DNA of 43,918 nucleotides from Perkinsus chesapeaki ATCC PRA-425 (Eukaryota; Protista; Perkinsozoa): positions 1 to 43,918 of the forward strand of contig JAAPAO010000277.1 of assembly GCA_013115145.1 (NCBI GenBank). The letters are read 5' to 3'. The notes beneath the pieces are model-generated. The model was not told where the DNA came from and did no database searches. It saw only the letters and a program-made list of their open reading frames with translations. The translations under genes were made by a program, and so were the position numbers. This document shows positions 1-43,918 of this stretch, in pieces. Each line of letters opens with the position of its first letter. Position 1 is the first letter of the stretch.

Positions 1-474
1 TCCGCCAACTGGCCGCAGGTAGCGGCACGGGACCCTCGATCTCCCTCCAATCTCCCACACTCAGCGGTTTTACAATAACTGATTGGGGCGATTTTGTGCA
101 TAAAGAGAAAATCTCAAATTGTTTTCGAGCGAAAGGTCCACGGTGGAGAGTTGAGATGTCGGATTCCGATAGTTAAGTTTGAGCCCGAGTCCGATAGGAC
201 TATCATAATATGACTTAGCGCTCGCTTTGACGACTCGAACACAGGAGAGTCCAATCTATAGGTTACGAAATGTGATCAGAAAAACGGCTGACCCATAACC
301 AGATAGCTCTCGTCGTTTCGTATGAAATCGTTCTTCGAGGCACCCGAGAGCAATTGGTCTTCGGGCTCCCGTGGATGCATGTTCCGTGTCTTGTGACTAC
401 GATCCGTTAGCTGGCCGCTAGTACCAGCACATGACCCTCGAACTCCCTCCAATCTCCCACACTCAGCCGTTTTA
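1..474. repeat. Imperfect 72-bp direct repeat (1-72 and 403-474), spacing 402 bp
   Basis: Manual alignment gives 11 mismatches in 72 nt, with core ctccctccaatctcccacactcagc identical. The first copy is at the window edge. Confidence 0.85.
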
Positions 475-1991
475 TTGGCTATATCTCCCGAAGAGCGGAG
501 TAGCCGGCGAACTTCGCCGTTGAAGGAAGGACTTCCGTCGGGGATGGCTCCCTACTTTGGTATAGGGGATGTGATGAATGCACCTAATCGAGATGCGCTA
601 CTAGTTTGTGTCGGGGCCAGTCCCCGAAAATCCTCACGAAGTAGAGCTATGACGTGACGCGCACTCTCTCTCGAGGGGCGCCTATGGGAGAACACGCGCT
701 GAATCTGTACAGTAGGGAGTAGTACAGACTGCACTACTCCCTTATGCGCAGGGCGCTGTTATGTGACTCGGTGGGCAATCATTGTAGCGTAAGTGACTAT
801 GTGCATGCGTAATTTGTTGGTGGAGGCTCTGTAACAAATAGGTAGTACCTATCAGGTAGTGTTTTCTGGTCGATTCAGGCTTCGGCTGTGAAGCTAAAAG
901 CCTCTGTAAAGGCCCGAGATACCACGACTTGAGGTTTTACAAAACCGAGAGGCTTTCGCCCCTGAATTCTCATGTTGCCGCTCTGAGTTGCTGACTCAAG
1001 GAAAATGGCTCCAAAAACGAAGTCAATTCCTAAACTTTGGCACATCCAAAGCATTGTAGTAGACGTGCATCTTGTATCAGTTTAGCTATAGTATAATCGT
1101 ACTAACTCTTAGACAGTGTAGAGGACTCAGAACGGGTCTTTTCGCACAGTCCATCGCATCTCAAATGTTCATTATTCGATACGTGACTGCTATAACTGGA
1201 CGACGTATTGCATGTTGAGGTCTCCCGACCACTACAGGGCTTGGAGTAGAGGTTTTTTAAGCCATTCGACTACGCGAATCGGCGCTAATGGCCACGGTAG
1301 ACATGGAATCGCGAAAGCAATAGAGAAAGCTTTCCGTCAAGAAACCGGTCCAACTGATGATGCTATTTAGTGGTATGTGAGGCATGACTCGGCCTGAAAT
1401 GGCTCGTGCCCGGCGCTCAAACCCGAGTTCGAGACGCCTTCTCTGTCCTTGGTGATAGCAATGTTTTTATCGACTTTAGTATTTCGTGCATGTTGGTCGA
1501 CGCTGGGAACTTGCCAGTGGCGGAAGCCCACATATGGCGCCGCTCCAAGAGGAGCATGCACCTTAGATCGGGGAATTCGTTAAGGATTTCTTTTCCCTCA
1601 AGTATTACTCCATTTAAAGGCCTTTGTGTGGGGGCGACTAGGTGTCATGGTCTAGGAACCACCCGATGACCATGCTTGTGTCAAGTGGTGTGATCTGCAT
1701 TAAAGCGAACAGCTCGGACTGAATGGTGCAGGTAATATCAATAGGATATTATCAACCATGTCACGAGCTGGACATCCCCCATTGTGGATTTCCGTCATTC
1801 GAGCGAGAAAGATGACAATCAAAGCTCGGATGCATTACCGACACTAACTCTCACCATGAGGTTCTTATAGAGAAGCGTGGCATCTCTCCGATGCGCATGC
1901 GTGCGTGACCGAGAGGCGGACACGTCTAGATTTTACTTCGAAACACTTCGTGTGCCGAATATTTATTTGTTGGCAGTAAAGACAGCGCGCC

Positions 1992-3566
1992 ATGCCAACC
2001 TCCCCTCTTCCCTACCGTCGTATCGAATGTGTTGATTGCCACTGTGGTGGTGAGCCTGCCAGAATTGTCATCGCCGGAGTCAGAGACCCAACTGAGCCCG
2101 GGTAACTGCATGGTTATTTTCCTCGAAGGAGGATGAGTTAATTTGTCTCAGAACGACCGTTTATGAGAAAATGGAATATTTTCAGTCCAACGAGGATGGT
2201 CTGAGGAAATTGCTCTTACAAGAACCGAGAGGCTATCCGTGCCAGAACGCAGATCTAATCGTTTCGCCAAAAGATCCAAAAGACGCTTCCTTCGGGTGCT
2301 CCTTCATTGCTTCCTTGCGCAATGCTGAGATTCTGCATTTCGTATCTTAGGTATATAATTATGGAGCAAGGAGAATATCCACCAATGTCTGGACATAACA
2401 CTATTTGTAGGAGTTCAACTCAATTACAGAAATGATTCTCAGCAGGTACCGCCACTGCACTACTTGAGACGGGCTTGGTGCCGATTCAAGTGCCGGTAAC
2501 AAGGTTCAGTTTGGAAGCTCCGGCTGGTATTATAGAAATAGAAGCGCAATGTTCAGAGAGGAAGGCTGACTCAATAACCTTCACAAACGTCCCAGCATTT
2601 GTTGTTCATGATAATGCTGAAGTTCAAGTAAGATGGAGACGGGACCAATCTCAAAGCGGGTCTCGAAAATCTGTCGATCCGAAAAGGTTGCAGACTGGAG
2701 CTCGCAGACCCCAATATCGGTATTCATTTTCAGGTCCCCAATATCGGAACGGTCCTCGTATCTGTGGTTTTCAGTGGTAGGTGGTTTGCACTTGTTGATG
2801 AAGTTGACAGCAAGCACGGAATAGCTATCGAACCTCAAAACGGGAAGAAGCTTTGTCGGTTCGGTGAATGCGTCAAACAGGCTGCCCGCGAACAGGTGCA
2901 CCCATACATCGCTGCTTCACTCCAGGCCTTGAGAATAGTTACCAGTAGTGCATCCCGACAATCCCGGAATACATTCCGTATCTCTTATCGTACTTCGGTC
3001 AAGTTCCAGAACCAAGGCTGCTGTTGTGATGCCAAATGGGAAATTCAGCTGGGAGGAGCCTGAGACTTGGACTGGTATGCTCGACCGAAGCCCATGCGGA
3101 ACTGGCACCAGTGCTGTTATGGCCTTGGAGCACTCTAGGTGAGCTGCTGCTATTTCAAGTCATTACTTGGAATACTTCTTCAGGGGACTCCTTCAGGTAG
3201 GAGAAACATTCGTACACAGTGGGATTCTAGGAACAAGCTTCGAGGGCGTGTTGAAGTCCCAAACTAAAGTAAGCACTTCATCTGACGATCAGGTCCTGAC
3301 CCAACCTGCTATCGCTAAGAACTTTGCAATGCAACGAGTGGTTTTCGATGAGTTACTCATCATTGTATTTCCCCAGCAATCTGTTCATACACAGAATTAC
3401 TGATGAGCATGATCATCTTGTTTGTTTCTGTCAGGTTGGGCCCTTTACAGCAGTTGTCCCTTGCATAACTGGTCAAGCTTGGATCACGGGCTATAATACT
3501 TTAGTGGTTGACCCGTCTGACCCACTCAGTGGTGGTTTTACTGTTGGTGACATATGGTCCTCATGA
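1992..3566 (+). CDS. Proline racemase / hydroxyproline epimerase family protein (multi-exon), Ser/Cys type
   Basis: Spliced exons give MPTSPLPYRRIECVDCHCGGEPARIVIAG, LRKLLLQEPRGY, GYIIMEQGEYPPMSGHNTIC, FTNVPAFV, MLDRSPCGTGTSA and ITGQAWITG...DPSDPLSGGF. These are hallmark motifs of the family, joined by GT-AG introns. Confidence 0.93.
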
Positions 3567-4082
3567 ATCACGATAATGACTCATTATTAAGTCATGATCT
3601 ATTTCGCATCATCTATGATGCTCTTCGTTGTTATTTGGCGAACCTCTCTTCATTTCCGCATCCATTCGCTTCCGAGGCGCACTTGTTCAATGATGTGTAC
3701 CTTCTGTTGTAGCTATCTATTGTTGTATCAATACGTATATGCTGCGGCGCTAATACGCCACAGTAGTTCTGTGTTGACTGGGGTACTTACATGCTTATAG
3801 CATCTGCGCCATTATGGCGCCGCCATTGTCGCTACGATAATGATCGATTAAATTATAGCTCACTAATTGTACGCACTTGTAGTGCATTTTTCCCCATCTG
3901 GTGGTTTGTGTTCTCAATGAGCTTCGCAGCCGTTAGGGGGGTGGCCCCCATGTTCGAGTCGAATACTCGGACGTAGAGCGATAAACCAACGACTTGTAAC
4001 TTAGAAGTTGCCAATCACAGATGTGTAGTTCGTCCCGCGCGTCCAACATATTAGATTTAAATTTGAAGCAGGCGTCATCTTT

Positions 4083-4460
4083 GTCAGTGTACGAAATCAG
4101 ATGGCGGATGAGATGGAAGTGTATGATGTTTCGGTGTATGAAGTTGAAGTGCAAGTACACTGATTACTCAAGCATTCCTCCAATGAGTTTGCGCTGTTCA
4201 TGTCACAAAGCTGGCTTTCTTCGTTTAGCTTCTGTTCACTCACCACGACACTGCTACTTCTTCCCCTCAGTCATGCAACACAACCCGCTACGGTTGTGTT
4301 GCGTTATTCCATAAGATACAGTGTATGATTTCAGAGACTCGGTGAGACTGAAGCTCTGAAAGTATATGAAATTGTTGCAGTGTACAATCATTTAGTGTAT
4401 GACTTACGAGTTGCGCTGTGTGTACGGAGTGCAAGTGTATGGTACCGAAGTGTATGATTA
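4083..4460. repeat. Degenerate cluster of GTGTATGA-like octamers
   Basis: About eight variants seen (gtgtatgat, gtgtatgaa, gtatatgaa, gtgtacaat, gtgtatgac, gtgtatggt) at irregular spacing. Confidence 0.5.
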
Positions 4461-4939
4461 GCCTGAATGATGAGACTCTCATCCTTAGATACCCAGAGGC
4501 AAGGGAAAGACCCGTGCTGTTATATCTGCTGGAAGTTGCGACGTTGTTCGGCACATGTAGGACACCCCTTCCACCGCTGTAACTTACTGTAAGTTCAATG
4601 ACGAAGGTAACGTCATTGCAGTCGATACCGGCGCTGACTACAGTCCTCCAAATGAACTTAATTAATATATCAGTAACTAGGCATGAAACGGTTACAATAT
4701 TTTGATAAGTGGGTTTGAACTACCATATGCATAACATATCCGAAAATGAGCACTAAACTCGTTCCCGTTGTGAAGTAATGATATTATTTCAAAATATTCT
4801 AAGTTTATTTGGAGGACTGTATTCCCTGATGTGCGTTTCTCTCATCGTCCCTAGGCATTGTGGTGCAGCAAAATGGACCTATTGTAAGCCTCTACAGCAT
4901 CGACAGCGTCGGTGCGAGCCGGGCCGCTTATCTCCCAGC

Positions 4940-5011
4940 GCTTGGATCACGGGCTATAATTCTTTGGTGGTTGACGCATCTGACCCACTCAGTTTTGACA
5001 TGATCTATTTC
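4940..5011 (+). pseudogene. Duplicated 3' fragment of the proline-racemase-family gene
   Basis: gcttggatcacgggctataattctttggtggttgacgcatctgacccactcagt matches 3477-3530 (AWITGYNSLVVDASDPLS vs AWITGYNTLVVDPSDPLS). It is followed by catgatctatttc, matching the 3' flank near 3593. Confidence 0.85.
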
Positions 5012-5184
5012 CTATCATTCGCGGTGTTCCTGAGTTTCCAACGTGACTACACAAAGGTACAAGTCACCGCAGCATCATTCTGTAGCGAACATGCCTTTCA
5101 TACGCCTGTGCTCCCTGCCTTGCACAGAAACACTTCGGCCATCCGTACTCCTTCCAACCGCTCATTGAACCAAAGTTGGCGACG

Positions 5185-6833
5185 CTACTGGAAAAGTTCA
5201 TCAAAGTAATCACCGAATTCATTAGCTCTCTTCTCCTCCCCAGTCGCCACCGCTCCCTGGCCGTCATTCCGCCACATACGCTCTTCAAGTACCTCAATCG
5301 AACTCATCAATGGCAACCCGATGATGCTGCTGCCTCGCACCACCCAACACACCTTCAAGGCTTCCTTGTCATTCTCATCTATGTCATCAGCACTCTCGTT
5401 GCCATCCACCAGTTCTTCTTTTATTCGGCCATCTGACAGTCGCGAGCTTCCACTACTGTACACAAACTGCTCAAGCTTACCCTCGTTTGAGAGATCAACG
5501 ACATCCCCTCTATCGGCAGTAGTCTCCCCGGCATCAACCACAGACTCATCCTTTTTAATCCTGAATTCTTTCCCTTTCCTTTTAGCTTTCTTGATCGACC
5601 TCCAGTTTAACTTGATGCTGCACGGATAACACAATCGTACCTACCGGAAATCCCATAAAATCCAACTGTCATCCGCCCAGCGAGACAACAAAAATAACGA
5701 TAGCCGACAATAGACGTCGTCTATTTTCGATGATCGAAAAGTGTTCCTAATGCGGAGATAGTATTGAAGCTTTGATCGGGAATATGTTCCTAAAGCGAAA
5801 GGTACGTCAAATGCATTCCTTCTCGGAATACCCGATGTTACTCTATCACACCACCGGAATACCGAGACTCACTGTTAATGTTCACAGTACTTCCAGAATC
5901 GATGCCCGAATAGTTCCATGTCGTGAATATTACTTTCACAAGCTCTCGTCTATGTTCTCCATGTTCCTTATAAGCAAAATCAACCTCAAATGTCCTCAGC
6001 TGTTGCGTGGAGGTACATCTCATATTAGCGCACCTACATAATACCACTGCCAGCGCTCGTCGTCGATCGGCGGATAGTCGGATTCGCTCTCAACCCTATT
6101 ACCTCATTTGCCCTTTCCCTTGAAGCATCTCCTGCTCAGTTTGCCAACGGAAACCTATTTGGTTTTTTCTATATCCTTTCAGATCACAAATAACGTATTC
6201 GTGATACAATCGATCATAATACCTACCAATGACACATCACCAGGCACTCCCCCTCCACCTCACTCTTTCGCCAATTGATTCGCCCATGACTCATCTGCAT
6301 CATCGTCTGGGTCCCGTACGAATCTATGCTTTGACCTCAATGCCGCGTAGTCACTAAGGGGCCGTCGATGATGCTAATCACATGCCGAGGCGTTGAAGGA
6401 GGAGGAGCCTAATCGACCCACCACGTACGCTGCTTTCCGATTGAGCTGTCGATTGCTGCCTATTCCTGGAGGATAATGCGATACTCATCATGGCCTGGTG
6501 CCTGATAATTATTATATACTAATGGGCATATGTGCTGCTTACCTTTGATGAACTGTCATCCCTCTTATCTCATCTCGTGTCACCAAACGGCCGTAGTCTC
6601 TCTGAGCGTCTTGGTACCTGCTTCAATGCTTCACTGCGGGGAAATGCGATTAATACAATTGTCGAATGAAGCCGGAAATCTATACCGTAGTATTCCAGTG
6701 ATTCTCACCTGAGCCGGTCCGTTGCTGTATACCTGTCCCTAACACTACTGCTGTTAACATGAACCCTTCGACTATCGTCATTATTGCCCCTTTGCGGACC
6801 ATAAGGCGCTGATCGATGGTGATACGATGACAT
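5185..6833 (-). CDS. FRA10AC1: FRA10AC1 homolog (spliceosome-associated protein), multi-exon
   Basis: Spliced minus-strand exons read KHRFVRD...ESWANQLAKE, YYDRLYHEYVICDLKGYRKNQIGFRWQTEQEMLQGKGQMRCANMRC...LRTFEVDFAYKEHGEHRRELVK|VRLCYPCSIKLNW, ending EFGDYFDELFQ*. This parallels the animal protein (YYDKLFKEYCIADL...GFRWR.EKEV..GKGQF.C.N...LVKLRLCQECSIKLN...FDEYFQDLFL). Confidence 0.92.
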
Positions 6834-7183
6834 TCAAACCTCGCAACCCTACAGGCACACTAATGATTTTTTTGTGAGTCGAGGCGGAGCGAAGCGATTC
6901 ACGAAGGGGCAATTTGTGTTGTTGAGATCCCGCGAGAAAGTTTCGACGTTTGGTATCGAAATCGGTCGATGATTTTGCTTATACGTGCTTAATAAGATTC
7001 CCAATTTAATAGAAAATATATTCGTCCATTCGGTGTGACGGTGGCTCCTGGGAGCGCTGTCACCCTAAGATTCCTCTTGTCACGTCGCATTTGGGGTATC
7101 TTAGGTCAGCCAGAGTAAGATACAATATAGGTCAAGTTTCTGTCTGTAGTTGTATCTATTCCACTAGTGATTGATGCCACCCC

Positions 7184-9489
7184 ATGACATCCCCCTTCTT
7201 GTCGGCCAAAACAGGTAGTCCCCTCCTCACCTCATCAGTCCTCCTCCACTTGCACCTTATTAGATATCGCCTTGGCACCCGATTAGGAGGAGGAAGCTTT
7301 GGTACTGTCTATGCTTGCACTGATACCAGTAATAAGGGACTTTATAGAGGGCCACTGTATCGGCCATATTTTCACGCGCGGTAATGTCATTAATCACTCC
7401 TTATTGTCGGTTAAGCAAAATGAATCCTCCTTAATATTCTGTAATGAGATAACCGTCCCCCCTGTATGTATCTATCCTTGTCCGGCAGTTGTGATGTGAA
7501 TGGATTATATGGCAACAGTAGGGCTGTGCCGCGTCAAATTAGAAACAACAAGAAGAATGGTACTACGTATCAGTCCTCCGTTATTGTTTTCCTGAAACAT
7601 ATTTTATATTAATAAATATAATCAATCCTCGCTATACGACATCCCTGTCAAATTGCATCACCAACGTCGTAATAAATTCATTGGCCATCCCCCAGATCCT
7701 TTCTTCAGGCATGTAGGTGATGCCTATGGACACTTCGCCGCATAATGTTCGCTAACGCACCGCGTGTGATTTGTTTTCTCGCTCTGCTTTTCTACATAGA
7801 GTATCTTTTCTTCAGTTACCGGTCAACAACTAGCAGCTAAGTTAGAGCCGGTCGATTGTAAACACCCTCAGCTTTTGTATGAAGCAAAACTCTATCGTTT
7901 GTTATCTGATGACCGTCAAACTGGAATCCCTAACGCGTAGGCCCCCTCCCCCTCCTCATCGCATTATTAGTGTCATAGGTTCTGGTTTGGCGTTGAAGGT
8001 GGTTATAACATATTTGTAATGGAAAGACTTGGCCCGAGTCTTGAGGACATATTCACGTAATAAACTCACTTTCATATCGCCCGCGCTCGTATTAGTAGTT
8101 CGGATCAGCTCTATGATGTCAATTAGGAACGCACTCTCGAATGTTGTAAAATAAACGGTCGTAAATTTTCCCTTTCGGTAGGTACTGCAGCAAGCGGTTG
8201 TCTGTTAAGACCTGTAGCCTTTTGGGAGAACAAATGATATCTCGTATTGAGTATTGCCATAGTCGCTCCTTCATCCATAGGGATATCAAACCGGACAATT
8301 TTATGATCGGCAGCGGAGACAACGCTGGCATTGTGTATCTCATCGATTTCGGCTTGGCCAAGAGGTTTTGGGAAGCAACCTCGTCGGGGATGGGCGGGCA
8401 TCACATTCGGTATAAAGAAAACAAGAATCTTACTGGTGAGTTCTGATGGTATCTTGGCTTTTGCTGCTGTTGATTAGTGGTGCTACAGGTACTGCTCGAT
8501 ATGCTTCAATTAATACTCATTTGGGGATAGAGCAATCCAGAAGAGATGATCTTGAAGCTCTTGGATACGTTCTTATTTACTTCATGAAAGGGGGCTTGCC
8601 GTGGCAGGTAATAATAGTGATAAGGCGTATAACAGTGTGTCTATAAATTTTTATAATACTTTATTACGTTATCACGTAGGACACTAAGTACCTTGGTATC
8701 TAGTACTCAACTTGATTTTAAGTGTAACAATAGAACGATCTATATTATATTATTTGAATCTATCCTGTAGTATTCGCCACTCAAGATGCTCACTACCATG
8801 CTCGCTACTCGGCATTTACTCTAGGTATTCCAATAGGAAGGAGAATAATGATAATCTTATTTACGTAATTCGGTTTTGTTGAAGATCTGCAGAGGCTTGT
8901 CTCCATGAACGTGACCTCTTGCAAAAAGTTGCGTATGCATATTACTAGATCTCAAATTTGCCCCGTACAACTTCTTCCGTTTGCTTCGATGGGATAGGTT
9001 AATCGGCCTCTCAAGCATTTATTATGTCTGGTTGAGGATAGAGTTGGGCCTCTTGCTCATCGTCTCGGTTTGTGTCAGGGTCTACAAGCTCGGACCAAAC
9101 AGGAGAAATATTCCAAGATAACGAAGTCCAAGTTGAGCCATCGAGTCGACAGTCTCTGCCAAGGTTTGCCGCCCGAGTTTGCCGATTACTTGAAGAGGGT
9201 GCGAGGTCTCAAGTTTGACGAGCAACCAAAATACGAAGAATTGAGGGGGCTCATGACAGCAGCTTTAGTAGGAATGGATATACAGTGGCTGGGATTCGAA
9301 CTCGTATCCTCTCGGATAGAAGGCAGGCGACTTAACGGCTACACCATCCCTTCTTAGGTTCGATCGGCTCACCCATCCGATGAGGAGCATTTAGATTGTA
9401 AAATAATGAAGAACTTGCAATATCAAAGAGATCAGTTCGAGCGAGAGAAGCGTGCCGGTGCCCTCACCCCTCCTGGATACTATCGCTGA
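7184..9489 (+). CDS. CK1: Casein kinase 1 family Ser/Thr kinase, multi-exon
   Basis: [86 protein letters not shown] and LPWQGL are CK1-diagnostic. Confidence 0.97.
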
Positions 9490-11301
9490 TGGCCGAAGCC
9501 GCCGCCGCCGCCGGGCATTACCGAAAACCAACTCTGCATTTTACCTCAGCCGCAGCCGCCGCAGTACACAGTTTAATCAGCGACTCGAGTGAAGCTCTGT
9601 TGATTGAGCTAGCTCTTTCGAAAGCTCCACCGTCATTTGTTCGGTCTGTTACAATTGTTGTTGTAGTTGCATCGCTTGTATGTCGTCGGTGCACAATCAT
9701 TTCTATTGTACATCACTTAATTGCTCCTCCTGAAAATAATACCATTCACGATACTCGTTATTATTCGATAAATTTTTCTACCCAGTTCATCACGGTTTGT
9801 ATTGTTAGTTTTCAGCGTCCCCGCCTTCCCGAGTCGCAAACACCTTTTGAGAACTTGCATCTCATTCTTCACACCGCCAAGCTATCACTCCATAAATAGT
9901 GTCAGTCTCAAACCCTCAAAGCTCAGAGCACCTTGCCCAATGACACAATCTGAATGTTACGAGGAGAGCCTTGTTAGAACTCAACAGTTATCTTTATAAC
10001 GGGAGACTCGCAAAACTCGAGTCTGTCACAGGGAAAAAATTCGCCCGCTGTCGAGCTGAGAATAAGCATTGCTAAATCATTAACGTACTTGTATAGGAGT
10101 TGCTCTGTTCGGTTGAAAACGTACCGTCACGAAATGTTAGGTGAAGTAGTGAATGGGTATAGTGTCATGGCTTCGATAAACCCGAGCAGAGAACGGCGGA
10201 AGCGATGTAAAGAAGGTTCGAGGATAAGGGTCACAAACGCAACGACTGTCAAGAAGTCTCGAAACTCTTTTTTTTCATTAAACAGTAGGCAAGGTATTTC
10301 AATGATAATAATAATGTCTGCTATTAACTACCGAATGAAGCAGCACGAACGACTTTAGAGGAACACTTTAGTAGACTACTGAACACGACGCGTCGTCGAC
10401 CACTGATTTGGCAGTAGCAAGAAGGCGTTGTTATTAATCTTTGATAATACTGTCGCAAAGTAACTACTCATCTTGATAGTAACCATAGAAACATTAGTAA
10501 TATCGACGATTTAGCGAGTATTAACTTTATTACTGTTATTTATTGGTGAGTGAGATTTACAGTGAGTTAGAACAACTCATTCTAGTACTAATCCGACCAT
10601 GAGAAACAACATTTGCCATCTACTTGATCGGCTGAATACGATTATTCAGCTTATCATCATTTAGGCAAAAAGAAGGAAAGGGGCCGTCTCGGTACAGTAC
10701 GTTCCGAGAGACTGCTCTTATTATTATAGTGTTAATAATCCCGATAGAAGAGAAATAGCAACAGTTATTTGCTATATAGTAGCCCATCGTAACAACAGTA
10801 GAGCGGGAGCGATGGGGATATTAGATAACAAACCTTCTGCTGAATGCTGGGCACTTAGGCGACAGCAATAGCACAGGTGGAAATGAATCACGGTAAAAAT
10901 AAGACATTATTATTAACATGATTGCTGACTATTGAAAAAAGGATATACAGAGTATAACACACCAAGACGGGATTAATAAGTTGATGGCCGGGCCATAGAA
11001 TCAGTGGTCGTCGTCGGCAACGGGCAGAAGACGTACTTATAAAAAGAAGAAGTAAAAAAGCAAGCAATGAATATATAATAAACAACAACAGCAAAAACAG
11101 CAGCAATGGGCCAATACAATATTGCCATGAACACGGCGTAAGACGGTAATAGAGGTAACTTAACATACGTGGGCGGCTCACGATGTAATAATAATCAAAC
11201 GTCGTCATTCCATCACCAACAACATAGGAGGAGGAAGATATTTACATTCTCCTTCTTCTTGAGCGAGGCGGCGGTCATAACTATCATATTAACTTAGCTT
11301 C

Positions 11302-12942
11302 TTATGATTCACCGAAATCCTCGATGGCACCCCAAGAGCCGATAACTATCATGGGGATGCACCAGATAAGGACAATGCAAATTGCGATGAACTCAATCTT
11401 ATGTAGTTTAATATACTTCTTTACGGAACCTAAAAGATATAGTGAAACTGATAGTGGTGGTGATAGTGGCAGCTTACCTAGAACGAATTGCTGTATTCGG
11501 ATATAATAGATACAGGGCATCATAGCAACCATGAAGACCATGGTGAAGGAACCCAGAACGTTAATCAAACTTTGAATGTTTGGAACGACTTCGGCGATCA
11601 ATAGTGTGAAGCCAACGCAGCAAAGTCGAGCAATGAACCTTTTAACCTTAGTCTTTAGAGAGACATCGTCAACATCAATGTGGCACCAGTACTCGACCGA
11701 AGAAGCAATGGGCAATAGCATCACAACATAATGAGGAATACTCGAGCATATCACTGCTATCTCGGTCAAGTAGCCCCAGACACCGTGAACAGGTTCATCA
11801 GGGGGAACGATGGAATCCATAATAGGATGAGCTTTCAGTTCATCACCATAACCGTAGTAACCGCAGATGCCAATACCAATGTATCTGAGATTATAGTTAA
11901 AAATACCATACATTGTCTGCTGCTGCTTACACTGTAAGTATAATAAGATATGCCGCCTCGGCTACGCCCTTGAAGTGCGTTGGTTTGGCCATATCTCGAA
12001 CCAAGGTAGCCACGGAATTGGTAACATTGAATGACAGAATACATACACCAAAGTTAGTAGCAATTGTCATAAAATCTGGTGCGAAAATATCGTATTTTGG
12101 CGGGGTAGTTGCGGTAATCTGGAACACAGGAAATGGGGACCATAGCGCTGCTGCTGTTGTTGTTACTTACCCCAGTGATGATGCCGTTGATGGAAACCAC
12201 AGCGAATAAAACAAGAATTGCAACCATACCGCATGTAGCCACATACGACACTTCGTTCATGGTCCTCAGGAACGTGAACGGAATGAATATTCCAGCCCAG
12301 ATTGCAATCCACCCCTTCTGGCCAACAGAAGGGACAAGCTTCTGTAATGTCTCGCCCAATAACACTAGCAATGAGGCGCAAATACCCGACATTGTTATAT
12401 GGACGATTAAGGCAGTTAAGAAGTGACCTGATGCACGACGATGGAGCATTCCTAGGGAGCCTTCAGCCTACCTATTTTGCCGTAACATACTTTTCCTAGA
12501 TCCTCATAAGTATAGACGGGACCCTTCTCTTTTGGGCACAGTGCAATGCCATCATATAGTTTAGTGACATTGAAACCAGCGAAAAGGGCACCAAGGAAAA
12601 GGCAAAGGAAGCCACCAACCCAACCGCACGCTGCGAACACAGTGGGTAACATAACGACACCCATACCTGGTAGAAAAGCCTTCAGTCATTATACGAAGTG
12701 CAACATTCAAGCTTACCAATAGCAGATAGAACCACACTGAAGACACCACGGATATCTGAACACTCTCCATGAGGTTCCTCGTTGTTTTCCTTCCGCACAT
12801 CCGAACGCCCCGAGCTGGCCGGAGACATCACTGCAGTAGTTGTATCATCAATTTGGTGCATCTCGACGTCACCCGAACTTTTCCCGCTTGGACCAACAAC
12901 GGTGTCGTCTGCACGTTGTTTCTTAAAGAAATTCAGAGCCAT
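11302..12942 (-). CDS. Amino acid/auxin permease (AAAP, Aa_trans) transporter, copy 1
   Basis: FSVVLSAIG|MGVVMLPTVFAACGW, YTYEDLGKVCYG, IPFTFLRTMNEVSYVA, FGVCILSFNVTNSVATLVRDMAKP and LLGSFTM-type motifs, with about 11 hydrophobic segments. Confidence 0.92.
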
Positions 12943-13335
12943 TGCTTTGATCGATAAATGGACTGAAGCCAAAGCGAATCACTTACCAAATTGTCGCCCC
13001 ATAATGCTATAATGCAAGTCACATCCCCGTACGCAGTATCATTCCAACACTTCATTCCTTGACAAATATTCACAAGACGGAAAAATACTAGACCGGTATA
13101 GCTGCGCGCTAGGCGGGGGTCAGGAGACTTTTGTGTGCTCTCTGTCTCCCAAAAGATACGTCTTCTGAGCCTCCACCTGTGTGAGCTAGCCCACTAACAA
13201 ACATTACAAGTAACTGAGTCGCCTATTGTGATAGCCCACGGGAAGGTATAGACACCTCGAGCAAAGGGTTTGGCTACCTGCCAATTTTAGTTAAACTATC
13301 ATATACACTGACCTAAATAGCGATAAGAGCCACTG

Positions 13336-13408
13336 TCCGATGTAGTCTAGCTGGTTAGGATTCGTGGCTCTCACCCACGCGACCGGGGTTCGAGTCCCCG
13401 CATCGGAA
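13336..13408 (+). tRNA. tRNA-Glu (anticodon CTC)
   Basis: Cloverleaf with acceptor TCCGATG/CATCGGA, D-arm with GG, anticodon stem CGTGG/CCACG with loop CT-CTC-AC, and T-loop TTCGAGT. A T-run (Pol III terminator) follows directly. Confidence 0.97.
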
Positions 13409-13611
13409 TTTTATATCCCACTGCTATTGTACCCTCGTTATACTTTAGCATGCTATAGTATTTGGTTTAGTATACTGTGAAGTTCACAGTGTGAACCATT
13501 CCTACGAACTAGAATCGAAGCTAAGGTTCAGTTTGGTGAGAAACTCCTCTGCGAGACTCCAGCGAACACATCACATTAGTGAATTATGAAACTCCAGTGT
13601 TGCGAATTTAG

Positions 13612-16226
13612 TCATGTACATGCATTAGCGTTACGAACTTCGGCCAGTCGACGCATGATGGTATCCAGTTTCTCTTCGACACCTTCAATTCCCGCCTTCA
13701 ACTCAACCATTTCTTGGTCACGTCGCTTGTCAAGAGCGTCCTTAGCCGCCTTATTCGTAGTCACAGCTTTGTATATCAACATCACGTCTTGAGCTTGAGG
13801 AGGATGCAACATCTTCAGCAGCATTTGAACAAACTCTGACTGATCAATCACGCCATCACCGGACGAGTCGATGATTTGAAATGCGCAGGATATCACATCC
13901 TGAAACACCTCTGGTCTGTCAGACCATGGCGCGAAGGCGCAAATCAAATCCCACCAGATCAATTCCGAGATTAGCCAGCTTTGATGCTGCCTGCTGATTG
14001 AATTCATCTTCCGTCAGTGTCCCCGATTTGTCAACATCTACGGCATCGAACACCTGAGGAGAACCTTCAAGAAATCAGAATGGAGTAAAACCAGAAAACA
14101 AAGCTAATCAATGATAAAACCAAAAATCTTCAGAAATCAAACCCGAATCCGAAGATGCTTTGGCGTGGAGGACCTCCACGATGCGCTCAGTGAGCATCTT
14201 GTCCTTCTCGTCTGCTGTGGTACCCGACACAATCTCGCAGATCACACCAATAAGGATATTCAGAATCATAAAAGAGCCGACAATCATAAACACTATCAGC
14301 AGGATACCGTAACTAACCAAGGGACAGATCACACAACGATTTCGCACGTGCGCGCTCGTCTACATTATATTTTCTGACAATGTAGCTCGAATCAGCGCAA
14401 ACGTGTCGTCGAAGACCAGGACCTAATAATATACCAACAGAAGGCCAGGAAATAGATGCCTATTGTAGACACCTGCATGAGCGTTAATAAACTCCGTGAT
14501 ATCGTCCCGAACATATCGTCGAAGAAGTCCGGCACGTCATCGACAACTTTACTAAGCCTCTCCTCGCTGGAGTTGGCCCACTGTGTTAGGATTATAGAGA
14601 ATACGTACCTGTTAAAGGTTTCCTTAGGCTCTCTGGAGTTGTCCCCACATGAGTGCCAGGATAATCGCTAATGTGCTGCTGACAGATCGTGCCGCCGCTG
14701 CCATCGATTTAACCATCATACCAAGCTCAGGCACCATACCTAACACCTCATACGGGGTTCCTCGTTCCTGTAAACCAAAGGGAAACTTGGCCATTGGCCC
14801 GGTTTAAACTCCGGTGAAAATGACTCCTCCTGCGGTTCGAACCCACGACCTTCCCTACGAAAGACTCGAGTGATCCTGAGTAGCCTTAAAAGTCGTAGAG
14901 CACTCAGACTTCCCAAAGACTCAGCGTCAATACCAATGAGCAAGAATACCCACACTTCGACGACCATCAAGAGCACCTGAGAGGCATGGGTACCGAAGAT
15001 GTGCATGCGTGCCATACCAAAGCTAAATCGAAGATATTCCACGCTCTTTGAATGGGATCAGTGAAGAACAGGATGAGCCGTTTATAGGCGAATATTCTGA
15101 CCAATATTTCGAATGTGAAGCAAATACAGAATATATTCTCCCCAACCACAAATACGGCTTCCTGAAAGCAAAGCACTTCCATCCGGAACACCCAGGTTCG
15201 AATCCCAGCACCGGTATGGCAGATCCAGGTCTATTGTGGTCCTGGTCAATACCGATCCACACTGCATTCAGAACAATAACCGTGAGAGCCCAATTCTGGA
15301 AGGAGAAAAATAACTTTTTGTTCATCTCGAAATTCTAACCTGAAACCTCGAGTTAATAGCCAAATACGCCAGCCAGGATGTTGGGTTAGCCATGCCCCGA
15401 GATATCATATCCTGTGGCCCCTTTCGCAGGCCCTTCTTTGACGCTAGGGTGTCCTGAACAACGCACCAAGTCATCACGCTAACTTCACGCTCATTATGTA
15501 GGATCGGTTGCAACTGGGAAGCTGCAAGCAAAAGGAAGTTTCTGCGATAAAATAACAGTTAACATCACCGGTATATAATACTACTATGTGCAATTGGTGT
15601 GTAATTTCATGATAACATTTTTCCGGTTTTTACTTTCATGCTTTCACTAACTGATCAAAACGGAACGTTCAGTAGAAATCGCGAAGACGTGATACTAGCC
15701 GTCCAAGTTGAATTCCGGGTGTTGTCCGATAGCATCATCCCGGGTCATGAAGGCGCCGAATGAACCAAACGAGGAACCGACTCGGTGTGTAATACTCGGG
15801 CTTATTCATAAGCTGCCATCTACACTGAAAGTAGGAATTCCCACCCGAACTGAAGAGGCCTGATGCTGCATTAATCTTCGTGGGTCGATGGGATGGAACT
15901 CTCCAACTCGGTTGAAGCTCAACCTCCGTTCATGTCTACACAAGATATTTTCTAGGTCAACTTTTCGCTGTCGCGCGCTACTTCTCTGGTACTTCTAGCG
16001 AATGACTCTTTTTTGGTGAGAACTCGACATCAAGTGTGTTGTCTCTCGGCATGGCCGGCAACGAAATGGTGTCAGCTAAAAGCTGGATGAAGTCAATGTT
16101 TCCGTAACATATCTCACCCAAATCCAACTTGTCGGTGGTAAGAGCATTGGCGCTGGTTGGTTGACCTGGCAGGCTTACTGGAGGCCTGTATTTCTCAACC
16201 GAGTTGAATGAGGCCTCCTCTGCCAT
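13612..16226 (-). CDS. Single-domain (6TM) voltage-gated cation channel with C-terminal EF-hands, multi-exon
   Basis: S1 LTVIVLNAVWIGID, S2 ENIFCICFTFEILVRIFA, S3 AWNIFDLALV, S4 LRLLRLLRITRVFR, pore FGTISRSLLTLMQVLVFDDT, S6 FMILNILIGVICEIV. EF-hands DVDKSGTLTEDE and DSSGDGVIDQSE, then a coiled-coil tail. The 5' exon assignment is less certain. Confidence 0.88.
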
Positions 16227-16330
16227 ATTTAGCGCTCCTTTATACGTCTATTGAACACTGAACCAAAGACCAGAGAATAGTGTTCGCTACAATGGCAAGC
16301 AGATGCCTACACAAGAGGCTGTTTAAGTTT

Positions 16331-18670
16331 AGCTTGTTGAGAATGGGCAGCATTGTGTCGATTGGTAAGTCGGGATTACTAGATCTCACGTTAGGGTACA
16401 CGAATTGAAGCGTCTCTTCGAAGAAGCGAAATTTTACTTAGGCATGGGGCTGTTGCAACTCAGCGCGTTTCACAATGCACGCATGCGTTAAATCCCTGAG
16501 CGCTCGCCCTGTCGTCTCGATGAGCGAAGATTTCTGAGAGTATAAGTTAACAGTACAACTTTTCTGCTATACGACAGACAACGACGAGTGGTGTATACTA
16601 CAGCCTCGATGTTCTTGACCTATAATGAATCTTTACACGAACTGAAGAAGAGGAAGCCGAGAAAGATAGAAATCGAAATCCTGTCGAAGTGAGTTACCGT
16701 AGAGTAGTACTGTATATTCTACTGCACGCACGTGCTAAAATGACACAAAAACGAACAAGCATGGCTCTCTTAGGAAGGGAACCGTTAAATGTATTTCCAG
16801 TCATGGCGAGGCTTTCGCTTACTGGAGGTCAGCCACGGCGCAATCAGCGCTAAAGCTCAGGCAAATCAGAAAGCGCCTTATCGAGCTCGTGGCCATACCA
16901 AGGTGAGATGTGATGCGAACGAGAACTCATCGTGAACAAAATGCCTCGCTGCGACGTGAACTCGTCGAGGTGTTTCAGACTGGGTCGATTGCTGCGACAA
17001 ACCTTTGCAGTATGGAGTGCACAAACTCGGTTTGTGGATACTATCGAGCCGTGGCTAGCTGCTAGTGTGCAGCGCGATATGATAACCGTCCCATTTGAGA
17101 TGTGGAAATGGTACCACACTAACTGGGAGGAACCACATGAAGCCCCTGTGTCAGGCACGTCCGGTCAAAACGGCAACTTAAAGAACGAATGCACAGCTCC
17201 TACGAACTTCATCTAACGCGTCTTCAATCAAGGCATTCATTAAGCGTTTCCTAACATACCGCGGAAACGCTTTACTTTTTCAGAGTATTTGGAGCTATTC
17301 GTCATTATCAGATGCGTATGAGGCATGGTCGGGCCCTGCGACGATGGATCGAAAGACAGACTCTATGCGAGGTGGTGAACAGATCCTAAATACAAGTTAG
17401 TCTCGTTCCTCCACAGATAGTAATTCGTTGGCGATACCATGGAGATCTTGCCAAGACTGCCCTTGCATTTCACTGCCGCAAGCGTGGCGTGCTTCGCCAT
17501 CGCCTTTTTGGCGCATGGAGGTCTCGTAGCGCTCTCATCCGTGCTGGTCACGTTCTGCGCTCCACGCTATCCTCCAATTTGTGTTCCCTCGCCTTGAGAA
17601 AATGGAAACTTGCTTCTCAAGCTACACACAGGAAGCGCAGCTTGGCCCGAGCCTTTAGTCGGTTTCGGCGAGGCTTGACACTCTGGGTGAAAGAAAAAGA
17701 GATAGCACATCACATCATCACGCATACTGCACGAGTTAAAGTAGAGCGACAATTCACGGAATGGCAAATCCTATCAAAAACATTGCAGAGAGCAGAAGAC
17801 ACGCTCATCCAGTCTCGTATAAAGAAGCATTGGCGTCAGTGGTACCGCCAATGGCGCCGGGGGAGCACCCGCCGTTGGCTTGTACTGTGGTCGTATGCCG
17901 CGCAGAAAGTGCGGGACCAACAGACAAAGCTCGCGTTACTGAACTCTGCATGGTTAAAGTTCACGCGACTGAGAACTAGACGTTGCCTAGGCATAAGTGT
18001 CGAAGCCTGGAAGGAGGCAACCGAAACAACGCGGGTATATATCGCGGCGGTCCGGAGCCGGCGGTTACAGAATCACTTCGTGGTCTGGTATGGTATGCTG
18101 TGGGTGAGTCGAGCGGAAAGGCTCTCCCGTTACAGACGACTGGCCGTTCAATTGAGCGAGACTTTCACTCGATGGGGCAGAATTGCACGGAGCGGAGTTG
18201 AAATCAAGCGAATCTCATGGGCTCGACCTACAGAACGGAAGCGTGTTCTCGAAGCATGGTGCAGACTCTATCGAGCAGCACACTTAAACAAGAAAACTAC
18301 AATGGCCAAGTACTTCAAAGTCTTGCGACAGCGGCATCGGAAAAGGATACAAGCCAAACTGAGAGTTCAGCGTACCCTCAACGAAGTTAGAGCAATCTTA
18401 CTAAAAAAACTCTGGGAAGCGATTCGAGAGGCTTTGACAATGCGGCGAATTGTGCTAAGAAAGGCATTCAAACTGTATAGAAGAAAGGTGTCCACCAGAG
18501 GGCTTACCCGGGCGAGGCGTTCGATTATCGAAAAGATGATAACGAGAAAATGTTTCATAAGTATGAGGCGACTTTTGGTGTCTCTTCTGAGTGCTCGGCT
18601 ACGAATTACACAAAGTGAGCGCTGGCCGAGGCAGAGGGAACGACAACTGGCAACCTCTTCATCTTTTTAG
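16331..18670 (+). CDS. Sfi1-like (centrin-binding-type) Trp/Arg-rich helical repeat protein; start uncertain
   Basis: The 393-codon ORF and upstream exons carry recurring L/A-xxx-F/L-xx-W-K/R motifs (LRQTFAVW, RHRLFGAW, LALRKWK, ERQFTEWQ, LNSAWLKF, QNHFVVWY, SETFTRWG). The protein is strongly basic. Confidence 0.6.
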
Positions 18671-19750
18671 GCTCCTTTAATCGATGGTCAACATATACAT
18701 TGCTCATTAAGTTCCGCCGTAGTGTCGGAAAGTCAATAATGGTATGCTGCTTCTTCCGTTGGCGGCGAAAAGTGAGATTCCAGTTAGATTTTATCTGTTC
18801 GTAGAGCTTTAGTAGGTCGATAACTCCTTCCTTTTGCAACGTAATGTTGGCACTATCATTTTTTGGCGCCTCCGAAGCAAATGGGTCAAGTGGAGGGAAG
18901 TTCTACAATTTAGAAGGTGAATGATTACTTCTATGTTTACCATGAACGGTGTTTACTCTAGACTTCATGGTCAAGCACCTCTTCCGCTTCTGGGAGATGT
19001 ACCCTACCCATTGAATAATCCTCGAAGCAGCATCAGACGAGTGCATTGGTCGTGATGTGTCTGAATACTCTGTGGTGTTTGTTTACAGTGTGACAGTTGA
19101 AAGTGCTATTATCAATTCGGCTTGAGATATCGATACACCGGAGGTCCTCCATAGCTGTATAGCTGAGGCATCGAGTCATGTCCTCAAACACAGAGGACAC
19201 CGAATTTGTGGGGATGTTTTCTACACAATGGCGCTTGACAGCGAATATCGCTACGCGGCTCCTGAAACGGAGTGTTCCAGCCAGAAACTTCCAGGCCGAA
19301 TCATATGTGCCTCATATTGTGAGACCTTCATGTCGCGAATGAGAATCGCTCACGGTTGGAGCCTTAGCCTCTCCAATTTGGGTTCCAGACCTGAATGCTG
19401 TCGGGCCATGGGGATATCCCGGCAGGACCTCCCTCATGGCCCGACTCCTCTACGTTATACCGAACTGTGACGCGCTCGGACGCTGTACGCGGCTCACTGC
19501 GAGGTTCGCTTGCTAGGTTGGTTGCCACGCGACCTTTTTTCTCAGCCCTCTGCAAGGCTTGCTTCCTTTATGCGCGCATTGTTACTCGCCTCCGACCTTG
19601 AGCGGCTCCCTATACGGCACGTAGCTCTGTCGCTTGTGAGTGTCCGACCCCTTATAGAGGTCCTCTATCGCCGGCTTTCCAGCAAGTTTCGCTTTAGCTT
19701 GTAGGTCAGTTGCGGCTCAACTGCTGAGCACTGCCTAGTGGGCTCCGCCG
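18606..19750 (-). CDS. Hypothetical multi-exon protein
   Basis: Successive open exon-like frames flanked by AG/GT (QRAEKKGRVATNLASEPR; ENIPTNSVSSVFEDMTRCLSYTAMEDLRCIDISSRID; NFPPLDPFASEAPK...LLKLYEQIKSNW). No family recognised and ends are approximate. Confidence 0.45.
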
Positions 19751-20627
19751 CCGCTCCCAGGGCCGCTTACATCGCTGTTCACAATTTGTCGGATACGTCC
19801 CATAGAATGGATAGTCTAACAGAGTGTTGGATTATAGTTTGGATTATAATGGATAGCTAAAAGACGCTGGGTGCCGAGTAAAAGACGAGTAGACCGGATA
19901 GGCAGCATGGCCGTGTCAGTCGTAATCAAACACCTACTTAAATATGCTATTCAGGCCTAGCGCGTGGCGGTCGTCACGCGAACTCTGTCCCCGTTTAGGA
20001 GACAACCCCGCTCAGCCATGATGAATACCTCTGCAACAGGCGAACCTGTGGGCGGAGTCGTGATCGAGACGCCGATTGACAGCAAGGGATCTACAGACTC
20101 GTATCTACATGTGATCGAATGGAATCGACTTACATACAATATAACCATTCTCAGCTACCTACACTGACTAAGTTATACTGAAATCCTAGCACAGCTAATC
20201 TCAAAGTAGCGCACATAGAGTGACATAGCCTATGCTAATAAATAGACATTATCCACTTCCTTACACCTACCACAAACCTTAGCTACTTAGCTACACTGCA
20301 CGTCAAATATCATAAGCGAGTATTACAAACTGCTAGGCGACTTTCATTTGGATTCCACTCCTTCCCATTATTTAGACAATCTAATTGGGAATTCCGCTTC
20401 CTCTTCTGACGGCGCTGGTCAGCGCCACCTCTGTCCCGGATGGGGGGAGCCAAGAAGCGAACTCGTCGACGTTCCAGCCGTGCTATCCGTCAGCCATTCC
20501 AGATTATTACAAGCTGTAGTTACTATAATATGGTGTGAGTGATCTGGCGTATTGGCGTTGGCCGACTTGCTTGATCAACCCAGTAGCAAAGCTTTTGTAT
20601 GTATTCAGTGAAAGGTTTTACAACCAA

Positions 20628-21673
20628 ATGCACACCCTTATAGGTAGCCTATTCTTTGCGGTTATCTTTGTTGTTGTCTATACCCAAGGAGATAGTAATC
20701 TTGGTTACGATGGTAGCGGCGTATATGATCACAAAACGCGCCATCTGCAGAATAACGACGTAGACTATCGTTATTATAGGGCAGGTGACACGATGACTGG
20801 CGGATTTCTGAATGTATGTAAGAAAGCTGATATAACATGCTTCGTGGCCGTGGACAGTGAGTTCGAAAGTAAGTTTTGGCAAAGTAGGTGATTGCTGACT
20901 TATTCACCCCAAGCAGGCTATTTTCGCAAATGTATCCTCTTCTTTCGTGTCCAGACGGTTATCGGGTTTATTTCGACTGAGATTCCGAACCCAGATATTG
21001 AACCCGAGGTGGAGAAGTTGAATCAGAGGTTGAATCAAGGACAAATTGTAAGACTAGCATAGATAGTTTATGCCTTGCCTGTTCACTGTCATGCGACAAT
21101 TGTTCTTATATCAGACCACCTGCAAAGAAAAACGACATGATTGGCTATATCGATAGAGTAAGCTCTTTCTGCGCTTTGGCTTTGAGGTTTTTTCTTTTCC
21201 TTTATATTCTCTACAGAGAGGTAACTTGTCCCATGCTAAGCTAGTAACGCGAGCAGAGTTAGCAAGCTAATTGCTAACCCGCCTTGTCGCAATCCCATTA
21301 CGTCATTTCTAAATATTCTCAGGTAGAGGTTGACGTAAAGTGGTGGCGTAAAGGAATAGCAACCAATCTCGTGAACAAAAGACTTGATGATGTAAGGTAC
21401 AATAGTTTTGATATATCATCTAGTTCCCAGGCTTGTAATCTGGGTGAGTCATCTGTTATATCTGTCTTCTTTAGATTCGCAAGACGATGCGTAAGGTTGT
21501 TGCTGTGTATCTTGATGTGAGAGTGGCCAACAAGGGCGCTATCGACCTTTATACGAAAACTGGGTTTGATGTGGTTACTAGTAAGCTATAGTGTATAGCC
21601 TTTACCCAGTTAATTGACATCACGCTCTTCAGAGGATGCGGTCTGGATGGCGATGGTACGTTACCTTCTATAA
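20628..21673 (+). CDS. Signal-peptide-bearing GNAT (RimI/NAA10-like) acetyltransferase, copy 1
   Basis: MHTLIGSLFFAVIFVVVYTQG|D signal peptide; CFVAVD..TVIGFI; GYIDR|VEVDVKWWRKGIAT (motif A); VYLDVRVANKGAIDLYTKTGF (motif B); KDAVWMAMVRYLL*. Confidence 0.85.
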
Positions 21674-21694
21674 GCGAGCCTTCCGCTCACGCTT

Positions 21695-22510
21695 CTAACC
21701 TAGTTCTAATGGGCTCCTTCTCTTCGAATACTTCATCTCTTCTATTCGACATCTCAATATCAAATGGAAGAGCAGTGTTGATTCGCCGCACGCGGCTGGG
21801 AACGGCGTCGGTCTCGTAAGGGTTGGAACTCCGGGTCACCCACGGCTGGCTGAGGCAGGGTCTTTAGCACACCTGGTGCATTGAACTAAACGTAACTCAT
21901 GCTGATTATATACCATTTTACAATAGGGAGTGGTACATCAGAAACATAGCGATGTCAAAAGGTCGTCCACTCTCGTATGAGGAGCCATTTATGCTAGTTT
22001 AAGAGGTTACTTAATGCCCCCAGTGTTTTACGAAAACCGCGGGGTGCTCCTCTCGCACAACTTGTGCGGCACTCTCTTTAAACTCCCATTGGCAACCCTC
22101 GACGAGCTTCGTCTACATTACACATTAGACGGTTGAATCAAACTGTCATTTGGGCTCTAATGCCTATGCCAAGAAGGGGGAGACCGAACAGGAACAGTGG
22201 AAGCAGGGCAGTAAAGGAGACATGCTCTTAGCACCAGGTGTCGCCGTGACCGACTCGCTGATCAACCTCTGTCCCAGAGCTTCCGGGGCCCTGAAGAAGA
22301 GTGTTTAGGCAATTGTGGCCCAAAAAGCATTCCTCGTCAATTTTGTAGGCAGTAGCCTAGATACGTAATACCACGACGTAACTATTTTACACATTATTAG
22401 TGTGATATGTGAAAAAATAAAAAGTGGGCATGGGTGCATGGAGGAGTCTTCCTCGGGCCGCTGGAGCAGAGTTAGAAAGCTGCAGCATAATTGACCCTCT
22501 AAACCGTTGC
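21695..22510 (-). CDS. Possible hypothetical multi-exon gene between the GNAT copies
   Basis: Exon-like open frames (SRLLPTKLTRNAFW, weakly BSD-domain-like; TKLVEGCQWEFKESAAQVVREEHP; PYETDAVPSRVRRINTALPFDIEM...*). The splicing model is not fully resolved. Confidence 0.3.
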
Positions 22511-22607
22511 TCATTTGCTAAACTACTGGTAACTTAAGGCTCTCTAGTGATCCGCCAGATATTTTACACGTTATCCGTGTCAGCCTTCTCCATCGAGTTA
22601 CAGAAAA

Positions 22608-23522
22608 ATGACCATCCTTATGAAGAAGCTACTCTTTGTTGCTCTGCTCGTTGCCTATACCAGAGGCGATGTAGATCCACTTCATGATTTCATTGATGCA
22701 TCCGACGATGACAGTGGTGTTACCTATCGTGATTATCAAGCAGGTGACAAGATGAACGGTGGGCCCGTGGCTGCCTGTGATAAGCCCCTTCGAAGATGCT
22801 TCGTAGCCGTGGACACTTCTGTCGGACCTAAGGTGAGATCTATCATCGTGTCAATTTTATATTCATTCCTCATTCCTAATTCAGACTGTGATTGGTGTTA
22901 TTGAGACGGAGATACCAGACTCAACTTTAGATAAAGATACGGGAAAACTTATCCGAGACAAGACGTAGGGGGCTCCTGAACCTCCGCCCTCTCACTTGAA
23001 CTTCTAAGGCCACCTTCAGTGAAGAAAGACGGAGAAATTGGTTACATCCACGGGGTAAGCGAATAAGCCTTCTGTATGCATGATAGTATTTACTAGCAGC
23101 TGTGTGGGGATCTTTTTTATTCTGACTTTTTCATTATTATTTATTCATGAATCGCGAATTGTAGGTAGCTGTGGTTGACGCGTGGAGGCGAAGAGGGATC
23201 GCAACTAATCTGATCGACCTAAGGTTCAAAAATGTAAGCAGCGTATGCGAAGCCTAGTCGGACAGTAGAGCCTTGATCTGTCTCAGATTGATGATAAGAG
23301 GCCAGAGGTATCCGCCCTATATCTTGACGTGATGCTCACCAACAAGGAGGCTATCGCCTTATATGAGAAAACAGGATTCGTACGCATCACAAGTGAGTTA
23401 TCGCAATAGGCATTCCGTATTCGTTGGCCCTCTCCTATTCTATCCACGGCCATCAACGCTTTGTGATCTCAGAGGACCCAAACTGGCTGACTATGGCGCG
23501 TTATCTCGCTCATTCTCGATAA
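22608..23522 (+). CDS. Signal-peptide-bearing GNAT acetyltransferase, copy 2
   Basis: MTILMKKLLFVALLVAYTRG|D; CFVAVD..TVIGVI; GYIHG|VAVVDAWRRRGIAT; LYLDVMLTNKEAIALYEKTGF; KDPNWLTMARYL. The exon structure matches copy 1. Confidence 0.85.
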
Positions 23523-23580
23523 GCGCTGTTGTTGACCCATTTATGTCATTGTGACAAGTTAAGCTTATTATCCAGCTCGC

Positions 23581-24660
23581 TTAGCGGGCTGGCCACAGAT
23601 TGTCGCTCCGAGAAGATTCTAATTTTAGTACCTTGAAGAGCCTTCTTGCGTAGCGTTGGTCAGAATGAGTGAGACTCACGTTATTAATTCGAGTGTTGAG
23701 TGCGGTGTCTTCGTTGGTCTCAACAACAGCTAGAGAGAGCAGTCCCCAGCAGAAACTCCCTGCACTACCCCCTTCACACTTTCGTATATGTAGAATGCCA
23801 GCTGCCTTATGAAACTGAAATATCCAGCCTGAAAACACCTGCTATAACGGGAAATATCAGAATGTGCCAAGTTGGAGCATCCGTCCTCTTTACTCGTTAC
23901 AGCCTTCTAATAGACATCAAGATACACTTGGCGCCGAATACAGATATACCTCCCATAGTTAGATAGTTAAGCCTTTCGTATGGAACTCTCATTCGAGTAA
24001 AGTTGTTATAGACCCATCGATCAAAGCCGGGCATTTCATTTTCTTTCGGTGTTCGAGCATGGTTGTACCTTCCGTGTAACTAGGCAATCGCGGTTGTATT
24101 GTGGTCATAATATCGAAGGCTGAACTACTACTCTGAATCGTCTAAACTGGAGTATGCTAGCTAATAAGGATTCTACACCATCACGGCCCTTGCACGTGTT
24201 GATCTACCGGTCGGGCTTTCAAGGTATCGATCTCCAGCTTTACGGGCTAAATACTATTCAACCTCCCTTTTAATCCGACCCGTGGACGGTTCTGCATCGC
24301 CGATCTTGCATGCTCAAGTTCCGATCGGAAATACTCTCAGTGTGAAGAGGTCTGAAGAACTTGACTAGTATTGTGGCTCGGAATATTGGTCACCTGTTTC
24401 CATTGTCGAAGTTAACCACTCTTTGATACTCATCAGATAGAGGTACCAAGTCAAGAGATATATAGGCTCAGCTCTACTCACAGTAGGTCTAGGTCACTAC
24501 AGAGAGCAAGGTGAAGAAAATGGAGTTAGAATGGAAGCGTTAAACCTTGGCATTAAACTTTAGATTTAATCGAATGGAATTATCGGTCAACCGTATGCTC
24601 TTTCTTGCAGCCTCTTCTGGCTCTGACAGACAAGGCGCATTCCCGTTGGTCCCTTCATGT
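23581..24660 (-). CDS. Hypothetical multi-exon protein
   Basis: Exon-like frames EYFRSELEHARSAMQNRPRVGLKGRL; EMPGFDRWVYNNFTRMRVPYERLNYLTMG; AVVETNEDTALNTRINN. No family recognised. Confidence 0.35.
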
Positions 24661-24866
24661 TTAAATAGGGTATCTGAATTCTCAGCGTAAGGTTTTCTAA
24701 TTTCCGCGCACCCATGGACATTTAAGTTTCAAATTTTGAAAGCGGCGTATCGGATATTTGAATGATGGTCGGATAGTTGCACGAATCGGCCGGGTGTAAG
24801 AGTGTGTCCGGATAGAGTTCTGGTGTTCCTGGTCCTCTTCGTGATCGTGTCTTTTTGCTATCCTCA

Positions 24867-25673
24867 ATGTCTCGAGCTAATGGCGGTACTCAACCTAGAC
24901 GACCGACATCGCCTGTGGCCGGCAGAAGTATCAACAGAAGTAACTACGATACTATTCGCTAAAGATCTTGATAATTATCACCCCTCTTAGTCCCTCGTGC
25001 ATTCTCCATCACGAGTTCATTGCTGCTTCAAGGACTTCTACATGTCAACGTCTTATTCGACGTTGTTCTTCTCGGTCCAGGGCTCCTCATAACATGGATC
25101 ATCAGGGTCCTTACAGAATTCCAAGCTGTACTGTGATCTCGATTTTTGCAGGCTGCGACTGGCGATGCTCACGAAAGAGCGTATCAAATACTACTGCCCA
25201 TGTTCGCTATCGTTCTTGCGGCGGAAGGGCCCAGACTCGCGCTCGGGTATAGCGGAAACCTTGGAGAACGAGTAGAAGCTGCGCTTCCGTGTGGTGGACG
25301 ATGTGTGGGAAGTTCAGGTCCCTCATCTTTTCCTCTGGTTAGTGCTCTCCTTCTTCCCCGTTCTCGCGATGCTCATAGCGATCCTTGTGATACGAGCAAA
25401 TATCCAGGAGCTGACCGACGCCATGTGCCCGTAGGAACTTTGCCACTGCTGGCTGCTGTTACGAGTATCATCATCAGGTCGTGTTTAACACCTTTCGAAG
25501 TGGTGCTAATATGTCTCGAGATTGTCATCGTAATTACAAGCGGAACCGTAGGGATCTTCGCGATGAGACGACTGATTGCGGTGAAGACATTCCGATTCTA
25601 CGAGCAGTATTTTGTCACTAGCATGACGGAGCTTCAACCACGTAGATTCTATATGCTCCTCATTTGTGTTTAA
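24867..25673 (+). CDS. TMEM17: TMEM17/TMEM216-family ciliary transition-zone membrane protein
   Basis: SSLLLQGLLHVNVLF, EGPRLALGYSGNLGERV(PLLAA) and RRLIAVKTFRFYEQYF parallel TMEM17 SSLALQMSLYFN, EAIRLYLGYVGNLQEKVPELAG and RKMVNQLAVRFHLQDF. The 3' end is approximate. Confidence 0.8.
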
Positions 25674-25961
25674 CTCGCTGGCTCAATGGATTAACTATTC
25701 AGGGGCTTACGATCTTGCTTGCATTTGATGCTCAAACTGATAACGCGAGGCGCGTAAGACATATGATAAATGACTTGAGTAGCAGCGGATGAAGCTGCAC
25801 TACGGGTCTGATATTTCGCATATCAGATATTTGAAACAAAGAAGGTAAATTATATTCTGTAGATTGCCCACATCTCTTGACCTAAGAGAGCGGTGGGTAC
25901 TTGTGAGTATGTGGGCGTAGAGAGGCTTAGGATGTTCAGTACGCCAACCCATATCTCACCA

Positions 25962-26435
25962 TTAAACACATGAACCGGAAGGGCAGGGGACCGGCATGTA
26001 GCCTCCATCACAACCTTCATCAATAAGATGGACACACGCTTTAGTGAGTTCAGCGTTGGTGTAGTACATACCGCGGCAGATACCTTTATCACACCTGCAC
26101 TCAACACGGGCTTCAGGGTGATTGTGGCAAGTGTTGTTATCCAATCTATTGCATTCAGATAGACATGTAGAACTCGGAGGAGCAGAGCTGCAAGGCACTG
26201 GGACCGAGGCGGCCCCATAACCACAACCTTTATCGATACCATCGACACATGTAGAATTCTTAGACGAGTCGGTATAATAAAGATGCCTACAAATATCTCT
26301 CTCATAACGACATTCTAAAGTGACCTTATTCTTCTGGCATTCATTGTTACCCAGCTTGTCACATATGTTAGTACATACCTCTGTGTTATCGCCAAGGGCC
26401 CAAGTGAGTATTGAGAGAACATAAACCGACTTCAT
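25962..26435 (-). CDS. Secreted Cys-rich protein with two tandem ~63-aa 8-Cys modules (intronless)
   Basis: Signal peptide MKSVYVLSILTWALG. The two repeats align (C-x3-C-x-(K/R)L-x-NN-x-C...ECR...ICR-x2-YYT...C-x3-ID-x-GC...PVPC). Confidence 0.85.
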   Translation of the reverse strand: MKSVYVLSILTWALGDNTEVCTNICDKLGNNECQKNKVTLECRYERDICRHLYYTDSSKNSTCVDGIDKGCGYGAASVPVPCSSAPPSSTCLSECNRLDNNTCHNHPEARVECRCDKGICRGMYYTNAELTKACVHLIDEGCDGGYMPVPCPSGSCV

Positions 26436-27774
26436 TACTGAGGAGCGACGAAAGGAGGCTGCTGGTTAGTTCTTCCTCAGCTTTCGTTCCCCCGAGGCAC
26501 GCATGAACAAAAAAGGTCACGAACGCGTGCGCAACTCTCCTCCGCCAAACACGAGCGTGGTTCTTCAGGATCTTAGTATTACTCAATTTCGTCGTTAGTT
26601 AGGATGCTTCAAGGTTAGAGCACACCCGAACGTTGAGCGTTTTGTGCATCTTAGGGGAAATATCCATTGCCGAGGGGCTTCATCGTTTTCCGAGGACCTT
26701 TCTCGCTCGCCCGAACCCGCCGTGATACGTCGCCTGTTACCGTCTTCTGAGGATGATGGCCAAGAACCTAGAAGAAGACGAACACTTCTGAGGAAACCAG
26801 ATGGACTCGAGTGAGGTTGACTACCTTGTGCGCAGTTCTCTTAATCTGCTAAAGGACTCGAGGTGATCTTTTGGAGCACGTTTCTGCGAATTGTCCCGAG
26901 GGACCGAGGGAAATATAACAGTAACTCGTCGGTAGGATACTTTACGGCTCCGGGTCTCAAAGCCTCGCACCCATCTAATGTGTACAACGTGAGCTTCTGC
27001 TCATCCCTCCGGGTGATAGAACTTATCACGTTGTTTTCAAACGGGCGAGAGTTATGTAAGGCGCCTTTTCCCGAGATGACCTGGAGCTGCGTTCACTACA
27101 GGCTTCTGGCTCCACGCATCCACATGCCGTCGAGACGATGAGACTCCCGAGCACCCTTATCTCCCTCAATAAATGTTCGTCATTTCGGAACATGTACCCA
27201 GGCGGGGCAAAACCCGCTCTCCTATTCAGTTCTGAGGTTCTCTAAGCAATAATCGATCATGGCGCCTATCGCCTGCGTGCAGACTCATGAATGCAGGATT
27301 GGACAGGATCACTCGCTATAAATAACGCGGAGCATACTGAAGCCGTTTGGTTTCACGTTAGCCGACCTATTCGATCGATGTATTCTCCGTGATTTGGTAT
27401 CACGTTTGACCCTTCAACCGCTTGCTTTATCCTTTCAAGCACCACAACCGACCGTGAGATCGTTCATGGGCATGGGACCGGATTCGACCCTTCTCTTCGC
27501 CGATAGCCATCACTTGCATCGATCAAGTGAAACTACGTTAAAGTGGAATGAGTCTGCGTGGGGATGTATTTTCAGAGCTAGGGCTCGTATGTGCATCTTT
27601 TAATGATGTGATAACTCCATAACGCAACTCACCATAAGATATAATCTATCTGAACAGGTGCCAAACGAGTTGCTAACACTTTTCCTTCTTAAAATCGTCG
27701 ATTCCATAATAAGTGTTAAGCTTTGATAGAGGGGAGTATCGAACTAACGTGGGATAGAGTCCGAAAAACTATAT

Positions 27775-29420
27775 CTACGCTGATGAAGTGACCGATATAA
27801 AGTTTACTATTGCTCCATACGATCCGACGATGATCATCGGGAGGCACCACGTAAGCACCACCAATATGAGCCCAAACTCCAATCTGTTCGCTAATACGTA
27901 TTTTCTCAAAGAACCGTAGCGAAGCTGCTGAACTCTGTAGTAATACGTACATGGCATAACCGCGACCATTAGGACCATCGTGAAGGAGCCCAGAAGGTCC
28001 AGAAGGCTCGAAAGATTCGGAACCAAAACAGCAATTATGACTGTACAAAGAATTATACCAACACGGGCTGCGAACCTTTTAAATAAGGCCGACCAACTAT
28101 TGTCATCTACATCAATCTTAAGTGCATATTCAGCTGAAGCCATAATAGGGAGCACTATCACCTAAAAAGAAAACAAGTGACAACTTTCTACAACTCATTT
28201 AGGATATCATTGTCGACGAGACAAGGCACGATAGTGGAAAATACGGTTTGTGCTCATAGCCATGCAAATGGCGAGGGGTTTGAAACAGGAATACCAAAAT
28301 TAGAGCTTACTTGATAGTGTGGTACACTAGTACTGACTATGGCAACCAATGTAACATAAGCCCAAGGATCTGCATTTTCCATATGCAGTGGAACAAGAGA
28401 ATCTAATATAGTCTCATGAGCGAGTCTCCGCCCATATCCAACATAACCACAAACTCCGATTGAGATGTATCTACACATAACATTCAAGCATACTTTAATA
28501 ACAAGCTTCTCAAAACCTACACTATATATATTATACCATAAGCCCATCTTGAAACGGCCACGAAATGGGTCGGCTTTGCCATATCTCTAACAAGCGTTGC
28601 GACAGAGTTGGTAACATTGAATGATAGAATACAAACGCCAAACTTCGTAGCGAGCTCGAGTATGTTGGGGACAAATATATCGTATTCGACGATATCATTT
28701 GACACAACCTGATAATGCATAAAACTAACGTAGCGTAAATCGATTGGACTTACCTTATGGTAAATCCCGTTAATACTTATAATGAGGAAAAGACACGTGA
28801 TAGCCACCATTCCAACAGCCGCGACATAAGATACTTCATGCATGGTCCTTAAGAACGTAAAGGGTATGAAGAAGACACCCCATAGAGCCATCCATAATCT
28901 CTGACTTAACATTGGTAGTAGTTTACCAGTGGTGCTGCCAAGAATAACTAATAGGGAGGCGCAGGCACCGGTCATTGTAACATGGACAACAGTTGCCGTG
29001 AAAAGCCGGCCTGAAGCCAGAGAAGTCACCACTTTGATGAAATGATAACACTTACCGAATGTTCCGAAGCACGCTCTCCCAAGATCCTCATAAGTATATA
29101 TCGGACCGTTTGGCGATAATGCGATACCAAAATAAAGTTTGGTAACCGAAAACCCTGCAAAGTTAACAGCCAGCGTTAGGACTAGCGCACCGCCAACCCA
29201 ACCACAGGTGGCAAATACGCTAGGTAACATAACGACGCCAAGACCTGGAAAGAGAGTAAATAAATGCACTGACGTTTGAGTGATGATAGCCCTTACCAAC
29301 AGCTGAAAGAGCTAAACTGAAGACTGCTCTAACATCTGAGCATCTACCAACATGTAACGAGCTTTCAGTAATCGGCGGCTTGATCGTATCAACTGAGTTC
29401 GCAGGATTGTCGTGCATCAT
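27775..29420 (-). CDS. AAAP amino-acid transporter, copy 2
   Basis: Same motifs and intron layout as copy 1 (LGVVMLPSVFATCGW, YTYEDLGRACFG, FLRTMHEVSYVA, SFNVTNSVATLVRDMAKP, LLDLLGSFTM). Confidence 0.92.
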
Positions 29421-29449
29421 TTTAAAGAACTGTAATACAAACCATCACA

Positions 29450-29658
29450 TTGAATAGTAAACAGACACTTGAATAGTAAACAGACACTTGAATAGTAAAC
29501 AGACACTTGAATAGTAAACAGACACTTGAATAGTAAACAGAANNNNNNNNNNNNNNNNNNNNNNNNNNNNNNNNNNNNNNNNNNNNNNNNNNNNNNNNNN
29601 NNNNNNNNNNNNNNNNNNNNNNNNNNNNNNNNNNNNNNNNACACTTGAATAGTAAACA
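29450..29658. repeat. 19-bp minisatellite (TTGAATAGTAAACAGACAC)n spanning an assembly gap
   Basis: About five perfect units precede the N-run and one follows it. Confidence 0.95.
29543..29640. other. Assembly gap (N-run)
   Basis: Run of Ns inside the minisatellite; true length unknown. Confidence 0.99.
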
Positions 29659-30048
29659 TGCAATTGTGTAGTTAAATCCTCGCAACTCGTACGAGTTTAG
29701 AAAGCACATAATTTGATCAGCTTACATTTAAAGCACCCCTTGAATCACTAAACAACAACAACTATCAATTAAAGAGACTTTTACCACCTAACACTACTCT
29801 GCTGCAAGAACAACGTAAAACACCGCGGCTTATGGCTCACTCGCGGAAACGCTAATAACAACTCCGGTAAAAGCGATAATAGAATGAAACAGTAGTAGTA
29901 GTGGAGGTATGACAATGACACAGTAACATAGTAGTATTAAACAGTAGTAGTTGAATGATTTGTACAGTGGCACCCGCCAACTTCTATTCATTATTAGATT
30001 TCATGAAATCCGTTTATTATAACGTAATGGTGTCCCGTCGCATCTTAT

Positions 30049-31644
30049 TTATCCAAAGTTCTTAATAGCACCATAAGAGCCCACAACAATCATAGGAACA
30101 CACCATGTCAATACAGCACATATAAATACAAACTCAACCTTGTGAGACTTGATATAGGTCATGAACGAACCTAATAATAACAATTGACTAAAGCGGATTG
30201 GTTTAATTAAAAGCTATTCTCACCTAGAAGCATCTGCTGTATTCTCATATAATATATACATGGCATCATAGCTACCATAAAGACCATTGTGAAGGAACCG
30301 AGGATATCAAGAAGACTTGAGATGTTGGGGACAGAAACGGCTATGATTGTGGTGAAGATGATACAGGCCAAACGAGCTAGGAATCTCTTGATTCCAGCAC
30401 GACGAGAATTATCGTCGACATCAATATTCAAGACGTACTCCAGCGATGATGCGATAGGGAGTAAAAGAACCTGAACCAATATAGTTAACAAAGTGACCTC
30501 ACACAAATCTTGCAAGGTGAACCTCCAAGATACGCAACTTACCACGTAATGGGGAACACTGGACATAACAATAGCTATCAAAGTTACATATGCCCATGCC
30601 CCAGAGACAGGCTGATTAGGGGGCACTATCGAATCCATGATAGGATGATCCCTCAAAGAGCGACCATAACCGAAATAACCACACACACCGATACCGAAAT
30701 ACACGGTGAATATTATACCATAAGCCCATCTTGAAACAGCAACGAAATGGGTCGGCTTTGCCATATCTCTAACAAGCGTTGCGACAGAGTTGGTAACATT
30801 AAATGATAGAATACAAACACCAAAGTTGGTAGCGATCTCGATAAAGTCAGGTACGAATATATCGTAGACAATAGGCTCGGTGGAGGTTATCTAAAACATA
30901 ACAATAACGAAAAACATACTATCAAAAATGCCTTACCCCAACCATCAAACCATTGGCACTGACGACGGCGAATAATGTAAGAATTGATACCATACCAATA
31001 GCAGCAACGTAAGATACTTCATGCATGGTACGTAGGAAAGTAAAAGGGATGAAAAACACAGCCCAAATAATAATCCAAATACGTTGTGAAATACTCGGTA
31101 TCAACTTGGTGGTATTCTCACCCAAAAGCACCAACAATGAGGCACAGATGCCCGACATCGTCACATGAACGATTAAGGCAGTTAAAGCACGACCTGAAAC
31201 ACAACAACGTGAAAAGGAACGATGCAATAAAACACTTACCCCATTTGCCGTAACAAGCTCGTCCAAGATCCTCATAGGTGTACACGTGACCCTTCTCCGT
31301 AGGAGTTAACGCTATACCAAGATAAAGCTTGGAAACAGCGAAGCCTGCGAATAGGACACCAAGGGTAAGGACAAAGGCACCACCAAGCCAGCCACATGAG
31401 GCAAACACTGTTGGTAACATAACAACGCCCATACCTAACACAAGATAATAAGTTAAAAAACGACCGAAGGCTTACCAATGGCAGATAGAACAATGCTGAA
31501 AACACCTCGTATGTCAGAGCATTTTCCATGATGACCTTCTTGGTCAACAATAACTTTACCGGCCTCCTCGAAGCTTTCACCAGCAGGTGCATGATGCACA
31601 CGTTTGAGTTCAACGTTGCTTGAAGATTCTTCAGCTATTGTCAT
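30049..31644 (-). CDS. AAAP amino-acid transporter, copy 3
   Basis: MTIAEESSSNVELK...FSIVLSAIG|MGVVMLPTVFASCGW, YTYEDLGRACYG, FLRTMHEVSYVA, LLDILGSFTM, ending GSYGAIKNFG*. Confidence 0.92.
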
Positions 31645-32399
31645 TCCAAAACAATTATTAATAAACCTTTAACAAATACTTATCAAGTTCACGAGGTCAA
31701 CATTAACAATATGAAATGAAAGACTTGAGCTAGCAAAAACACAATCACCTCTAGCTGAAAGATACGGTCACCGTATTACGGTGACGCACGGCGGCCACGG
31801 AGCATAGACAAGATACGTTGAGGAAGTTCAAGCCTAGGCAAGATTGCAAGATATCGTCTGCTGTGGTTGCGCGGCGGCGCAGTCGAGGGCCGAAACTTAC
31901 AACTTATCGGCTCTGAAAAAGTTTCATGTTTCACGCGTAAGTGACTTGTGACCGTGCTTGAATTCGTTCTAGTTGAACCACGTCGGCGGAAAGAATGAAA
32001 AGATAAGCCATTTGACTTTACATCGTCGGCGGTGGCATTGGTTCCCAAAAATTGGAACCACTTTCCGTGTATAATGTAAGTTACTCTATTTTAGACTTGC
32101 TATGATGGAATCTCCCATATCTAGTCCAACTTGTAAGGGTAGCAGCCCACGGCCCACCGCCAACAACTGCTGCTGTGGTACAGTAAGGCAAATGATATTT
32201 AATATAGAGCAACGAATAGCTAATGAAACGAGAGAACTTAAACTGTCAAATGAGGATTATTGGGCATCAAAGAGGTAACGTATCGATATAGAAAGGATGA
32301 GTTATTACAACTTGTGTGTAAACAGTCAGCATCATGGCCGTCTTGCTGGCGCATGATAATTACAAAGACATTTCAGGCGCACTGCGACAGTAGGCAGCA

Positions 32400-33660
32400 A
32401 ATCAGCTGATGGAAGAGAGGACACTGAAGTTGGTGAAGCTACGGCAAACGCGAATAGACGACATTGTGGGAACAAGGTGCGAACGACCAGAACAGCTTTC
32501 ATGGATTCGTTGGTCGGGAGGAAATTTGTAAGACAAAAGTCCGACAGTATATAGCAAAGCTCGGTAAGAGCAGATATCAGATGAAATACAACGGAGAGAG
32601 AAATTAGGAAGAAGTAGTTCGAAAAGGTAAGTGTGAAGAATCACGACTTGCCTTGAACGACGACATCGCAGAAAATCTAACAGAGCACCACGGAGACCTA
32701 TTGGTGATCGAAGCTGTAATGAGATAATTGCTCGAGAAGAAAGAGTGAGAACGACAGTTTATGAGCGAATATTTGCAGCTCAGTTGAATGCAAAAAGGGA
32801 AAGAAAACTGAACGAGGAAGTGGCTGAATGCACGTTTACACCAAAAGTGAGGAATGCAAACCTTTCCCTACTGCACGAGCAGCAGCTCGCCGGCACACCG
32901 TTTTGTGTGTCTATGGAGCATCTCCGTCGATTAGATCGCTCATAGCCCAAACCAAACGCCTTCAAATAGCAATGAACACCGTTGCGAAGCACTTTACCGC
33001 GATGCTGAGCGCCGCACTGTGGATCGATCGCTCCAGCAATTGTAAGGCCTTACTGCGGAAGACGTTTGCTTGATAATTAAACCTGCTTCAGACCTCAAGC
33101 TCAATTGTCGAACGGCTCTGGCACGCGGAATACACGGGTAACGAACTTACGCAGTGGAGTATGTCTTAGCTCTTCACGAAACCATGATAGTGTCCATTTA
33201 AGACAGTCTTGCTTCGTATCAAAGCACAACTTACTTTAACAACCCATATAGTATTGAGGAAAGAGAAAGAGTTTTTATTCATGGATGGAAAAAAGAATGA
33301 CACTTAAAACGGTATAACATATGAGACTCGTCCTTGAATCAACTAGTCGGGTAATTGCTGTACGTTGTATGCGCTAAAATATACACACAAATGCAGTCGT
33401 ACTTATGCAGCATGAGGCATGCTTCTGATGGATACACGAAGTCTCCAGCTTGAGTATATCAGATGTCGATTGGAACGGTTTCTCCTCAGGTATCGGTAGA
33501 TGTATTGAAGAGCTCTAGCGACGTCTATGATAGACTGTACGATGATGCACTGGCAAGGTTGAGCAGCCGAGTTGACGATTCACCTCCTATTATTAATCGA
33601 TTCCCCATGGAGTCACCATTTATTGTGCATATGGCCCACTGTGTTACCAACAAATGATGT
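32400..33660 (+). CDS. Hypothetical coiled-coil protein with VYERI/ECTFTP/VYDRLY motifs; ends uncertain
   Basis: Exon-like frames TVYERIFAAQLNAKRERKLNEEVAECTFTPK, SIVERLWHAEY and SSDVYDRLYDDALARL. This motif style is common in protist cytoskeletal repeat proteins. Confidence 0.45.
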
Positions 33661-34067
33661 TCCTTACATTACCACCCAAGAGCCTTGAGTTACTCAGTCA
33701 ACATTTCAGAACTCTGCAAACTGACTCTTCAAAGTGGTCGACACTGATGTAGAGCTCCTCAACCAATATCTGAAAGCCCAGATATAAAAACTGATAATAA
33801 ATCCGCCAGCTGTACGGTGGCGAATCCGTAGAGCAGTTGCAGTCAGCCGTCTCTGCCGAACTACAACCGCTCATTAACAATCACGTTTGTGAAACTACTG
33901 ATACGATGCATTTCGGTGGAGCCTCTTGATACATGGAGCTTAAGCTATCACTGCTAGTCCTTGACCAAACTCAATATATAGTCAAATCAACGCATATTAT
34001 ATTACAGCAGAACCAATCGCTCCACCAATAAGTTTCATTATTAGATTATTCTTTTAATTGTATTGCT

Positions 34068-35231
34068 ATGTTTAACCTCCTATTCCCCATATGCTTTGCA
34101 CTTAGTGCACTGGGCCGCACAGTAATTGCAGGCTCGCCGATGCTGAGGGCTTCGGCGCACACTTGCTCCAGTAGCAACTTCTGTGAGGTTGACTCGAATA
34201 ACTATCCTGATATGTTACCGATGGGAGATATATCTGTCGTTTCCTTTAGTATTGATGATCTTGGAGAGTGGTTCATCGCTGGCAAAGAGAACGGTATCGG
34301 CAAACTGTGGGTGGTATCATGTGATCTCCAGTCATACAAGCTTGTTGTTGAGAAGAACTTCTCCGATATTGAGGTCTCCCCTGATGGCAGTGAAGTCTAT
34401 GGCATTGCGGATGGATCGGTTTATGATGTCCTTGCTACAAACCCCAACGAGTTTATTGAAATTGCTCCGGCCGACCCTACTAGAGACTACACTGGTGTTG
34501 CATTTGATTCGGAGCACCAGTTGCTTTATGTGACCGGTAAGGCATCTAACTCGGTATATACATTTGTAAAGAATGGTAGTTCATGGAAGCCAATGCAGGG
34601 TTACACCAATGATGCTCTACAGCACCCTACATCAATTCGATATCTTCAAGGTTACATCTATATTAGAGTGTCTAATGGTGTGGCTAGACTCAACTTCGCT
34701 GCTGGCAGAGATCAGACCCCCGTGATGTACACCAACTTGGGAATTACTGGCGATGAGGATTTCACTGTGGCGCCTGATAATTACCTTTACTATAGGCATG
34801 GTGATGATGCTGTGTACAGGAAGCCATTGAATGACCATGGTCATGGTGAACTATATGCTGGTGGTTGTGGATGTGGTATGAACGATAATCAGATATGTAC
34901 TGCTGGTGAAGGTAACTTAGTGTATGATCCTGTTGGATCACGTGTTGTGATGCAAGATTATATCGAAACTGGCAAATTCCGGTTTCTGTCTTCTTGTGGA
35001 GGATTTTGTCCTCAACAATCATCAAGTGCTTCACTCCACACTACTTCATTGAGAACGACTCTCCCTTCCACCACAGCAACTGCTACTTCGACGACCACTT
35101 TAACAACAGGATCGTCCTCCGTCCAATGTGATGCTTATTGTGGCTCTATTACTCAAGGTAGCTACTGTAAATATTGGTTGACGCCCAGCGTCTGTGAAGG
35201 AAATAACCTCCCATGCTCTTGCGACGAGTAA
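34068..35231 (+). CDS. Intronless secreted protein: beta-propeller + Thr/Ser linker + C-terminal 6-Cys module
   Basis: 387-aa single ORF with a signal peptide, about six blade-like segments (DIEVSPDGSEVY, GVAFDSEHQLLYVT, DFTVAPDNYLYY, NLVYDPVGSRVV), a TTLPSTTATATSTTT linker and CDAYCGSITQGSYCKYWLTPSVCEGNNLPCSC. Confidence 0.85.
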   Translation: MFNLLFPICFALSALGRTVIAGSPMLRASAHTCSSSNFCEVDSNNYPDMLPMGDISVVSFSIDDLGEWFIAGKENGIGKLWVVSCDLQSYKLVVEKNFSDIEVSPDGSEVYGIADGSVYDVLATNPNEFIEIAPADPTRDYTGVAFDSEHQLLYVTGKASNSVYTFVKNGSSWKPMQGYTNDALQHPTSIRYLQGYIYIRVSNGVARLNFAAGRDQTPVMYTNLGITGDEDFTVAPDNYLYYRHGDDAVYRKPLNDHGHGELYAGGCGCGMNDNQICTAGEGNLVYDPVGSRVVMQDYIETGKFRFLSSCGGFCPQQSSSASLHTTSLRTTLPSTTATATSTTTLTTGSSSVQCDAYCGSITQGSYCKYWLTPSVCEGNNLPCSCDE

Positions 35232-36957
35232 GCTATGTCTTCCTATTTTTGAAATCTCCTACATGTACTGCAGCGAATGTTTTTCCTGAACTTCCCTGTC
35301 ATCTGCTGTACTCATATCCACCTTCTGTGAATGATACCCTTCCCGTATCATTTTCTCTTTGTTACATAGAGCTATGATACTCTAACAGTGCTACTTGTGA
35401 TGTTGAGTAATTCCCTTTGGTGCTCAACATCGGAAAGCAACTTTTTGCTATTCAATACAACTTTCTTGGATACCAGAGGTGTTGGCGTTTATAGTGAAGC
35501 ACTGCAGCTTAACCATAAAAAGTTCTATTCTCTCTTATGGAAACCCAATGACGCATGGAAATGAGAGGTGCCTCATGTGTTCCAGTCATACCGATATCCT
35601 AACAACTCATTGACATACACTTACACGTACATAAAGCACGTTGTTCAGGATCGGTACCCCATGTGTAGTGATATGTTATAATATCGGAAGGTCTTCGAAC
35701 TCAGAAAACAGTATTGTTTTGATAAGCTACTCCGCTAAATAAAGTCAAGAGGCCTCGGTTAGGCGGCCTCAAAGCTGCTGGATAACACTCACCCCGGTGG
35801 CTTGATAGCCTGGAGCTCCACGACATGTTTCCGCCAATCGGTTGCTGACCGTCCTTATCTTCCGGTCCCTGCAGTCAGAGGTTTTGTAAATCTTAGAAGT
35901 AATCTCAAAATCCCCAAGTGCTCTGCATGTGTGAGGTAAAGAGGCATTTCATTTCATTATTCGAGTTGAATATTAAGTCACTTATCGCGCTAGGCGCGAC
36001 AAGGTTATGACGACGGGAATGCCCCAGCAAAGATTCCGCGGCGAAATCTAATCTCGGCACAAGTGCCTCGTGACAAGACTCATCCGGGAAGTCTGATCCG
36101 ATATTTGGTCCGATTGCTCGTTAATCGGGGCCACGCTGCCGCGCTTAATGTGATAAAGAACTAACCCGGAAAATCAGTGAGTAAAATCAGAAACAAATCA
36201 GCCAGTAAACCAGTGAGTGTCTATATTGCTGGCTAATCGCGGTGGCTGCTCCGATGTCAGGCGGCGCAGAGCGCGCCACGCAGTTAGCGCCTTGTGGGGT
36301 TCACACTGGCTATCTATAAAGGACTATACTGCCCTAGGGATTTTACAACAATAAGCTAACCATAATAATGATAATTTATGTTCTATATTTCATAATGAAC
36401 AACAAGCTTATGCAACACAATAAGTGTCTCATTTTAGAATGTCGAACTTGAGCGCATAATGGCACCGTTGGGCGGATAGGATCAATCTTCGACGCTATAG
36501 TTTCTGTCTAGTAAAATTGCTTTCAATACTGTGAAAGTAATCTGTATCATTCCGTATTTGTGTGAGTCGTTATCAACTGTAGCTGACATCTGAAAGGGTG
36601 CTGCACTCGTTTAGCATGTTGTTCTTCGCCTGCGAAGCATTCCCGATTCGTGAGTCACGAACTTGTGCATTCACTTGAGCCGCTTGTGCTAGAAAAGGCA
36701 CAGCTTGTCCTACACCAGCTCGTTTGCTAATTTGGGTCCTTGATCGTCCGAAGGAGTGGTGGCCGGACATTTTTAAATACGCTCCATTGCGCGCGGAAGA
36801 CTTTTTTGTGATATAGGCGAGGTTGTCTGAAGTCTTCAGGTTCAACCTCATGACTAGCTTAGATGGAGACTTCTTGTGAGCATTTGCGCACAATGTCGCT
36901 CCGGGCAACCTGCGTGAATCACTCCGCCCAATCGCATTAGTTATAGTGTTCAGAAGA

Positions 36958-37146
36958 ATGTCTAAGCCCTACTTATCCCTGTTCTGTATCATTTGGTTGT
37001 TCATTCTTGGTCCACTGCAATGTTATGCTCAACCCCGTGCCTTGGAAGATGTTGTTTGTCCACACTTCTGTGATCGTTGCCCACCACCCAATAAGTGTAC
37101 CGTTCAGGTTTGCTGTGGATGTCATTGCCGTTCACCCGATAGCTAG
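36958..37146 (+). CDS. Small secreted 8-Cys peptide precursor, copy 1 (62 aa)
   Basis: MSKPYLSLFCIIWLFILGPLQCYA|QPRALEDVVCPHFCDRCPPPNKCTVQVCCGCHCRSPDS*. Similarity to copy 2 starts at the ATG, and 3 of 4 differences are synonymous. Confidence 0.7.
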   Translation: MSKPYLSLFCIIWLFILGPLQCYAQPRALEDVVCPHFCDRCPPPNKCTVQVCCGCHCRSPDS

Positions 37147-37212
37147 CTCCTTGGCGATCATTTGAGCCTCCCCGCTAGAGGTAACCTGTCTCAATATACT
37201 TTAATGTTTAAG

Positions 37213-37382
37213 ATGAATCCTCCACCTTGCGCGGTATACCGTGTAGCACTCAACTGCAGTATCAGTAACTGCTTTTCACTTGAGAAAGAGTTGTGTACGA
37301 AACTAAGTAACAAGCATAATGGTTGGAACACCAGTTGATCGGCGCGACTAACAAAATACAGAACCATGGTGTGCGGCTTGGA
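37213..37382. repeat. Second duplicated block downstream of each peptide gene (37213-37382 vs about 39107-39274)
   Basis: cctccaccttgcgcggtataccgtgta...gtgcggcttg is shared, with scattered substitutions and a 2-nt indel. Confidence 0.9.
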
Positions 37383-37741
37383 TAATATCACTTCTCTGAG
37401 CCTGTGTGTTTAGTACAGCTTGGATGGGTTATGGACGACATCCACGCCGTCACTCGATATAGTCTTCCTTGGTAAGTTGATAGCTGAAAAAATGACCACC
37501 GAAGAATGAGTCCTAGTCCCATTCACTTTACAATTGTGGTTGCTGTTGTATCCACTTCTTCAACAAGTGCAAAGTTCCTGTATTCAATGTAAAGTGACTT
37601 GATTCAAGTCTGAAAAGCTCAACTGAGGTGAAGACACATAGAAGTAAGCCTTTTCTTCACTTCCGCAACATCAATCGCCAGGTATCGTCATGACATCGAG
37701 CGAAAGTAATGGCATGAAAAGTGCTTTGGTGGGTCCTCCTT

Positions 37742-38058
37742 GAAGACCTCCTGGAGGCTATTGGGACTTTTCTTTGTAGTTGACGAACATTTCGACTCCC
37801 CATCACGAGTGGTATTATACCACTGGTATACCCACGAACACGAACAGCAGTAAAGTCGCTCATTCATTCATTGTTCGTACCCCCGCAAAACTCTCGGTGG
37901 ACTTGATTTGGCCGCTCAAATCCTGACGCTGAGAGATTCAACTTGCGCGTCTTCGTTTGCCGCGAAAGAACGGGAATGCCAATCATCGTGGACTCACAGG
38001 GAATGCTTCTCAGAGGAGGGGCAATCCGCTAGCCTCGATAATGGGTATCGGCACCTGA
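37742..38058 (-). pseudogene. Decayed copy of exons found at 40577-40900
   Basis: gacctcctggaggctatt...ccccatcacgagtggta...gtttgccgcgaaa...atcggcacctga is shared. KLNLSASGFERPNQVH aligns with KLDLSASGFGRPNQFH, and stops or frameshifts are present. Confidence 0.65.
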
Positions 38059-38808
38059 GTCGAATTTCATGATGTGATACTACTCAAGACTGCTTGCGAA
38101 GCTATCACAAGCTCTTCGAAAGACTCCCATACACTGAGTAACCCCACTGCTAGTCAGTGGGTTTACACATTATTTTACGTATTTGAGGTCAATGAAGGGC
38201 TCTACAGCACTCATGTAATAGACGTTGCAAAAACACGTCTCAATCTCTTGAAAGCATATGCGCTCTACTGGGGACCCAACTTGGGGGGATGCAAGAGCCG
38301 GCTCCAGTCATACGTCTTGCGCCATTGCAAGCAAATAGTAAATATCAACAATCCGAGTCCTTGGGGACATAGGAAGGCGGAGGAGACTCTGACGAGGTGC
38401 GGGGTACTTCATGACCCTCGGTGAATGATGGTATACAGTGTGGAACTCTGATGACATTCCCAACAAGGTGCTGTTGGCAACACCTACAGCCCCTCCATGA
38501 TGGAGGCTCCATCGCCGTTATTTGCGATCTACTATTATCAAGCCATCAGACGCTCTAAATCAGCACCGACGATTCTTTGGGAGAGCAGCCCTCCTAGGGC
38601 CTTCTTAGGTCAGGTACTCCTTTGAGACCACAGGACTGAAAATGACTAAGATTGATGATTATCGGGATGTGAAAGCGGCAACGGAGAGAGACAGTCGACT
38701 CTATTTTTCCCGTGGGACGGCAGTACAGCTCCACTTTTGGGCAAGTAGAAGAAATGTTCTCAAGATATCTCACAAGCTCGCTTCGTCATTTAAGTTGCTA
38801 TCCTCAGT

Positions 38809-39030
38809 ATGTCTAAGCCCTACTTATCCCTGTTCTGTATCATTTGGTTGTTCATTCTTGGTCCACTGCAATGTTATGCTCAACCCCGTGCCTTGGAAGA
38901 TGTTGTTTGTCCACACTTCTGTGATCGTTGCCCACCACCCAATAAATGCTCCGTTCAGGTTTGCTGTGGATGTCATTGCCGTTCACCGGATAGCGTTCCC
39001 CTTGGTGGTCATTCAAGTGTTGGTGGCTAG
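38809..39030 (+). CDS. Small secreted 8-Cys peptide precursor, copy 2 (73 aa)
   Basis: Identical to copy 1 except T->S and an 11-aa C-terminal extension (VPLGGHSSVGG). Confidence 0.7.
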   Translation: MSKPYLSLFCIIWLFILGPLQCYAQPRALEDVVCPHFCDRCPPPNKCSVQVCCGCHCRSPDSVPLGGHSSVGG

Positions 39031-39624
39031 GAGTAACCCGGATTTAAGGCTGTGACAAATCAGGTATAAATCAGCTTTGTTGCTCACTTATCACGAGTGG
39101 TCGTCGGTGAGTCCTCCACCTTGCGCGGTATACCGTGTATCACTCAACTGCAGCATCAGTAACTGCTTTTCGCTTGAGAAAGAGTTGTGTACGAAGCCAA
39201 GTGACACGCACGATGATCAACACCAGTTGATCGGCGCGATTAACAACATACAGAACCACGGTGTGCGGCTTGAAATATCACTGTGAAGGGAGGATCCTAA
39301 ATGAAGGAGACACTCCGCCTTCCAACAGTAGCAGGCTTGAAACTCTGATACCTTAATCCATATTGATACTTCTTTTGTGATTTTAGTCGCGGCTCTCCTT
39401 GTTTGATTGGTGCTATGCTACACTGAGAGGGTGATAACTGGTGGGGTACTTTTTTCTGTTTGATCTTGTGTGTTTACAATTCAATTACAGTCATTGAATT
39501 ACTGTTCCCAAGTTATGAAGGATCTTTCATTGCGATGCAGCTACTACTTGCTTGACAAACGCAAGAGAATCCAACCCTGCTGAAAAGTCTACCATTATAA
39601 AATGAAAAATCGCTTTAACATTCC

Positions 39625-40900
39625 TCATAGAAACTTAAAGTAGGAGCTACTCCAAGGAACCAAAGCAAACCTCATTAAAAGCGGGTCCCCTCGCCAATAC
39701 CTAAAAGAAAGGATCACCTTAATGTCAGAAAGTGTGGTGGTAATTACTTTTCCATTACGATCTGTCAGCTTTGCCACACCAAAGGCCTCTGACATTTTTG
39801 ATAGCATATTACTCCCTTTGAGTGTCCATACATGTGATGCCTCAACATCCACAGCTAGGTTATTAAGCCTGAGGTAATCACCATATAACCCATAACAATG
39901 ATTCTTACTCTCCTCCGTTAAAAGTGCGAGCGACGCCTTGCTGATGACAAGTAAAATTGCCAGGGATTGCCTCAACTTTGCCGGTCTTAACGTCGAGGGA
40001 CTTCCAATAGTTGTATCTACACCCAGTTTGGTCTGGTAAAGATATCCTGCGCTACTTGTTATTCCCGAATGTTGCATCGGCAGTCCAGATAACAGTGTGT
40101 GGCTCGTTGTCGTTTTGTCCCATAAATATTGTGTGTATGAAGCGATATCCCCACACAGGACCATAGCTGGGACCGTAGTAGCGTTTAGAGTAGCTGAAGT
40201 AGTAATTTGATTTAATAATAATAAATGATGAAAGAAGAGGTTACCCGAACATGGATTCATGAGTCCCCTCTATAAGTAGATCTGCCCTTAATAACGGTCT
40301 GTGAATAACCTTATCTTCTTGACCGGGAACTTCCCAAGGGAAATGTAAACCATCCGTAGTGAAATGCCTGACACATAAGCTAGAGGTGTCAGAAAACATT
40401 CAAGAGTTACATTCGTAGAACTTCCTTCCCTTCGTGTTCCAATGCAAACTCTCCACTGCCTTTGGGGTCGTTAACGTCATCAATTAAAGTTACACTACCA
40501 AGTGAGCCGAATGATACTTTAACCTGCCGAAGGTGATGACGGCATCGGGAGGGTTTGGTGACTCACCTCCTTCTCGGAGACCTCCTGGAGGCTATTGAAA
40601 CTTTTCCCTTTATAGTCGACGAGCACTTTCGATTCCCCATCACGAGTGGTATACCTAAGGATGCGAGCAACAGACTGCTGTCAACAGTAAATTCGCTCAT
40701 TCGCTAAGCATTGTCCTCACCAAAGCCAGGCTCTCAGTGGAATTGATTTGGCCGACCAAATCCTGAAGCTGAGAGATCTAACTTGTGCATCTTCGTTTGC
40801 CGCGAAAAAATGGAATTGCCAGTCATCATGGATCCCCAGAGGAAATGTCTTCCGGGCAAGAGGCAAGCCGCTAGTCTCGATGATTGACATCGGCACCTGA
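39625..40900 (-). pseudogene. Hypothetical multi-exon gene or pseudogene of an unrecognised lineage-specific family
   Basis: Exon-like frames (KLDLSASGFGRPNQFH; YTTRDGESKVLVDYKGK; RYYGPSYGPVWGYRFIHTIFMG; LAVDVEASHVWTLKG...) with frame interruptions. Confidence 0.4.
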
Positions 40901-41402
40901 TAATGGTAACTTGAATGCTATCTTGCATGATCCTCGAGTCGGATATGATGGGTCTCGGATAGACACTGTGCTCAGCACAATTGTGGCGCACAATGCGCGC
41001 CATCAATACCCTACGGCGGCGCTGAAAGGCGCCCTTCGCACAAAGGCCACTCAGTGATGATTATGTGATCATTTCCCGTTATTATTTCTTTTCTATGATG
41101 ACAGAGTGTGATCAGTGGCGCCAGTAGGGCTACTGTCACACTAGCTGTAGTATTCATCTTTTTCTCTTGATTCGAGCCCTTGTAGATTGGGTTACTCTGT
41201 CTCTCTATTGTCGACAGAAAGGTAGCATGTTCATGCGTGAGAGTTGGTCCCCACGCAGGCGATAAGCGCCACGATCCATTATCGCTTAGAAAAGCTTCAG
41301 ACCAACTGAGTTATATCTCTAAGTTTTCTCCACTACGATACTAGAATATAACACATTCCAATAATTCATGTGGGAGGTATGGAATTTCCACAATGTACAG
41401 AT

Positions 41403-42859
41403 TTATAAGGCGGCGCCCAAACAGGTGACCTCTACGAGACTTAGAACAGAATCTGTTGTTGGGTACGACGGTTCAACTACTGAGCGACTGAGGAGGATAT
41501 TTCCACCACATGGCTATTGTGTACAGCAGTTGGTTACTCTGACAGTTTGGTAAGAAATAGATCACGCCAACCTTACCTGAGCCATAGTCTCTTCAGTGAG
41601 AGCAGCCCGTCCTTGTTCGAGTCGTCTTTCCATTAGTGTTGGCTTTCTCATTGTAATACTGACACCTGAAATGAACCTTTCTTAAACGTCTGTCATTTGG
41701 TGAGTACCTCCCAGACGACCGCCACCAAATAGCTCCGCAACAGCCGAATAGAACTTAGAACGATTAGTGTAAACATCGATGCCGACACTCGATATCTGCC
41801 GCTCTTTGGTAGCTTCATAGCTGTTAGAAATACCAATACCGGGGATTGAACCCACGCCCCCTCAGCTCACTCTTCCGATCTTTGCTGTGCCCAAGGCGTC
41901 CAAACTTCCGTTAAGCTTCTAAATTCTATATCAACAAAACCAGCCTCTTCCAGGTCTTGTTTGTACCTATCAAGCTCAATGAGGAAAACGATAAGAACAG
42001 GAAATGCCAACCACCTCTGAATATCGGTAACGGAGAGAGCGCCGACCATTTCACGAAGGAGTATCTCCTCTCTCCCCGTAAACTCCCCCTCCTCAGTAAC
42101 ATGTATCATATCTTCTATTAGGACCTAAAGGAAGAACTTGCCACTCGAGTTTCTCGTAAATGAGTCGCACCGTTCCGCCTGGTTTAACTGCTTCATACAT
42201 AGCCTTCAGAACACCAATACGATCGGGAATGTGAAGTATGACAAGTAGAGAGAATGCAGCATCGTAACTGAAATGAGATATCACAATCCGACCGGAGACA
42301 ACTGAGTTGGCAGCCCGCCGACCTTTCTTTATTAGCTGGTCCGTACATATCTTTGGTAGCGTCACCACAAACCAACTGAACTTTAGTCGACAGTCCAACG
42401 GCATCAGTTAGCTCTTTCCCTATATTGATAAGACCGGATTGAACATCGTAGCCGACAACAGAGCATCCGGACTTGTAAGAGATGTATCTGATAGAAAAAT
42501 AGTAAAAACGGCGGAGCGAGGTAATTTGTGAACAACCTGGCAGGACCACCAACGCCGCAGCCAACATCTAGAACTTTTACGTCGGGACCGAGGCCAAGGG
42601 TTTTGATAACTTCATCACAGGCGGCCAAGCCACGATAGTGATATCTATGAAAGAAAGACTATTAGAGAAGAATACGGTATGAAGAATTAACGCACTGATC
42701 TAGGTGGCCCAAACTCTCCAAGTCTTCGACTTTAAGTTCCTTTCGTTTATCAGCACTGAAATCGTCCATCCAGTTTTTCAAGGCTTTAACCCTCCAAGAA
42801 TACATAACATCTGGTAGAGTGTCTGCTGGTGAGGTTGACATGATAGAGGGCGGCGCCAT
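41403..42859 (-). CDS. Class I SAM-dependent methyltransferase, sarcosine/dimethylglycine N-methyltransferase-like
   Basis: HLDQ|YHYRGLAACDEVIKTLGLGPDVKVLDVGCGVGGPAR, VVGYDV, VCGDAT, YDAAFSLLVILHIPDR, AVKPGG and YKQDLEEAGFVDIE. The last exon is approximate. Confidence 0.85.
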
Positions 42860-42916
42860 GGAGAAGAAAAACAAGATACGAACGGAAATGCACAGAGAGG
42901 ATCCTCAGCTCACCAT

Positions 42917-43710
42917 TTAGCAAATAAATTTATTCATCAAACACAACAAGGCAAATTCAATAATCTGTCGGAGACAAATCACTTTCTATCCACGTTCCGT
43001 GAAGGGCTCCTCCAGCTGGGCTGCTGCTTGCGGGACTCACTCCACCGCCGTTTACCGACGATCTTCGAGCCTTCATGGCGGCTGTTCGACGTCGAGTTGT
43101 GATAACCGGACCTGAATATAGAATGATGGATTACGGAGGAGGAGGAGAGAGAAAGCTACATTCATCTCCTTCCCCTTCACGGAAGACTTTAACCGGGGAC
43201 CAGTGGACGTCTGATGGCTCTAGTGGCATGCCGTTGCCACGGGCTACCTGAACAATCAATAATAAATTCAACAACAACTATATCAACTTATATGCCCCTA
43301 TTATTAGGCAAATCCTTAGCTAGTAACATTGCAGCGTAGTTCTCTATTTTTTCGAGACCAACATGGATCTCACTCTCCACAATCGGACCCAACTCGTGAA
43401 TATGCTTACTGCTCGCAATGCTTCAATGGTTGGAATGTCACAGTTGACCCTCTTCTCCAACTTGGCCGGTGTCAATGCTGGTAGCCTATCCCCTGCAGAG
43501 GCCTTCGGTCGCAATCTTAAAACAAAAACATCCCCGCCACTGCCGCCGAGTCTACATTAACTCGTCCTACTTGTTCTGAGATGGCAACAATCCCGCCTCG
43601 GTAAGAGTACTCCAGATGTCACTTGGTATAACACTAGTAGCATGCGCTATCGATGCGATATTAACACTACAGCAGCTGACAGAGCTTCGCGAAGCTTCTT
43701 CCAACCTACA
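42917..43710 (-). CDS. 3' part of a MYST (MOZ/SAS) histone acetyltransferase; gene continues beyond the window
   Basis: VNIASIAHATSVIPSDIWSTLTEAGLL resembles the MYST C-terminal winged helix (isI..ls..Tsi...Dii.TL..l.l), and LEPSDVHWSPVK resembles the terminal id...L.W.P motif. The catalytic core is not in the window. Confidence 0.55.
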
Positions 43711-43823
43711 TAAAGTAGTAAGTCCATCAAGGAAGGGTTCGATTTTCATCATTTAAAGGATTTGTCTAGTCTTCGTGAACGATCCCGAATTCAGCACACA
43801 GCATACTACTGTATTATACGAAG

Positions 43824-43918
43824 AATACTACTTTAATAAAAATACTACTACTTTAATAATAATACTACTTTAATAATAATACTACTTTAATAATAATACT
43901 ACTTTAATAATAATACTA
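43824..43918. repeat. AT-rich ~17-bp tandem repeat (TAATAATAATACTACTT)n running off the window end
   Basis: About five near-perfect units, probably intronic in the MYST gene. Confidence 0.9.

Follow-up and report, generated by a model that had tools for sequence, protein, structure and literature searches.

Many parasites and pathogens secrete small cysteine-rich peptides, and a new family of them is no surprise in kind. Cone-snail conotoxins of framework XII carry their cysteines in the order C-C-C-C-CC-C-C, and in the short toxins of scorpions the paired cysteines are the fourth and fifth. Euplotes, an alveolate of the same superphylum as Perkinsus, makes pre-pro-pheromones, in which a signal and a pro-segment precede a small disulfide-rich secreted peptide. 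Perkinsus species cause heavy losses of clams and oysters, and we know of few secreted molecules from them besides proteases and antioxidant enzymes; the literature on small cysteine-rich secreted peptides of Perkinsus yielded nothing on the family described here. Here we describe two genes of P. chesapeaki that are best explained as tandem members of a five-member, Perkinsus-specific family encoding pre(pro)peptides of ~60–70 amino acids that are probably secreted. To this explanation as a whole we assign a probability of about 75%.

The window (the whole stretch of DNA that was analysed) is 43,918 nucleotides long, and a neighbouring protein encoded in it is 100% identical to P. chesapeaki FOL47_004899. 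An earlier note on this DNA had placed two plus-strand open reading frames (ORFs) at 36958–37146 and 38809–39030, and both the coordinates and the strand were correct. The first (copy 1) encodes 62 amino acids and the second (copy 2) encodes 73, each ending at a TAG stop; aligned to each other, the two proteins are identical except for T48S and an 11-residue C-terminal tail in copy 2. Over the first 62 codons we recovered exactly the four differences originally counted, three of them silent (AAG/AAA, TGT/TGC, and CCC/CCG) and one, ACC/TCC, exchanging Thr for Ser, and we likewise verified eight cysteines in the core with the spacing C-x3-C-x2-C-x5-C-x4-CC-x-C-x-C. This corresponds to one nonsynonymous change in 140.7 sites versus three synonymous changes in 39.3 sites (Fisher p = 0.03). 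The minus-strand frame with common third positions does contain stops, six to seven of them, and the similarity between the copies does set in at the start of the gene, ~2 nt or less from the ATG.

At the other end of the gene the picture first drawn had to be amended. Past the stop of copy 1 the similarity drops to a weak, gapped alignment for ~70–110 nt, but it then resumes in a block on the plus strand (37214–37392 at copy 1, 39108–39282 at copy 2) that is 88.8% identical over 179 nt. This non-coding block adjoining the two copies, with its 11% divergence, occurs at only two sites in the 41.7-Mb genome, namely at copies 1 and 2. Because its homology continues for ~110 nt past the poly(A) site of copy 2, the tandem pair points to a duplication of DNA, and we rejected a retrocopy origin on this ground and because no relic of a spliced leader lies upstream. 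No upstream sequence is common to the two copies, which fits 5′ ends made by trans-splicing rather than by a duplicated promoter.

Copy 2 gives rise to a mature mRNA of ~400 nt that is spliced-leader-capped, polyadenylated, and intronless. Our RNA evidence consists of assembled contigs, the depth of which is no measure of expression. Across two studies, four runs yielded contigs that span 38792–39172 with zero mismatches and pass through the full coding sequence of copy 2 without a gap or joint, which bears out the proposal that the gene lacks introns. The contigs of runs X1, X4, and X5 begin on the genome at 38792 and are preceded by 18 loose spliced-leader letters, which together with the genomic AAG make up the complete ...GGCTCAAG end. 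This junction places the trans-splice acceptor AG of copy 2 at 38793–38794 and leaves 14 nt of 5′ UTR past the leader (38795–38808). The CAG that had been put forward as the acceptor is present, ending 4 nt before the ATG in copy 1 and 1 nt before it in copy 2, but it is not where copy 2 is joined. At the 3′ end, the run X4 contig continues past 39172 with 12 A where the genome reads CTTGAG, so the poly(A) is untemplated and the 3′ UTR spans 39031–39172. With a spliced leader at one end and poly(A) at the other, the strand of the mRNA is fixed. The contig leaders carry the dinoflagellate spelling TTTT, whereas the Perkinsus-type spliced-leader genes in the genome are spelled TCTT; the leader letters in the contigs therefore probably derive from a primer used in RT-PCR libraries, and the two studies may share one such primer. 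No contig from the four runs matched copy 1, from which it does not follow that copy 1 is silent.

A profile search of the genome, for which copy 1 was the top match, found three further copies, which have diverged and lie on two other contigs, so that the duplication stands but the number of copies rises from two to five. All eight cysteines are invariant in all five, and the reading frame is intact in four, with the copy on contig C3284 carrying an in-frame stop at codon 21. Between loci, similarity is limited to the coding sequence and the flanks differ, which led us to reject the idea that the other copies are haplotigs. The earlier note had raised the possibility that the block belongs to a dispersed transposon; we found coding-DNA matches at three places in the 41.7-Mb genome, the 3′ block at two, and flanks that are unshared between loci, so the family is neither a transposon nor another dispersed repeat. 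Searching the genome with the family signal or with the profile returned the same five members and no others. One additional stretch, at positions 43143–43199 of contig C58 (E 0.08), was set aside as a chance match with neither a signal peptide nor DNA similarity.

The pattern of divergence among the five copies was informative about selection. Comparison of the loci with one another showed synonymous sites to be almost saturated (pS 0.6–0.78) while pN is ~0.2, which indicates a real gene under purifying selection, with omega at 0.1–0.25 overall and 0.10–0.14 in the mature part. Differences concentrate at third codon positions (e.g., 12/13/28), and even the invariant core contains many synonymous switches, including exchanges between the serine codons TCC and AGC. 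The earlier note had asked whether homologous copies might show frameshifts or stops with dN/dS near 1; the values above and the intact frames of four of the five copies indicate otherwise. On this sequence evidence, the family is a real protein-coding gene whose plus frame is kept by purifying selection. It is conceivable that the ORFs arose by chance within a local duplication or repeat, or that the function resides in the RNA, given that copies 1 and 2 taken alone differ by just four substitutions and that minus-strand ORFs of 44–54 amino acids overlap the region. However, conservation across five copies that is confined to the coding sequence, with saturated synonymous sites, four intact frames, and every cysteine kept, together with an mRNA whose strand is fixed and a sequence that is not dispersed in the genome, makes such a non-coding origin extremely improbable; selection, the RNA contigs spanning copy 2 from leader to poly(A), and coding-only conservation refute it as far as sequence evidence goes.

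By inspection of the translation, residues 1–24 of copy 1 (36958–37029) have the textbook layout of a signal peptide, in agreement with the original reading: a charged n-region (MSKPY, with K3), a 15-residue hydrophobic stretch (L6–L20) with a helix breaker at G18–P19, and a c-region (LQCYA) that has Ala in position −1 and Cys in position −3. A cut after Ala24 would leave exactly eight cysteines in a predicted pro/mature peptide of 38 residues (37030–37143), in which an invariant P-R-x-L precedes the eight-cysteine core. In the family alignment the invariant positions of this part are P2, R3, L5, the eight cysteines, P11, D15, V25, V27, G30, and H32. The disulfides, like secretion and removal of the signal, are predicted features. 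In the mechanism that we propose, the N-terminal 24 residues would act as a cleavable signal directing the product to the ER, and a cut behind Ala24, perhaps with later trimming at the invariant P-R-x-L, would yield a peptide of ~34–49 residues. In the oxidising secretory pathway its eight cysteines would pair up as four disulfides to produce a compact, knotted mini-protein in which the C-terminal half, C-S/T-V-Q/R-V-C-C-G-C-H-C, would serve as a fixed scaffold and variation would fall in the loop between cysteines 3 and 4 and in the C-terminal tail. The peptide would then leave the parasite and bind a conserved target outside the cell, either on the parasite surface or where parasite and host meet; a host molecule, a protease, a receptor of the parasite itself, and a metal are candidates for that target. 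AlphaFold2, which had been suggested as a check on the fold, returned models of low confidence (mean pLDDT 54 with the full alignment and 56.5 for the mature part) that are unreliable. The five predicted mature peptides have net charges of 0, 0, +1, −2, and −1 (copy 1, 0), values close enough to neutral to speak against a classical cationic antimicrobial peptide.

The density of potential ligands suggested another reading, in which CC-G-C-H-C and C-P-H-x-C would hold Zn, Cu, or Fe in thiolate clusters, much as in metallothioneins, rather than pair as disulfides, and would do so extracellularly or within the secretory pathway. Eight cysteines and one invariant histidine fall within ~24 residues, a second histidine is present in four of the five copies, and the relative in P. 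olseni (described below) has an H-H-x-H run adjoining a cysteine. Metallothioneins, however, are cytosolic proteins without signal peptides, and the ER normally keeps thiols oxidised. No Pfam metallothionein family matched at E up to 10, and the P. olseni relative has six cysteines only, at other spacings. A precedent for metal binding among secreted proteins comes from rust fungi, whose effectors are reported in a 2026 bioRxiv preprint to include cysteine-rich metal-binding proteins (10.64898/2026.06.11.731755). With these points weighed together, we consider metal binding improbable and return to the disulfide-bonded, secreted peptide as the preferred reading.

Searches for relatives yielded a single one, in P. 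olseni. Pfam returned no family at E up to 0.1 for the full proteins or at E up to 10 for the five mature parts, which covered toxin, defensin, hepcidin, WAP, GASA, and metallothionein families; the family profile, run against PDB sequences with E allowed up to 10, had no match; and the top ESM Atlas scores, for the whole peptide and the mature part alike, were 0.76–0.81, which is the level expected by chance. A scan of JGI metagenomes gave 165 pattern matches, of which none was confirmed. A word-based homologue search with copy 1 produced zero candidates, and an exhaustive HMM search of 1.84 billion protein representatives produced two matches (P0009 and P0010). The former is a repetitive 2818-residue protein with 19 weak matching stretches, which we judged spurious, and the latter is the P. 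olseni relative. The expectation that gene finders would miss genes of this size was thus borne out by their absence from public protein collections in both the word search and the exhaustive HMM search.

The P. olseni match, FOZ61_007584, is a mis-joined gene model and the sole annotated relative of the family. Beneath it lies a tandem pair of intronless ORFs of 62–63 amino acids (positions 504–695 and 2052–2240 of locus L016), which the family profile scores at 29.5 and 26.3 bits, compared with at most 13 for 3000 segment-wise shuffles. The pair is homologous in the signal/pro region, including G-P-x-Q-C-x-A-Q-x-R-x-L-D, but differs in its mature part, which has six cysteines in the arrangement C-x4-C-x3-C-x6-C-x6/7-C-x-C and which alone shows no significant similarity (751–940 of 3000 shuffles reach its score). 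Within the 7 kb of L016 no synteny with the family loci was detectable, and a tblastx comparison of L016 with the window and with the remaining family loci gave no match at E up to 1e-3. A cysteine-pattern scan of L015, the P. olseni locus surrounding a homologue of the upstream neighbour, found no family member.

All seven sequences, the five P. chesapeaki copies and both P. olseni ORFs, have an invariant R-x-L in the pro region. In Apicomplexa, PEXEL/TEXEL motifs of the form RxLxE/Q/D or RRLxx follow the signal and are cut after Leu by the aspartyl proteases PMV/ASP5 (PMC4764566). A literal PEXEL is confined to the two window copies (RALED), and RRLxx to the P. olseni pair (RRLDF); the remaining three P. 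chesapeaki copies read RGLDG, RSLES, and RALEG. It is a speculative and rather remote prospect that these sequences represent a Perkinsus superfamily resembling venom peptides or apicomplexan export cargo, with a conserved signal, an invariant R-x-L-[D/E], and species-specific cysteine frameworks. If R-x-L were a processing and sorting site for a protease of the plasmepsin V/ASP5 type, PEXEL/TEXEL-type maturation would be older than the split between Apicomplexa and Perkinsozoa, and the motif would label a group of peptides that a shellfish parasite directs at its host.

Where such a peptide would act is the point on which readings diverge. A narrower version of our preferred explanation is that it is a host-directed toxin or immune-modulating effector acting on clam haemocytes or molecules of humoral defence, like venom peptides or the small, cysteine-rich effectors secreted by fungi. 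P. chesapeaki is a clam parasite, and the peptide is tiny, signal-bearing, disulfide-rich, and encoded by tandem duplicates; across species its signal/pro region is conserved and the cysteine framework of its mature part is not; and in one pair of copies (on contig C2959) the mature part has dN 0.33 exceeding dS 0.21, with very small counts. Set against these observations, the mature part is strongly conserved between loci (omega ~0.1), unlike products of an arms race or fast-evolving toxins, the family has only five members, and no toxin family resembles it in Pfam or among PDB sequences, with Atlas scores of 0.76–0.81 again at chance. In addition, the RNA runs appear to come from cultures rather than infected hosts, as judged from a report of cDNA work on cultured P. 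chesapeaki (PMC3101222). We therefore hold an effector role to be possible but doubtful. Expression in what were probably axenic cultures and conservative evolution within the species would also suit a self-directed signal, such as a pheromone or an autocrine growth factor comparable to the pre-pro-pheromones of Euplotes, in which a signal and a short conserved pro-segment likewise precede a small disulfide-rich part, and a pre/pro region that is more conserved across species than the mature part would be in keeping with such a role. However, no pheromone family was similar in Pfam or the HMM search, a receptor candidate is lacking, and to our knowledge no mating system is known in Perkinsus, which makes self-signalling an unlikely role for the peptide.

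Whatever its target, a family that is expressed, conserved, genus-restricted, and unannotated is a concrete candidate for the parasite's secreted repertoire, and it illustrates that annotation of these genomes systematically overlooks genes of ~60 codons. At this size the peptide can be synthesised and folded chemically, which would make its structure, disulfide map, and activity directly testable.

Among known systems, the scorpion short toxins of the chlorotoxin type (PF05294, Toxin_5) resemble the family in having ~36 residues and eight cysteines, and they were the top named Atlas lead; their score of 0.79, however, is at chance by the calibration of the tool, Pfam gave no match, and the paired cysteines of the Perkinsus core are the fifth and sixth rather than the fourth and fifth. 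The Euplotes pheromones share the layout of the precursor but no sequence similarity in any search. Conotoxins differ in that neither Conotoxin_I2 (PF17557) nor any other Pfam family matched and, with 132 features in common, the Atlas score of 0.78 was at chance level; they differ also in loop lengths, in coming from an animal venom gland rather than a protist, and in being hypervariable, whereas the Perkinsus mature part is conserved within the species. Yet the order of single and paired cysteines in the core agrees with that of framework XII, and the cone-snail precursors, like those of Perkinsus, are small, with a conserved signal, a disulfide-dense mature part of 30–40 residues, and between species a signal that is better conserved than the mature peptide.

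Both plus-strand ORFs reported in the earlier note are present in the window, at 36958–37146 (copy 1, 62 amino acids) and 38809–39030 (copy 2, 73 amino acids), and pairwise alignment recovered the four differences in the first 62 codons exactly as listed, three of them silent and one a Thr/Ser replacement. Similarity begins within ~2 nt of the ATG, as had been claimed, and the minus-strand frame that shares its third positions with the plus-strand frame contains 6–7 stops. The claimed collapse of similarity at the stop of copy 1 held only in part: past codon 62 the alignment is weak and gapped, with the 11-residue tail of copy 2 aligned to the first bases after the copy 1 stop, but similarity is not lost and resumes further 3′, where 37214–37392 (copy 1) and 39108–39282 (copy 2) are 88.8% identical over 179 nt. 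Because this 3′ block extends ~110 nt beyond the poly(A) site of copy 2 and no spliced-leader relic was found upstream of the pair, we rejected retroposition in favor of tandem duplication at the DNA level. A dispersed repeat was likewise rejected, because a DNA search found the coding DNA and 3′ block of the pair at no place in the genome outside the family members listed below.

Copy 2 is transcribed. Four runs, drawn from two studies, gave RNA contigs that match 38792–39172 free of mismatches, gaps and joints. In three contigs, 18 loose spliced-leader letters precede 38792 and, together with genomic AAG, form the complete leader end ...GGCTCAAG; in one contig, 39172 is followed by A12, although the genome is not rich in A at this point. 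Copy 2 is thus the source of a mature mRNA (leader, 14-nt 5′ UTR, 73-codon ORF, 142-nt 3′ UTR and poly(A)), which is intronless, as had been proposed. The trans-splice acceptor had been misplaced: it is the AG at 38793–94 rather than the CAG that ends one base upstream of the ATG, and an AG near the ATG is not a family-wide feature, with none found within 35–60 nt in the copies on contig C2959. The leader letters have the dinoflagellate TTTT spelling, whereas all five leader genes found in the genome (on contigs C135, C411, C1631 and C2742) have TCTT, in the Perkinsus spelling ...CCATCTTGGCTCAAG/GT (PMC3101222; PMC9399869). Because of this mismatch and the RT-PCR origin of the libraries, the letters probably derive from a DinoSL primer; primers of this type have been used on P. 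chesapeaki cDNA (PMC3101222). The contigs permit no ranking of expression, and the lack of a copy 1 contig in the four runs proves nothing about its expression. Runs labelled 'marine metagenome' (RT-PCR, 454, 2017) contain the P. chesapeaki copy 2 mRNA at 100% identity across 38792–39172; in a run of ~2.6 million letters its mean word depth is 47.5. Either P. chesapeaki was present in the material sampled or the label was loosely applied.

When the whole 41.7-Mb assembly was searched by protein and by profile, the duplicated gene proved to belong to a family of five rather than two. In addition to the window pair, the members are a second tandem pair (C2959:2111–2296 and 3195–3386, locus L006), whose copies also have a 5′ flank in common, unlike the window pair, and a single copy at C3284:12221–12397 (locus L003/L009). 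In this last copy, ~600 nt from its contig end, an in-frame TAA interrupts the signal peptide at codon 21, with the mature part otherwise well conserved; it represents a recent pseudogene, an allelic variant or an error of assembly. Only its sequence downstream of that stop entered the analysis, left as assembled. Protein identity among the five is 57–76% with a single one-codon indel, and all retain the eight core cysteines, P, D, V, V, G, H and a post-signal P-R-x-L. Because only coding sequence aligns between loci, the flanks being unrelated, we rejected the possibility that the other copies are haplotigs and regard them as paralogues.

Substitution patterns between loci (Nei-Gojobori counts) point to purifying selection on the peptide. 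Synonymous divergence is high (pS 0.46–0.69 over the whole peptide, 0.60–0.78 in the mature part), pN is 0.15–0.24, omega is 0.1–0.27 overall and 0.10–0.14 in the mature part, and differences pile up at third codon positions (for example, 12/13/28). Synonymous codon use varies widely across the invariant core C-S-V-Q-V-C-C-G-C-H-C, where, among other switches, one serine is encoded by either TCC or AGC, and the constraint is thus on the protein and not the DNA. Within the window pair, one nonsynonymous difference in 140.7 sites compares with three synonymous in 39.3 (Fisher p 0.03), and the adjoining non-coding block is 11% diverged. Variation falls mostly in the Cys3–Cys4 loop and the C-terminal tail; the mature parts of the C2959 pair differ mostly by amino-acid changes concentrated in that loop, with dN 0.33 and dS 0.21, counts too small for a claim of positive selection. 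A host-directed effector is plausible in a parasite, but loci that evolve this conservatively, in a family this small, give no sign of an arms race.

The N terminus has, by inspection, a classic signal-peptide layout: the n-region contains Lys3, the hydrophobic segment is 15 residues long, Gly-Pro serves as helix breaker, and positions –3 and –1 are Cys and Ala; cleavage at the predicted site would leave exactly eight cysteines. The predicted mature peptides have net charges of –2 to +1, which makes a classical cationic antimicrobial peptide unlikely. AlphaFold2 modelled the whole peptide and the mature part with only low confidence (pLDDT 54 and 56.5, respectively), placing a tentative hairpin across the C-terminal cysteine cluster.

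Searches of Pfam (by profile), PDB sequences, the ESM Atlas, a word-indexed protein collection and JGI metagenomes returned no relative, and genome searches with the family signal returned only its own five members. As predicted, public annotation had missed the family, since none of its P. chesapeaki peptides was in any protein collection searched. Among 1.84 billion representatives searched exhaustively by HMM there was one real lead, P. olseni FOZ61_007584 (106 aa, 'partial'); a second match, to a repetitive protein, was spurious. The lead is a mis-joined model (L016:492–2272, where L016 is a locus of GCA_013115115.1, JABAHT010000467.1) containing pieces of two tandem genes, the intronless ORFs L016:504–695 and 2052–2240 (63 and 62 aa, 1.5 kb apart). 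Against the family profile these reach 29.5 and 26.3 bits, compared with ≤13 for 3000 segment-wise shuffles. Their signal and pro regions resemble those of P. chesapeaki (M-A-K-T-Y-L-S-L..., G-P-S-Q-C-D-A-Q-L-R-R-L-D), whereas their mature parts have six differently spaced cysteines and, alone, no significant similarity to the family. By eye, seven residues separate Cys4 from the final C-x-C in both species, the last of them Gly, and the P. chesapeaki CC pair falls on P. olseni E-K; this apparent match is only a lead.

The upstream neighbor ORF (34068–35231) is 100% identical to the P. chesapeaki hypothetical protein FOL47_004899, whose homologues in P. olseni and P. marinus share just 44–53% identity with it, and these Perkinsus species are therefore far apart. 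It bears the UniRef name 'Sorl1p', no Pfam domain was found in the ORF, and its family is tandemly repeated several times in P. olseni locus L015. Minus-strand ORF pieces at 11302–11913, 28517–29299 and 30207–30764 match Pfam Aa_trans (amino-acid transporter; E about 1e-16 each), indicating at least two intron-split transporter genes. Weak tblastx likeness (33–36%) links L009:663–794 and 1287–1358, upstream of the C3284 copy, to window 28873–29004 and 34978–35049, in the transporter and 'Sorl1p' genes and in the same order; it may reflect an ancient segmental duplication or be noise.

The best-supported reading is an expressed, genus-restricted family of predicted secreted four-disulfide mini-proteins, each of which would combine a fixed C-terminal scaffold with one variable loop. 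R-x-L-[D/E] is invariant two to three residues past the predicted signal cleavage, in every P. chesapeaki member and in each of the two P. olseni ORFs (window 37036–37047 and 38887–38898; residues 28–32 of both L016 ORFs), spelled RALED in the window copies, RGLDG, RSLES and RALEG elsewhere, and RRLDF in P. olseni. This motif resembles the apicomplexan processing motifs PEXEL (RxLxE/Q/D) and TEXEL (RRLxx) (PMC4764566); three of the five P. chesapeaki copies do not fit literal PEXEL, and we consider a motif of this type very improbable. The mini-proteins might bind metal or, by analogy with Euplotes pheromones, serve in self-signalling.
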